A DNA stretch of 64,000 nt from an uncultured candidate division Zixibacteria bacterium (GTDB taxonomy: Bacteria; Zixibacteria; MSB-5A5; UBA10806), in assembly GCA_963817915.1 (NCBI GenBank), contig CAWFQL010000017.1, positions 529,704 through 593,703 of the forward strand, in the 5' to 3' direction. This document shows positions 1 to 64,000 of this stretch, in pieces (position 1 is the stretch's first letter; every line of letters begins with the position of its first letter). The translations under genes were made by a program, and so were the position numbers. Below the pieces are notes generated by a model. The model saw only the letters and a list, made by a program, of their open reading frames with translations. It did no database searches and was not told the DNA's origin.

Positions 1-876
1 AAAGACAGTTGCGCCTATGTGGCGTCATGGAACCGCGGCCTTCAAATAATTGACATATCTAACCCGGCTAATCCCGGTCTGGCAGGAAGCTATCAAACTG
101 AGGGTGTTGCTTATGGCGTTTATGTCCTGGGCAATTATGCTTACGTGTCAGATGGGGAAGCCGGCCTCCAGATAATAAACATATCTAATCGCGCTAATCC
201 GGTTTTGACTGGAAGCTATGATACACCGGGCGAAGCCTTTGGCGTTTTTGTGCTTGGCAACTATGCTTACGTGGCAGATTATGAGGGGTCTGGTCTTCAA
301 ATAATAAACGTTTCTAATCCCGCTAATCCGGTTTTAGCCGGAAGCTATGAAACACCAGGTGATGCTATCGGTGTTTTTGTACTTGGCAATTACGCTTACG
401 TGGCGGATTATTTTTCTGGCCTTCAGATTTTAAACGTATCTAATCCTGCTAATCCGGTTTTAGCTGGAAGCTATGCTACTCCCGGCGAATCTCAAGGAGT
501 TTTTGTTCTTGGCAATTATGCATATGTGGCTGATCAATCTTCATTAATGATTCTTCATTTCCAAAACCAAACCGGGATTAATGAAAATGAAAATCTGCCA
601 GTCAAATTCTCCATTTCCCAAAACTACCCCAATCCGTTCAATGCCCAGACTATGATTCAATACACTCTGCCAACTCAATCAGAAATTTCCATCGACATCT
701 TCGATATTCTCGGCCGCAACGTAGAAAAAATTGCTGAAGGTATAAAGCCCGCGGGCAATCATCAGGCGATCTGGGATGCAAGCAATCAAGCATCGGGGAT
801 GTATTTCTATCGAATCAAAGCCGGGGATAGGGTCGAGACGAAAAAGATGACGCTGATGAATAATAGGCCTGTGTAA
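1..876 (+). CDS. LVIVD-repeat protein with C-terminal T9SS-A/FlgD-like sorting domain (5' truncated by window)
   Basis: Repeats of about 42 aa (NYAYVAD..SGLQIINVSNPANPVLAGSY); GGAAGCTAT recurs at 85, 211, 340 and 466; C-terminal QNYPNPFN...SGMYFYRI. The true end is probably KKMTLMK* near 863 (one A lost). Confidence 0.85.
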   Translation, partial: KDSCAYVASWNRGLQIIDISNPANPGLAGSYQTEGVAYGVYVLGNYAYVSDGEAGLQIINISNRANPVLTGSYDTPGEAFGVFVLGNYAYVADYEGSGLQIINVSNPANPVLAGSYETPGDAIGVFVLGNYAYVADYFSGLQILNVSNPANPVLAGSYATPGESQGVFVLGNYAYVADQSSLMILHFQNQTGINENENLPVKFSISQNYPNPFNAQTMIQYTLPTQSEISIDIFDILGRNVEKIAEGIKPAGNHQAIWDASNQASGMYFYRIKAGDRVETKKMTLMNNRPV

Positions 877-964
877 GTCGTCGTTCCGAATGTAATGAGG
901 AACGCGACAAAATGGGGCTGTCGGGTTTTCGTCCGGCGGCTGCCGGACTCAAAGCGGGACCTAC
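873..964. repeat. 92-bp REPIN-like inverted doublet (GTAA...CTAC)
   Basis: GTAAGTCG-GTTCC..GGAAC-CGAC hairpin, short spacer, then an inverted GTAG REP; a second copy lies at 1686-1777. Confidence 0.75.
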
Positions 965-1209
965 AACTCGCTTTATCGAATTAATAGCCGGGGCTTTCAA
1001 CCCGGATTTGCGGCCTTAGAAAAGGCCGCCTATTAAGGAAGCTGTATCAGTCGGTGGCTCACGACCCGACCGAACTGATATGGCCGCGGAATTAAGCATC
1101 GGCTTGACACGCTGTAGAAGATGTGGTAACGGGACATGTTTATATATCAGGATTGTGTTCATGTTTGATTACGCACAAAAAATTTACTTCGTAATATTGT
1201 GGAGGAGAA

Positions 1210-1675
1210 ATGGAAAATAAGCCGCAGATGCTATCGCATGCCGAGCTAAAAAAGCTGCGCACGCCGGTGAGAGAACGCAAATGTCGAGCATAAAGAGACG
1301 CTAACCAAACTTGAGAGATTTTCGCTAATTGTCACTGATCATATTGGCACAATGGGATTTTTCTTTGTGATTTTAGCATGGACCGGCCTCTGGCTGGGCT
1401 GGAACACCCTGGCCCCACATGGATTTCGCTTCGATCCTTTTCCGGCGTTTGTCCTTTGGCTATTTATATCCAATATGCTACAGATCTTCCTGATGCCGTT
1501 AATAATGATCGGCCAGAATCTCCAAGGGCGTCATGCGGAAATTCGAGCTGAATCCGATTTTGAGGTAAATGTTAAGGCTGAAAGAGAAATAGAAGCAATT
1601 TTGCTTCACCTGGAACATCAGAATGAACTAATGCTCAAAATTCTCGCCAATTTGGAATCAAAAAAGAGCGGCTGA
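1210..1675 (+). CDS. DUF1003-family membrane protein (frameshifted near 1270)
   Basis: GGAGGA RBS then ATG 1210 (MENKPQML...); C-terminal FDPFPAFVLWLFISNMLQIFLMPLIMIGQN...RAESDFEVNVKAE motif. Confidence 0.75.
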
Positions 1676-1685
1676 TCCAGCTCTG

Positions 1686-1839
1686 GTAAGTCGGCGTTCC
1701 CGATTACGAGAGATATTCGACCAAATCAAGCTGTCGGGTTTTCGTCCGGCAGCCGCCGGACTCAAACCGCGACCTACTGCCTGAGTGCAACAAAGAACCC
1801 GACAAAATCGGGCTATCGGGTTTTTCAAACCCGATCTAC
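1686..1839. repeat. REPIN-like doublet copy 2 plus a further REP
   Basis: Right 48 bp are 44/48 identical to 917-964; followed by ATCGGGTTTTTCAAACCCGATCTAC. Confidence 0.75.
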
Positions 1840-1968
1840 GGCTGGCAGGAATCTCCCCGCACTACTTCCCTGATTGACAAACCGAATCTATTCACCTATA
1901 TTGACCACCTGTTAATATGGAGGCTTGTCCGCATTTGGGCCTTCAATCGAATGGCTTTTTAAAGGGGT

Positions 1969-2556
1969 GTGAAATTGGCTCTATCTAAAGGCGCGTTAAT
2001 AGGCATTATTATCGGGGCGGTCGTGATTTTTGGCATTATAATTATCGCCCTGAGCATCATAGTTCCGTATAATTCCATGACCAGCAAGCAAATACTGGTC
2101 GATAAATCATGGTCGGATGTCGATAACCAGCTCCAGAGGCGAAACGATCTAATCCCCAATCTGGTTGAGACAGTCAAAGGTTATGCTACCCATGAGAATA
2201 CGCTTTTTACCAATATTGCCAATGCCCGCGCCAAATTGGCCGGGGCAGGCTCGGTGCAAGATAAAATCAACGCCTCCAATGAGCTCAGCGGATTCCTGTC
2301 GCGCTTATTGATGGTAGTAGAAAATTATCCGCAGTTAAAAGCCAACGAAAGCTTCATGAAGCTCCAGGACGAATTAGCCGGGACCGAAAACCGTATCTCG
2401 GTTGCCAGAGTCCGCTACAATGAAGCAGTTACAAGCTACAATACTCAAATCCGAGTATTTCCCTCCAATCTGATCGCCGGAATGTTTAACTTCAAAGAAA
2501 AAGCATTCTTCGTGGCGCCCGAATCAGCCAAGGCAGTACCGCAGGTTAAATTTTAG
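1969..2556 (+). CDS. lemA: LemA family protein
   Basis: N-terminal TM segment; WSDVDNQLQRRNDLIPNLVETVKGYA; VVENYPQLKANESF; ELAGTENRI. Confidence 0.93.
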   Translation: MKLALSKGALIGIIIGAVVIFGIIIIALSIIVPYNSMTSKQILVDKSWSDVDNQLQRRNDLIPNLVETVKGYATHENTLFTNIANARAKLAGAGSVQDKINASNELSGFLSRLLMVVENYPQLKANESFMKLQDELAGTENRISVARVRYNEAVTSYNTQIRVFPSNLIAGMFNFKEKAFFVAPESAKAVPQVKF

Positions 2557-2616
2557 TTTACCTGCGATTTGAAATATTTTGGGATAGCATCGGGCTATTC
2601 AGCAGTTCTTTAAGAT

Positions 2617-2989
2617 AGCAGGTCGGGCGGTCGCTTCCGGTTAATCCCGGGAGAGGAAAGTCCGAGCTTTCAAGGGCGAAGATGCCTCGTAACGCGAGGG
2701 GGCCGGGCTCGAAAGATACCGGCTACGGACAGCGCCACAGAAAATATACCGTCCGGCGCAAGTTGGATAAGGGTGAAATGGCGGTGTAAGAGACCACCGG
2801 GTCGGCCGCAAGGCTGATCGCATGGCAAGCCCCATCGGAAAGAAAGGCCAAATAAGAGGAGAGAGGCTGCCCGTCTCATTCGATCCTCGGGTAGGCCGCA
2901 TGATCCTCGTGGCGACACTGGGACAAGATAGATGGCCGCCGCTTTCGGAGTAAAATCCGCGAGTACAGAACTCGGCTTACAGACCTGCT
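2617..2989 (+). ncRNA. rnpB: RNase P RNA (type A)
   Basis: GAGGAAAGTCCGAGCT, ACAGAAA, GGTGAAATGGCGGTGTAAGAGACCACCG and ACAGAACTCGGCTTAC; terminal P1 helix AGCAGGTC/GACCTGCT. Confidence 0.95.
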
Positions 2990-3022
2990 TGATTTTGGGA
3001 ATTATTATTGGAGTGGAGATAA

Positions 3023-4747
3023 ATGGAGTTAAAATGGGTTGTCCAACCCGATCCCGAATACAGTTCAGTTCGCAGATTAGCTCAAGAAGTTAATGTCCCT
3101 GAAATAGCCGCCAGAATTTTGGCCGCCAGAGGACTTTCCGATTCGACGGCGGCTCGGAAATTCCTCAATCCCAGTTTATCAGATTTATTTGATCCATTTC
3201 GCATGGGCGGGATGGATAAAGCTGTCGAACGGGTCATCAGAGCGTTAAAAAATAACGAACGAATGATGATATATGGCGATTACGATGTCGATGGCATCAC
3301 CGGCACGGCCTTGACATTTTCCGTACTTAATCGTCTCGGCGCCAATGTCTCTTACTATCTCCCCAATCGTCTTCTTGAAGGATACGGTATCTCCGAAGAT
3401 GGTCTGCAGGAAGCCGAAAAGCGAAAAATCCAGCTACTGATTTCAGTCGATTGCGGTATTACGGCAGTCTCCGAAGTCGAATACGCCCGCGGCAAAGGTA
3501 TCGATTGTATTATCACCGACCATCACGAGCCGGGCGATAAAATTCCTGATGCCAATGCTATCGTGAATGCCAAGATCGATGGCCCCGACAGCCCCGGTTT
3601 TGAGCTTTCCGCTGTTGGAGTGGCATACAAGTTTTCGCAGGCATTATATCGTCAGCTCGGGCAGGATGAAGTCGAACTCGAACAGCATCTCGATTTGGTC
3701 GCGCTCGGCACCGCGGCTGATATTGTCCCCATGATTGGCGAAAATAGAATATTGACAAAATTTGGTCTCGATCAAATCGCGCGGACCACCAAGCCCGGCC
3801 TGAAAGCATTGATTTTTATCGCTGGTCTTATGGGACAAAAAATCGGCACCGGACAGGTCGTGTTTATACTCGCTCCGCGTATCAACGCCATCGGCCGCCT
3901 GGGTGATGCACAGCAGGCGATCAAGCTTTTAACCACCAAAGATGAATCAAAAGCCAACGCCATCGCTCGTGTGCTTAACGCTGAAAATAAACGCCGCAAA
4001 GATATCGACGAGCAAACATTGAATGAGGCTTTGGAGCTTATCGAAACCGAAGTCGATATGAACCGCGATAAGGCCATAGTGCTGGCGTCGAGGGGATGGC
4101 ATCAGGGAGTGATCGGAATTGTCGCGTCGAGGCTTGTCGAACGGTATCATCGCCCGACAGTCATGATCGCTATCGACGGCAATGAAGGCAAGGGCTCGGC
4201 TCGTTCGATACCAGGATTCCATCTGTATGAAGCGTTGAAGGCTTGCGAAGGTGAATTGCTTCGCTACGGCGGACACAAATACGCCGCGGGACTTTCAATT
4301 GCCCCGGAAAAAATCGATTCATTCAGGAAGATGCTCAATGAGGTATCATCACGCATGCTCACCGAGGAAGACCTGGTGCCGAAGCTCGATATCGATGCTG
4401 AATTGGAATTGGATAAGATCGATGATAACCTTGTTGTCTATCTGGAAAAATTCGCGCCATTCGGGCCGATGAATATGAGGCCGGTATTTGTAAGCTACGC
4501 GATAGAAATTATCGGGGCTCCGCATATAGTCGGTCACAACCATCTGAAATTCCGTGTCCGCAAGGGCGACAAGATAATAGATTGTATTGGGTTCAATTAC
4601 GGCGAATTTTTGAAGCAGCTAAGCTATCGCCCAATGCTGGTTGATATGGCATACGTGATTGAGCATAACTATTGGAACGGCGCCAATCGGATTCAGTTGC
4701 GAATCAAGGCTATTCGCCTGGCAGGCCAGACCAACCAATTGCAATAA
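3023..4747 (+). CDS. recJ: Single-stranded-DNA-specific exonuclease RecJ
   Basis: YGDYDVDG, VDCG, TDHH, GGHKYAAG motifs. Confidence 0.96.
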   Translation: MELKWVVQPDPEYSSVRRLAQEVNVPEIAARILAARGLSDSTAARKFLNPSLSDLFDPFRMGGMDKAVERVIRALKNNERMMIYGDYDVDGITGTALTFSVLNRLGANVSYYLPNRLLEGYGISEDGLQEAEKRKIQLLISVDCGITAVSEVEYARGKGIDCIITDHHEPGDKIPDANAIVNAKIDGPDSPGFELSAVGVAYKFSQALYRQLGQDEVELEQHLDLVALGTAADIVPMIGENRILTKFGLDQIARTTKPGLKALIFIAGLMGQKIGTGQVVFILAPRINAIGRLGDAQQAIKLLTTKDESKANAIARVLNAENKRRKDIDEQTLNEALELIETEVDMNRDKAIVLASRGWHQGVIGIVASRLVERYHRPTVMIAIDGNEGKGSARSIPGFHLYEALKACEGELLRYGGHKYAAGLSIAPEKIDSFRKMLNEVSSRMLTEEDLVPKLDIDAELELDKIDDNLVVYLEKFAPFGPMNMRPVFVSYAIEIIGAPHIVGHNHLKFRVRKGDKIIDCIGFNYGEFLKQLSYRPMLVDMAYVIEHNYWNGANRIQLRIKAIRLAGQTNQLQ

Positions 4748-4778
4748 TAATTTCATAAGAAAATAATCTATAAAATTT

Positions 4779-4956
4779 GGTGGCATGCTTGTCCGCCATA
4801 GGCGGATCAGCATGTAACGCGATTTCGCTACTGCTTGTCATTCCGCACTCGCCGGGAATTAGCAGATTGGACACGCAAGATTCCCGCTTTCGCGGGAATG
4901 ACAGGGTAGATTTAGGTCGTGGTCTGAGTCCCGCGAGCGCCGGACGAAAACCCGGC
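4779..4956. repeat. Cluster of three palindromic element types between convergent recJ and PBP1A
   Basis: CATGCT-TCCGCC/GGCGGA-AGCATG hairpin; inverted GTCATT pair 4836-4903 containing ATTCCC-N8-GGGAAT; degenerate GTAGGTCG-family REP 4913-4956. Confidence 0.7.
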
Positions 4957-4962
4957 ATCCCT

Positions 4963-7101
4963 CTAGAATCTTTCCTTCTTGCCCTTTTCTATTCGGAATC
5001 TTCTCTGGGTCTCGTCGGTCGAACGTTTATAGCGATGGTCGAGATGGCATTGCGTCTTGGGCAAGGTCATATCAGTAAAGAGATCGGTAACTGTTCGCGG
5101 GCAGTCTTCCTTGGCTAATTCACCCGAATCGAGACATATCGTGGCCGTATAAATTCCAGGCGGAACAGGGAAATCTCTGGGCGGCATTTTCGCGGTCGCC
5201 TTCAGCATGAAATTAGTCCATACCGGCAATGCCGTTGTCGCGCCTACTTCGCCCTTGCCGATACCGATTTTCGTTTTGTCATCGAATCCAACCCAAACCC
5301 CGGCAGTTATCTGCGGAATAAACCCGATAAACCAGGTGTCGGTGTTGCTATTCGAGGTGCCGGTCTTGCCTCCGGCCGGACGATCAAATCCCCTGAGTCT
5401 CGCGCCAACTCCCGTGCCATGATCTACTACAGTCTGAAGCATGCTGGTAATGATATATGAAGTCTGCGGCGAGAGCACTTCTTCCTGATCAGCGCGCGGC
5501 TTGTCATATTTGATATGGCCATCGCGATCGACAATTTTCGTAATATAAAATGGCTCTTTGCGAATTCCGCCATTAGGGAATATCGAAAAGGCCGGGACTA
5601 TATCCCACATGGTAACTTCTGATGAACCAATCGCCAATGACGGCACCGGATTCAAATGCTCCTTGATTCCCATCCGTTGAGCGAAATCAACAACCTGTTG
5701 AGCTGTCACCAAAGGATCCATCATCAGTTTTATTGAGATCAGGTTTCGCGATTCTTTTAGTCCGTCACGCAACGTCATTTCACCCTTGAATTTCTCATCA
5801 AAATTGGAGGGGCGCCATTCCTCGCCGCCTGCCATCAGGACTATAGGCGAGTCAAGCATTAGATCAGATGGCGAAAAGCCGTTGTCGATTGCCGTAGTAT
5901 ATACAAATGGCTTAAACGCCGAGCCGGGCTGCCTTAATGCTTGTGTCACTCGAATGAATTTACTTTGATTGAAATCCCGGCCGCCGATAAAAACCAGCAC
6001 TCCGCCAGTCTCATTATCAACCGCCATCATCATTCCCTGAAGCTGCTTATAGACTCTCTTGAATCCATATCCTTTTTCCGTATCTGCGGTCAGGTAGGTA
6101 TAATTGACATCATAGGGTCTATAGAATGATTCAATCTGGCGTTGTAGGGTATCAATTTCAGAGTATAACGCTTGCTCAGCTTCCACCTGCATATCCAAAT
6201 CGAGTGTTGTATATATATTCATCCCCGATGAATACAGCGCTTCTTCGCCGTATGTCTCATAGAGATATTGCCTGATCAATTCCGTGAAATATGGCGCCTG
6301 GCCAATATTCCCCTGATTTAGATTTATCTCCAACGGCAATTGCTTCAGGCTATCGGCCATGGCTTTCGATAATCTGCCGGTATCAACCAGCGAGTCGAAT
6401 ACGATGTTGCGTCTCTTAGTAGCACGATCAGGATGATCGACAGGAGAATAACGATTCGGAGCTTTCAATAAACCGATTAGAACAGCGCAATCATTCAAAG
6501 TCAATTGTGAGGCATCCTTGGAGAAATAAGTCTGCGCCGCCGCCTGGATACCATACGCGCCCCTGCCGAAATAATTATGATTAATATACATCTGCAGGAT
6601 TTCATTCTTGGAATACATCCGCTCAATTTTTATCGCAGTCAACGCTTCTTTTATTTTACGAATGTAGGTTTTCTCGGGCGTTAAGAAAAGCGATCTCGAT
6701 AGCTGCTGAGTAATTGTCGATGCCCCTTCGGCGGTGAGGTCGAATTTTATCAAGTTATTGAATGTTGCTCCGGCTATCCGGCGGATATCAATTCCCCAAT
6801 GACTATAAAATTTTCTATCTTCGGTTGCCAGGAGGCAATCAATCAAATACGGCGGAATCTTGTCATAAGGAATCAATATGCGCCGTTCATTGTAAAATTC
6901 CTTTATGACTTTGCCGTTTCGGTCATAGACGCGCGTTATCAGGCTCGGCTGAATGTTATGCAGCTGCGCCAGCGACGGCAAATCCTTCTGCAGTGAATTT
7001 ATTATGAGCAGGCCAATCACAACGATGGCCAGTATTAATGCCAGTCCGAAGTACACATACCTCGATCGGCCCGGGAATTTCAGCGTAAAGTATTTTGACA
7101 T
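4963..7101 (-). CDS. Class A penicillin-binding protein (PBP1A family)
   Basis: Transglycosylase EDRKFYSH and GASTITQQL; transpeptidase SAFK, SRN and KTG motifs. Confidence 0.93.
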   Translation of the reverse strand: MSKYFTLKFPGRSRYVYFGLALILAIVVIGLLIINSLQKDLPSLAQLHNIQPSLITRVYDRNGKVIKEFYNERRILIPYDKIPPYLIDCLLATEDRKFYSHWGIDIRRIAGATFNNLIKFDLTAEGASTITQQLSRSLFLTPEKTYIRKIKEALTAIKIERMYSKNEILQMYINHNYFGRGAYGIQAAAQTYFSKDASQLTLNDCAVLIGLLKAPNRYSPVDHPDRATKRRNIVFDSLVDTGRLSKAMADSLKQLPLEINLNQGNIGQAPYFTELIRQYLYETYGEEALYSSGMNIYTTLDLDMQVEAEQALYSEIDTLQRQIESFYRPYDVNYTYLTADTEKGYGFKRVYKQLQGMMMAVDNETGGVLVFIGGRDFNQSKFIRVTQALRQPGSAFKPFVYTTAIDNGFSPSDLMLDSPIVLMAGGEEWRPSNFDEKFKGEMTLRDGLKESRNLISIKLMMDPLVTAQQVVDFAQRMGIKEHLNPVPSLAIGSSEVTMWDIVPAFSIFPNGGIRKEPFYITKIVDRDGHIKYDKPRADQEEVLSPQTSYIITSMLQTVVDHGTGVGARLRGFDRPAGGKTGTSNSNTDTWFIGFIPQITAGVWVGFDDKTKIGIGKGEVGATTALPVWTNFMLKATAKMPPRDFPVPPGIYTATICLDSGELAKEDCPRTVTDLFTDMTLPKTQCHLDHRYKRSTDETQRRFRIEKGKKERF

Positions 7102-7215
7102 AAGCGCTAATTTAGTTTCGCCGGCTTTACTGTCAAGCCATATTCTTAGTATTTGCTTGCAATAATTGCCTTACGACGTTAATTTTACGTTCTGTTTGAA
7201 AAGGAGTTCCAGGCG

Positions 7216-8436
7216 ATGAAATTAAGACCGGAAGAGCAATTAGAATTAATTAAACGCGGCACAGTAGAAATTATCAGAGAAGAAGAGCTTCTCCAAAAGC
7301 TCACCAAATCATTCAATACCGGCAAGCCCCTGATTATAAAGCAGGGATTTGATCCCACCGCGCCGGATATACATATTGGGCATATGGTATCAATTAATAA
7401 ACTCAAGACTTTTCAGGAGCTTGGACATACGGTCGTATTTCTAATAGGAGATTTTACTGGCATGATCGGCGATCCATCGGGAAGGACCGCTACACGAAAA
7501 CAGCTTACCAGAGAAGAAGTCCTTATTAATGCCGAGACTTACAAAAAGCAGATCTTTAAGGTGCTCGATCCCAAATCCACGGTAATCGATTTTAATTCTC
7601 GCTGGAGCCTGCCAATGACATTTCAGGACGTGTTGGAATTGACATCTCGTTATACGGTGGCCCGGATTCTCGAACGAGACGATTTCTCAAAACGATATTC
7701 CGAAGGCCGTCCGATCAGCATGCTGGAATTCATGTATCCATTGGTGCAGGGATATGACTCGGTCGCGCTCAAAGCCGATGTCGAGCTTGGCGGGACCGAT
7801 CAAAAATTCAATCTATTGGTCGGACGCGATCTCCAGCGCGAATATGGCATGGAACCTCAGGTGGTAATCACCATGCCGCTGCTGGTCGGCACCGATGGTG
7901 TCGAGAAGATGTCGAAATCGCTTGGCAATTATATCGGCATCAACGATCCGCCCGAACAGATATTCGGGAAGACCATGTCGATTTCCGATAATATGATTTA
8001 CGATTATTTTGTATTGGCTACAGATGTTTCCACCGACGAACTCGCTGAAATAAAGAAACAGCTCGATACCCCCGGCGTAAATCCAATGACATTGAAGAAA
8101 CGTCTGGGTTGGAAATTGGTTGAAATCTATCACGGCAAAGAAGAAGCCGACAAAGCTCAGGGCGGATTCGAGAAACAATTCTCCAAACGGGAAGTGCCGG
8201 ATGAAATACCCGAACTGCTGATAGAATCCAATGATGATACCGCTTGGCTACCGGCCGTGATTACCGCCTCAGGGGTAACAAGCTCCAATAGCGAATCGAT
8301 TCGCCTTATCAAACAGGGCGGCATAAAGAAGGACGATGAGGTATTAAAAGATAAAGATTATCGCGTATCTTTGGTTGACAATGTCGTATTGAAAATTGGC
8401 AAAAAAAATTACTTCAGAATAGGTAAGAAGAGATAA
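7216..8436 (+). CDS. tyrS: Tyrosine--tRNA ligase
   Basis: [24 protein letters not shown]-terminal S4 domain. Confidence 0.96.
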
Positions 8437-8437
8437 T

Positions 8438-9533
8438 ATGGAAATAGCTGTAAATATCGAAGATCTCAAGTCCCGTCTGGAAAAACTCCGGAGGTATCTT
8501 TGAGATCGATAATCTTCAAATCCAGGTCGAGAAGCTTGATAAGGAATCGCAAGCCGGCGATTTTTGGAATGACAATCAGAAGGCTCAAGGAATTCTAAAA
8601 AGGCTTAATTTCCTTAAAAAGACAATTGCCGACTGGGAATCGTTAAAAAAAGATATTAATGACACTGCCGAATTGATCACGCTTTCGCAATCGGAGAGCG
8701 ATGAATCGATGGTGCAGGAGATCATCTCGCACGCCGAGAAGATCACGCTCCATCTGGAAGATTTCGAGCTCCGCAGTTTTCTATCAAACGAAGAAGATTC
8801 CAAGAACGCCATATTATCGATTCATCCTGGCGCGGGCGGCACCGAATCGCAGGACTGGGCTTCGATGCTTCTGCGCATGTATCTCCGTTGGGCGGAGAAA
8901 CGAGGCTTCGTTACGGAAATGATGGATTATCAGGATGGCGAAGAGGCTGGGATCAAATCGGCGACTCTCGAAATCAAAGGCGAATATGTCTACGGCTATC
9001 TGAAATCAGAATCCGGCGTGCATCGGCTGGTGCGCATATCGCCATTCGATGCCAACAAACGGCGTCATACGTCATTCGCGTCGGTATTCGTATTTCCCGA
9101 AACCGACGAGGATATCAATATCGAAATAAATCCAGATGATCTCAAGATCGATACTTATCGCGCATCCGGCGCAGGCGGCCAGCATGTCAACAAAACATCA
9201 TCTGCGGTAAGGATTACACATGAGCCGACCGGGATAGTTGTTCAATGCCAGACCGAACGATCTCAGCATAAAAACCGAGAGTCGGCCATGAAGGTTTTGA
9301 AGGCCCGTCTCTATCAAAGAGCGTTGGAAGAAGAACGGGCCAAAATGGCGGTAGTCGAGGCAACCAAGAAAAAGATCGAATGGGGTTCGCAGATCAGATC
9401 GTATGTATTCCAGCCGTATAATCTGGTCAAGGATCACCGCACTGATCACGAAACTTCCAATACGGGTGCCGTTATGGATGGCGCCATAGATGAATTCATT
9501 CACGCGTTTTTGGCTCATAAAGATGAAGGGTAG
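8438..9533 (+). CDS. prfB: Peptide chain release factor 2 with programmed +1 frameshift
   Basis: ATG 8438; GGAGG-TAT-CTT-TGA at 8490-8503; the +1 frame from 8502 is continuous with ORF 8673-9533; SPF and GGQ motifs. Confidence 0.95.
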
Positions 9534-9539
9534 GGTAAG

Positions 9540-10538
9540 ATGAGGATTATCGATGAGATTCAAGGCAAAGCCCGAAAATTAAAGGCGAAAATTGTCCTTC
9601 CGGAAGGCACGGAGGAGAGGACAGTCCAGGCGGCGGGGAAATTAGCCGCCAATGATATCAGTTTTCCCATACTATTGGGGAACGAAGCAGAAATAAAGAA
9701 GCTCTGCGATAAATTCAAAATTGATACCGGTAAAATCGGCATTGTCCAGCCTGACAAAGATTCTGATTACGAATCATATATCAATGAATATTGTGAGATG
9801 CGCAAGGCCAAGGGGATGACTCTCGATCAGGCCAGGCAGGCGTTCAAGAGCACATTATTCTATGGCGCCATGATGGTTCGTCACGGTCGCGCCGATGGCT
9901 CTGTGGCGGGGGCGTTGAGCGCTACCGGCGATGTGCTGCGCGCGGCCATCCATTGTATCGGATTGGCCAAGGGGATCGATGTCGTATCGTCATCATTCCT
10001 GATGGTGATACCGGAATTTCGCGGCGAAAAAGAGAAGCTGTTCGTATTCGCTGATTGCGCCGTAATTCCCGATCCGACAATCGAGCAACTGGCATCGATA
10101 ACAATATCATCCGCGGAGACCATGCGCAAACTTGGCGGACAGGAGCCGAAGGTTGCCATGCTGTCATTCTCAACGAAAGGTTCAGCCAAACATGAGAAGG
10201 TCGACAAAGTCCTCGCGGCGATGGAATTGGTTAAGCAAAAAGCCCCGAATCTCGCTATTGATGGCGAATTGCAGCTTGATGCCGCCATCATTCCCGATAT
10301 CGGCAAACGGAAAGCCCCTGGCTCTGCTATCGCGGGCAACGCCAATGTTTTGATATTCCCCGATCTTGGCTCAGGCAATATCGGCTATAAGCTTACACAA
10401 CGATTAGCAGGCGCAGAGGCAATCGGCCCGATTATTCAGGGATTGGCAAAACCCGCCAATGATCTCTCGCGCGGCTGTTCGGTCGATGACATCGTCAATG
10501 TCGCCGCCATCGCCTCGGTCTTAGCCAAAGGCATGTAA
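9540..10538 (+). CDS. pta: Phosphate acetyltransferase
   Basis: IVLPEG, FADCAV, SFSTKGS, DGELQLDAA, DLSRGCS. Confidence 0.93.
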   Translation: MRIIDEIQGKARKLKAKIVLPEGTEERTVQAAGKLAANDISFPILLGNEAEIKKLCDKFKIDTGKIGIVQPDKDSDYESYINEYCEMRKAKGMTLDQARQAFKSTLFYGAMMVRHGRADGSVAGALSATGDVLRAAIHCIGLAKGIDVVSSSFLMVIPEFRGEKEKLFVFADCAVIPDPTIEQLASITISSAETMRKLGGQEPKVAMLSFSTKGSAKHEKVDKVLAAMELVKQKAPNLAIDGELQLDAAIIPDIGKRKAPGSAIAGNANVLIFPDLGSGNIGYKLTQRLAGAEAIGPIIQGLAKPANDLSRGCSVDDIVNVAAIASVLAKGM

Positions 10539-10557
10539 AAATATTTAGTCTTATCTC

Positions 10558-10801
10558 GTGGGGCGTCGACTACACGCCCCTTTTTTATTTATCTCGAATC
10601 TTCGGTAGGGGCGGGTTTCAAACCCGCCCTCTTTTTGTTTTTACAGTCATTGCGAGTCCGCCGCAGGCGGACGAAGCAATCTGAAGGCGGCGTATAGATT
10701 GCTTCGTCGTCCGTCAAAAGCCGGACTCCTCGCAATGACTTCGGGAATATAGCCGTAGGTCGGCGTTCCGAGTCCGGCATCTGCCGGACGAGAAACCCGA
10801 C
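10558..10801. repeat. Terminator-like hairpin followed by a REP cluster
   Basis: GGGGCGT/ACGCCCC+T6; GTAGGGGCGGGTTTCAAACCCGCCC 10605-10629; GTCATTGCGAG...CTCGCAATGAC 10646-10739; GTAGGTCGG...CCCGAC 10755-10801. Confidence 0.8.
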
Positions 10802-10936
10802 ATCCTGTATGCCCCGGCTATTAACTTTCAATCCCTCCTTGACATCATGGGCATCGCTGTATATTATTTCTGCGGTCAGTAATTGAAATCAGATTTGGCT
10901 TTATTCCGCCTCGCGCTATACGGGGCCAGAGGACTT

Positions 10937-12793
10937 ATGCCAGACGAAAATAGTAATAATGCTCCCGATACGGTAATGAATTGCAGTTATCCAGGTTGTA
11001 GGCGATTTGCATTGGCGCGTTTTCAAAATAAATACTGTAATTTCCATTCCCCGGTAAAGGATAAACGAATAGATATTCCGCAATTTTATGAAGAGATAAT
11101 GAAGATTATTAATGAAGCCGGGCATAATCAAAGACCCTGCAATTTTGAAGGTTTTATATTTCCTGGGGACATAACCTTATCGCGAAGAAATTTCAATGCG
11201 CAAGTTAATTTTAAAAAAGCCGAATTTGCGGGAAAAGTAAATTTCAGTGATACGATATTTTCAGAAAAAGTATCATTTGAAGAAGCGCAATTTAGAAAAA
11301 AAGCAAATTTCGAGAAAGTAAAATTTTCGGGAACTGCGGATTTCAATTCAGCACACTTTCGTGATCTTGCCATATTTCAGAATGTACAATTCCAGAGAAA
11401 TGAACTATTTCCTATCACACGATTCGAGGGGTCAGCGGATTTTGGCAATTCTAAATTTGATGCTAATGTAATATTTGCCTTTGCGAAATTTGAATATAAA
11501 GTTTCATTTCTTAATGCAAAAATTTTAGGCAAAGCACATTTTGAAGAAGTTGAATTTGGTCAGGATGCAATATTTGGATTGTGGAAAGAAAATGATAATA
11601 CATTATTAAACGAAGAGCCTAGCGAATTCAATGATGAATCCTATTTCAATAACGCGAAATTTATTGGCAACGCGTCATTTAGATCTGTAAAATTTGCTAA
11701 AAAACCTGATTTTACTGGTACAGTCTTCAAGAAGATTGCTGATTTTAGTAGATCGAAATTATGCAATGGCGCATTATTCAATCTTTCGGAATTCTATGAT
11801 ATGATTTTCTTTACTACAATGACAATTGGAGGTGATATTGATTTTGTCAAAATTAGGTTAGGGGAAAATGCCGATTTTCTATTTCAACGAAACAATTTTA
11901 TTTTTGCCTTCAAAGCGGGAGAAAAAATACGCATAATTTTCGATTCAGTCAAATTTAGACCATTTAATGCCAAATTTGAGAATGTACGAATTTCGGAAGA
12001 GAATAAGCAAAATCAGTTATATATGCTTTTTAGATATTGCGATTTAACAGATATATTTTTCGTCGATAATGAAATGTATTGGTTTTCGTTTCTGACTAGT
12101 TCTTTTGATAAAGCGCGAATTACTTCTTCCGAATGGGGGGAAACCCATGATGGACGAAAAAACGTTTTGCCGGAAGAAGTGTTTTTTGATCAACTGCTTA
12201 ATAATAAAGACTTTAATGATAAGAAAAGTCAATTTAGGGAATATAGACAAATATATAATCTTGTTAGTCGGAGTGAAGTCGAAGCATTGTACCGCCGCAT
12301 GAAATCTGCTTAGATCGTTCTAAGGATTTTCCAGAGGCCGGATGGTTTTACTACAATGAATTTGAAATGAAAAGAAAAGGATTGGCGGAGAAGATAGAAG
12401 CGGATGCTACCTAATCTAAGATTATTGACGGATTGTTAAGAAAAATATTCAGCAGACATGGTCTTTATTATGCTTATAAAACTTTTGCCGGATATGGCGA
12501 AAAGCCACTTTGGAGTTTTTATTGGTTTCTATTCTTTGCGATTGGTGTATTCCCTCCATTGCACTTGTTCGCAGGACTTTATAAAAATAATGGTGATACA
12601 ATTGGCTGGTTGGATGCATTAGTATTTTCGCTTTATCGCGTAATCCCCGTCAGCTATTTACCATATATGAGAAATGAATTGTCTCCCGACGGAATTGCTT
12701 GGTCTATTTTTGTCGTTTCTCAATTCCCTTGTCCTGATCATTCTTGTCACCTTCATCGCCATCGGCCTCAAGCGGCATTTCCGGCGGTTTTAA
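10937..12793 (+). CDS. AT-rich pentapeptide-repeat protein with C-terminal membrane domain (split by apparent indels)
   Basis: Repeated (A/V)xFxxAxF pentapeptide units; downstream fragments give EAGWFYYNEFEMKRK, GYGEKPLWS, TM helices and GLKRHFRRF*. Confidence 0.7.
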
Positions 12794-12815
12794 TCAAATT
12801 TTCCGTAAGGCATTT

Positions 12816-12843
12816 GTAGAGACTTGCCATGGCAAGTCTCTAC
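12816..12843. repeat. Perfect 28-bp palindrome with GTAG/CTAC ends
   Basis: GTAGAGACTTGCCATGGCAAGTCTCTAC; a relative lies at 27858-27885. Confidence 0.85.
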
Positions 12844-13007
12844 CCGTTATCGTCGGGCGCGTCGATTCGGCGATCACATATCCCCCAAAAAAATCCCATA
12901 AATCACCACTTGCATTTTCCGATAAACCTATGGTAAGATTGATATGAGGGTCTTTGTATATTGATAAATCAATTTCTTAGGTAGAAATATCGGAAAGGAG
13001 AGCTCTC

Positions 13008-13847
13008 GTGGAGGGCCAACAAAAATGCAGCAATTGCGGTCAACCGCGCGATCCTGAGGATCGTTTTTGCAAAAATTGCGGGAAACCATTCGAGGCGCCG
13101 CCGCCTCCTGAGCCGCCGCCCGCCGGACCATCAGACCAGATGGGACAATCACCATTGCTATCGCAGACAACCTCTTCATCAGAAGAGAAGCATGTCCCCT
13201 GGGAGCAACGAGAAAAATACGGATTTTTCGGAGGATTATGGGAGACCTGGAAAGAATCGGTTTTTTACCCCAATAGATTTTTCAGTAAGCTGCCCTTTAC
13301 CGGCGGCCTAGCCAGCCCCTTGCTCTATGCATTAATCACAAGCTGGTTCGGTTATGCAGTGTACTATATTTACGAGATAATATTCGCCAGCTTCTGGCTG
13401 GGACTGGTCTCGTCATTGGTAAAAGAGCCTCAGATCATGTCGGTGATGGGTTTGCAGGGCGGTTTGACCATTTTAAAGCTCATTATCATACCGGGCATGA
13501 TCGTCGTCAGTTTGTTTATAATGAGCGGAATATATCATTTGCTCTTCATGCTGTTCGGTTGGGCCAAACGAGACTTCGAGGCTACATTCCGAGCACTCGC
13601 TTATAGCTACGGAACTGCGCTCTTTATGATAGTTCCGCTTTGCGGAAGTGTGGTCGGACTTGTATGGTATATTGTCATCGCCATCACAGGCCTAAAACAT
13701 GCGCAGCAAACGACCGGCGGCAAAGCGGCGTTAGTGTTTTTTATACCGCTAATTCTTTTCTGCTGCTGTGTCGCCATCATGATGGCCTTATTCTGGACGG
13801 CGATTATCGGCATGATCGGCGCGGCCAGTCATTTCGGAGTAGATTGA
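13008..13847 (+). CDS. Zinc-ribbon + YIP1-family membrane protein
   Basis: CSNCG...FCKNCG, Pro-rich linker, VPWE..GFFGGLWETW, FEATFRALAYS, 5 TM segments. Confidence 0.75.
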   Translation: MEGQQKCSNCGQPRDPEDRFCKNCGKPFEAPPPPEPPPAGPSDQMGQSPLLSQTTSSSEEKHVPWEQREKYGFFGGLWETWKESVFYPNRFFSKLPFTGGLASPLLYALITSWFGYAVYYIYEIIFASFWLGLVSSLVKEPQIMSVMGLQGGLTILKLIIIPGMIVVSLFIMSGIYHLLFMLFGWAKRDFEATFRALAYSYGTALFMIVPLCGSVVGLVWYIVIAITGLKHAQQTTGGKAALVFFIPLILFCCCVAIMMALFWTAIIGMIGAASHFGVD

Positions 13848-13863
13848 GATATTGAAGCGGCGC

Positions 13864-14180
13864 TGTCGGGTCATTGAACTCGATAGTAGGGCAGGAGTCG
13901 CAGACTCCTTTTTTGGGTGGCAGTCGTCACCGACTGCCCCTAAAATATCAAATCAAAGGGGCAGCTGTGGACAGCTGCCGCCCAAGAAAGAACGGTGCTG
14001 TCGGGTCCCCGACCCGACAAAGACGCCGTCGTAGGTCGGGTTCAGAATGAGCGTAGCGAATTTACAATCCGGCAACTGACGGATGAAAAACCCGACAACA
14101 TTGTAGGGGTTTGATTCATCAAACCCCAAGGCAAATCGAATACCAAATGCCTTGGCAGGAGTGTTCCACTCCTGCCCTAC
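13864..14180. repeat. Dense nested REP/REPIN cluster
   Basis: GTAG REPs at 13886, 14031 and 14103, inverted REP 14154-14180; TGGG..CCCA doublet 13914-13984; GTCGGG..CCCGAC hairpin near 14000. Confidence 0.8.
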
Positions 14181-14193
14181 ATAGCGTCTTTAA

Positions 14194-14601
14194 ATGAAAA
14201 TTAAAATCGAAAATACTCCGCCGAAATCATCGGTGCATATTATCTGGGGACCGATTGTAATAGCCCTTTTGATTGTCGGCTGGTTGTTTCGCGATTTTTG
14301 GGGATTATTGCCGCCATGTTTTTTCCATCGCCTCACTGGCATTCCCTGCGCCACCTGCGGTGGAACTCGTTCGATTGTTTCTCTGGCCGGAATGCATCCA
14401 TTATTATCATTCTGGTATAATCCCGCTGTGATGCTGACCGCCTGCGTTCTGATTTTATTTTCATTGGGCTATTTTGTGGCATTAGTTACAAAACGACGCC
14501 TGAAATTCGAGCTAACCCAGACTGAAAAAACAGTATCGAGAATCGCTATTGTATTCTTGCTCGTTGCCAATTGGGCATTCTTGATAATCGCAGGAAGATA
14601 A
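14194..14601 (+). CDS. DUF2752-family membrane protein
   Basis: PPCFFHRLTGIPCATCGGTRS...YNP motif. Confidence 0.85.
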   Translation: MKIKIENTPPKSSVHIIWGPIVIALLIVGWLFRDFWGLLPPCFFHRLTGIPCATCGGTRSIVSLAGMHPLLSFWYNPAVMLTACVLILFSLGYFVALVTKRRLKFELTQTEKTVSRIAIVFLLVANWAFLIIAGR

Positions 14602-14613
14602 ATTTATCTTTTC

Positions 14614-14729
14614 TGGGCGGCAGTCGTCATCGACTGCCCTAAAATAGCTAAATCGAAGGGGCAGCTGTGGACAGCTGCCGCCCAAGAAATACAATTATGT
14701 TCGCATGCTGTCGGGTTGTCTGACCCGAC
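14614..14729. repeat. Second copy of the TGGG...CCCA double-hairpin element plus a GTCGGG hairpin
   Basis: Last 34 bp identical to the copy starting at 13914 (offset 700 bp). Confidence 0.85.
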
Positions 14730-14820
14730 AAAAATAGGGAATGCCCCATCATTTTTATTGATAATTATTTCCAAATTTACTATACTTCGGTTTGTCTTTT
14801 GGGAAATTGAGGAGTCTACT

Positions 14821-15270
14821 TTGAACGATAATTTAAAAGATGTGAAGAAGATTTTTATTTCGGGAGTCATCCAGGGCTCATCGACAAATAATGATATCCA
14901 CTCTCAGGATTACCGCCAACGGATAACTGAAATATTACAGGACGCTTTCCCTGGAGCTCAAATATACGATCCATTTGCAGGCCATGAAAACTCGATTGAA
15001 TATGATGACGAAAAAGGCAAAAAAACATTTCTTGAACATATCAGCTATGTGCACAAATCCGATCTGGTAATAGCCTATCTGCCCCACGCTTCTTTGGGCA
15101 CCGCGATTGAAGTATGGGAAGCCTACCAAAAGGGGATACCGGTTTGGATTATCTCCCCGATGCAAACCAACTGGGTCGTGAGATTTTGCTCTCAAAAAAT
15201 TTTCGAAAGCATCGAGGCCTTTGCGGCGTATTTTGTAGATTCGACAACAACCTTATTAAGCGAGAATTAA
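14821..15270 (+). CDS. Nucleoside 2-deoxyribosyltransferase-like protein
   Basis: KIFISG...SDLVIAYL..ASLGTAIEVWEAY; GAGGAG RBS before TTG 14821. Confidence 0.6.
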   Translation: MNDNLKDVKKIFISGVIQGSSTNNDIHSQDYRQRITEILQDAFPGAQIYDPFAGHENSIEYDDEKGKKTFLEHISYVHKSDLVIAYLPHASLGTAIEVWEAYQKGIPVWIISPMQTNWVVRFCSQKIFESIEAFAAYFVDSTTTLLSEN

Positions 15271-15271
15271 T

Positions 15272-15562
15272 TTGCCTACTTACGAGTATAAATGTAAAAG
15301 CTGCCAGGAAAAATTCGAAGAACTCCAGAAGATCACCGATCCCGCGATAGATAAATGTCCCCATTGCGGCGGGCCGGTCGAAAGAATAATTTCGGGCGGC
15401 GCCGGGATGGTATTCAAAGGCTCCGGATTTTATATTACTGATAATCGCTCTGATAAATATAAAAAAGCCGCCAATAATGATAAGTTTCCGACTACGGTAT
15501 CGACATCAGATTCAACCAAAGACAAAAAGAACTCGGATACAAAACCGACCAAAAAAGATTAA
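15272..15562 (+). CDS. FmdB-family zinc-ribbon protein
   Basis: MPTYEYKCKSC...CPHCGG...FKGSGFYITD. Confidence 0.9.
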   Translation: MPTYEYKCKSCQEKFEELQKITDPAIDKCPHCGGPVERIISGGAGMVFKGSGFYITDNRSDKYKKAANNDKFPTTVSTSDSTKDKKNSDTKPTKKD

Positions 15563-16587
15563 CCCGTCGTTCGTCCAGCCAATTGCCCGCAAGCTCCATT
15601 GATATCGATTCCCCTGCTCTCGCGAATAGTAACCGCGTAAGTCCGCGGATATAGATATTCCTTGAATGCCTGAACTGCTTCGTTGTCAGGTTTTTTGAAT
15701 GGCAGATTATTGATCGGATTATACAATATCAGGTTAATTTTGCATGGCAGGCCATGTATCAGCTTAACGAGCTTTTTAGCGTCCGCAATGGAATCGTTGA
15801 GCCCTCCAAGCAGCAGATATTCGATGCTGACCCGACGTTTGGCTATATGAGTATATCGTTTCGCCTCTTCGATTATTTCAGCAAGACTGTTATTTTGTGC
15901 TATGGGAATTATTTTGCCTCGAATTTCCTCATCCGCCGAATGAAGCGAGATGGCCAGACCCAGCTTGTCCGCTAATGGTATAAATCGTCTCATGCCATTG
16001 AGAACACCGACAGTCGATATCGTGATTTTCTTTCTCGAGAGCGATGGCCCGTAATCATCCGAGAGGATCGCACAGGCCTTGATAACATTATCGAGATTGA
16101 GCATCGGCTCGCCCATTCCCATAAAGACAATATTCGATATCCGATTTCTCGAATGTTTTTGCGCAATCAGGTATTGATCGACAATTTCGCCGGCGCTGAG
16201 ATTGTGCTTATACCCCAACAATCCGGTAGCGCAAAATTTACATCCAATCGGGCATCCCACCTGGCTGGAAACACACAATGTCGTTCGTTTTTGCTCCGGT
16301 ATCAAAACAGATTCTATCTTATTGTTGTCCGTTAATTCGAATAGAAACTTGGTCGAGCCATCGCGCGATTTAACATGCTGGATAGTCTTTATTGATGATA
16401 CAGACGCTATCTCTTTCAATTTCGCCCTTATCATCTTGGCGATATCGGTCATCTTCTCGAAATCGGCGACCCCTTCCTGATATATCCAGCGGAAAATCTG
16501 GCGTGCCTGATATGGCTTTAAGCCGTATTGGGGCAGGATCGCTTCCATTTCGGCTTTTGTCATTCCCTTAAGCTCTATAATATCCAC
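15559..16587 (-). CDS. rlmN: Dual-specificity RNA methyltransferase RlmN
   Basis: CVSSQVGCPIGCKFCATG, MGMGEP, GACGQL. Confidence 0.95.
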   Translation of the reverse strand: MDIIELKGMTKAEMEAILPQYGLKPYQARQIFRWIYQEGVADFEKMTDIAKMIRAKLKEIASVSSIKTIQHVKSRDGSTKFLFELTDNNKIESVLIPEQKRTTLCVSSQVGCPIGCKFCATGLLGYKHNLSAGEIVDQYLIAQKHSRNRISNIVFMGMGEPMLNLDNVIKACAILSDDYGPSLSRKKITISTVGVLNGMRRFIPLADKLGLAISLHSADEEIRGKIIPIAQNNSLAEIIEEAKRYTHIAKRRVSIEYLLLGGLNDSIADAKKLVKLIHGLPCKINLILYNPINNLPFKKPDNEAVQAFKEYLYPRTYAVTIRESRGIDINGACGQLAGRTTG

Positions 16588-16670
16588 ATCCCGAATTTAA
16601 GCTAAAGTTAATATTATACAACATATTTTATCTTGCTACTTCAGGCCGTGTTTCTTAATTTTTAACCATA

Positions 16671-17499
16671 ATGAGAGTTGCCGCCGTGCAATTTGAGCCG
16701 AAATTCGGCCAAATTAAAGAGAATATTGGAATTGCTTCTGAGCTTATAAAGAGCACCGAAGCCGATTTATATGTATTACCAGAGCTTTGCTTTAGCGGTT
16801 ATACATTTATATCTAGGGCTGAGGCCGAATCATTGTCGGAAAGCACTCAAAATGGCTATTCGATCGGCGAAATGTCAAAATTATCCTCTGAGAAGCAGGC
16901 AGCAATCAGTATTCGGATTTCCAGAAAACTCAAACGGCAAACTCTATAATTCATGTGCCTTAGTTACGCCAAATGGCCAAACTTACATCTATAGAAAACT
17001 GCATCTTTTCATGCACGAAAAATTATGGTTTTCTCCGGGCGATCTGCAGTTGCGGGCTTATGATTACAATAACGCGAAAATAGGAATGATGATCTGTTTC
17101 GATTGGATTTTCCCGGAGGTAGCGCGCACTTTGGCTCTTTCCGGCGCGCAGATATTATGTCACCCTGCGAATTTGGTCATGCCATTTTGCCAGAATGCCA
17201 TGATAACCCGCTCCTTAGAAAATCGTGTATTCTCCATAACTGCCAATAGGATAGGCAGAGAGGCACGGGGCGAATTTGACTTTCACTTTACCGGCCAAAG
17301 TCAGATAGTCTCAAATAAGGGAGAATTATTAAACAGAGCCTCAAATAATAAAGTAGAGGTTATAATTGCCGATATTAAAAATGACACGAGCGACGACAAA
17401 TGGTTAAATAAGATAAATAACCTCTGGGGCGATCGGCGCCCTGACTTCTACTCGAAGGTGACTGATGGCGAAGAAAAATCATCGAATACTGGTAATTGA
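16671..17499 (+). CDS. Carbon-nitrogen hydrolase (nitrilase family), frameshifted near 16910
   Basis: VLPEL, YRKLHL and ICFDWIFPE catalytic-triad motifs across two frames. Confidence 0.85.
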
Positions 17500-17851
17500 C
17501 GACGAACCCGAAATTACCGATATTATCAAAGCCTTCCTTGGCAATGCCGGCTATGAAGTCATGATAGAAAATTCATCTGTCATGGGTGTCGAAAAAGCCA
17601 AAAGCTTCAAGCCGGAATTGATATTGCTCGACATCATGATGCCCTTCATGGATGGCTATGAGGTTTGCAGTACATTGAAAAAAGATCCCGAATTAGCCGG
17701 AATCCCCGTGCTGTTTCTCACAGGCAAAGATGCCAATGACGATGCTGGTCAGAGCTTCAAATCCGGCGCGGACCTTTTTATTAAGAAACCATTTTCCTGC
17801 GAACGACTCCTTGAAATGGTCAGGATGGTTCTAATTTCGGTATCCAGATAA
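17465..17851 (+). CDS. Single-domain response regulator receiver
   Basis: ILVIDDE, LLDIMMP.MDG, FIKKPF. Confidence 0.92.
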   Translation: MAKKNHRILVIDDEPEITDIIKAFLGNAGYEVMIENSSVMGVEKAKSFKPELILLDIMMPFMDGYEVCSTLKKDPELAGIPVLFLTGKDANDDAGQSFKSGADLFIKKPFSCERLLEMVRMVLISVSR

Positions 17852-17876
17852 TTTGAATTCAAGTCGTAAAATTAAT

Positions 17877-17900
17877 ACCGCGGACTATCCGCGGTTTTTT
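17877..17900 (+). terminator. Intrinsic terminator
   Basis: ACCGCGGA-CTA-TCCGCGGT followed by a T-run. Confidence 0.75.
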
Positions 17901-17902
17901 AT

Positions 17903-17931
17903 TTGACCCAACCCTGCTTTAACGGTATACT
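17903..17931 (+). promoter_or_regulatory. Sigma-70 promoter, apparently leaderless
   Basis: TTGACC-17-TATACT-6 nt-ATG. Confidence 0.7.
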
Positions 17932-17937
17932 CCATCG

Positions 17938-18690
17938 ATGAGACTTATCCGGCAAACATTGATATTGATGCTTCTGATGGCGTCGATTGGGATTGCGGCA
18001 CTTCCTCGCCCGATAGGGTACGTATCGGATTTTGCGCATATATTCGATCAGGGTAGCATCGATAAGATAGTCGGCACCATTCAGGCGATCAAAGCGAGCA
18101 CCGGCGCGGAAATAGCGGTCGTATCCGAGGATTCCCTCGGCCGCTATGGCTCAATCGAGGAGATGTCGTTGGCGTTTCTGCATGACTGGAAGGTCGGCGA
18201 GCAAGGAAAAGACAACGGTTTGGTGCTATTGATTGTCATTGATAAGTTTAATAATTATAAAGCATATAGATTCGCAACCGGATATGGTCTCGAAGGCCAG
18301 CTGCCAGATGGGCTTTTGGGGCAGATAGGCCGTGAAGAGATGGTGCCGAATTTTCGCTCTGAGGATTATGGCGGCGGGGTTTTGGCGGCAACAATAAGAA
18401 TCGGCAATATCTTGGGCGCGAATCTGCAGGCCGCTCCGAGAAGGTCGCATAAGACAAAGTCCCAGGGGCTGGGATTTATTATATTCCTGATAATCATGGG
18501 CATCTTCCTTTTCTCCGGCAAGGGCCGGGGCGGCGGGGGATTGCTCTGGCTCCTGATGATGAGCGGTGGCGGATTTAGGAATGGTGGCGGTTTCGGCGGC
18601 GGCAGCTTCGGAGGCGGTGGAGGCGGCGGTTTTGGTGGATTTGGCGGCGGCGGCGGAGGCGGCGGCGGTGGAGCTACCGGAAGCTGGTAG
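17938..18690 (+). CDS. TPM-domain protein with Gly-rich tail
   Basis: YVSDFA, GAEIAVV, WKVG...DNGLVLLI, TGYGLEG, GGGGGATGSW. Confidence 0.9.
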   Translation: MRLIRQTLILMLLMASIGIAALPRPIGYVSDFAHIFDQGSIDKIVGTIQAIKASTGAEIAVVSEDSLGRYGSIEEMSLAFLHDWKVGEQGKDNGLVLLIVIDKFNNYKAYRFATGYGLEGQLPDGLLGQIGREEMVPNFRSEDYGGGVLAATIRIGNILGANLQAAPRRSHKTKSQGLGFIIFLIIMGIFLFSGKGRGGGGLLWLLMMSGGGFRNGGGFGGGSFGGGGGGGFGGFGGGGGGGGGGATGSW

Positions 18691-18740
18691 AAAGACTGAT
18701 TTTTTTGAACTTTTTATGGTGCATTGCACTATAATATGGT

Positions 18741-19307
18741 ATGAGACTTATCAAGAAATATAAGAATCGACGGCTATACGACACCGATTTGAAGAAGAAT
18801 ATAACTTTCGACGATATAAAAAAGTACGTCATGAATGATATCGATTTGAAAATAATCGATAATACAACCGGCGAGGACATCACAATTTCAGTGCTGGCCA
18901 ATATAATGGGAGAGCAGTCCCACGATTTTAAAAATTCAGGTCTGAAAATTGCCAATACGATATTAAAAAAAGGAGGAGTAGCAGCCATGGATATTTTCAA
19001 AAAATTAACGTTGGCCTCTATCGGAGCCGCCAACATGACTAAGGAAAGGCTCGAAGAATTGTTCGATGAAATGGTCAAAAAAGGCGAGATGACCAATGAC
19101 GAAAAAGCCCAGGCCATAAAAGGCTTCGTTGATAAATCGGTTGAAATGAGCGAAAAGGCCAAAGTCTACGCCGACGATATTGCCAAGAAAGTCTCTGAGA
19201 AATTTTCAGCCAAATTTGACCAGCAAATTTCCCAGTTGGCAATAAAATTGGAAGAGGTCAATACCAGGATCGCCGAGCTTGAAAAAAAGCTGAATATTGA
19301 TAAATAA
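18741..19307 (+). CDS. PhaR-type DNA-binding domain fused to a phasin-like coiled-coil domain
   Basis: IKKYKNRRLYDT N-terminus; second domain MDIFKKLTLASIGAANMTKE..LFDEMVKKGEM. Confidence 0.75.
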   Translation: MRLIKKYKNRRLYDTDLKKNITFDDIKKYVMNDIDLKIIDNTTGEDITISVLANIMGEQSHDFKNSGLKIANTILKKGGVAAMDIFKKLTLASIGAANMTKERLEELFDEMVKKGEMTNDEKAQAIKGFVDKSVEMSEKAKVYADDIAKKVSEKFSAKFDQQISQLAIKLEEVNTRIAELEKKLNIDK

Positions 19308-19337
19308 TTACTGCGCTTATAGCCAAATTATTGCATC

Positions 19338-19495
19338 GTAGGGGCGTTTGAAAAAACGCCCTTCTTCATGTGGCATGCTTATTCGCCGGCGGATGCGAGA
19401 TTTCTGTGAGGTCGGGTCGCCTGACCCGACCGATTATATGCAGGAGAAAATGGCTGAGTGGCAAGCCTGTCCATCCTTGACGGAAAAGCATGTGC
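19338..19495. repeat. REP cluster
   Basis: GTAGGGGCGTTTGAAAAAACGCCC (exact inverted copy at 28062-28085); GGTCGGGTC..GACCCGACC; two TGGCATGC-family remnants. Confidence 0.75.
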
Positions 19496-19616
19496 GCAAT
19501 CGATATATTCGATTTTAAAAAGCGATTGTTATTGACCTTGAGGGATTCTGCCGATAAAATAATTCAGATGATATTGGATATATTAATTCAGTGCATAGTC
19601 TGAAAAGGTTGCTTTA

Positions 19617-21294
19617 ATGGGTATACCCCGTCCAGATGTGACATTGCGCCATCTTAAACGGTACAAAGAGATCGCCGGCGTATTCATGAAATACGGCTTC
19701 GGCGAGGTTTTTGACCGTCTGAATATTTCGGCGGCCTATCGATTAGGAAATAGAGTGCTGCGAAGGGAGCTTCCGCCTCAGACCACCTATGCCGAACGAA
19801 TCAGAATGTCATTGGAAGAGCTTGGGCCGACTTTTATCAAACTCGGGCAGGTGCTTTCCATGAGGCCATTCCTGGTGCCGCTCGATCTGGTAATCGAATT
19901 GATCAAGCTACAGGATAAGGTTCCGCCCATGAAGCCTGAAATCGCGGTCAGGACAGTCGAAGACTGAACTGAAAATGAAATTATCCGATGCTTACTCGAG
20001 CTTCGATCCCAATCCTGTGGCTTCGGCGTCACTTTCTCAAGTCCATAAAGCTACATTGATTGATGGCACTTCTGTCGCTGTCAAAATTCAAAGGCCGGGA
20101 ATCAAAAAAATAATCGAATCCGATATGGAAATATTAAGGGATATAGCGGCTCTTTTTGAAAAGCATATCCCCGAAAGCAGACAATACGAACCTATCGGCC
20201 TTGTCGATGAATTAGCCAAATCCACCCGAAAAGAAATCAATTTTCTGCTGGAAGCGAGGAATATTGAAGTCTTCGCGCGCAATTTCGAAAATGATAAACG
20301 GATATTCATACCCAAAGTGTATTGGGATTTTTCGACTCGCCACATGATTACAATGGATTGGATCGATGGCATTAAAATAAATGATGTCGAAAAGCTCAAA
20401 TCATTAGGCCTGAATACATCGGAAATCTGTAAAGCGGGCGGCGAAATGGTTTTCAAGATGATTTTCGATCATGGATTCTTCCATGCCGACCCGCATCCCG
20501 GCAATTTATTTGTCACCAGGGAAGGGCTGATAGCGCCAGTCGATTATGGTATGATGGGGACATTGTCAACCACCCAGCTTTCAGAGATCGGCGATATTTT
20601 AGCCGCGATTGTCAGCAAAGATTCGGCATTAATGGCCTACTCATTTTCAAAGGCAGAATTTCTTCCGGAAGATATAAATTTGAAGTCATTCGAGGCTGAT
20701 ATCAATGAAATGATGAGTCGTTACCATAAGACCCCGCTCGCTCAGATCGACATGGCGACGATTTCCGAAGAATTTTTCGATATAGTGCATCGCTATCATT
20801 TTCAGGTGCGATCGGAATTCATGGTATTCGGCAAGGCGATGGTTACCTATGAAGAGGTCGCCCGTCAGCTCGATCCCGATTATGATTTCATCAAGAGCGC
20901 GGCGCCATTTGTCAAAAAACTTGTATTCAGGAAATTTAATGTCGACGAAATATCGAGAGACCTGAAGATCGGAATTTCTGAGATGAGGGATTTCATGATA
21001 AAATTCCCCATCGAGGCCCGCCAATTCACGACCAAGCTCAATAAAGGGAAAATTAAATTCGGACTGGATATAATCGGCCTGGAACGGCTGATAGTGGAGC
21101 TCGATAGATCATCGAACCGTCTCGCATTTGCGTTGGTGATCGCCGCCATAATCATCGGATCATCATTCATAATGACACTTGATATCGGGCTGAAAGTCTG
21201 GGGTGTACCGGTGGTAGGATTACTCGGCTATTCGATCGCAGGTATCCTTGGACTGGGATTAGCGCTCTCCATATTGCGTTCTGGTAAGCTTTAA
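19617..21294 (+). CDS. ABC1/UbiB/AarF-family kinase (frameshifted near 19965)
   Basis: LEELGPTFIKLGQ, ASASLSQVH, VAVKIQRP, FFHADPHPGN, DYGM. Confidence 0.9.
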
Positions 21295-21343
21295 AAATCA
21301 TCTATAATAATATTTAGTAGGGCATGGGCTCAAAATTACGGAG

Positions 21344-21371
21344 TGTCGTCGGGTCTCCTGACCCGACGACA
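21344..21371. repeat. GTCGGG-family hairpin
   Basis: TGTCGTCGGGTC-TCCT-GACCCGACGACA. Confidence 0.75.
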
Positions 21372-21505
21372 TTTATAGTGTTATTGGCAATCTTTGAATT
21401 ACAAATATCATAATTCCTCCGGCATCCAACTCCACACTCCTGAACCCTATTTAGCTTGACGCAGTATAATACGCAGGTATATTTATGCCGGAGGAAAAAG
21501 GGAAA

Positions 21506-22552
21506 ATGCTTTTTGGTGATCTTTCCGAACGAGAAAAGAAAATACTCAAGGTACTGATAGACCATTATATCGAGTCGGCGGAGCCCGTGGCGTCGAGGGC
21601 AATCGCGAAAAAATTCGATTTGGGATTGTCTCCCGCGACGATCAGAAATACGATACAAGACCTTGAAGGGATGGATTTGGTTCATCAGCCGCATACCTCT
21701 GCCGGTCGAATTCCCACATCCAAAGGCTATCGCTTATACGTAGATTACCTTCTCCATCCTGATAAACTTTCCAAGCATGACATGGAAAAGATTGGAAAGA
21801 ATCTTTCCAAAGAATATACGGGGATTGATCAGGTCCTGGAGCAGACATCGAGGGTTCTCGGCAATGTATCACGGCAACTTGGAATCGCCATATCGCCCCA
21901 TTTTGAATCCGGCATTCTGACCAGATTAGAATTGATACCAGTGGCCGAACGAAGAGTCTTGGTAGTATTGGCTATGAAATCTGGCCTTGCACGGACAATT
22001 TTGCTTGAAGTCGAGACCGACTTAAAGGAAATGGCCTTATCGGAAACGGCTGCAATTCTCAATGAACGTCTTTGCGGGCTTTCGGTAGGCGAAATCAAGA
22101 AAACAATCAAGGCGCGGCTTGAAAAACCAACCTTAGGCGACCCCAGATTGATAAAGATGTTCATAGATTCATCCGAAGAAATGCTGTCATTCGCAGAGGA
22201 TGAAAATGTGCATCTTGGTGGAGCACAGCATATTCTTGCCCAACCCGAGTTCAATAACCCTGCCAGAGTGCGGGAATTGATTAATCTTCTCGAAGAGCGG
22301 CAGACTGTCTATGAATTGGTATCAAATGCCGGAATCGATCAGGGAATAACAATTACCATAGGAGTGGGGAGTAAAAAGAATTCTATAAAAGGCGATAAGG
22401 GAGAGGAGCTCTCGCTGCTTTCGACAACCTATTCGGCCGGGAAGGTCAAGGGCAAAATAGGGATAATCGGCCCCATGAGGATGCCTTATTCTAAATTGGT
22501 AGGTATTGTCGATTACACCGCAAAACGTCTTTCTAAGATTTTATCTGAATAG
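21506..22552 (+). CDS. hrcA: Heat-inducible transcription repressor HrcA
   Basis: LSPATIRN, QPHTSAGRIPT.KGYRLYVD, GIIGPMRMPY; start reassigned to the ATG after GGAGG. Confidence 0.95.
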   Translation: MLFGDLSEREKKILKVLIDHYIESAEPVASRAIAKKFDLGLSPATIRNTIQDLEGMDLVHQPHTSAGRIPTSKGYRLYVDYLLHPDKLSKHDMEKIGKNLSKEYTGIDQVLEQTSRVLGNVSRQLGIAISPHFESGILTRLELIPVAERRVLVVLAMKSGLARTILLEVETDLKEMALSETAAILNERLCGLSVGEIKKTIKARLEKPTLGDPRLIKMFIDSSEEMLSFAEDENVHLGGAQHILAQPEFNNPARVRELINLLEERQTVYELVSNAGIDQGITITIGVGSKKNSIKGDKGEELSLLSTTYSAGKVKGKIGIIGPMRMPYSKLVGIVDYTAKRLSKILSE

Positions 22553-22617
22553 TCGCTTGACAGAAATATCAAAATCTCCTATATACCCCGCCCTATGAAA
22601 TTCTTGGAGTACAAAAA

Positions 22618-23127
22618 ATGGTAAGAAAGTTACATGCGGCCGCAGAGCTGGCGGCATATAAGACAGGTCTATTAAAATCCACGGCTTTAGAGGAAAAGGA
22701 AGATAAATATATCAGATTGGCAGCGGAATTTGATAATTATAAAAAGAGGACATCCAGACAATACGCGGACGTAATCAGAAATGCCAACGAGGAATTGTTG
22801 CAAGACTTGCTCGATGTTATCAATGATTTTCAACGAGCCCTCGAGACGCTTTCGAACTCGGCGCCAGATAACAAAAATGCGAGTGCCGAAGCATTTCAAG
22901 CGGGCATAAAAATGGTGTATGACAAAATGATGGCCGTGCTAAAGGGTCGGGGCGTCAGTCAGCTGCAGGTAATGGGACAGCCGTTCGACCCGCAATTCCA
23001 CGACGCGGTCATGCAGATGCCATCCGATGCTGAAGAAGGAACCATCATCGGTGTAGTTTCTCCAGGTTATTTATTGAATGAAAAGGTAATCCGCCACGCT
23101 AAGGTCATAGTGGCTTCTTCGAAATAG
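22618..23127 (+). CDS. grpE: Nucleotide exchange factor GrpE
   Basis: RLAAEFDNYKKR, FDPQFHDAV, GYLLNEKVIRHAKVIV; own promoter TTGACA(22557)-17-TATATA. Confidence 0.93.
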   Translation: MVRKLHAAAELAAYKTGLLKSTALEEKEDKYIRLAAEFDNYKKRTSRQYADVIRNANEELLQDLLDVINDFQRALETLSNSAPDNKNASAEAFQAGIKMVYDKMMAVLKGRGVSQLQVMGQPFDPQFHDAVMQMPSDAEEGTIIGVVSPGYLLNEKVIRHAKVIVASSK

Positions 23128-23173
23128 ATTGAGATAGAATTTAAGATACAATTTAAGATGAAAGGGTGTTTGT

Positions 23174-24028
23174 ATGACAAAGGTTATTGCTGTATTAAAC
23201 CAAAAGGGAGGGGTTGGAAAAACTACGACATGTGTAAATCTGGGCGCCGCATTATCTGAAAAGGGATTCAATGTGCTTTTGCTCGATTTGGATCCATTGG
23301 GCAATATGACCGGATGGTTGGCCGATGATTCCGGCGATTATCCCGTGGGTATCGGCGAATTGCTATGTGGAGAATCAGCTTTTGAAGAGACAGTCAAGAA
23401 AGCCAGCAATTTCAATATAGATTTCGTCCCCGCCGGGAAAAACCTTAGAGTAATACTTGCGAAACGGTATATCGACTCATATGCTCTTAAGGAACGATTG
23501 AGCGCTTCTATCGAAAAGTATCAATTTGTGATTATCGATTGCCCCCCGTCGTCCGACGCTCTTGTCAAGAACGCGCTATTATTGGCCAGCTCGCTGATTA
23601 TCCCGATACAGACTGAGACACTCCCACTTCAAAGCGGCATCAAATTTTTAGAATGGCTTGAAGAGTTTAAGAAAGATTTCAATAGCTCGATAGATATCAT
23701 GGGCATACTACCATGCATGTTTGATTCCCGTACCCGGCTCTCCAATCAGATATTGGATGCCATGCGGGGCAGCGAACATTTAGGCCCGATGGTCTTCAAT
23801 ACGATTATAAGAAAAAATATCCGTTTGGCGGAAACTCCCGGTTCGGGCAAATCGATTTTTAAATCGGCATCCACGAGCTACGGCGCCAATGACTATATTA
23901 ATCTGGCTTTGGAAGTGATCACCAAATCCGGTTACGAGATTCCTCAAAATGGGGACAAGCCATATGCCCATTCCGGTTCGGGCGAAGAGATCAGCCACGA
24001 GAGCATGGAGTTTCAGGCTCATCGATAA
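23174..24028 (+). CDS. ParA/Soj-family ATPase (no adjacent ParB)
   Basis: NQKGGVGKTT, DLDP, IIDCPP, IRKNIRLAE. Confidence 0.9.
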   Translation: MTKVIAVLNQKGGVGKTTTCVNLGAALSEKGFNVLLLDLDPLGNMTGWLADDSGDYPVGIGELLCGESAFEETVKKASNFNIDFVPAGKNLRVILAKRYIDSYALKERLSASIEKYQFVIIDCPPSSDALVKNALLLASSLIIPIQTETLPLQSGIKFLEWLEEFKKDFNSSIDIMGILPCMFDSRTRLSNQILDAMRGSEHLGPMVFNTIIRKNIRLAETPGSGKSIFKSASTSYGANDYINLALEVITKSGYEIPQNGDKPYAHSGSGEEISHESMEFQAHR

Positions 24029-24114
24029 TTGATACCGGAACCTGACTTCTCTTGATCGCGTTAGATTTTCCAATGAGGCATATACAGCGAAAATGCCGAT
24101 AGGAGGATTTTTAG

Positions 24115-24336
24115 ATGAATATCTCAATAGAATATTGCGGGCTCTGACATTACAAGCCCCAGGCGGTCAGCCTGGCAAACACATTGGAAAAGAAATTCGG
24201 AATAAAATCTGAATTGATCGAATCGGGTGGGGGAGTATTTGAAGTTGTCGTCGATGGCAACAAGATATTCTCCAAGAAGCAATTAGGCCGATTTCCCGAA
24301 GATAGCGAGATCATCAAGGCAATCGAAAAAATATAA
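24115..24336 (+). CDS. Rdx (SelT/SelW/SelH) family selenoprotein, CxxU; one apparent extra A near 24195
   Basis: AGGAGG RBS; MNISIEYCGL-TGA(24145)-HYKPQAVSLA...; +1 frame continues ESGGGVFEVVVDGNKIFSKKQLGRFPE*. Confidence 0.88.
24148..24176 (+). promoter_or_regulatory. Candidate bacterial SECIS element
   Basis: 11 nt after UGA: CCAGGC-GGTCA-GCCTGG stem-loop. Confidence 0.75.
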
Positions 24337-24519
24337 GAAGCCAGTTTTAATTAAACTTCTGTTTTGATGTCCGTTGAAACATCCCCGATTTCTTAATATT
24401 GATTTTTTATATTTTTTTCTCTGTATCAAGTCTTGAAAACTTACTGATAATTACATATAATTGCGTCAAGTTGATGAGCCATTTAGTATTTGTGGCCCCA
24501 ATTCTTTAATGGAGGGTTT

Positions 24520-25321
24520 GTGCTGACATTAGTGAAATATGCGATTAGTGTTTTTATCTGGGCCGCAATCGCTTCCTTTTTCATACTGACGGGAAATATT
24601 GTTTATCTTGTATTCTGGTCGATATTGGGGCTGGGATTAATTATTGTCTGGATTGGGCACATGACCTATCATGTGATGTGTTGGTTTAATCCGTTATTCA
24701 AGCCGATCAAGCTGATAGTGTTCTTCATCTTCCTCGTGGTCGGCGGACTTATTGTCTTCAAAGTATTTATCACTCCCAAATGGAATACCTATGGTTCAAC
24801 CAAAGAAGAAATCGACCGAGAATACAAGGTCGATGAATTCTGCAAGGAATCGGATATTCGAATTGTCAGAACAGTTGAAATCAACGCGCCGCCCGATTAT
24901 ATTTTCCGTTGGGTGCGCCAGATGCCGGAAGTTGGCACCTATACCTGGAGCGTTCCCGGGCTCTTCAAAATGAAATCGGTCGAACGGCTGGTGGAAAACT
25001 TGCCGGATTTGCGCGAAGGGGACGATTTCCTTAATCGGCAAAGTTGTTGATGTAGATAAAGGCAAAAGCCTGACATTGAATCTGGGCGAAGATCCCAGAA
25101 TGCCTAAACTCGGCATCAAATGTCTCTACAGCGGATATTATTTTAAAAAGGCGGATGACGGCAAAACCAGGGTCAGCATGGTGGTACGGGCGGATTACGA
25201 TGGCACGATGGGATGGTTCTATTCGCAGATGATAATCGAGATCGGCGATTTCTTCTTTGCCTCGAAACAGCTTTCGAAGCTGAAAGAATTATCGGAAAAG
25301 CATTTTGGCGAAAAATCTTGA
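24520..25321 (+). CDS. Membrane protein with C-terminal SRPBCC-like domain (frameshift near 25035)
   Basis: 3 TM segments then RTVEINAPPDYIFRWVRQM; continues in ORF 25076-25321. Confidence 0.55.
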
Positions 25322-25366
25322 GCATTTCTAAACAATATTGACAGGTTAGGGTAAAAGATAGGGGCA

Positions 25367-25840
25367 GTGACAGGCGATATGATAAAAATCGATAAATTAC
25401 CATTCTGGATGGCGACCGGAGCATTCACTCTTGGCAGTATAATCATTACCGGCATCATGCGATTGATCGAAAAGAACATAAATAGTTCCGATTACGCGCT
25501 TTTGAAGAATTATTTTTCTACAACACAATCGCAATACTACCCCGTGATTTACCTCATAATGTCATTTTTGGCCGCGGTGGCTGTGGTATATGTCTACCAA
25601 TTACTCAGACCAAATTTGCCATCGACCGTAATTCGCAGCGGACTTCTTATCGGCGGATTTCTATTCTTAGTAGGGGCATTGCCCAATGCTATTTATACCG
25701 GATTTAATACGGTTGTAACATCGGCCATTGGCTGGGGTAATTTCTGGGCGGCATTATTCGGCAGTCTTATCAACGGATGTATATTGACATATACTTATTA
25801 TCGTTTTTCGCCTGAATGGAAAGAGAAACATGACAAATAG
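25367..25840 (+). CDS. Hypothetical 4-TM membrane protein
   Basis: ORF with four hydrophobic segments. Confidence 0.65.
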   Translation: MTGDMIKIDKLPFWMATGAFTLGSIIITGIMRLIEKNINSSDYALLKNYFSTTQSQYYPVIYLIMSFLAAVAVVYVYQLLRPNLPSTVIRSGLLIGGFLFLVGALPNAIYTGFNTVVTSAIGWGNFWAALFGSLINGCILTYTYYRFSPEWKEKHDK

Positions 25841-25892
25841 AACTCGAATTTTAATTTTACAATATAGTAAATGCTTATAAGCGGAGGTTTGA

Positions 25893-27842
<1,950 letters not shown>

Positions 27843-27857
27843 AAATTCAATCGAAAA

Positions 27858-28179
27858 GTAGAGACGCAAAATCTTGCGTCTCTACTAATATATTAAAATC
27901 TATTCGTGCTGTCGGGTGGCCTCACCCGACCGAAATAATCCGTACTTCCCGTAGGGGCGAACCCATGTGTTCGCCCTCTTTTTTTCGGGCCGACACGCAG
28001 GTCGGCCCCTACAGCAGAATACTTACGTAGGGGCGTTCAACTGAACGCCCGCGATGCCAATGGGCGTTTTTTCAAACGCCCCTACAGAATCTTGTACCGC
28101 CCAACCCCACGGTAGGTCGGCGTTCCGAATCGCCAAAGGCGAATTTACAATCCGGCAGCTGCCGGAAGAGAAACCCGAC
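27858..28179. repeat. Array of at least seven REP-like hairpins
   Basis: 27858-27885; 27911-27930; inverted pairs 27951-28012 and 28027-28085; 28112-28179. Confidence 0.85.
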
Positions 28180-28266
28180 ATCCTGTAATGTCGCCGCTAA
28201 TTAAAAAAAACATACTATTTCCCCAAAAATCTGTTATACTATAGCAAGTAGTTTCGACCGAAAACA

Positions 28267-29757
28267 ATGAGGCTTTTCATGCCCCGACCTTTAATTTTAA
28301 TAATCTTATTCTTAGCCCTGAGCGCCGGGGCCACCCTTGCCGGCTGGTCCGAGCCGGTGAGGATATCGGAGCATGGGGGTTATCAATATCCCCAGATGAT
28401 AGCAAATGGGGATACATTGCATATAGTATATGAAGATACCAGAATATACGATAAGATTAGCTATCAAAGGAGCACGGATGGGGGGTTGTCATGGAGTTCT
28501 CATCAAGTGATATCGGATCGCTCCGATGAAACCCTTTTTCCGCGGATAATATCCAGCGGAACCAGGCTAATGGTCCTTTGGAAAAAGGCTCTTACGGGAT
28601 ATTACAGATATACTATCTCTTACAGCGTTTCGACCAACATTGGTGTCACGTGGTCAGCTCCCGACGTTGTTATAAATCCGGGCTGGCCCTATGCTCTCAA
28701 TTTTGCGGCATCCGGCGGAACCGGCCTGAATATCAATGTGGTAGCCTGCACTAATGTAAGTGGGAGCCTAGTGTTTTACAGTATCCGAAGCACCAATTTC
28801 GGGCAAACATGGTTGGAGCCTGTGGAGATATTCAGTGCCAATCAATCAGGATTGCCTGATCAGGCTGGCATTGGCGATTTCGTGCATTTTACCTGGGACG
28901 GGCGTTTTCAAAATTCTGGACCGTGGGACATTTATTATCTCAGAAGTACGGATGCGGGAATAACCTGGTCAACCAGTTCTCTACTAAGCTCGTTAGATAA
29001 TCATGGTTCTGACCGCCCTTCTATTTGTATTGATGAATTTGATCAAGTACATGTGGCCTGGGTTGACGGCAAATATTCCCCCTATATGCTCACAGGAGAT
29101 GTCGTGACTCGTCAAAGCGAGGATACAGGTCGAACCTGGGAAGCCGAAAGGCAGGTTTCGTTAAACCACTATGCTTTAGGCAATAATGATATTGCTTCCA
29201 TTGGAGATACAATTCATGTCGCCTGGGAAGATGCGAGTTCCGGCCTTGCCCACAGGAGCATCTATTACACAAAAAGCACGGATAATGGAGTTACCTGGGA
29301 TGATCCTTATTGGCTGGATAGGACGTTTGATGATTCCTGGACTCCTGTTTTAGCAACTTCCAATGGCAGGGTTTATGCGGCTTGGGGGGATGGAACATAC
29401 GACCCTGATACCAACAGCCACTGGGGGCTGTACTTTTCCCGCTGGGACCCCGATCCAAGCGGCATCGGCAATGGGAATATCGAAAATATCCCTGATAAGA
29501 TAAGCTTAGCGGCCTACCCTAATCCGTTTAATTCAAATGTAACCATAACCTATTCTAATTTGGAAGGAGGTGATATAGGAATTTACGATGTCCAGGGCAA
29601 ATTGGTCAAAATCTTAAAAACAGAAGCAGGCAAGGGTGGAAAAATAAAATGGGACGCCCAGGATGCTATGGGAAATAAAGTCACTTCAGGAATCTATTTC
29701 GCCAAGGCAAGAACCTTGTCAAGCTCAACTGCTATCAAACTAATTTTTTTAAAATAA
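28267..29757 (+). CDS. Secreted BNR/Asp-box repeat protein with T9SS-A/FlgD-like C-terminal domain
   Basis: Signal peptide; repeated RSTDGGLSWS/STDNGVTW; AYPNPFN...SGIYF. Confidence 0.8.
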   Translation: MRLFMPRPLILIILFLALSAGATLAGWSEPVRISEHGGYQYPQMIANGDTLHIVYEDTRIYDKISYQRSTDGGLSWSSHQVISDRSDETLFPRIISSGTRLMVLWKKALTGYYRYTISYSVSTNIGVTWSAPDVVINPGWPYALNFAASGGTGLNINVVACTNVSGSLVFYSIRSTNFGQTWLEPVEIFSANQSGLPDQAGIGDFVHFTWDGRFQNSGPWDIYYLRSTDAGITWSTSSLLSSLDNHGSDRPSICIDEFDQVHVAWVDGKYSPYMLTGDVVTRQSEDTGRTWEAERQVSLNHYALGNNDIASIGDTIHVAWEDASSGLAHRSIYYTKSTDNGVTWDDPYWLDRTFDDSWTPVLATSNGRVYAAWGDGTYDPDTNSHWGLYFSRWDPDPSGIGNGNIENIPDKISLAAYPNPFNSNVTITYSNLEGGDIGIYDVQGKLVKILKTEAGKGGKIKWDAQDAMGNKVTSGIYFAKARTLSSSTAIKLIFLK

Positions 29758-29758
29758 T

Positions 29759-30298
29759 TCATCTCACCCTTATCACTAGATCCACCACTGAGGTATCATT
29801 CTCGTTTTCGGCGGGGAAGCCGCGGAAGACTTCGATACCGGGATAAATCGGCGTATACCCCTTGAGCTTCATATATCCCGCCAAATATCCCCAGCAGGAA
29901 TCAAGCTTATCAAAGCTGCAGCGGCATTCGAAAAACAACGCCTGCCCGCCTTTGACATTGCCCATAAAGAAATCTTCCGACAGTTTCAACTTGGGATCGT
30001 CGAGAATCAGTCCTAATCGGCGGCTGACCGGCTTCATATCCAATGAATCATTGAAGCTATCGATAATCGCAATCGGGTCGCCGAACTGCTCGGGGTTTTC
30101 GGAATATTGTTCGAGACTGTAGGCGAGCCCTTCGTTGATATCAGTAAATGTATCAGCGAATGCCGGAAATGAGTAGTATAAATCCGGCATTATCTTTTTC
30201 TGTGGTTGTCCCGATATTTTGGTCTTTCCACATCCGGTAATTAACAAAAAAGCCATAATTGAAATGATCGCCATTAATTCAAAAGGCGACAAAATCAT
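29759..30298 (-). CDS. Hypothetical lipoprotein
   Basis: Lipobox LITGC; no recognised domain. Confidence 0.6.
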   Translation of the reverse strand: MILSPFELMAIISIMAFLLITGCGKTKISGQPQKKIMPDLYYSFPAFADTFTDINEGLAYSLEQYSENPEQFGDPIAIIDSFNDSLDMKPVSRRLGLILDDPKLKLSEDFFMGNVKGGQALFFECRCSFDKLDSCWGYLAGYMKLKGYTPIYPGIEVFRGFPAENENDTSVVDLVIRVR

Positions 30299-30345
30299 TG
30301 CCGCCCTTTTATGTCTTGATGATAATTCGAAGTTTCATGACTCCA

Positions 30346-32068
30346 TCACAAATACGATGGATATTCTACTTTCTCGAACCATTCGGCCTTGAGATCGGGG
30401 AAGAGGTCGTCCCGTTTTTCGAGATCGTAAAGGTATGTCAATTCGCCCTCGTTTAGATCTTCGGCCTTATCCAATAATTCTGCCAGCCGTGTGAATGCTT
30501 CATGATGAGCCGCGATTCTGGTTTCGGCGTAATCTCTGGCCGCCCAGGTGGAGATCAGGAATTGCCAGTCCGATGCCGAAAGCAACATCAGCTCTCTGGC
30601 GGCCTGAGTAATTATCCGTTTGCCGATATCGCCTGACTGTTTGTATTTGCCGGCCATTTCTGTCATCTTCAATTCGTCGGTGTAGACATGTTTCCATGTC
30701 CAGTCATTCCACTTGTTCAGCCATATATAATGATAGCCGCCCTCGCCCCAGGAGCCTTCGGGCACTGAAATCACTTTCGATGGTTTCACCATATCATAAT
30801 ATTCGCTGGCGGTGCAAAGGTCATATTCAGCCGATTTATGTACTTTCTCAACAACCTTTTCAAGGAAGTAGGGACCCTCAAACCACCAATGCCCGAAAAG
30901 CTCGGCATCGAATGGCGATACAGCTATGCCGGGATTATTGTTTGTCTTGTAATGCTCTGCTAAAATAGCGGTGACAAGTCCTGTAAAATGAGCCGAATTT
31001 TCCTCGATCCTGCCTTTGATAACATCGGGATTATAAATAAGCTTTTCGGCTAAGTCACTTTTGGCGGATGTTACCCTCCAATAGCGATGGCCGCCCGGAT
31101 ATCGTTTTTTATGGAAATCGAGATAGTTGCCATCACCGGGATAGCCCCATTCGCCCGACCAAACCTGCAGGCTTGTCTCCGGATGGCGCGTAAATACCGC
31201 CACGGGTTTTTTGCCTTCGGTCGCGCCGACCAGATAGACATTGAGCGCCGTCTTGGCTTGGTCTTCAGTACGGGGATGATATTGCTGTTCGAACTGGTTC
31301 CATAATGTCTTAAGCGCATCGAATCTATCGACATAGACTCCGATCGCGCGGCCGCCCTTGAGCATGGCGTTATCTATGAAGAAATAATCTAAACCATTTT
31401 CGGATAGAAATTCCTCGATCCCTTTTCGTCTTGTAATGCTCCGGTAAACCGTCGACCTTGACCGGCGGGCTCCAATCGTAGGCCGGGCGATAGGCACATT
31501 CCGGCAGCCAGATACCGCGCGGTTTTCTCCCGAAATTACGGTCATAAGATGCTACGGCCTGCTTAATCTGGGCCTGGCACGATGTATCTTGAGATAATAA
31601 TGGTAGATAGCCATGCGTCGCGCCGCATGTGATAATCTCGATATGACCCTCATCCTGAAGCCTGCGGAAATGATCGACTATATTTCCGCCGTAAACATTA
31701 TTGAATGTATCATTGATAAGGTTATAATAATCTTCCCAATTATGAGCCAGCCTGAGATATTCATGCTGTCCGGTTCGATAAAATTCGGTGGCGTCGGCCC
31801 CTGCGGCATCGACTTTCTGCTTAAGATATTCTCGGAATTCGCTTCGGAATGAATCATGCGCCAATTGCTCGCATAATACCGGCGAAATGCCAATCGTAAA
31901 TTTGGGCGATATCCCTTTGGCCACCAACCTGTCGCAGACTAATAGTATCGGTATATATGTTTCGGCAGCCGCTTCGTTGAGCCAATCGGTTCCATGCGGC
32001 CATTTCCCATGCCCCAGCACATACGGAAGATGAGAATGTAATACGAATGAAAAATATCCTTTTTTCAT
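30346..32068 (-). CDS. GH57 1,4-alpha-glucan branching enzyme (DUF1957), frameshifted near 31430
   Basis: LHSHLPYV, ATHGYLPL, GIWLPECAY, PFDAELFGHWWFEG, SDWQF. Confidence 0.9.
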
Positions 32069-32361
32069 TTGCCTGCCTGGAACCCGATGTTCTTGTCCGA
32101 TTCGCCCTGAATTTTGATTACGCCATATTGGGCTTCGAACTTCTTAATATTGTCCTCCAATGCCTTCGATAGCATCTTGGCATGGGCGGGAGTCATTATT
32201 ATCCGCGAATAAATTCTGGTCTTCTGAACTCCTGGCATTACCCGCGCGAAGTCTATTATTATTTCCTGTGGGGAATGGACTATTAACGCCAGATTGGAAT
32301 AAATCCCTTCCGATTCTTTTTCTCCAAGCTCCACGTCAAGCTGTCTTGGTTTCTGATCCAT
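32065..32361 (-). CDS. DUF3467 protein
   Basis: GIYSNLALIVHS..EIIIDFA...RIIMTP.HAK. Confidence 0.88.
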   Translation of the reverse strand: MDQKPRQLDVELGEKESEGIYSNLALIVHSPQEIIIDFARVMPGVQKTRIYSRIIMTPAHAKMLSKALEDNIKKFEAQYGVIKIQGESDKNIGFQAGK

Positions 32362-32472
32362 CTCTATCTCCTTTAGATTAAATATCTTGGGTCAAACAGA
32401 ATGTTGTTGCCCCAATCCCTGAATTTTAGTATAATTGACCCCCATGTCAAGGTAATTAATCGCAGGATATTT

Positions 32473-33456
32473 ATGGATAAAAAAAGAATTTCAAAATTAA
32501 TCAAAAGTTTCTCGAAAAGCAAAATCCTCGTTTTAGGGGATTTAATGTTAGATCGCTACCTCTGGGGTAATGTTGAACGGATATCGCCGGAAGCCCCGGT
32601 CCCGGTCGTAACTGTCACCAAAGAGACAGTCAATCTCGGCGGAGCGGCCAATGTCGCCGCCAATGTCCAGGCGCTTGGAGCCAAAGTCACGCTGTTTGGA
32701 GTCATCGGTAATGATCCGTTGGCGGAGTTATTCAGAGAGAATTTGGAGGGCTTCGAACTGCAGACTTCAGGATTGTTAGTCGATCCTGAAAGGCCAACCA
32801 CGGTAAAGACTCGTATTGTCGCTCACAATCAGCAGATTGTCAGAATCGATCGCGAGCATTCCAAAGAGATCAATAGCGACCTGGTCGATGCGATGCTTTC
32901 CAAGATCAAGAAAATCATTCCCAAAATCGATGGCATCATTATCTCCGATTACGGCAAAGGTGTGATTACCTACGATCTTCTAACCGAGCTCATCTCAATG
33001 GCTAATCAATCCGGGCTATTCATCGCAGTCGATCCCAAGGAAGTTCATTTCATGAATTATCGCAATGTATCGGTAATCACTCCCAATCACCACGAGGCCG
33101 GCTTTATTTCCGGCAAAAAGATAATCGATGATACAATTCTGGCCGAAGTCGGGTGGAATCTTATCGATCTATTGAATCTGGAATCCATTCTGATTACCCG
33201 CGGCGAAAAAGGCATGAGCCTATTTGAAAAGGATGGGGAAATGACTCATATCCCAGCCATGGCCAAGACCGTATTCGATGTTACGGGAGCCGGGGATACA
33301 GTTATCGCGGCGCTTACTGTGGCAAGGACTGCGGGAGCGACAATGAAAGAAGCCGCCTTCATGGCCAATGTCGCCGCCAGCCTGGCAGTTGCCCAATTCG
33401 GAACCGCAAGAATAACATCAGGCGAACTCAAAGACGCCATAAATCGCAATAAATGA
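32473..33456 (+). CDS. rfaE1: D-glycero-beta-D-manno-heptose-7-phosphate kinase
   Basis: GDLMLDRY.WG.VERISPEAPVPVV, SDYGKG, DVTGAGDTV. Confidence 0.92.
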   Translation: MDKKRISKLIKSFSKSKILVLGDLMLDRYLWGNVERISPEAPVPVVTVTKETVNLGGAANVAANVQALGAKVTLFGVIGNDPLAELFRENLEGFELQTSGLLVDPERPTTVKTRIVAHNQQIVRIDREHSKEINSDLVDAMLSKIKKIIPKIDGIIISDYGKGVITYDLLTELISMANQSGLFIAVDPKEVHFMNYRNVSVITPNHHEAGFISGKKIIDDTILAEVGWNLIDLLNLESILITRGEKGMSLFEKDGEMTHIPAMAKTVFDVTGAGDTVIAALTVARTAGATMKEAAFMANVAASLAVAQFGTARITSGELKDAINRNK

Positions 33457-33932
33457 CCCGAAAAATAGTGTCCTTAAAAAAGGCAATGGAGATTCGCAAG
33501 AGACTCCGCGGCCAGGGGAAAAAAGTGGTCTTTACCAATGGATGCTTTGATCTCATTCATGCGGGTCATGCCAGCTATCTAAATTCAGCACGTAAATTAG
33601 GCGATTTTTTGATTGTCGGATTAAATTCTGACGCTTCCGTGCGCCGCCTAAAAGGACCCAATCGTCCAATAATGCCGTTCAAAGAAAGGGCGACATTGCT
33701 TTCATTTCTTATCCCGGTGGATTTGGTGGTAGGATTTGGAGAAGATACACCGATTAAGCTGATAAACTCATTACAGCCCGATTGCCTCGCCAAAGGCGCT
33801 GATTATAAAGAAAGCGAGATCGTAGGAGCGAGGGAAGTGAAATCCTGGGGTGGTAAAGTTCGTAGAATTAAGCTAATCAAAGGAAAATCATCCTCTAAGC
33901 TGATAGGAAAACTTATTGAGTTGAACAGCTAA
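33453..33932 (+). CDS. rfaE2: Heptose-1-phosphate adenylyltransferase
   Basis: VFTNGCFDLIHAGH, NSDASVRRLKG. Confidence 0.92.
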   Translation: MTRKIVSLKKAMEIRKRLRGQGKKVVFTNGCFDLIHAGHASYLNSARKLGDFLIVGLNSDASVRRLKGPNRPIMPFKERATLLSFLIPVDLVVGFGEDTPIKLINSLQPDCLAKGADYKESEIVGAREVKSWGGKVRRIKLIKGKSSSKLIGKLIELNS

Positions 33933-34090
33933 GACATTGTATCCCAATTACTTACGCTTTCGATTGTCTCCATTTGCCCCAAAAAAATGTTGACATTGGA
34001 GCATGCTGAATACTATGATTGGCGCTTTGGATGGCAGGGTAACCCCGATTGAATTGATTGGAATATAGGTCAAATTCAAGATAGAAGAAA

Positions 34091-34660
34091 ATGGACGAGA
34101 AGAATAAAATAGAGGCCTTCGATATCGATCAGGTCGGCAAACGAGGTCAGATGCGGGAAGCGTTGGAGACGGCCCTTGATTGTATCAGGACCGGCGCGGA
34201 TAGCCCCGATTTATACTATGTTGCCGCCAAGATAGCGTTCCAGTTGAATGATATAGAAAAGGCCCAGCAATTAATCGACAAGCTTCTGGTGCTTGATCCT
34301 GATCATATCAATGGCTGGCTGCTTTTCGGCGAGATACATGCCATGAAGGCCGATTTTGCGAGGGCACTCTATGGCCATAAAATGGCAGAGGAGCTGTTCC
34401 CGGCATTGGAAGAGTTCGGTATCTTGATCAATTATAAGCCTACTTTGGATTCCGAGAACGAAAGGGAAGATGTGACAGCAGGTTCGATTTTTGATGATTC
34501 TGTATTCGATACCATTACATTCGCGGAAATTTGTGTCAAACAAGGCTATTACAATAAGGCCCTGAAGATTTACACCGATCTTTTGGAAAAAAATCCTGAC
34601 AATAATGAGCTTCGCAAAAAGATAGAGGAATTGAAAAAGAAAATGGGAAAATATGCTTAG
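34091..34660 (+). CDS. TPR-containing protein
   Basis: TPR-like helices; TITFAEICVKQGYYNKALKIY. Confidence 0.7.
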   Translation: MDEKNKIEAFDIDQVGKRGQMREALETALDCIRTGADSPDLYYVAAKIAFQLNDIEKAQQLIDKLLVLDPDHINGWLLFGEIHAMKADFARALYGHKMAEELFPALEEFGILINYKPTLDSENEREDVTAGSIFDDSVFDTITFAEICVKQGYYNKALKIYTDLLEKNPDNNELRKKIEELKKKMGKYA

Positions 34661-35724
34661 CGAAAGACTAAAACAGGCATTTAATTTACTTTCCAAAAAT
34701 GATTTGGATTACCTCCTTATTAGTGAAATCCATCATGTTCGATATCTTACCGGTTTTTCCGGCTCCAACGGCATGTTGCTTATCGCGCCCCCCAAGGCGT
34801 TCTTCCTGACCGACTTCCGCTACACGGTCCAGGCTCAAAAAGAAGTAAAAAATTGTCAGATAATTATCGCGGAACGAGATCTTGTCATCGGAATTGCCCA
34901 AGCTTCAGGTTTCATGGAAAAACCCGGTGGTTGGTCTGGAATCATCATTTGTATCATTGAAACTTTACGAGAAATTCAAGGATCTTCTTCCCACGGCCAC
35001 ATTCAAAAATACCGAAAATCTAATTGAGTCATTGTCTGTGAGAAAAGACCCGCTGGAAATCAGCAAAATCCGAAAGGCTGTGAGAATAGCAGATAAAGCG
35101 TTTTCGGAAATCCTGAAAATGCTCAAGCCCGGAGTCCGGGAAAAAGATATCGCGCTGGAACTTGAAAATCGTATGCGCAAGTTGGGAGCCGATGGCCCAT
35201 CATTTGATACGATTGTAGCATCCGGTCAGCGTTCATCAATGCCGCATGGTCGGGCATCCGACAAGAAGCTGAAAAAGGGTGATTTTATCACTATAGATTT
35301 CGGATGTTATTTTCAGGGATATTCGTCGGATATAACCCGGACTGTAGTTCTTGGGAAAGCCACCGAGAAACAAAAGAAGATTTACAGCGTTGTATTGAAT
35401 ACCCAAAAGGCGGCATGCAAGGCTGTCAAGCCCGGTCTGGCATGCAGTCATGTGGATGCGGTTGCCCGTGATATGATCATGAAAGCCGGATATGGCGATT
35501 ATTTCGGGCATGGCCTGGGTCATGGCATAGGACTTTTGGTGCATGACGGCCCAGTCTTAAGTCCGCGCTCGAATGATATCCTCGAGCCGGGAAATGTAAT
35601 AACGATTGAACCGGGGATTTATCTGCCTAATTGGGGCGGGGTAAGAATCGAAGACGATGTTCTGGTGACATCGGACGGCGCCCAAATCCTCAGCAAATCG
35701 CCAAAGGAATTATTAGAGCTCTAA
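34653..35724 (+). CDS. Xaa-Pro aminopeptidase (M24), frameshifted near 34880
   Basis: YLTGFSGS, DFRY, SDITRT, HGLGHGIG, EPGIY, GVRIEDD. Confidence 0.9.
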
Positions 35725-35762
35725 AGGATAGAGCCAAACCTGTTTTTAACGGGGGAGATTAA

Positions 35763-36245
35763 ATGAGACCATCGAAAATAAGAGCGCTTATAAAATTGGT
35801 TGAGGAATCGAATATCGGCGAATTAGAAGTTTCGAGCTGGGGCCGCAAGGTCTGTATTCGAAAGAAGATCGAAAACAACAATCACGATAGTCGACATAAT
35901 CCAACCGGCAATATCGTGATGTCGCAGCCTCAACCGATAATCCAGCAAGCGCGTTTGGAAGTCGCTACGCAGGAGCCCAAGGCGCCTGTGAATAAGACCG
36001 AGCTTATTGAAGTAAAATCCCCGATGGTGGGCACATTTTATCGCGCTCCCGCCCCGGATGCCAAGCCTTATGTCGAAGTCGGTCAACTTATAGGCCCGGG
36101 ACAGGTGGTTTGCATTGTCGAGGCGATGAAGCTAATGAATGAAATCGAAGCCGAAGTTTCCGGAAGAGTTGTCGAAGTGCTTATCGAAAATGCCAAACCG
36201 GTGCAGTTCGGCCAAGCCCTATTTCTCTTGGAGCCAGCTTCCTAA
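35763..36245 (+). CDS. accB: Biotin carboxyl carrier protein
   Basis: KSPMVGTFY, EAMKLMNEI. Confidence 0.95.
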   Translation: MRPSKIRALIKLVEESNIGELEVSSWGRKVCIRKKIENNNHDSRHNPTGNIVMSQPQPIIQQARLEVATQEPKAPVNKTELIEVKSPMVGTFYRAPAPDAKPYVEVGQLIGPGQVVCIVEAMKLMNEIEAEVSGRVVEVLIENAKPVQFGQALFLLEPAS

Positions 36246-36266
36246 TTGTTGCAATATAGAAAGTTA

Positions 36267-36299
36267 GGCGGCTTGAATCTCTCAGGCCGCCATTTTTTT
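36267..36299 (+). terminator. Intrinsic terminator after accB
   Basis: GGCGGCTTGA/TCAGGCCGCC then T7. Confidence 0.7.
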
Positions 36300-36416
36300 G
36301 CCTAATTTTTATAACTAATTCCCTTTTTAATTATGTCGATATGAAATATAGAAGTTTTCTTATTTTATTTCTGTGAGAGTCGCAGAGAATATCGATAATT
36401 CTACGAGGTAGCGAAT

Positions 36417-37550
36417 ATGACATTTAAACAAATGATGCAGGAAATGCTCAACCATCGCGCTTCAGATTTACATCTGCGTGTCGGATTGCGTCCGACTGTC
36501 AGGGTCGATGGTAAACTTGTTTTTATCGATGACCAGATATTGATGCCTCCGGATATGGAAAAAATATTAGACCAGATTCTCAACGAAGAACAGAAGAACC
36601 GTTTTCATGCCAAAAGAGAGATGGATCTGGCACTATCGATATCAAAGATGGGTCGATTCAGGATCAATCTCTATAAACAGCGCGGGACTATCGGAGTCGC
36701 GATCAGGCAGGTCAATACCAAAGTCCCCAACTTTGAGGAATTGAATCTTCCCGGTGTAGTAAAGGATATCGCTAATTACAGGCGCGGAATGGTGATTGTC
36801 ACCGGAACAACCGGATCAGGCAAGTCAACCTCGTTGGCCGCCATGGTCGAATATATCAATAGCAATAGAGCCGAAAATATTTTAACGATCGAAGACCCTA
36901 TCGAATACATTTACCGTGATAAGAAATCGATTATCTCTCAGCGCGAAGTGGGTGGAGATACTGAAACCTTTGCTACAGCGTTAAAATCGGCGTTCAGGCA
37001 GGACCCTGATATCATCCTCATTGGTGAAATTCGAGACGCCGATACCATGGGAATCGCCCTAACAGCGGCCGATACCGGCCACCTTGTTTTGACAACTCTG
37101 CATACCCTCAACGTTGTAGAAACTATTTCGCGAACAATCTCATTTTTCCCTCCCCATCAGCATCAGCAAATCAGGCTCTTGCTCGCAGGCACATTGAAGG
37201 CGGTTCTTTGTCAACGGTTATTGCCAAGGGCCGACGGCCCCGGCCGTGTTCCCGCAGTCGAGGCTATGGTCTCAACCGCATCGATCCGCGAAGCCATCAC
37301 TGACCCAATGAAGACATCAACAATTCTCGATCTGGTCGAGCAGGGACAGATTCAGTACGGCATGCAGAGTTTCGATCAATCGATCATGAAGCTCTATCGC
37401 TCGGGACATATCAGCTTCGAGGAAGCTATGAGCCAATGCTCCAACCCCGATGATTTCGATTTGCGAGTTAAAGGTATTACATCTGCATCCGATCGCGGCT
37501 GGAAGGAATTCGAAGGTCAGACGAATACCAAGACCGACGCTGGATTTTAG
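36417..37550 (+). CDS. PilT/PilU-family pilus retraction ATPase
   Basis: ASDLHL, GTTGSGKST, TIEDPIE, RQDPD..IGEIRD, TGHLVLTTLH, GMQSFDQ. Confidence 0.92.
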   Translation: MTFKQMMQEMLNHRASDLHLRVGLRPTVRVDGKLVFIDDQILMPPDMEKILDQILNEEQKNRFHAKREMDLALSISKMGRFRINLYKQRGTIGVAIRQVNTKVPNFEELNLPGVVKDIANYRRGMVIVTGTTGSGKSTSLAAMVEYINSNRAENILTIEDPIEYIYRDKKSIISQREVGGDTETFATALKSAFRQDPDIILIGEIRDADTMGIALTAADTGHLVLTTLHTLNVVETISRTISFFPPHQHQQIRLLLAGTLKAVLCQRLLPRADGPGRVPAVEAMVSTASIREAITDPMKTSTILDLVEQGQIQYGMQSFDQSIMKLYRSGHISFEEAMSQCSNPDDFDLRVKGITSASDRGWKEFEGQTNTKTDAGF

Positions 37551-37577
37551 CCAATAATAATTTATAGATTTTTGAAT

Positions 37578-37602
37578 GGCCGGTTTTCACCGGCCTTTTT
37601 TT
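37578..37602 (+). terminator. Intrinsic terminator
   Basis: GGCCGGT/ACCGGCC then T7. Confidence 0.75.
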
Positions 37603-37696
37603 ATTTGAAATTCCCGCCACATTTTGTTGGAGAATAGAGTTTAAATATGAGATTTTAAAATTGAGGGAAACAAGTTGTTTAACTGAGGATTTGCGC

Positions 37697-37783
37697 TTGA
37701 CATTAATTACTATGAAAACTATTATCGCCCTGCTTTGCCGCACCATAATTTTGATTGATTGGTGCGGTGGCAGTCAAAGGGGC
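37697..37783 (+). promoter_or_regulatory. Sigma-70 promoter followed by a structured 5' leader
   Basis: TTGACA-17-TATTAT; hairpin CCGCACCA/TGGTGCGG with extendable flanks. Confidence 0.6.
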
Positions 37784-37829
37784 AGAGGTATTTTCGATGT
37801 GATAATTTCATCGGATTAAGGTTTATTTC

Positions 37830-39140
37830 GTGTATTGGATTAGTAAATCAATTCATCGGCTCAATCGATTTAATCGACGCTTTTTTATTCTATTGGCAGT
37901 GATCGGCCCGGGCGTCATTACCATGATCGCAGATAATGACGCCGGCGGCATTTCCACTTATTCGGTCACCGGCTCGAAATACGGCTTTAATCTGCTCTGG
38001 GTGTTTTTCCTTCTAATCCCGATGGCTTACTTTGTGCAGGAGATGACTGTCCGTCTCGGGGCTGTCACCAAACGAGGCCACGCCGAAGCGATATTCGATG
38101 GATTCGGCAAATTCTGGGGATGGTTTTCAATATTTGATTTATCGGTAGTCAATTGGCTGACTCTAATAACTGAATATATTGGCATGACCGCTGCCATGTC
38201 GATATTCGGAGTCCCGCCGTTAATCACCTGCATTTTTGTGACCGCGATATTGATGATTGTAGTAGTTTCAGGGAAATACTGGACATTCGAGAAATTAACC
38301 TTAGCTTTCTGCGCTTTCAATTTGGTGTATATACCGGCGGCGATCTGGGCAATGAATGCACCATCGGCACCAGCATGGGGAGAGGTAGCAAAAGGCTTCT
38401 ATAATCCTGTATTTCCAAGCGGACTTACCGGTGATTTGATATTTATAATCATGGCCAATATCGGCACGACTATAACGCCTTGGCAGATCTTCTTTCAGCA
38501 AAGCGCTGTTGTTGATAAGGGAATGGATATTCGAGATATCAAGTACGGCAAGATCGATACATTTGCCGGTTCCTTTTTTACCGGAGTAGTTGCAGTTTTT
38601 ATTATAATCGCGACCGGCGCCGCCTTTTATTATCACAATCCTCCAATCGTAGTACAGGATGCCGCTCAGACCGCCAACGCTCTCGTACCATTATTGCCTC
38701 ATGGCGAAGGACAATGGGCGCGAATATTATTCGGCATAGGTCTATTCGACGCCGGATTTCTCGGAGCATTATGTATATCTCTTTCTACATCATGGGCTGT
38801 CGGCGAGGTTTTCGGCTGGGCACATTCACTGAATAAAGGTGTTAAGGATGCCCCCTGGTTTTATGTCATATACTTCCTGACATTGGCAACCGCTGCAATT
38901 GTCGTATTGATTCCTGGCGCGCCATTAATTACAATAACCATGTTTGTGCAGGTAGTGGCGGTGACTCTCCTGCCGGCAGCTTTGATGTTTTTGATTCTCT
39001 TGCTTAACGATAAACAACTCATGGGACAATATGTGAATACCCGCACCCAGAATATCGCGAACTGGAGCATTGTAATCTTTGTTATTCTAATGTCAACTGT
39101 ATTCGCAGTCTCGGTGCTTTTCCCGGGGCTTTTCGCATAG
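37830..39140 (+). CDS. Nramp-family transporter, NRMT (Mg2+)-like subtype
   Basis: DNDAGG in place of DPGN; GTTITPWQ in TM6; about 11 TM segments. Confidence 0.85.
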   Translation: MYWISKSIHRLNRFNRRFFILLAVIGPGVITMIADNDAGGISTYSVTGSKYGFNLLWVFFLLIPMAYFVQEMTVRLGAVTKRGHAEAIFDGFGKFWGWFSIFDLSVVNWLTLITEYIGMTAAMSIFGVPPLITCIFVTAILMIVVVSGKYWTFEKLTLAFCAFNLVYIPAAIWAMNAPSAPAWGEVAKGFYNPVFPSGLTGDLIFIIMANIGTTITPWQIFFQQSAVVDKGMDIRDIKYGKIDTFAGSFFTGVVAVFIIIATGAAFYYHNPPIVVQDAAQTANALVPLLPHGEGQWARILFGIGLFDAGFLGALCISLSTSWAVGEVFGWAHSLNKGVKDAPWFYVIYFLTLATAAIVVLIPGAPLITITMFVQVVAVTLLPAALMFLILLLNDKQLMGQYVNTRTQNIANWSIVIFVILMSTVFAVSVLFPGLFA

Positions 39141-39150
39141 GATTTTAAAG

Positions 39151-40440
39151 ATGAATTCACCGGCCAATCCAATTTCCCAGACCGATCCAAGAGCGGAAGG
39201 TAAAGACTACCGATTTCTTTTCTTCTCGGAGCTCTTGGGGCGAAAAGTCTATGTCGGCAAGATCGACAATAAGATCGGCGCAATTAATGATATCGTATTT
39301 AATCTAAGCGAGCACTACCCCGAGGCGGTCGGAATATATATGGAATTCGGTTGGGGTCAGCCCACCCAATTTATACCGTGGGAGAATGTTGTCAAAATCG
39401 AAGACGATGCCGTTTTCGTCAAGCCGCCCGAAAGCGAAAAGTATCCGCCGTTTGTCGATCAAAAAGGCTGGATACTAATCGACCAGCATCTCATGGGTCG
39501 CACGATCCTTGATCTCGATGGAAGAAAAATCGAAGTTGTCAATGATGTTCATCTACTCGAATCAAAGGGCCGTATGATTATCGTCCATGTCGATGTCTCA
39601 TTCAATGGCTTTCTGCGCAAATGGCATCTGGGCAGATTGCATTTGGTGAAAGATCGATTGATATCATGGAAATATGTCCAGCCGCTGTCGTTGGAAGATG
39701 CTTCGGCGGGCGATACCGTATCGCTTTCACAGACCAAACAGATGGTTAAGAATCTCCCCAGCGAGGACCTGGCCGACGCTCTGGAGCAGCTTAGTGGACG
39801 AGAACAGCAGGCGTTCTTCTCCGCGCTCGATAGCGAAACCGCCGCCGATGCCCTGGTCGAGGCCGAACCCAGAGCTCAAAGACAGATTATCGCCAGCCTC
39901 CGTTCAGAGAGAGCCAGAACGATTCTTTCCGAAATGTCGGTTCCGCAATTGGCCGATCTATTCTCGGTGTTGCCGCGTGAGCATATAATCGGAATGATGG
40001 CGCTATTGCCCGCAGATATTGTCGAAAGAATCAATACCATATTGGCGGAACGAGAAGGCAACGCCAGCGCGCTGGTTTCCACTGAATATGTGGTTGCGTA
40101 TCCCAATGACAAGGTCGGCGATATCGTGTCGAAGGTTCGAAAATCGGGATTGGATCACGAGATTATTTCATACATCTATATCATAAATGAAGAGAATCGA
40201 GCGTTGGTGGGAGTCGTGGATATTCGTGAATTGATAGTCGCACCGGATGAGGCCGCTATCGGCAATATCATGACGACATCTCTTGTCACGGCCGAGGCCG
40301 ATGATACGCGCGAAGACCTCGCCGATCTTTTCGCGAAATATCATTTTCGAATGATCCCGGTAGTATCCGATGACCAATTGCTCGGTGTTGTATATTATAA
40401 AGATATTATGAAGGGTCTGATAACCAGAGCCAAGACTTGA
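39151..40440 (+). CDS. Soluble MgtE-like protein (PRC + MgtE_N + CBS pair, no TM domain)
   Basis: DLDGRKIEVVND, DLADALEQL, YIYII..LVGVVDIRELI, KYHFRMIPVV. Confidence 0.8.
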   Translation: MNSPANPISQTDPRAEGKDYRFLFFSELLGRKVYVGKIDNKIGAINDIVFNLSEHYPEAVGIYMEFGWGQPTQFIPWENVVKIEDDAVFVKPPESEKYPPFVDQKGWILIDQHLMGRTILDLDGRKIEVVNDVHLLESKGRMIIVHVDVSFNGFLRKWHLGRLHLVKDRLISWKYVQPLSLEDASAGDTVSLSQTKQMVKNLPSEDLADALEQLSGREQQAFFSALDSETAADALVEAEPRAQRQIIASLRSERARTILSEMSVPQLADLFSVLPREHIIGMMALLPADIVERINTILAEREGNASALVSTEYVVAYPNDKVGDIVSKVRKSGLDHEIISYIYIINEENRALVGVVDIRELIVAPDEAAIGNIMTTSLVTAEADDTREDLADLFAKYHFRMIPVVSDDQLLGVVYYKDIMKGLITRAKT

Positions 40441-40582
40441 GCTGATTATGCCGCGCGTAGAGATGACAAAGACCGTCAAGGTAGCCTTATTTTCGCTTCG
40501 AATATATCTGATATTAATGCTCTTGCTTATTGTTTTCAAATTCCTCAAGATAATCAAAATCGGCTGATACTTTTTGCGAGTC

Positions 40583-40649
40583 GTAGGGTGGAACGCCCGT
40601 GGTTCCGCCCATAACAAGCTTGTCATTCCGCACTTGATGCGGAATCCAG
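40583..40649. repeat. RAYT-cognate-like REP plus a GTCATT-family hairpin
   Basis: GTAGGGTGGAACGCCCGTGGTTCCGCCC; TGTCATTCCGCACTTGATGCGGAATCCAG. Confidence 0.75.
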
Positions 40650-40739
40650 CAAGTAGGACAGGAATAGATGGCCATGCCGGATATTCAAAAATAAATAATC
40701 CTTGACACATTTTATAGTATTGTATATCTATATTATCAA

Positions 40740-41789
40740 ATGATTAAAAGATACCTTATGCTTGTTGCATTTGCTGTATTCATTGCTTCCGTAGTATTAA
40801 ATTATCATGTGGTAGCCGCATATAGCGACGGTGTAACAAATACAACTTATGATGCTGTTTATAATAAATCAGGGGATTTTAATACCCAATACGGCGAATG
40901 GCTTAGATATTATTATACATTTCCCCCGGGTCAAATAGAGCCGCCCGGTGATCTGCCAGGTTTATATAATCACCCTGTCGGCGAAAATCCGTTACCATTA
41001 TGGGGAAATTTTACAGTACGAAAGATATACCATGATGACTTAATTCATCCGCCTTATCCTCTATTAACAGTGGGCGCTGGATCAATTTTATTAAACGGTA
41101 ATTTAGAATATTCTTCGGATGGTGCTGATTCCTTTAGAACTGTGGTAGCGCCTTGGGACCGGGACTATATGATGTTTCTAAAGATGTTTGCGAGCGAAAA
41201 ATTGGGGAATCGTTATTTATATCCTGCTATTGATATTCCCGGCGAGAGTCTTGAGAGATCATCCAATAAAAAGGCTCCGGGTGATTATATGGTTGAAACA
41301 TCTACTTTATCCCCAATTGTATCCTTGGATATGGCTGATAATAAATGGTTTGATAATTGTCTCAAGACGATATTGACTCCAAATTATTACGATAGAAATA
41401 TCAGTGGCTTTATTAAAAAATATGATGATGTGTTAGGTGATTCTTCGAGACATGAGTTTTATGGCAAATACCAATTTAATGGTATTAAATTTTCTACAGG
41501 CGGCTGGTTCGGGAAATTTACGGATATCGGTGTTTATTCTAATTATAGCAGCGTAGTTGAGTTTTTAAAGCTAGCTCGCCAATACTTTCAACTGCCCGAA
41601 ATATCGCAGGACAAGGTCGATATCTATAATGAAGGTGATGATTTTTTCTATTCCGTTCTTGACCGAGATAATATGTTTTGGCTAAGAGGTTATAATGTTG
41701 TGCTTGATAATCAAAACGATTTAAAAGATATGATTAAAACCAATATTATCCAACTGGCTAAATACTATGACAAGGATTTTGTGCCATGA
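40740..41789 (+). CDS. AT-rich hypothetical secreted protein
   Basis: N-terminal signal/TM segment; 349-aa intact ORF; no recognised motif. Confidence 0.7.
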   Translation: MIKRYLMLVAFAVFIASVVLNYHVVAAYSDGVTNTTYDAVYNKSGDFNTQYGEWLRYYYTFPPGQIEPPGDLPGLYNHPVGENPLPLWGNFTVRKIYHDDLIHPPYPLLTVGAGSILLNGNLEYSSDGADSFRTVVAPWDRDYMMFLKMFASEKLGNRYLYPAIDIPGESLERSSNKKAPGDYMVETSTLSPIVSLDMADNKWFDNCLKTILTPNYYDRNISGFIKKYDDVLGDSSRHEFYGKYQFNGIKFSTGGWFGKFTDIGVYSNYSSVVEFLKLARQYFQLPEISQDKVDIYNEGDDFFYSVLDRDNMFWLRGYNVVLDNQNDLKDMIKTNIIQLAKYYDKDFVP

Positions 41790-42526
41790 GATACTTATTG
41801 GCACTGATTGCATTGCTGATATGCTTTAATATCGCTTCCGCTGAACGATTCGTTTATTGGCTTTCTCCGAACCTTCCTATCCCCCCTGATACTACGGTTG
41901 GAGTTAGAGACACGATGTTTATACCGGATAGCATCCTTATAGAGGATTTGAATGTTTATATAGGTATTGACGCTCAAGGTTGGGGCGATCTTCTTGTAAT
42001 CCCCATAAAATCGCCTTGGCATCATCAAGTATTTTTGGCTAATAGAAATCTGGATCGCCCCTATTTTAATATCTGGTTTGACACGCAAACCGAGGAAGAC
42101 GGCCCCGGTCAATTGGAAGATTATAATGGGCATTATTCTAACGGCAACTGGATTATTAATCCCTCCCAACCTATGGGCCATTTTGATTTTATCTTTTCGA
42201 CATGGGCCATCGAGATTTATGGCCAGCTAATGACAGATGTCAAAGATGAAATAAATCAACCGCTCAAATTCGGCATATCGTCCGGCTATCCGAATCCATT
42301 CAATGACAAAACTCAAATCAAATTTTCCCTTAAAGATCCGGGTCAAACGACACTGAAAATCTATAATATTATCGGGCAGGAAGTTTGCACGCTATTAGAT
42401 GGCCAACTTCAGCCAGGTACCCATTTCATTGATTGGGATGCCTCCGGGTTAGCTTCCGGCGTATATTTGTTCGTCTTGAAATCATCAGATCAAGATTCCC
42501 ATCTCCGCCTTACGCTGTTAAAATAA
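41786..42526 (+). CDS. Secreted protein with P-domain-like region and T9SS-A/FlgD-like C-terminal domain
   Basis: IEDLNVYIGI..WGDL...SP; YNG..SNGNW; GYPNPFN...ASGVY. Confidence 0.7.
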   Translation: MRYLLALIALLICFNIASAERFVYWLSPNLPIPPDTTVGVRDTMFIPDSILIEDLNVYIGIDAQGWGDLLVIPIKSPWHHQVFLANRNLDRPYFNIWFDTQTEEDGPGQLEDYNGHYSNGNWIINPSQPMGHFDFIFSTWAIEIYGQLMTDVKDEINQPLKFGISSGYPNPFNDKTQIKFSLKDPGQTTLKIYNIIGQEVCTLLDGQLQPGTHFIDWDASGLASGVYLFVLKSSDQDSHLRLTLLK

Positions 42527-42658
42527 AGACTATTATTATTCTTCAAAACAGCAGGGTGAAATCCGCCGCTGACCGGTGGTTTTAGAGATTTAACTTAAAT
42601 TCCAGTTGATAATCAACCCCGAAATACTATATTAACTGGCTGAATTGAGGAATAATGA

Positions 42659-44071
42659 TTGGGGGATTTTTTGTTCAATAAAATTCTAATAGCTAATCGA
42701 GGCGAAATCGCCCTCAGAATAATCCGTACATGCCGTGAAATGGGCATAAAGACCGTCGCGGTCTATTCCTCGGCTGATATCAACTCCTTGCATGTCCGTT
42801 TTGCCGATGAAAATGTCTGTATCGGCCCGCCCCCGCCCGGCGAAAGCTATCTCGATCCCAGGCGGATTATCTCAGCTGCCGAAATTACTAATGCCGATGC
42901 TATCCATCCGGGATATGGCTTTTTGGCCGAAAATCCCGATTTCGCGGAAATCTGCCAATCCTGCCAATTGACATTCATAGGGCCCCATCAGGATGTTATT
43001 CGAGCTCTGGGCGATAAGTCGTTGGCCAAAAAGACTATGGCAAGCGCCGGAGTCCCTGTAATTCCCGGCGCGCATGGCGTAATACCCGATTTCAAGGCCG
43101 CCGAAGAGGCTGCCGAGAAGACCGGATATCCGATCATGATAAAAGCCGCTGCCGGTGGCGGTGGACGAGGCATGCGGCTGGTCAATTCAGCCGCGGACTT
43201 GAAAAAGCATTTTCGATATGGCCAGATCCGAGGCCAGCGCGTCCTTTGGCAATCCCAGATGTTTATATCGAGAAATTTATCGATAAGCCGCGCCATGTCG
43301 AGATTCAAATTATGGCGGATTCTTTCGGCAATGTGATCCACCTTGGCGAGAGAGATTGCACTGTCCAGAGACGCCATCAGAAGCTTATCGAAGAATCGCC
43401 ATCGCCCATAATGACAGCTCCATTGCGTGAACAAATGGGATCGGCCGCAGTGGCAGGCGCCAAGGCCGCCGGTTATGTCGGCGCATGCACATTTGAATTT
43501 TTAGTTGATCCCGATGGCAACTACTATTTTATGGAAGTCAATACTCGAATCCAGGTCGAGCATCCTGTAACCGAGCAGGTAACCGGTCTGGATTTAATCA
43601 AAGAACAGATAAGAGTCGCGGCAGGGGAGAAACTCGAGTTCGCGCAAAAGGATATCACATTCAGCGGCCACACTATCGAATGCCGCATCAACGCCGAAAA
43701 TCCCGAGAAGAACTTCGCTCCTTCTCCCGGCAAGATTAATATGCTGGTGCTTCCCGGCGGATTCGGTGTACGAGTCGATACTCATGCCTATAGCGGATAT
43801 GTGATTCCGCCCAATTACGATTCCCTGATTGCGAAACTGATTGTTACCGGCAAGAATCGATTGGACGCAATTAATCGGAAACTAAACGCATGCCTCGATG
43901 AATTTGTAATCGAAGGCATCCATACTACCAAGGATTTTTATAAACGTGTATTTAATGATAGCAACTTTGTTTTGGGACGATACGATAATTCCTTTGTGGA
44001 AAAACTTCATAGCGTCGGAAACAGCGGGTTTAGAGTCGGAAGAAGGCCAGTTGGCCAAGGAGGAAATGTGA
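42659..44071 (+). CDS. accC: Biotin carboxylase (apparent indels near 43210-43260 and 44000)
   Basis: [48 protein letters not shown]. Confidence 0.93.
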
Positions 44072-44445
44072 TTCCCGATGATTTAAAATATACCAAAGAA
44101 CATGAGTGGGTAAAAGTTCAGGGACAAACAGCAACTGTCGGTATCACCGATTTCGCGTCAGGCGAGCTTGGTGATATCGTTTATGTCGAGTTGCCCAAGG
44201 TCGGCTTCAAGGCACAACAAATGAAACCATTCGGAACAATCGAGGCGGTGAAAGCCATATCGGATCTTTTCAGCCCCGTGTCCGGAGAAATTACCGAAGT
44301 CAATTCCGGCCTAGCGGATGACGCATCTGTTATCAATAAAGACCCCTATGGCGGTGGATGGATTATCAAATTAAAATTATCATCGCCGAAGGAATTGGAT
44401 TCATTGCTCTCGGCGGCTGATTATAAGGCACTGTTGGGAAAGTAA
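44068..44445 (+). CDS. gcvH: Glycine cleavage system H protein
   Basis: AGGAGG RBS, GTG start; [17 protein letters not shown] (lipoyl Lys), DPYGGGW. Confidence 0.93.
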
Positions 44446-45774
44446 TGAGTTACATTCCAAATTCGCGGGAAATCCGCAAGAAGATGCTCGATGAAATCGG
44501 CGTGTCGGATTTCGATGAGCTAATTAAATCAGTCCCTGCCAGTCTGCGGCTTCAACGTCCGCTAAATTTGCCCAGAGCTCTTTCCGAGCCCGAGCTTGAA
44601 GACGAATTGAACAATCTTGCCGGAATGAATACGTCTGCCAAATCGAGCTTTGCGGGCGGCGGCGCGTATGATCATTTCTCGCCGGCGGCAGTAGATCATA
44701 TTATTCAACGGCCGGAATTTTTTACGGCATATACTCCATATCAGGCCGAGGTCGCGCAGGGGACTCTGCAATCGATCTATGAATTCCAGACATTCATCAG
44801 CCGTCTGACCGGGATGCCGGTTACCAACGCCTCTATGTACGATGGCGCGACCGCATTGGCCGAGGCGATAATGATGGCATTGGCGCATACCGGACGAAAA
44901 GAAGTTCTGATCTCAGGTGGAGTCAATCCGACATTATATTGAAACCGTCAAAACCTATCTTGCCGGACAAAACTGCAAGATTAAAATAATATCCTCGAAT
45001 GGTGTTACTGATTACAAGGATTTCAAAGCCAAGCTTTCTATCGAAGACGGCGGCCGTTGTTATGCAGAGCCCTAATTTCTATGGCCAGATCGACAAGATA
45101 AATGAATTTACCGGTGATACCAAAGAGGCCGGCGCGCTTTTCATTCATGTATACGATCCGTTGTCCTTGGGAATACTTGCTTCGTCCGGGAGATTACGGT
45201 GTTGATGTGGCTGTGGCAGAAGGTCAGCCATTGGGACTGCCGTTGAATTTCGGTGGTCCTTTTCTTGGATTGCTTTCCGCTCGCAAGCGAATTTATTCGC
45301 CGGATACCGGGACGACTTTCCGGCAGAACTAAAGACAAAAATGGCAATCAGGGTTTCGTTCTGACTCTTCAGACACGTGAACAGCATATCCGCCGTGAAC
45401 GAGCCACATCGAATATCTGCACCAATCAGGCGTTATGTGCGCTTGCCGCGACAGTATATTTATCGCTTCTCGGCAAGTCGGGACTTGAAAAGGTCGGCAA
45501 ACTTTGCCTATCCAAATCCCATTACGCCGCCGAGCAAATTTCGAAAATCAACGGATTCTCGTTGAAATATAAAGGTCCGTTTTTTAAAGAGTTTGTTATC
45601 GAAACCCCAGTTGCCCCGCAACGCTTGATTACCAAGCTGCTCAAATCGGGAATCAATCCCGGTATCGATATGAGCAAATTCAAACTCAAGGGCTGTCTTA
45701 TGATAGCCGTCACTGAAAAACGAACTAAAGAACAGATCGATAACCTGGTATTTGAACTTTCGAAGGCTGTTTAA
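44445..45774 (+). CDS. gcvPA: Glycine dehydrogenase subunit 1 (several apparent indels)
   Basis: [42 protein letters not shown]. Confidence 0.92.
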
Positions 45775-45779
45775 ATTCG

Positions 45780-46060
45780 ATGCTTTTCAATAAGACAAAG
45801 AAGATTTCCGAAGACGTTTCCGAAGAACTTATCGCTGATTCTGACTACTCGAAGTCAGATTTATCTGGATATGGTCAAAGCAGCGTTGGAGGAGGAAAAT
45901 ATTCCTGTTTTACTGAAATCTATAACTGGTTACCATAATCGCGGCATGTTGCCATTTGAACAAGGTTTCTTCGATTATAGGCTCTATGTTGTTAAGCAAT
46001 TTGAACAGACGAGGCCGGGAAATTGTCGAGACGATAGTTCCACCGGAGGAGATTTTATGA
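45780..46060 (+). CDS. DUF2007-like small protein (frameshifted)
   Basis: DMVKAALEEENIPVLLKS...YRLYV...EIV; stop overlaps the next ATG. Confidence 0.5.
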
Positions 46061-46911
46061 AATATATGATGAAATTTACAGTATTTACATTAATACTTAT
46101 CGCGCTTAGTTGCAGCACACAGAAAAGACCTATTCCAACGAAAATTGAATTCAAAGACTAATTTCGAGGCTGCCAAGGCATTGGCATTGGAAACCAATCG
46201 GCCAATGATAATCGATTTCTATACCGATTGGTGCAAATGGTGCAAGACTCTTGATACCCTCACATATAAAGACTCACTTGTAATCGGTTTGTCATTGGAT
46301 AATGTTTTCGTGAAAATCAACGCCGAAGTCGATACGGCATTGGCGAGAAAATATGCTGTTTCGGGTTATCCGACAATCGTGCTGACCAAATCCAATGGTG
46401 AAGAGATCGATCGAATCTGGGGGTATATGCCGCCGGCCGATTTCTACAATCAAATCCAGCTTTATATGCAGGGCAAAGAAACAATGACCGATTATCAGAA
46501 TCGCTTGCAGGATGAGCCCGAAAATCTCGAATATCTCTCGATCGTAGCTGAAAAATATGCCGGCAAATCCCAATACGCGAAAGCGATTGAAATCAATAAC
46601 AAGATCATTCAGCTCGATCCTGAAAATCAGCAGGGATACGGCTATAAGGCCTGGGAATCGCTTGTATGATACTTACGGCAGAGCAAAAGACTTCAAAAAT
46701 GCCGTCAAGACCTGCCAGGAAATAATCAGTAAATATCCCAATACCCCGAATGTCGGATGATGCCTTCGCGATGTCCGCGTATTATACCGCCCAGGATAGT
46801 GATTCCAGCGGAGCCCTGGCGCTTTACCGCGAATATCTGGTGAAATACCCGCAAGGCGGCAATCTTGAATGGGTCAAAAAACGATTAGCGGATATGGAAG
46901 GGAATCAATAG
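46057..46911 (+). CDS. Lipoprotein with thioredoxin (WCKWC) and TPR domains (frameshifted)
   Basis: Lipobox ALSC; IDFYTDWCKWCK; GYPT; TPR-like C-terminus across frames. Confidence 0.75.
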
Positions 46912-46913
46912 AT

Positions 46914-48383
46914 ATGACTGCATTTTACGATAAATTAATATTCGATTTTTCTACCGAAGGTACAGAAGGGATATCGCTTCCCGAATGCGATGTACCCTCT
47001 GTTTCGCCGGGCGATGTTATTCCGTCTGAATATTTGCGAAAAGAACTGCCAAATCTTCCTTCGGTTTCCGAGCCGGAAGTGATTCGACATTTCGTATCGC
47101 TTTCGCTGAAAAATCACCACATCGATAAGGGATTTTATCCACTGGGCTCATGCACAATGAAATATAACCCTCGAGTCAATGAAAAACTCTCGAGGCTGTC
47201 GGGATTCACCGACGCGCATCCTCATTCGCCCGATGAGGCCTTGCAAGGGACTTTAGCGCTGTATTACAAAATGCAGGAAATGCTCGCTGAAATCTGCGGC
47301 ATGGATGCCGTAACTCTTCAACCTGTAGCCGGAGCGCATGGTGAATTTACGGCGCTATTGATGATTCGCGCCTATCATGAGAGTCAAAAAAGAAAACCGA
47401 CCAAAGTCGTATTGCCCGATTCGGCGCATGGCACCAATCCTGCCTCGGTCGTAATGGCAGGATATGAAGTTGTTCAGATACCTTCCAACTCCAATGGCTT
47501 TGTCGATCTCGATAAATTAATGGCAGTCTGCAATGATGACATGGCGGCATTCATGCTCACCAATCCGAATACCTTAGGCTTATTCGAGCCGGAAATTCAG
47601 AAGATCGCGCATTTTGTTCATCAATGCGGGGCCATGCTCTACATGGATGGAGCCAATCTCAACGCCCTGCTTGGCATCACTCGTCCCGGCGATATGGGAT
47701 TCGATGTTGTTCATTTTAATATGCATAAGACATTCTCGACACCTCACGGCGGAGGCGGCCCGGGCGCGGGAGCCCTCGGAGTAAAATCCAATCTGGAACC
47801 GTTCATGCCGAGCCCTATTGTGGCCAAAAAGCAGGATCGCAAGGGGAATGATCTCTATTATCATGATTACAAAAGATCCTTATCGATAGGCAGAGTGCAT
47901 GGTTTCAATGGCAATGCCGCTAATGTAATCCGAGCGTATTGCTATATTCTGCAGAATGGCGCGCAAGGACTTTCCGAAATTTCTGAAGCCGCCATTACCA
48001 ATGCCACCTATCTTCGCGAAAAACTCCGCAAGAGATTCGATCTGCCATACGATGGGCATACCATGCATGAATTCGTCCTTTCCGGCAATCGCCAAAAGAA
48101 TCTCGGTATTCGTACTGCAGATATGGCTAAACGAATTCTCGATTTTGGGATTCACGCTCCGACAGTCTATTTTCCATTGATAGTGCCGGAAGCAATGATG
48201 ATCGAGCCGACCGAGAGCGAAAGCAAAGCCACTCTTGATAATTTCATTGAAGTGATGAATCAGATCGCCGATGAAGTTGAGAATAACCCGGAATTGGTTC
48301 ATTCCGCGCCCCATAACACTCCCGTGCTTCGTTTAGATGAAGCGTTGGCGGCCCGTGAACCCGATATCTGTTATCAGGGATAG
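46914..48383 (+). CDS. gcvPB: Glycine dehydrogenase subunit 2
   Basis: YPLGSCTMKYNP, SAHGTNPAS, HKTFSTPHGGGGPG. Confidence 0.95.
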   Translation: MTAFYDKLIFDFSTEGTEGISLPECDVPSVSPGDVIPSEYLRKELPNLPSVSEPEVIRHFVSLSLKNHHIDKGFYPLGSCTMKYNPRVNEKLSRLSGFTDAHPHSPDEALQGTLALYYKMQEMLAEICGMDAVTLQPVAGAHGEFTALLMIRAYHESQKRKPTKVVLPDSAHGTNPASVVMAGYEVVQIPSNSNGFVDLDKLMAVCNDDMAAFMLTNPNTLGLFEPEIQKIAHFVHQCGAMLYMDGANLNALLGITRPGDMGFDVVHFNMHKTFSTPHGGGGPGAGALGVKSNLEPFMPSPIVAKKQDRKGNDLYYHDYKRSLSIGRVHGFNGNAANVIRAYCYILQNGAQGLSEISEAAITNATYLREKLRKRFDLPYDGHTMHEFVLSGNRQKNLGIRTADMAKRILDFGIHAPTVYFPLIVPEAMMIEPTESESKATLDNFIEVMNQIADEVENNPELVHSAPHNTPVLRLDEALAAREPDICYQG

Positions 48384-48393
48384 TATAAGTCAA

Positions 48394-48419
48394 GTAGGGG
48401 CGAGGTTTCTCGCCCCTGC
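48394..48419. repeat. GTAG REP
   Basis: GTAGGGGCGAG-GTTT-CTCGCCCCTGC. Confidence 0.75.
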
Positions 48420-48476
48420 AATTTGTCAGATGATAATATCAAATAATATCACCCCCAACAATCTGGGGGCTTTTTT

Positions 48477-50159
48477 ATGATTGAAATTCAAGACCTAAGC
48501 GTCAAATACAGGCACGACGGCAAAACGTTCGAAGCCTTGTCGTCACTCAATTTAAAAATTGAATACGGCGACTATCTGGCTATCATAGGTCCCAATGGCT
48601 CCGGCAAATCGACATTGGTAAAAGCCCTTTGCGGACTTATTGTCCCTGATAGCGGGTCAATTACTATCATGGGTCAGAAGGTCATCCCGGGAAATTTCGG
48701 GCGCGACTTTTTCGCTAAAGTCGCACTTGTTTTTCAAGAGCCTCAGGGGCAATTCCTGATGCCATCCGTGGAAATCGAAATCAAAACCGTTCTGGAAAAT
48801 CTCGGACTAACTATAGAAAAGCAAAGATTGAAGTTTAATGAAATCGTACATGATTTTTCGTTATCGGAAATAATCTATTCCAAACCCGATGAGCTATCGG
48901 GCGGGCAGATGCAGATAGTCAACCTTGCGTGCGCGCTGGCGGTTAGCCCTCAAGTATTAATTCTCGATGAGCCGACCACATTTTTGGATCCCTCATATCG
49001 AAAGCAGCTGCTTGATTTTCTCGAAAAATTCCATCATGACGGTCTGACAGTAATTCATGTCACACAATATCCCGATGAAGCCCTGCGTGCCGATAAAGTC
49101 TGCATCATTGACAGAGGCATTCTGGCGATTGCCGGTAAATCGGCCGAAATTCTTTCATCCGAACAAGTCCTATCGGCTCATGGTATCTCAATACCCCAGA
49201 AGATTAGCTGTCGAAAGTATCTTGGTATTAATCTTGAAAGTGATGAAGAGCTGGCGTCATTTGAGAAATCATTAAAGACTGCCGAAGCCGTAAAATCTAA
49301 ATCAGGTGTTCTGTCAAATGCAGGGGTAGCTGAAGTAATCTCGATTCAGGATCTTAAATTCTCATATCGCAAAAACGGATTCCTGCTCGATATCCCGGAA
49401 TTAAAATTGCGCAAAAATGAAATTACCGCTCTTATCGGCCCTACCGGCTGCGGCAAATCTACATTGGCATGGCTGATTTCGGGTTTGATAAAGCCGCATT
49501 CCGGACAATTAGCACTATCTGGCAAGCCGCTTACGACTTATTCAAATATCGATTTGCGTAAGATGATTGGTCTAACATGGCAGCTTCCCGATCTGGCATT
49601 GATTGGGCCGACAATCGAGGATGACTTAATATTCAGCCTTGAAAATCTTGGTATCGATAATGCCGATATTTCTGATATTTTATCGCGGGTTAGGCTGTCT
49701 GGATTCGAAAATCGTATTGTCGATTCACTTTCGGGCGGGGAGAAGCGAAAACTCCAAATCGCCAATATCCTCGCGACTAACCCCCAAATAATCATCCTCG
49801 ATGAGCCATCGGCATTTCTCGATCCAATGTCCCAGGCAGAGCTCGCAGACATTATTAAATCATTTAAATCAGTTGACCGCAGTTTGCTGGTCATAGGTCA
49901 TGATCTTCATTTTATTTCGGATGTGGCGGATAGAGTTATCGGAATGCAGGCCGGCTTGATTAAATATGATGTTCCTTCTAACGAGTTTTTTGATAACCCG
50001 GAATATTTATCGAAAATTGATATGCCGGTAGATCCAGCTATTAAATTAAGACAGGCCATAATGAAGAAAAATATTCTGCTGCCATTCTCATCGCTCAATA
50101 TCTCAAAAATCGCGGATTATCTGAAAAACAATGGGTTTATCTCGACTGATTTTTCTTGA
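48477..50159 (+). CDS. Duplicated ABC ATPase, ECF (EcfA-A') type
   Basis: Two Walker A motifs (GPNGSGKS, GPTGCGKS), LSGG twice, DEP twice. Confidence 0.85.
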   Translation: MIEIQDLSVKYRHDGKTFEALSSLNLKIEYGDYLAIIGPNGSGKSTLVKALCGLIVPDSGSITIMGQKVIPGNFGRDFFAKVALVFQEPQGQFLMPSVEIEIKTVLENLGLTIEKQRLKFNEIVHDFSLSEIIYSKPDELSGGQMQIVNLACALAVSPQVLILDEPTTFLDPSYRKQLLDFLEKFHHDGLTVIHVTQYPDEALRADKVCIIDRGILAIAGKSAEILSSEQVLSAHGISIPQKISCRKYLGINLESDEELASFEKSLKTAEAVKSKSGVLSNAGVAEVISIQDLKFSYRKNGFLLDIPELKLRKNEITALIGPTGCGKSTLAWLISGLIKPHSGQLALSGKPLTTYSNIDLRKMIGLTWQLPDLALIGPTIEDDLIFSLENLGIDNADISDILSRVRLSGFENRIVDSLSGGEKRKLQIANILATNPQIIILDEPSAFLDPMSQAELADIIKSFKSVDRSLLVIGHDLHFISDVADRVIGMQAGLIKYDVPSNEFFDNPEYLSKIDMPVDPAIKLRQAIMKKNILLPFSSLNISKIADYLKNNGFISTDFS

Positions 50160-50195
50160 CAATATATGATACTGAAATTAAATAATTCCAGCCTG

Positions 50196-50271
50196 AACGT
50201 TTAATATGACTGGGGCATTTTTCATGACAAATTTCAGAGAGAATAGAATCCGCCGGACAGGCGGTTTTTTT
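50196..50271 (+). promoter_or_regulatory. Putative PyrR attenuator leader
   Basis: TTTAA, stem with CAGAGA loop (50231-50244), terminator CCGCC/GGCGG+T7; TTGACA at 50156. Confidence 0.55.
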
Positions 50272-50316
50272 CAATAATAATGTCAATATTAATGATAAAA
50301 TAAAAACGGAGGTTCA

Positions 50317-50874
50317 ATGCCTAAAAATAGCGCGGTTGTAATCATGAATGAGATGTCGATCAGCCTGGCAATCAGCAGGATCGCCCATGAAATTATCGAG
50401 CGCAATCAGGGCACTGAGAATGTCGCCATTATCGGCATCCGCACCCGAGGCGCGATAATTGCCGAACGGTTGGCCGATGCCTTAACCAAAATCGGCAAAA
50501 TCGCCGTGCCTGTGGGTATTCTCGATATCACTCTCTATAGAGACGATGTCCAGGATAAGCTCGATCAGCCGATTTTGCAAAAAACCGAAATTCTCTTCGA
50601 TATCGCCGATAGAACTGTCGTCTTAGTTGACGACGTATTATTTACCGGACGAACCATTCGCGCCGCTCTCGATGGCATAATCGATCTCGGCAGACCCCGT
50701 TCAATTCAATTGGCCGTTCTCGTAGATAGGGGTCATAGAGAGCTTCCGATTGGCGCGGATTATGTCGGCAAGATCGTGCCAACATCGCATAAGGAGCGGG
50801 TCGAGGTTCATCTCAAAGAGCAGGACGGCATGGATGATGTGATTATCGATAGAAGCGGAAGGGGAGGAGCATGA
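50317..50874 (+). CDS. pyrR: Bifunctional pyr operon regulator/UPRTase
   Basis: [42 protein letters not shown]. Confidence 0.95.
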
Positions 50875-51810
50875 GCCTTAAATCCCGCCATCTTCTCGGA
50901 CTCGAAGGCGTGCCCGAAGAAGATATTACACTTATTCTGAATACGGCCATGTCGTTCAAGGAGATATTAACCCGCAAAATTCCAAAGGTTCCGACATTGC
51001 GCGGTATCACGGTTGTGAATCTTTTTTACGAGGCCTCCACCCGCACCAGAATCTCATTCGAACTGGCTGAAAAGAGACTTTCAGCCGATACGATCAATTT
51101 CTCGGCGTCCGGCTCGTCTGTTTCCAAAGGTGAAAGTCTTAAAGACACTATACAGAATATCGAGGCCATGAAAATCGATATGGTTGTTATTCGACATCAA
51201 TCATCGGGCGCGCCGCATTACCTTACAACTTGTTGCGAGTCTGCGGTCATCAATGCCGGCGACGGCACTCATGAGCATCCTACACAAGGGCTTCTTGATA
51301 TGTACACTATCAGGGAAAAATACGGCCGCCTCGAAGGGCTGAAAGTAGTCATTGTAGGTGATATCAAGCATTCCCGCGTAGCCCGCTCCAATATCTGGGG
51401 ACTGCTCACGATGGGTGCCAAAGTCGCCATCTGCGGCCCGCCGACCCTATTGCCTATGGAAGTAGAAAAGTTCGGTGTTGATGTCTACGACAATCTCGAT
51501 GAGGCGATTGAGGGCGCCGATGTCATCAACGTGCTTCGTCTCCAAAAAGAAAGACAAAAAGCTGGTTTGCTGCCATCGCTGACGAGAATACAGTCGTTAT
51601 TACGGTATCACTGAAGAACGATTGAAAAAACTCAATGACAACTTCACAATAATGCACCCCGGGCCGATGAACAGGGGAGTCGAAATATCATCCGAAGTGG
51701 CCGAGGGCCCTTATTCATTAATTCTGCGCCAGGTCACCAATGGTGTCGCGGTTCGCATGGCAATATTATACCTGCTCTCGGGCGGAAAGGGGAAAGTCGA
51801 TGAAGAATGA
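50871..51810 (+). CDS. pyrB: Aspartate carbamoyltransferase (indel near 51585)
   Basis: [25 protein letters not shown]. Confidence 0.95.
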
Positions 51811-53090
51811 TCTCATACTAACCGGCGGGCGAATGATCGATCCCCATTCCGGATTTGTTGGAACTGCAACTATCCATGTCGCCGATGGCAAAATAACGAA
51901 AGTCGAGAAGCGGAAAAAAGAAACGGCCACGGGTAAGAATGTTATCGATCTCGATGGATTGATATTATGCCCGGGATTTATCGATATGCATGTTCACCTG
52001 CGCGAGCCGGGTCGAGAAGACGAAGAGACTATCATATCAGGCGCGCAGGCCGCGGCAGCCGGTGGATTTACTTCGATCGCCTGCATGCCCAATACAACGC
52101 CTGCACTGGATAACGCTGAATCGATCAAGTATGTAATCGAAAAAGCTAAATTAGCGTGTATTCGTGTTTACCCTGTCGGGGCGATTACAGTCGGACGAAA
52201 GGGAGAATCCCTGACCGAAATGATGGAGATGAAGGACACCGGCGCGGTAGCTTTTTCGGATGACGGCTCACGGGCTTCAAAATAATGAACTCATGCGCCG
52301 CTCCTTAGAATATATCCGCACCTGCAATGTCCCGATTATTTCTCATTGCGAATATTCCGATCTCGCCGCCGATGGTGTCATGAATGAAGGATATATTTCT
52401 TCTCTGCTCGGCTTGCGTGGGATTCCTTCGATCGCCGAAGAGCTCATGGTTGCCCGCGATATTATGCTGGCCGAATATACAAAGAGCCGCATCCATATCG
52501 CCCATGTATCCACTGCCGGATCGGTGGATTTAATCCGTCGAGCAAAGAAGGCCAAGCTCAATGTTACCGCCGAGGCGACACCGCATCATTTCACCCTTAC
52601 TGATGATCTGATAAAATCATACGACACCAATCTCAAAGTCAATCCTCCACTCCGCACGAAGAAGGATGTCGATGCGATTAAGAAAGGGCTTAAAGAAGGT
52701 ATCATCGATGCCATCGCCACAGACCATGCGCCGCATTCGATCGAAGAAAAGGAATTGGAATTCGATTATGCACCATTCGGAATGATCGGTCTTGAGACTG
52801 CAGTCGGGCTTGTAATAACAGAACTGATCGAAACCGAGATTCTCACATGGCCGGAGGCGGTTGCGGCGTTATCATTGGCCCCTGCCGCGATTTTGAATCT
52901 CCCCGGCGGGACATTCGAAAAAGGCGCGCCTGCTGATTTTACGGTAATTAATCCCGATATGGAATGGACAGTCCGAGTCGGCGAATTCAAATCGCTTGCG
53001 AAAAATTCGCCATTCAACGGCCGCAAGCTCAAGGGCCGCGCGGTCATGACCATAGTCGGCGGCAAAATCGTCCATTCTTGCTTGTTGTAG
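51800..53090 (+). CDS. pyrC: Dihydroorotase (indel near 52270)
   Basis: [28 protein letters not shown]. Confidence 0.93.
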
Positions 53091-53103
53091 ACGCTGGAAA
53101 GCT

Positions 53104-53133
53104 GTAGGGCGGAACCCCCGTGGTTCCGCCTGC
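53104..53133 (+). repeat. REP upstream of RAYT
   Basis: GTAG-GGCGGAACC-CCCGT-GGTTCCGCC. Confidence 0.9.
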
Positions 53134-53188
53134 ATGTAAAAAACGAGTCAGATTCACAAGAATTCATAATTACCAGGAGCGATCAAAA

Positions 53189-53701
53189 TTGAGAAATGTA
53201 AGACGTTATTTCAAGCGAGGCCAAATTTGCTTTGTCACTCACGTAACATATGGCCGACTCCCCTTGCTTGTGGATAACTTTGATTTGCTATGGCAATCTT
53301 TTGAAACCCATATGCAGAAACTGGAATTTGAATTGATTGCTTGGGTCGTATTGCCTGATCATTGGCACGCCATAATCGATCCACAAATGAATGATATGCC
53401 TTCTTTGATGAAAAAAATTAAATTAAGCTTTTCGGCTTTATATCGCAAACGAGTTGAAGCCCGATCAATGAGGATATGGCAAAGCCGATATTGGGATCAT
53501 ATTATCAGAGATCAAAATGATTTTAATCGGCATATTGATTATATTCATTATAATCCAATAAAACATAAAATCGCAACAATGCCATTGGAGTATGAATATT
53601 CGTCTTTTCGCGAATATTACGACGACGGCATTTATAATGAAGATTGGGCTGTATTTAAGAAAGTTGAATTGAATGGTGATTTTGGAGAAAGCTTGAAATG
53701 A
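53189..53701 (+). mobile_element. rayT: REP-associated tyrosine transposase (RAYT/TnpA-REP, HUH Y1)
   Basis: FVTHVT..R, AWVVLPDHWHAI (HUH), WQSRYWDHIIRD, YIHYNPIKH, YSSF; flanked by REPs. Confidence 0.92.
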
Positions 53702-53702
53702 A

Positions 53703-53771
53703 GTAGGGCGGAACTCCTGTAGTTCCGCCTGTATACAAATAATAGTCCGAACCACAGGGGTTCGGACCTAC
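53703..53771. repeat. REPIN (inverted REP doublet) downstream of RAYT
   Basis: GTAG-GGCGGAACT-CCTGT-AGTTCCGCC and inverted GTAG-GTCCGAACC-CCTGT-GGTTCGGAC. Confidence 0.9.
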
Positions 53772-53788
53772 TTAAGACAAACCAAGCA

Positions 53789-54778
53789 ATGGATATTCAA
53801 TCAAAACTCGGATTTACTCCCATCCGCTGGGAGGATAATGGCATTATCATTCTTGACCAGCGCCTGCTGCCTGTCAAAGAGGAATATCGCCGATTATCAT
53901 CTGTCAGGGATGTCGTCGCGGCCATTCGCGATCTATCTGTCCGCGGCGCGCCGCTTATTGGAATTGCGGCCGCCTATGGCATTTGCCTTGTTCAAGACCC
54001 AAATGACGAAAATGAATTACGCTCATCATGCGAATTACTAAGGAATTGCCGTCCGACCGCCGCCAATCTCGCCTGGGCAATTTACCGAATGACCAAAATC
54101 CGCAAGTCCAATCTAGCCGATAAAAACCTGCGCGAGATTCTGTTAAATGAAGCCCGCCTGATTCTTTCCGAGGATGCTCTCATGTGTGAGAGTATCGGCC
54201 ACAATGGCAATGCGCTAATTCCGCAATCATGCCGTATTCTCACCCACTGCAATACCGGCGCGCTGGCTACCGGCGGGATAGGCACTGCCCTCGGAATTAT
54301 CTATACAGCGTTTTGGTCGGGCAAAGATATAAATGTTTGGGTTGATGAGACCCGTCCAATCCTGCAAGGCTCGCGGCTGACTTCCTGGGAACTGTCAAAA
54401 GCCAAAATCCCCTATACGTTGATTTCAGACAATATGGCGGCATCGCTCATGGCTAAGGGACAAGTTGATATCGTCATCACAGGCGCGGATCGAATCGCGG
54501 CTAATGGCGATGTCGCCAATAAAATTGGCACATATAATCTCGCTGTTCTTTGCAAATATCACAAAATCCCATTTTACGTAGCGGCTCCATCGAGTACTAT
54601 CGATTCCGCTTGCCCCGACGGCAATTCCATCATCATAGAAGAACGTTCACCTGATGAGATCAAATCAATAGGCGGATATCAAATTGCGCCCGATGACGCC
54701 GGCGTCTTTAACCCCTCTTTCGACATCACTTCACGCGATCTCATTACCGCCATAATCACCGAAAAAGGCGTATCTTAA
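53789..54778 (+). CDS. mtnA: Methylthioribose-1-phosphate isomerase
   Basis: LDQRLLP, VRGAPLIG, LTHCNTGALAT, DETRP, NKIGTY. Confidence 0.95.
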   Translation: MDIQSKLGFTPIRWEDNGIIILDQRLLPVKEEYRRLSSVRDVVAAIRDLSVRGAPLIGIAAAYGICLVQDPNDENELRSSCELLRNCRPTAANLAWAIYRMTKIRKSNLADKNLREILLNEARLILSEDALMCESIGHNGNALIPQSCRILTHCNTGALATGGIGTALGIIYTAFWSGKDINVWVDETRPILQGSRLTSWELSKAKIPYTLISDNMAASLMAKGQVDIVITGADRIAANGDVANKIGTYNLAVLCKYHKIPFYVAAPSSTIDSACPDGNSIIIEERSPDEIKSIGGYQIAPDDAGVFNPSFDITSRDLITAIITEKGVS

Positions 54779-54958
54779 TTATTACTTGTGGGGGTGTTTA
54801 ATACTTTAAATCCTGTCATCCGCAAACAATGCAGAATTTAGCTCGCGGCACGCTATAAAAAACTATTTGAAAAATCGTACATTTCCTATATATTAAATCG
54901 GATACGGCATCGTATGTGATTGCGAGCAAAATCAGTTTCATGACATGGGGGTTTCTCT

Positions 54959-56251
54959 ATGTGGCGAATAATATTTATAGTCGGATTGATAAGCTCAACG
55001 CAGTTGTCGTTCGCGCAGAATGATATTCTAAAAGATAATCTTCCCACTATCCTCCAGGGCGGCGATAATATTTCAAATGCCTTTCCGATACCGTCAATCC
55101 CATTCTCTGATATTGGCACAACAGTGGGATATACCAATGATTACTCAGGCAATTGCGGAACCGATAATGGCGCGCCTGATGTCGTATATTCATTTACACC
55201 CGATTCCGATCAAATCCTAATGATATCGCTATGCCAAGCCTCGAATTTCGACACCAGGCTGTATATCTTCGATGGATTGCCGTCAGATATCGTCGCTTGT
55301 AATGACGATTACTGTTCCAATGAATTTTCGGATTTATTATCGGGAATCAATTGTGTTCTATTCTTATCCGGGCATACCTATTATATTGTTGTAGATGGAA
55401 ATGGGACAGCGTCAGGGGAATATTCCATAGATATCGGCCCTCCCACACCGGGCGCGTCAATTTTCGGCTTGGTTCGCGAATTCAATAGTGTCCCGATCTG
55501 TGGCGCGCAAATCCGGATTCTGCTTGACGGCATTCCCGTTTGGAGTGATACCTCTAACTACAACGGTTTTTTTACGGCGTTCGGACTTAATGATGGCTCT
55601 TACATGGTCGAGGCATCGAAGCCAGAATTTATCACGCAAACTCAGGGACCGTTCAATGTAATCGCCTGCCTTCCGGTTTTCGTAGATTTTTATCTCCAAC
55701 GAGTCAATCCGCCGCCCGTCGGAGCAATCGCCGGAATTGTCAGGGATTCAATCAGTCTTTCACCGATCGAAGGAGTTTTGGTTCGCGCCTTGCTGGGAAA
55801 TCAGGAGATATTTAGAGATACTACTTTAAGCGGTGGGCTTTTTTTGATGCCCGATATGCAATTGGATTTTTATGATATTGAAGCGTCGAAACTGGGATAT
55901 TTGACCAAGCTGCAACCCAATATCGAAGTCGTCATGAATGAAACGACGAATGTAGATATTTTACTGCTGGCGGTTTTTGCGCCCTGCGCCTATGTTGTCG
56001 GGGATGCCAATTGTAATAATGTCTTCAATGGCATGGATGTTACCTATAGCGTTAATTATTTCAGGGGTGGCCCTCCGCCTCCCTGGACTTGCGAATGCCC
56101 TATAGGCCATAACTGGTTTACGTCAGGCGATGTTAATGGCAGCTGCACATTTGATGGTCTCGATGTCACCTACATGGTCAATTATTTCAGGGGTGGCGCA
56201 ACACCAATACCTTGTCCCGAATGCCCATTACCAAACTATCGTACCCGATAG
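54959..56251 (+). CDS. Secreted protein with two carboxypeptidase-regulatory-like domains and C-terminal dockerin-like domain
   Basis: GAPDVVYSF..FDTRLY; EASKxxF/Y twice; duplicated GDANCNNVFNGMDVTYSVNYFRGG / GDVNGSCTFDGLDVTYMVNYFRGG. Confidence 0.75.
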   Translation: MWRIIFIVGLISSTQLSFAQNDILKDNLPTILQGGDNISNAFPIPSIPFSDIGTTVGYTNDYSGNCGTDNGAPDVVYSFTPDSDQILMISLCQASNFDTRLYIFDGLPSDIVACNDDYCSNEFSDLLSGINCVLFLSGHTYYIVVDGNGTASGEYSIDIGPPTPGASIFGLVREFNSVPICGAQIRILLDGIPVWSDTSNYNGFFTAFGLNDGSYMVEASKPEFITQTQGPFNVIACLPVFVDFYLQRVNPPPVGAIAGIVRDSISLSPIEGVLVRALLGNQEIFRDTTLSGGLFLMPDMQLDFYDIEASKLGYLTKLQPNIEVVMNETTNVDILLLAVFAPCAYVVGDANCNNVFNGMDVTYSVNYFRGGPPPPWTCECPIGHNWFTSGDVNGSCTFDGLDVTYMVNYFRGGATPIPCPECPLPNYRTR

Positions 56252-56503
56252 CCCCGCTGGATCGGAAAACATCCGCGGGGATTTGATTCATCTTACCCAT
56301 CTGAAAAATCGCGAAAATTCTGTAGGACTGTTTGATAAGACGCCCATTATATGCTCCCCAATATTATTCGAGAGAATCGCTATCCTTATCCCCATAGCTA
56401 TTTATAATTTGAATGGCCGGAACTATTCATTGGACGAGTGCGTATCCTTAGCATGATGTTGACAATGGTAATCAATTTCAACAATTATCTAAGGAGACCT
56501 CAA

Positions 56504-56887
56504 ATGGCAAATTATGCCTTCGCAATGCCGATTCTTCCCGGTAAGACTGAATTATGGAAGAAATATGTATATGAGATGAAAAACGCCCGCGGTGAGGAAT
56601 TCAAAAGATCACGCGAAAAGGGCGGTATCCGACTGGAGCAGGTATGGCTTCAAAACACGCCCATGGGGGATTTCGCGATTGTCTATTGGGATGTCGATAA
56701 CCCCAAAAAGGTATTCGATTATTTCATGAGATCGACCGACTCATTTGACATGTGGTTCAAGGATAAGATCCTCACTGAATGCCACGGAATGAAAACTGGC
56801 GACCCAATCCCGCCTATAAATGAGCAAGTGCTCGACAACAAAACCTTTGTCGGCGAGAAGACCTATGAGGAAAGCCGCAAGAGATAA
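56504..56887 (+). CDS. Hypothetical small alpha/beta protein
   Basis: AAGGAG RBS, ATG 56504; FAMPILPGK...EQVWLQ.TPMGD; followed by a terminator at 56907-56936. Confidence 0.7.
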   Translation: MANYAFAMPILPGKTELWKKYVYEMKNARGEEFKRSREKGGIRLEQVWLQNTPMGDFAIVYWDVDNPKKVFDYFMRSTDSFDMWFKDKILTECHGMKTGDPIPPINEQVLDNKTFVGEKTYEESRKR

Positions 56888-57140
56888 CCGGCTGTAATTA
56901 GATATTGGCGTCTTGCAATCGCAGGACGCCTTTTTTATTGTGTCGCATGTATGTCTCAGCTGGGGTTGGGTTCGGAATGAGTGGCAGCGATTGAAAAAAC
57001 CGACAACATATTTCAGCATAATCTTGGAGTGGCCATTTCCCCCTTTCACTTGACTTTCAGACTTAATATTCCATATTTATGATATGTGTGGAATAGGAGT
57101 TCCTGGGGCATTCAAGCAATATTAGTAAAGTGAGGCGATC

Positions 57141-57641
57141 ATGGATATTCAAAATATGAAGATGGAAGATATTTTAGGGCTGGCGGTAAGAACTGAGATT
57201 CTGGGACGAAATTTCTATCTCAAATTCGCCGAGAAAATTACGCATCCTGAAGTGAAAAAACGCATTTTAGCGTTAGCAGACGACGAAAAACGCCATCAAG
57301 CTCTAATGGAAAATTTGTATCGCACCATGGTTGGCAAAGAGCCTGCTGAACTGCCGCAAAAAGGCGTGCCGGATATCCTCCGCGCCATAGCGTCATTGGA
57401 AGTTGGCGATAAAACACAGGTTATCGAAGTAATCGATATGGCTATCGAGGCCGAGGCGACATCCACGAAATTCTATCAGCGGGGAGCGGCAATCGCCACT
57501 GAGCCCAAGCTTCGCAGGATATTCGAGGAATTGGAAAAGGAAGAGGAAGGTCATTATAATTATCTGCAATCTGAAAAAGCTGCCCTGTCAGGCGACTTAT
57601 ATTGGTTCTCGATTTCAGATACGGCTGCGTTGGAGGAATAA
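57141..57641 (+). CDS. Ferritin-like (rubrerythrin diiron domain) protein
   Basis: Duplicated E..FY...(D/E)ExxH motifs. Confidence 0.88.
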   Translation: MDIQNMKMEDILGLAVRTEILGRNFYLKFAEKITHPEVKKRILALADDEKRHQALMENLYRTMVGKEPAELPQKGVPDILRAIASLEVGDKTQVIEVIDMAIEAEATSTKFYQRGAAIATEPKLRRIFEELEKEEEGHYNYLQSEKAALSGDLYWFSISDTAALEE

Positions 57642-57757
57642 TGAAGACTTGGATATGTTCGATATGCGGATATATGCACTCGGGAGAGGATCCGCCCGAT
57701 AGATGTCCGAATTGCGATGCTCCCAGAGACGATTTTATCGAAGTAGATGACGAATAG
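57641..57757 (+). CDS. Stand-alone rubredoxin-like protein, 38 aa (below ORF-track cutoff)
   Basis: MKTWICSICGYMHSGEDPPDRCPNCDAPRDDF; GGAGG RBS; TAATG overlap. Confidence 0.88.
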   Translation: MKTWICSICGYMHSGEDPPDRCPNCDAPRDDFIEVDDE

Positions 57758-57863
57758 TTTATTCGAATTTTCTTCCAGTCCATTTTCAAGTTCAATTTTG
57801 TGATTTTTGGCTTCTTGTGTCTTTTAAAATTGATTTCCGATTTAAGCTCTATATATTAGTGTC

Positions 57864-58838
57864 ATGGAAAATATGACGACAGCAAATCCGTTTGATATCT
57901 CGATCATTGGCGGGGGCCCGATCGGGCTCTACGCCGCGTCTCTTGCCGGCGAAAAGGGCGCCAAATGCAATCTAATCGATTCCCGCCTCCAGCTTGGCGG
58001 CTTGATGCGTTCCGTATATCCCAACAGAATTGTCCATGATTTTGCCGATTTTCCGCCGATGACCGGCAGAGAATTGTCTGACATACTCATATCGAAAACT
58101 GACGAGTACGGCCATTCGATTAGTCTCGGACAATATGTACAATTCCTTTCTCTTGTTGATAATGATATAATCAAAATAGAGACTAACCGGGGCGAAATTT
58201 ATTCAAGGGCCGTTATTATCGCGTCGGGCTTAAAGGCGTACTGCCCAAGCATTCTGGATTATATCAAAATTGATAATTGGGATGGCCGCGGCATTCAGGA
58301 ACATTGGGATGACAATAACAAATTTGAAAATAAATCGATTGCCGTGATATATGACTCTCTGGCGTTTGCTCAATCGATAATAGCCCAGCAAGGCGATAAA
58401 AACCGCTACTATTTCATTATCAATGCTGAAAATGATTTGATGGCCGACGATGGCGGGGAGATGTGTCAATTAGGCAATCATGAAGTCTATAAACATCCCT
58501 GGACTATTAAGGCTGTTACCGGAAATCGCAAACCCGAGGCGATAATTTTGATCGATGAAATTACGCAAAAAGAGAAATCCATCAAAATCGACTTAATCTT
58601 CGAATGCTCTACCAAGCACGCTCGCCAAACATTATTCTCGCTCTGGGGTATAAATACATTCGGATTGGGCATTGTGGTGGATCAAAGAATGATGACGAAT
58701 ATAAATAAAGTTTATGCCGTCGGCGATATTGCAATCTATCCGGGTAAAATAAAATTGCTTTCCAATGGAGTCGATGAGGCTCAAAAGGCAGTCAAAAGCG
58801 CGTTGAAGATTCTCAAAATTAATAATAAGACGAATTGA
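57864..58838 (+). CDS. TrxR/FNR-like FAD-dependent oxidoreductase, atypical
   Basis: IIGGGPIG, GGL...YP, IIASG, VYAVGDI..YPGKIKL; second glycine-rich motif and CxxC absent. Confidence 0.75.
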   Translation: MENMTTANPFDISIIGGGPIGLYAASLAGEKGAKCNLIDSRLQLGGLMRSVYPNRIVHDFADFPPMTGRELSDILISKTDEYGHSISLGQYVQFLSLVDNDIIKIETNRGEIYSRAVIIASGLKAYCPSILDYIKIDNWDGRGIQEHWDDNNKFENKSIAVIYDSLAFAQSIIAQQGDKNRYYFIINAENDLMADDGGEMCQLGNHEVYKHPWTIKAVTGNRKPEAIILIDEITQKEKSIKIDLIFECSTKHARQTLFSLWGINTFGLGIVVDQRMMTNINKVYAVGDIAIYPGKIKLLSNGVDEAQKAVKSALKILKINNKTN

Positions 58839-58853
58839 TTCAGGGGAATAACC

Positions 58854-59099
58854 ATGGCAAAAGAAAAAAATCCCGAAGGAAGTTTCGAACTTAAAGTCGA
58901 CAGGAATACGTCTCCCGGCGAGGCCGCGCGGATAGCATTGGCGCAGGAAGTAAGGGCTCGCAATTTCTATGAAGAATGCTCCAAAATAATGACTCATCCG
59001 GGTGCAAAGAAGATGTTCGAATTTCTCGCCAAAGAAGAGGCAAAGCACGAAGCCCTGATCCAGAAGGAAATAGATCTCTATTTTCAGCAGGAGATGTAA
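58854..59099 (+). CDS. Short half-ferritin-like protein
   Basis: Single ALAQE...FY...LAKEEAKH helix pair. Confidence 0.75.
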   Translation: MAKEKNPEGSFELKVDRNTSPGEAARIALAQEVRARNFYEECSKIMTHPGAKKMFEFLAKEEAKHEALIQKEIDLYFQQEM

Positions 59100-60190
59100 T
59101 GAGTTTTCGCTCGGCCGAGTTGCCGGATGAATATAGGGTGGCTTCGGATGACGAGCTTAAAAAGCGAATCACCGAGCAGAAAAATCGGCTGGGGAATCGT
59201 CTTGTCTTACTGACCCATCATTATCAACGATATGAAATCGTAAAATTCGGCGATCACATCGGCGATTCATATCAATTGGCCCGGATAGCTTCACAATCTC
59301 CAACAGCGGAATATATAGTATTTTGTGGCGTTCATTTCATGGCCGAGGCCGCTGATATTCTCAGTAAGCCAAATCAGAAAGTCTATCTGCCGAATCCAAC
59401 TGCCGGATGCCCTATGGCTGAAATGGCGCCATCGGAGGAGGTCTATTCTGCATGGGACGAGATCGAGAATTCTCTCGGCAAGGGCAGAGTCGTTCCGATA
59501 TCATATATGAATTCCACTGCCGAATTGAAAGCATTCACTGGCATAAATGGCGGCCTAATATGCACATCATCCAATGCCGATGCCGCCTTTCGTTGGGCCT
59601 ACGCGAAATTTGACAAATTATTCTTTTTCCCTGATCAACATCTTGGACGTTACACAGCAAAAAAATACGGGATAGGACGAGATAAAATAATTCTCTTCAA
59701 ACCCAACGAGCCTCTCGGCGGTAATAGCGCCGCCGCCCTCGAAAATGCGAAGGTAATTCTCTGGGATGGTTACTGCCATGTTCATACCAAATTCAAAGCC
59801 GAACATATCGATCAATGGCGCGCCAGAGATCCGAAAGTCAAAATCGTGGTTCATCCCGAATGCCCCGAAGAGGTGACAGACAAAGCGGATGCTGTCGGTT
59901 CAACTTCATTTATTGTAGATTATGTGGATAAAGCTCCTGCCGGTTCAATCATAGCAATTGGCACGGAGCTTAATTTAGTTCATCGTTTAAAAGAGATATA
60001 TAAGGATAAAGGGATTTTTGAATTATCTGGAGACACTTGCGCGATTTGCTCTAATATGTTTCGAACTACGTTAGCTGACCTTTGCTTTACGTTGGAAAAT
60101 TTCGACAAGGCAAAACAGATCATTGTCCCTGATGATATTAAGGTTCAGGCGAAAATTGCCTTAGAGCGGATGCTTGAAGTAGGAAAATAG
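59099..60190 (+). CDS. nadA: Quinolinate synthase
   Basis: HHYQR, FCGVHFMAE, GCPMA, YMNS, CTSSNA, GYCHVH, HPEC. Confidence 0.95.
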   Translation: MSFRSAELPDEYRVASDDELKKRITEQKNRLGNRLVLLTHHYQRYEIVKFGDHIGDSYQLARIASQSPTAEYIVFCGVHFMAEAADILSKPNQKVYLPNPTAGCPMAEMAPSEEVYSAWDEIENSLGKGRVVPISYMNSTAELKAFTGINGGLICTSSNADAAFRWAYAKFDKLFFFPDQHLGRYTAKKYGIGRDKIILFKPNEPLGGNSAAALENAKVILWDGYCHVHTKFKAEHIDQWRARDPKVKIVVHPECPEEVTDKADAVGSTSFIVDYVDKAPAGSIIAIGTELNLVHRLKEIYKDKGIFELSGDTCAICSNMFRTTLADLCFTLENFDKAKQIIVPDDIKVQAKIALERMLEVGK

Positions 60191-60232
60191 ACCAGCAGCT
60201 TCCATTTAATCCATAAAATAGCCCATAATTAT

Positions 60233-60355
60233 TGGATTTCGGCCACATTATGATGGGCAGATCCCACAGTTTTTATTCATTTTTCAATATCGCAATTTAT
60301 AAGTCGTTGAACCATATACTTGAAAATATTACTGTTCAAGGGCATGCCCTTTGCA
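60233..60355 (+). promoter_or_regulatory. Sigma-54 promoter 1 with paired upstream palindromes
   Basis: GGCATGCCCTTTGCA (GG 60341, GC 60353); TGGGCAGATCCCA 60254-60266. Confidence 0.75.
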
Positions 60356-60422
60356 CATTACATTGACAGAATTTGAGCAGAAATTATAAACATTAACATT
60401 TATAAAAAAGAGGAGGAGATTT

Positions 60423-60950
60423 ATGAGTAGACAGCTGAAAGCTTTATGGTGGTTAGCAGGATCGATTGCTTTAACGGCTATTCTTATCTTCTCGGGATGC
60501 TCTAATAATTCACCGGTTAGCAGCCAGATACCTGAAGTCAGCAATTTGACTTTGTCATCTGTCGCGCCGACTACTGTTGAAGTCTCCTCGACAATTATGG
60601 CTTCGACCGGCGGTACTATCAATATAGCTGCTGATAAGTACCTGCATTCATTCTCGGTGCCAGCGGGATCAATTCCTTCGGATACGCTTATCGATATACT
60701 TTCTAAGAAGGATCTGGTTCTCGGCAAGTCCGCAATCGTATTCGAATTTGGTCCTGAAGGGCTTGTATTCGGCAAGGCTGCGGTTCTTAATGTCGATATA
60801 ACCGAAATTAACAGCAAGGCTTCATCCGGAAAGCTATATTACTTTGATCCAGCTAAATCCAGTTGGGTACTTATCGCATCGACTGCTGTAAAAAGTGGGC
60901 GGGTTTCATTCAATATCTATCACTTCAGCAAGTATGCTATCGGCGATTAG
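60423..60950 (+). CDS. Lipoprotein with ZU5-like domain
   Basis: Lipobox FSGC; FEFGPEGLVF; C-terminal HFSKYAI; terminator 60978-61008. Confidence 0.75.
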   Translation: MSRQLKALWWLAGSIALTAILIFSGCSNNSPVSSQIPEVSNLTLSSVAPTTVEVSSTIMASTGGTINIAADKYLHSFSVPAGSIPSDTLIDILSKKDLVLGKSAIVFEFGPEGLVFGKAAVLNVDITEINSKASSGKLYYFDPAKSSWVLIASTAVKSGRVSFNIYHFSKYAIGD

Positions 60951-61039
60951 CTGATCAGGCATCAATCGGAAGTTCAGAAAAGGCCGGCTACCAGTTAGCC
61001 GGCCTTTTATATTTTGCGTCCTGACCGTTAAATTATCTA

Positions 61040-61165
61040 TAGGTATTTCCCCTTAGTCTATGGGGTAATTCCTATTATTTTTATCCCTTGCTGCGCAGTT
61101 CGAAGTCTCTAAATTGTTATCATTCAATGGAATAATTAATTGCTGTCGGGGGCACAGAATTTGCA
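61040..61165 (+). promoter_or_regulatory. Sigma-54 promoter 2 with paired upstream palindromes
   Basis: GGCACAGAATTTGCA (GG 61151); TAGGTATTTCCCC and GGGGTAATTCCTA. Confidence 0.78.
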
Positions 61166-61212
61166 CAGTTATATGTAAAATGATGACGGCAATACTAAAA
61201 GGAGACGACGGC

Positions 61213-61767
61213 ATGAGAAAATATTCGCGCATAGTGGAGCTGCTAACAGGGATAATCATTCTTTCTTCATTAGTATTGTTTGTTGGATGCTCGAATAAAA
61301 ATCCTCTGGAATCCAAAACACCGAACTCAAATGCCCTCCCTTCAAGCTCTATTTCACTAAATCCAATCTCGGAATTAGTACAGGAACTTGATGTCTTGGT
61401 TAGCGCTCCAATCAATGCTATCGGCGGAGGCCAAATCGACATCAAGAATGGTGAGAAGCGCCACAAGTTTGATGTCCAGCCTGGATCCATGTCTCGAAAT
61501 GCCGTGATCTCTGTCAAATTAGAAATAGATCTGCTTAAAGGAAGAAATGCGCTCATATTCGAATTCGGTCCTGATGGATTGAGTTTCAGAAAGCCCGCAA
61601 AGCTTACTGTTGATATGAGAGATGTTGATACTGCTGCCGTCAATGCCAACCTTTATTACTACGATTCATCGATGAAAGACTGGATTTTGATCGAAAAAGC
61701 TGCAGTAAAGAACGGCAAAGCAACATTTAACATTTTTCATTTCAGCAAGTATGCAATTGAAAATTAA
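61213..61767 (+). CDS. Lipoprotein with ZU5-like domain (paralog of 60423-60950)
   Basis: AAAGGAG RBS; lipobox FVGC; FEFGPDGLSF; HFSKYAI; terminator 61799-61826. Confidence 0.75.
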   Translation: MRKYSRIVELLTGIIILSSLVLFVGCSNKNPLESKTPNSNALPSSSISLNPISELVQELDVLVSAPINAIGGGQIDIKNGEKRHKFDVQPGSMSRNAVISVKLEIDLLKGRNALIFEFGPDGLSFRKPAKLTVDMRDVDTAAVNANLYYYDSSMKDWILIEKAAVKNGKATFNIFHFSKYAIEN

Positions 61768-61854
61768 GCAACCCCAGTCACCCTCAGCCAGCTGAAAGAA
61801 GGCCGGTCATAAGCGGACCGGCCTTTGATTTTTTCACCAATGCAATTCAGTAGA

Positions 61855-61975
61855 AGGAAAATTCCCATATACTTGGGCAATATCCAATAAAGCTCATCAG
61901 ATAATTTTTGACTGCAAGATTATATTAATACAATACAGCAGGTTACGAAATGGATTCCAGGGCACATTTATTGCT
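61855..61975 (+). promoter_or_regulatory. Sigma-54 promoter 3 with paired upstream palindromes
   Basis: GGCACATTTATTGCT (GG 61961); AGGAAAATTCCCA and TGGGCAATATCCA. Confidence 0.78.
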
Positions 61976-62011
61976 TATTATTAATTAGATAAATCCAAAG
62001 AGGGAGGGTAT

Positions 62012-62245
62012 ATGACAGCGAAGTATTCATCCTTAATGCTTTTCTCCGCGGCGGTATTGGTATTGGGTCTGGTGCTCGTTGGATGCTCCACAAACGTGGC
62101 GACATCTGATCAGATACTTAATCCTCCTGACAATCAAAATGCCACCACAATCACTACTACATTCGAACAGCCGTCAAATGGTACCTCGACAACCCCTGCC
62201 ACAGTTACCGATTCCAGTCCGAATACCGAATCAGGTAAGTACTAG
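62012..62245 (+). CDS. Small Thr/Ser-rich lipoprotein
   Basis: GGAGG RBS; lipobox LVGC; low-complexity tail; terminator 62288-62319. Confidence 0.65.
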   Translation: MTAKYSSLMLFSAAVLVLGLVLVGCSTNVATSDQILNPPDNQNATTITTTFEQPSNGTSTTPATVTDSSPNTESGKY

Positions 62246-62380
62246 AAAGCAGGCTGATTCCGCTTCGGGCGTCATTGTCCGCCAAAGAAATGGGGCTATC
62301 AACACGATAGCCCATTTTTATTTGTGAAATCCATTTCAAAGTAGTTGAGAATCCGGATACTATTCGATATATTCCGCCCC

Positions 62381-62468
62381 GGAGAGGTGCCGGAGTGGTC
62401 GAACGGGGCGGTCTCGAAAACCGTTGAGCCTTCGGGTTCCCAGGGTTCGAATCCCTGCCTCTCCGCCA
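62381..62468 (+). tRNA. tRNA-Ser(CGA)
   Basis: GGAGAGG/CCTCTCC acceptor stem, anticodon loop CT-CGA-AA, long variable arm, GGTTCGAATCC, encoded CCA. Confidence 0.97.
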
Positions 62469-62593
62469 TTTATGAACGCTTGCTCGATGATTGATATTAG
62501 AGATTTTTCAATTCCGATATTAAGCACAAAATTGAAACCGCGAGAGTTCTTGATTTATTGAGAGTTAAGGTCAACAAGGATACCTCATTCTAA

Positions 62594-63208
62594 GTGGAAT
62601 TAAAATTACGTAATAAAGCGGTCTTATTATCCTATTTTACGGTGGGTTATAATCTGATAGAAGGAATTGTCTCCGTGATTTTTGGCGCCTCGGCTGGGAG
62701 CTTCGCATTATTGGGATTCGGTCTGGATAGTTTTATAGAGTCTTTTTCGGGCGGAGTCATGATCTGGCGATTCAGCAGTCGAAGAGAATTATCGCATATA
62801 GAAGAAGAACGGATCGAAGAGCGAGCAATAAAATTAGTTGCCTATGCCTTCTTCATACTCGGTGCTTATATATTTTATGGTTCGCTTAAGAATTTATATT
62901 TGCATGAGCAGCCGGAACATAGTCTACCTGGAATCCTGATCGCAATCGCTTCTCTAATTGTTATGCCGGTCTTATTCTGGCTTAAGCATAAAACAGGCAA
63001 GTCAATAAAAAGCAAAAGCTTGATCGCAGATTCCAAACAAACTTTAGGTTGCGTATCGCTATCCGCGGTCCTATTGATCGGCCTTGGCTTGAATTATCAT
63101 TGGGGCTTATGGTGGGCCGATCCTGTAGCCAGCATTATTATAGCCCTCTTGCTTTTGCGGGAAGGATACTATACTTACCGTGAGCATAAATTTTGCTCGT
63201 GCTCTTAG
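62594..63208 (+). CDS. Cation efflux (CDF-like) transporter
   Basis: YNLIEG, FGLDSFIE, LIADSKQT, WWADP. Confidence 0.8.
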   Translation: MELKLRNKAVLLSYFTVGYNLIEGIVSVIFGASAGSFALLGFGLDSFIESFSGGVMIWRFSSRRELSHIEEERIEERAIKLVAYAFFILGAYIFYGSLKNLYLHEQPEHSLPGILIAIASLIVMPVLFWLKHKTGKSIKSKSLIADSKQTLGCVSLSAVLLIGLGLNYHWGLWWADPVASIIIALLLLREGYYTYREHKFCSCS

Positions 63209-63340
63209 GCAGCTGTTCCGGCAACTTTATACACGCAATATTGGTCTATATGAATTATGTGGAATTCCTTTTATAAAATGATGTAGTTTATTATTGAAAA
63301 TGAAATCGAAGCATGGCACGTTTTGGGGAATTTAACCAAT

Positions 63341-63907
63341 ATGAATATCGGTAAAACCATATATGTCACCGAGCGCAAACAATGGCGCGCCTGGTTAAAG
63401 AAAAATTACAAAATTGAAAAAGAGATCTGGCTGATTTATCCAAAAAAATCAACCGGCAAAGCGCGAATCTCATATAATGACGCTGTCGAAGAGGCCTTGT
63501 GCTTTGGATGGATCGATAGCACCGCGAAAAAATACGATGATGACAATATGGCACAGAGATTTTCCCCGCGCAATCCGAATTCGAAATACTCTCAGGCGAA
63601 TAAAGAACGTCTCAAAGAGCTAGCTCGAAAAAAGAGGATAGTGCCCTCAGTCCTTTTGAATGTTCAGGATGTTCTTAAGGAAAAATTCATTTTCCCCGAA
63701 GATATAAGGAAGGAAATTAATTCGAATAAGCAGGCTCGGCAGAATTTCGCCAGGTTTTCGCAGGCCTATCAACGAATACGTATCGCATTCATAGATGGCG
63801 CCAGGAATCGTCCGGACGAGTTTAGAAAGCGACTGGAATATTTCTTAAAGATGACCGCGGCCAATAAGCAGTTCGGATTTGGCGGGATTGACAAATACTA
63901 TAGATAG
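63341..63907 (+). CDS. YdeI/OmpD-associated family protein
   Basis: WRAWL, YNDAVEEALCFGWIDS, RFSPR. Confidence 0.88.
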   Translation: MNIGKTIYVTERKQWRAWLKKNYKIEKEIWLIYPKKSTGKARISYNDAVEEALCFGWIDSTAKKYDDDNMAQRFSPRNPNSKYSQANKERLKELARKKRIVPSVLLNVQDVLKEKFIFPEDIRKEINSNKQARQNFARFSQAYQRIRIAFIDGARNRPDEFRKRLEYFLKMTAANKQFGFGGIDKYYR

Positions 63908-63923
63908 TTATCATCAAACAGAT

Positions 63924-64000
63924 ATGAATCCGATTATTCGCATTTTCGATGGCCATAATGACACGCTTACCAAATTGTATTCGTCAGCCGAAAAAGGTAT
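63924..64000 (+). CDS. Membrane dipeptidase (M19), 5' fragment
   Basis: IFDGHNDTL motif at the window edge. Confidence 0.6.
   Translation, partial: MNPIIRIFDGHNDTLTKLYSSAEKG

Follow-up and report, generated by a model that had tools for sequence, protein, structure and literature searches.

Three sigma-54 promoter modules with lipoprotein genes as probable members of a cell-surface regulon in Zixibacteria

Main finding

In the window, i.e., the whole stretch of 64,000 nucleotides of Zixibacteria DNA that was analysed, three consecutive modules (Table 1) are, with a probability of roughly 70%, independent sigma-54 transcription units of a phylum-wide cell-surface regulon, which would include lipoproteins predicted to cut themselves and in which the whole cassette would have been duplicated. 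Among these elements, the promoter type is already known, the regulon motif is new and the effector is unusual. For an uncultured phylum, this defines a testable master regulon of surface structures, for which both a binding motif and a candidate activator are available.

Table 1. Features of the three modules and their flanks (positions in the window).
Feature	Position	Strand	Remarks
nadA	59099..60190	+	context
Module 1, distal activator site	60230..60247		18-bp palindrome; 13.8 bits with a matrix built from other genomes alone
Module 1, proximal activator site	60251..60268		13.3 bits
Sigma-54 -24/-12 box 1	60339..60355	+	GG 60341-42, GC 60353-54; +1 expected near 60365-67
Gene 1	60423..60950	+	175-aa lipoprotein; lipobox Cys26, linker, predicted ZU5/MAIN-fold domain; HFS codons 60921-60929
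Intrinsic terminator 1	60978..61016	+	
Module 2, distal activator site	61038..61055		13.0 bits
Module 2, proximal activator site	61059..61076		15.8 bits
Sigma-54 -24/-12 box 2	61149..61165	+	GG 61151-52, GC 61163-64
Gene 2	61213..61767	+	184-aa lipoprotein; ZU5/MAIN fold (predicted, pLDDT 86.7); HFS codons 61738-61746
Intrinsic terminator 2	61798..61834	+	
Module 3, distal activator site	61852..61869		11.5 bits
Module 3, proximal activator site	61872..61889		7.7 bits, weakest of six
Sigma-54 -24/-12 box 3	61959..61975	+	GG 61961-62, GC 61973-74
Gene 3	62012..62245	+	77-aa Thr/Pro/Ser-rich lipoprotein without ZU5 domain
Intrinsic terminator 3	62293..62323	+	scored on both strands
tRNA-Ser(CGA)	62381..62468	+	context

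Promoter modules of the window

Counted over both strands, the 3.33-Mb genome contains the strict box GGGCAY-N5-TTGC 14 times; 3 of these 14 are the promoters of the window, in all of which the GG-N10-GC spacing is exact, just as an earlier note on this DNA had read them. Behind each promoter lies one gene with a strong ribosome-binding site and a lipobox, closed by a GC-rich hairpin with a T-run (-22.0, -20.2 and -14.4 kcal/mol, respectively), which bears out the claim of one lipoprotein gene and one terminator per promoter. The same note held that the intergenic DNA had diverged outside the regulatory geometry, and the upstream regions of the three modules indeed align only at chance level (p 0.075, 0.15 and 0.86). 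The triplication that it described applies to the promoter module and not to the gene, because gene 3 is not a paralogue of genes 1 and 2. The activator-site pairs are centred at -81/-102, -83/-105 and -81/-100 in modules 1, 2 and 3; this site-to-promoter distance of 81-83 bp falls below the 97-143 bp of every one of the 25 homologues that have a box, which speaks against the main reading. Since the upstream DNA cannot be aligned and a three-module array in genome G023 is spaced 822 and 897 bp, the exact 810-bp period of the three GG boxes is taken as a coincidence.

An IHF site between activator site and promoter is frequent at promoters activated by bacterial enhancer-binding proteins (bEBPs), and it is not obligatory. 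The IHF-like element suggested in front of promoter 1 has two mismatches to the IHF consensus, and 575 of 881 comparable intergenic stretches are equal or better, so that it stands at chance level; unlike many bEBP promoters, the modules of the window have no significant IHF site. In other respects they resemble such promoters as described for NtrC at glnAp2 and in the Desulfovibrio regulome (PMC4641369), with the GG-N10-GC box, tandem palindromes about 80-140 bp upstream, NtrC-type activators, probable autoregulation and many envelope genes among the targets. The 18-bp site reported below is absent from the Desulfovibrio lists, and in five supplements of that study CCCATA, CCAATA, TATGGG and TATTGG are scattered single matches.

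Activator site and proposed regulon

Each activator site has the form of an 18-bp palindrome of even length, TATKGG-N6-CCMATA, and two such sites stand in tandem 19-22 bp apart. The motif was derived de novo from 32 homologue upstream regions of other Zixibacteria, from which the window was excluded; in an unseeded search, widths 18 and 20 reached 12.3 bits and odd widths 8.6-10.0 bits. The pairing, the spacing of 19-22 bp and the proximal centres (-81, -83 and -81) that had been noticed earlier are retained, and the proposed 13-bp consensus TGGG-N5-CCCA, an odd palindrome with less information than the even widths, is replaced. In leave-one-out scoring, tandem pairs with the same spacing exceed all 100 shuffles in 29 of the 32 homologues, which agrees with the conservation at orthologous loci that had been named as a check, and in 25 of these 29 a sigma-54 box lies 97-143 bp downstream.

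With a matrix trained on other genomes only, 25 pairs above 16 bits are found genome-wide, among which modules 2, 1 and 3 hold ranks 1, 2 and 10; two shuffled genomes gave 13 and 15 such pairs, with one each above 20 bits and none above 24. In 161 phylum genomes the exact motif has 466 matches versus 118 for the reversed control, and the count per genome is higher than that of the control in 125, equal in 22 and lower in 14. Moreover, a good sigma-54 box lies 60-165 bp from 47 of 69 strong sites, compared with 10.3 (maximum 16) for random positions, which are mostly coding and form a lenient control. With kin collapsed, however, helical phasing at 10.5-11.5 bp is weak (p 0.01-0.04).

The tandem site also occurs at the operons of pilus assembly (pilM-Q), minor pilins, an M23 peptidase, C25/T9SS cargo and DUF4402, and at orthologous targets it is retained across families. 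The gene rpoN, the presence of which the earlier note had likewise named as a check, is found here and in 41 of 41 phylum genomes. It is proposed that two dimers of one NtrC-type bEBP would bind the tandem sites, two helical turns apart, and that upon phosphorylation the activator would oligomerise, loop over about 80-100 bp to the sigma-54 holoenzyme and open the -24/-12 promoter; oligomerisation, looping and promoter opening are the established mechanism of bEBPs. The same switch would presumably co-induce the pilus, peptidase, cargo and DUF4402 operons, at which both site and box are observed.

Type IV pili are controlled by PilS-PilR together with sigma-54, and the present regulon is similar in that pilus genes are under sigma-54 and an enhancer. 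It is unlike PilS-PilR in that the site lies at the pilin-pilM-Q and minor-pilin operons and not at the major-pilin cluster, in that no PilS-like gene neighbours the candidate activator, which is an orphan, and in the wider range of targets. In this genome the major-pilin sigma-54 promoter, which carries another palindrome, lacks the site (best -0.9 bits at C11:180778), and so do the flagellar sigma-54 promoters; the PilR/major-pilin and flagellar assignments were therefore ruled out. In a literature search, no publication combining Zixibacteria with sigma54, or with type IV pili and a sigma factor, was found, and the search on Zixibacteria regulons returned unrelated papers only.

Candidate activator

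The genome contains 12 full-length bEBP frames above 219 bits, one weaker frame and two split ones. Judged from sequence, group C, an orphan REC-AAA-HTH protein (G000:C11:101880-103295), is the most likely candidate for the activator of the 18-bp site, with chances slightly better than even. Of 61 genomes, 59 contain group C, and since five other bEBP groups are also near-universal, co-occurrence cannot single it out; gene adjacency was uninformative, and so was loss in genomes without the exact motif, all conserved groups being present where fully examined. A site of at least 11 bits precedes 14 of 33 group C genes, compared with a single one of 65 genes from seven further bEBP groups; this comparison is biased because the upstream DNA of the other groups is often kinase-coding. 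In addition, the site occurs in 14 of 85 non-redundant upstream regions versus 0.9 in shuffles, after stretches ending in the sigma-28-like box were removed. It appears that the group C gene is transcribed from a sigma-28-like promoter and may repress itself through the same site.

It is rather unlikely, with a chance that is still appreciable, that an activator of groups B, D, E or F binds the site and that group C is merely a target or an atypical co-regulator. These groups are also conserved with fixed HTH helices, and in group C, where the Walker A/B motifs, the REC motif and the HTH are conserved, the sigma-54-contact loop GA[FY]T[GS][AS] is non-canonical compared with GAFTGA (atypical GAFTSS in this genome; in 100 group C proteins GAFTSS 38, GAFTGA 19, GAYTGA 18, GAYTGS 16 and GAYTSS 6). 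Furthermore, no site precedes the group C gene in this genome (best 6.5 bits), and the same holds for most group C upstream regions. However, the site is missing from the sigma-54 promoter directly after group B and from the flagellar ones near group A, no other group has the upstream enrichment, and the sites beside the sigma-28-like promoter fit autorepression by group C.

All NCBIfam scores of group C are below cut-off (AtoC 478 versus 714; PrsR, TIGR02915, 451 versus 503), and the system is also unlike PrsR and the PEP-CTERM box in that the three lipoproteins have no NCBIfam match. The earlier idea of an uncharacterised NtrC-family activator that co-induces surface lipoproteins is supported as far as it goes; it is narrower than the data, which extend to a surface regulon across the phylum.

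Lipoproteins of genes 1 and 2

The earlier note gave the lipoproteins as of unknown function; the two larger ones do have recognisable features: genes 1 and 2, whose products are 39% identical, are predicted to encode stand-alone lipoproteins of the ZU5/GAIN/MAIN fold that cut themselves within the motif HFS, between Phe and Ser. The predicted model matches ankyrin ZU5 with Z 12.1 (rmsd 2.8, 119 aligned) and BAI3 GAIN and UNC5b with Z 9.0, and the best seven Foldseek matches are all ankyrin ZU5. Alignments to the N-fragment chains of several GAIN domains and of NLRP1 FIIND (up to residue 1212) end at model residue 152, which is the Phe of HFS. However, one alignment to a ZO-1 ZU5 construct also ends at this residue, which counts against the reading.

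H, F and S do not vary among the 34 family members and lie at the turn that precedes the last strand. Among the best 150 homologues, 145 have HFS and one each HLS, HFT and HFC, the remaining two being a fragment and a 751-aa multidomain protein; the C-terminal tail has 6-7 residues in 113 of 147 homologues and seven residues follow the predicted cut in genes 1 and 2. The family comprises 624 cluster representatives at E below 1e-10. In Pfam and NCBIfam nothing above cut-off was obtained for the three lipoproteins of the window, and the PDB sequence search gave no significant match; the Pfam ZU5 profile (PF00791) matches neither window protein and 4 of 34 family members weakly (best E 0.0003). 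In the atlas the nearest named cluster is ZU5 at 0.87, which is a lead only, and the match to the Nup98 HFSKY has E 1.1.

After export and lipidation at Cys, the products of genes 1 and 2 would each form a single ZU5/GAIN/MAIN beta-sandwich, in which an N-O acyl shift would cut between Phe and Ser and the seven-residue last strand would stay non-covalently held. This step is deduced from the motif, its position and the preprint on MAIN domains, in which cleavage between F and S of HFS was demonstrated experimentally (Brogan and Rudner, bioRxiv 10.64898/2026.05.12.724683). The order published there is signal peptide, cargo, MAIN and C-terminal anchor, and the proteins average 158 kDa. According to the text of that preprint and the account of the ZU5/GAIN/Nup98/FIIND superfamily in PMC3482391, shared features are the beta-sandwich (predicted here), HX(S/T) before the last strand and export; unlike MAIN proteins as described in that text, the present ones have the inverted layout of lipid anchor, linker and domain with nothing after it, a mature size of about 17 kDa and no cargo. 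Since the lipid anchor is N-terminal and the domain is last, the large fragment would remain anchored and no more than 6-7 residues could be released. The words 'Lipoprotein', 'ZU5' and 'Zixibacteria' are absent from the main text of the preprint. Most likely these proteins are membrane-anchored parts of a surface apparatus, for which the cut would be a maturation step that leaves the strand releasable. They belong to a large family of cargo-less ZU5/MAIN lipoproteins with a conserved predicted cleavage site that is unable to free an enzyme or adhesin.

Possible fates of the last strand

RRNPP signalling comprises pairs such as Rap/Phr, PlcR/PapR and NprR/NprX. In relatives, the lipoprotein gene adjoins the gene of a cyclase-STAND-TPR protein, hinting at a peptide feedback loop, and the last seven residues of the products of genes 1 and 2 may be a signalling peptide. 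In such a loop, which has a low probability, the self-cut heptapeptide would be released, imported and bound by the TPR of the soluble-adenylyl-cyclase-like STAND protein, whose cyclic nucleotide would switch the co-encoded cNMP-PAS histidine kinase; phosphorylation of the orphan bEBP by this kinase would then induce the surface regulon with the peptide source in it. It would be like RRNPP in that a putative peptide of 5-8 residues comes from an exported precursor encoded (in relatives) beside a TPR protein, and unlike it in that self-cleavage would yield the peptide, a cyclase-STAND enzyme would stand in place of the regulator or phosphatase as TPR protein, the bacterium is a diderm and the genes lie apart in this genome.

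Among 30 genomes with a cyclase match, 10 show the adjacency, and it recurs in G047, G040 and G037; these 13 cases fall into six families, one convergent in orientation, and the other neighbours vary. However, the eight f2 cases are probably a single inherited event. In G044 and G055 mini-lipoproteins occupy the same slot beside the cyclase gene. Both Asp motifs for metal binding are retained in the cyclase, as is the N..R motif (best PDB match human ADCY10, E 9e-23), and its gene is co-encoded with the cNMP-PAS-HisKA kinase and DUF3307; neither this kinase nor group C adjoins a two-component partner. Of 49 genomes that have the lipoprotein, 40 contain kinase or cyclase, versus 3 of 12 that lack it (hand tally, Fisher p 0.0004, kin not independent). 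The TPR repeats have invariant Asn residues, but Asn ladders are generic in STAND-type TPRs, which counts against the loop. So do the positions of the genes, the cyclase operon lying away from the lipoprotein genes in this genome (C17:20093-26170, the cyclase itself at 22076-26170) and also in the complete genomes G006 and G013, and the genomes G056, G032, G041 and G030 (chosen because earlier queries missed them), which have the lipoprotein without DUF3307 or such a large cyclase. Only one peptide-binding ABC protein was found. Because group C and the motif persist in genomes where the kinase was not found, the loop would not be the sole input. Furthermore, MAIN and GAIN domains keep a firm hold on the cut strand, according to the preprint text (bioRxiv 10.64898/2026.05.12.724683).

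If the loop is true, a self-cutting lipoprotein of GAIN/ZU5 type would be a pheromone precursor in a tethered-agonist-like, protease-free quorum or contact circuit of a diderm bacterium, i.e., a bacterial counterpart of the adhesion-GPCR tethered agonist. For the C-terminal fragment of MAIN proteins no signalling role is known, as stated in the text of bioRxiv 10.64898/2026.05.12.724683, and the small soluble domains make this question directly testable.

It is quite improbable that HFS serves anchoring instead, either by attack of an envelope nucleophile on the ester (a self-made tether) or by capture of a matching strand of a surface protein in the emptied groove. Full-length homologues have nothing but Ser, Thr or Cys at the nucleophile position even though no cargo follows, and the genes would be co-regulated with pilus and T9SS-cargo genes; on the other hand, the genome search found no other ZU5-family protein, no exported protein with the same strand and no strand-donor partner, and the esters of MAIN domains are hydrolysed, as the text of bioRxiv 10.64898/2026.05.12.724683 states.

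Gene 3 and surroundings of the array

It is very improbable that the palindrome serves as an operator for a repressor, or reflects an AT/GC pattern due to chance, with incidental sigma-54 boxes: single sites are weakly specific, with many matches inside ORFs (35 of 51 genome sites above 13.5 bits), but the tandem spacing, the distance range and the -24/-12 coupling are kept across the phylum, and a sigma-70 scan of the region gave fewer sites than shuffled sequences (8 versus 13.0). Gene 3 has no credible homologue in 30 relatives, the sole match (E 0.0067) containing two stops, and its atlas matches are all below 0.9; lipoproteins of 46-85 aa stand under the same promoter type in G044, G048 and G055. 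The reading of gene 3 as a frameshifted ZU5 gene was rejected because the distance from its stop to the terminator is only about 50 bp.

The local array would have arisen by tandem duplication of the whole cassette of site, promoter, gene and terminator, same-family relatives having one copy after nadA. The paralogues of the window cluster together in the tree (support 88/87), and nadA also lies upstream of the single lipoprotein homologue in G003, G005, G007 and G009, all of the same family.

Promoter Architecture of the Three Lipoprotein Modules

The strict sigma-54 boxes (GGGCAY-N5-TTGC) of the three consecutive modules lie where the earlier note had placed them (coordinates in the table), with exact GG-N10-GC spacing in each, and the whole 3.33-Mb genome (G000) contains 14 such boxes. 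The paired sites claimed upstream of each box are also present, centred at -81/-102, -83/-105 and -81/-100, and in 3/3 modules a single lipobox gene with a strong RBS stands behind the promoter, closed by a T-run hairpin. The remaining intergenic DNA has diverged as proposed, with no significant local alignment among the three upstream regions. The rpoN gene was found in G000 and in 41/41 phylum genomes tested. The proposed IHF-like match, with 2 mismatches to the IHF consensus, had to be given no weight, because the same level is reached in 575/881 intergenic stretches. Judged by the sequence features tested, the module promoters are, in architecture, sigma-54 promoters dependent on a bacterial enhancer-binding protein (bEBP). 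The GG boxes are spaced exactly 810 bp apart despite unequal gene lengths and spacers. An extra 12.3-bit site with a 7.1-bit partner lies at the start of a YdeI/OmdA-family gene of the window; a search downstream of it revealed no sigma-54 box.

The Palindrome across the Phylum

The site had been described as a 13-bp odd palindrome, TGGG-N5-CCCA; its palindromic and paired character stands, whereas an unseeded motif search in 32 upstream regions of other genomes, with the window locus and one near-duplicate excluded, yielded an even 18-bp palindrome, TATKGG-N6-CCMATA. Homologues of gene 2 are present in 45/61 relatives by single query and in 49/61 by profile, and the motif is kept at the homologous loci: in leave-one-out scoring, 29/32 regions contain a tandem pair, 19-22 bp apart, above all 100 shuffles, with a sigma-54 box 97-143 bp downstream in 25/29. 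Of the three regions without a qualifying pair, one lies at a contig end, one has a mis-set start and one belongs to the second gene in an operon. When the other-genome matrix was applied to G000, modules 2, 1 and 3 took ranks 1, 2 and 10 among 25 genome-wide pairs, and no pair above 24 bits occurred in shuffled genomes. In 161 phylum genomes there are 466 occurrences of the exact palindrome, and the reversed control gives 118. The distances from site to promoter fall into groups near 82, 106, 117, 127 and 138, with weak support for helical phasing once kin are collapsed. No match to the motif and regulon was found in the literature searched on Zixibacteria sigma54, regulon or type IV pili, nor in the Desulfovibrio site tables and main-text passages of PMC4641369.

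Members of the Putative Regulon

The same site-box arrangement precedes the further G000 genes so marked in the table; orthologues keep it in G014, G016, G017 and G049, and a flagellin-like gene has it in G016. Part of this survey examined 20 sites from three genomes, three of the sites being inside ORFs. A site of at least 8.9 bits accompanies 12 of 43 intergenic strict boxes. Flagellar sigma-54 promoters are without the site, as is the major-pilin sigma-54 promoter, which carries a different palindrome instead. The specificity of single sites is limited, 35/51 sites above 13.5 bits in G000 being intragenic. The minor-pilin operon with its site exists in near-identical copies on two contigs, which may reflect assembly redundancy or a strain mix. 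The DUF4402-like genes of L112, headed by the best site of the genome, are possibly a chaperone-usher-type fimbrial set.

Coordinates of the features in the window and in G000
Feature	Location	Remarks
Genes 1, 2, 3	window 60423-60950, 61213-61767, 62012-62245	+ strand
Sigma-54 boxes 1, 2, 3	window GG 60341, 61151, 61961	
Extra site	window 63324-63341	YdeI/OmdA-family gene
pyrB, pyrC	window 50871-53090	each frameshift-split
REP-associated tyrosine transposase (NF047646)	window 53120-53701	inserted after pyrC
Exported protein	window 54959-56251	carboxypeptidase-regulatory-like repeats, dockerin-like C-terminus
Pilin-pilin-pilMNO-secretin operon	C11:117076	site and sigma-54 box upstream
Minor-pilin/PilX operon	C16:448383	site and sigma-54 box upstream
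C25 peptidase, T9SS-type tail	C17:364701	divergent from mraZ; site and sigma-54 box upstream
M23 peptidase	C12:557643	site and sigma-54 box upstream
DUF4402 cluster	C3:70978	site and sigma-54 box upstream
682-aa lipoprotein operon with DUF5723 and M6 peptidase	C9:60550	site and sigma-54 box upstream
Two exported proteins, no family assigned	G000	site and sigma-54 box upstream
L112, four tandem exported DUF4402-like genes	C3:68500-70978	best site, 21 bits
L120 (with L032), conserved small-gene pair, ~80 and 109 aa, no family	C16:221415-222153	site in two families
Minor-pilin operon copies	C16:448184, C20:1471	site
Four major-pilin-like genes	C11:180620-182873	sigma-54 box; nested 20-bp palindrome ~150 bp upstream
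Group C bEBP	C11:101880-103295	
FliA-like gene	C11:235279	
L321, three-gene cyclase unit	C17:20093-26170	

Candidate Activator

The G000 assembly (93.9% complete, 22 contigs) contains 12 full-length bEBP frames that score above 219 bits, besides a weaker one and two that are split; the splits are probably assembly indels, since pyrB and pyrC in the window are split too. Six bEBP groups are conserved class-wide. Among them, group C, an orphan REC-AAA-HTH protein found in 59/61 genomes at 63-76% identity, has in our estimate a slightly better than even chance of being the activator bound to the site. A site of at least 11 bits within 300 bp upstream is found at 14/33 group C genes versus 1/65 other bEBP genes, a biased comparison set. 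A sigma-28-like box, which resembles a half-site, lies in 74/85 group C upstream regions; after windows mimicking a half-site were excluded, the site was still present in 14/85, versus 0.9 in shuffles. What speaks against group C, besides the biased comparison, is that G000's own copy has no site upstream and that its loop, GAFTSS, is non-canonical. The box TnAA-N15-GCCGATA, found in those 74/85 of the group C upstream regions (L192 and L193-L300), is taken by us to be a sigma-28-like promoter, and G000 also has a FliA-like gene; such a promoter suggests a possible cascade from FliA through the bEBP to sigma-54.

Fold and Predicted Self-Cleavage of the Lipoproteins

The products of genes 1 and 2 share 39% identity and stand together on the tree; same-family relatives have a single lipoprotein copy after nadA. 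The AlphaFold model (pLDDT 86.7) matches the ZU5 domains of ankyrin and UNC5b and GAIN domains, and structural alignments to N-fragment chains (NLRP1 FIIND, which we take to be cleaved after residue 1212, and several GAIN domains) end at the Phe of an H-F-S motif invariant in 34/34 aligned family members. Among the best 150 homologues, the nucleophile position is Ser, Thr or Cys in every complete stand-alone member, and 109 have a lipobox-like motif; the C-terminal tail is 6-7 residues in 113/147. In the MAIN preprint (Brogan and Rudner, bioRxiv 10.64898/2026.05.12.724683), cleavage at HF|S is demonstrated for domains ordered as cargo, MAIN, anchor, while here the layout is reversed, with an N-terminal anchor, so that the predicted cut could free only a heptapeptide. 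Bacterial ZU5 domains reside, according to PMC3482391, in large toxin and surface proteins. On the modelled fold, the products of genes 1 and 2 are a predicted cargo-less variant of the ZU5/MAIN superfamily. The same profile also matches P0110, a homologue of 751 aa that has the canonical MAIN layout, combining two of these domains (HFT, HFS) with a tail resembling S-layer-homology sequence.

Possible Link with a Cyclase-STAND-TPR Operon

The TPR genes upstream of lipoprotein homologues encode 1,350-aa, ADCY10-like tandem-cyclase/STAND/TPR proteins, and are accompanied by genes for DUF3307 and a cNMP-PAS histidine kinase; in G000 this conserved three-gene unit is L321. The kinase is found in 40/61 relatives searched, with no partner regulator beside it. 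The cyclase gene adjoins the lipoprotein gene in 10/30 genomes with a cyclase match, and in three more, across six families, but the two are not adjacent in G000 or in complete same-family genomes, and the operon is absent from four genomes with the lipoprotein. For part of the phylum this distribution supports a functional link, though not an obligate loop. It is improbable, in our view, that a heptapeptide from the self-cut lipoprotein would be read by the cyclase-STAND-TPR protein as a new peptide circuit.

The product of gene 3 is without the ZU5/MAIN domain, and no credible homologue was found for it in the genomes of 30 relatives or the protein atlas; mini-lipoproteins resembling it, with the same promoter type, occur in G044, G048 and G055.
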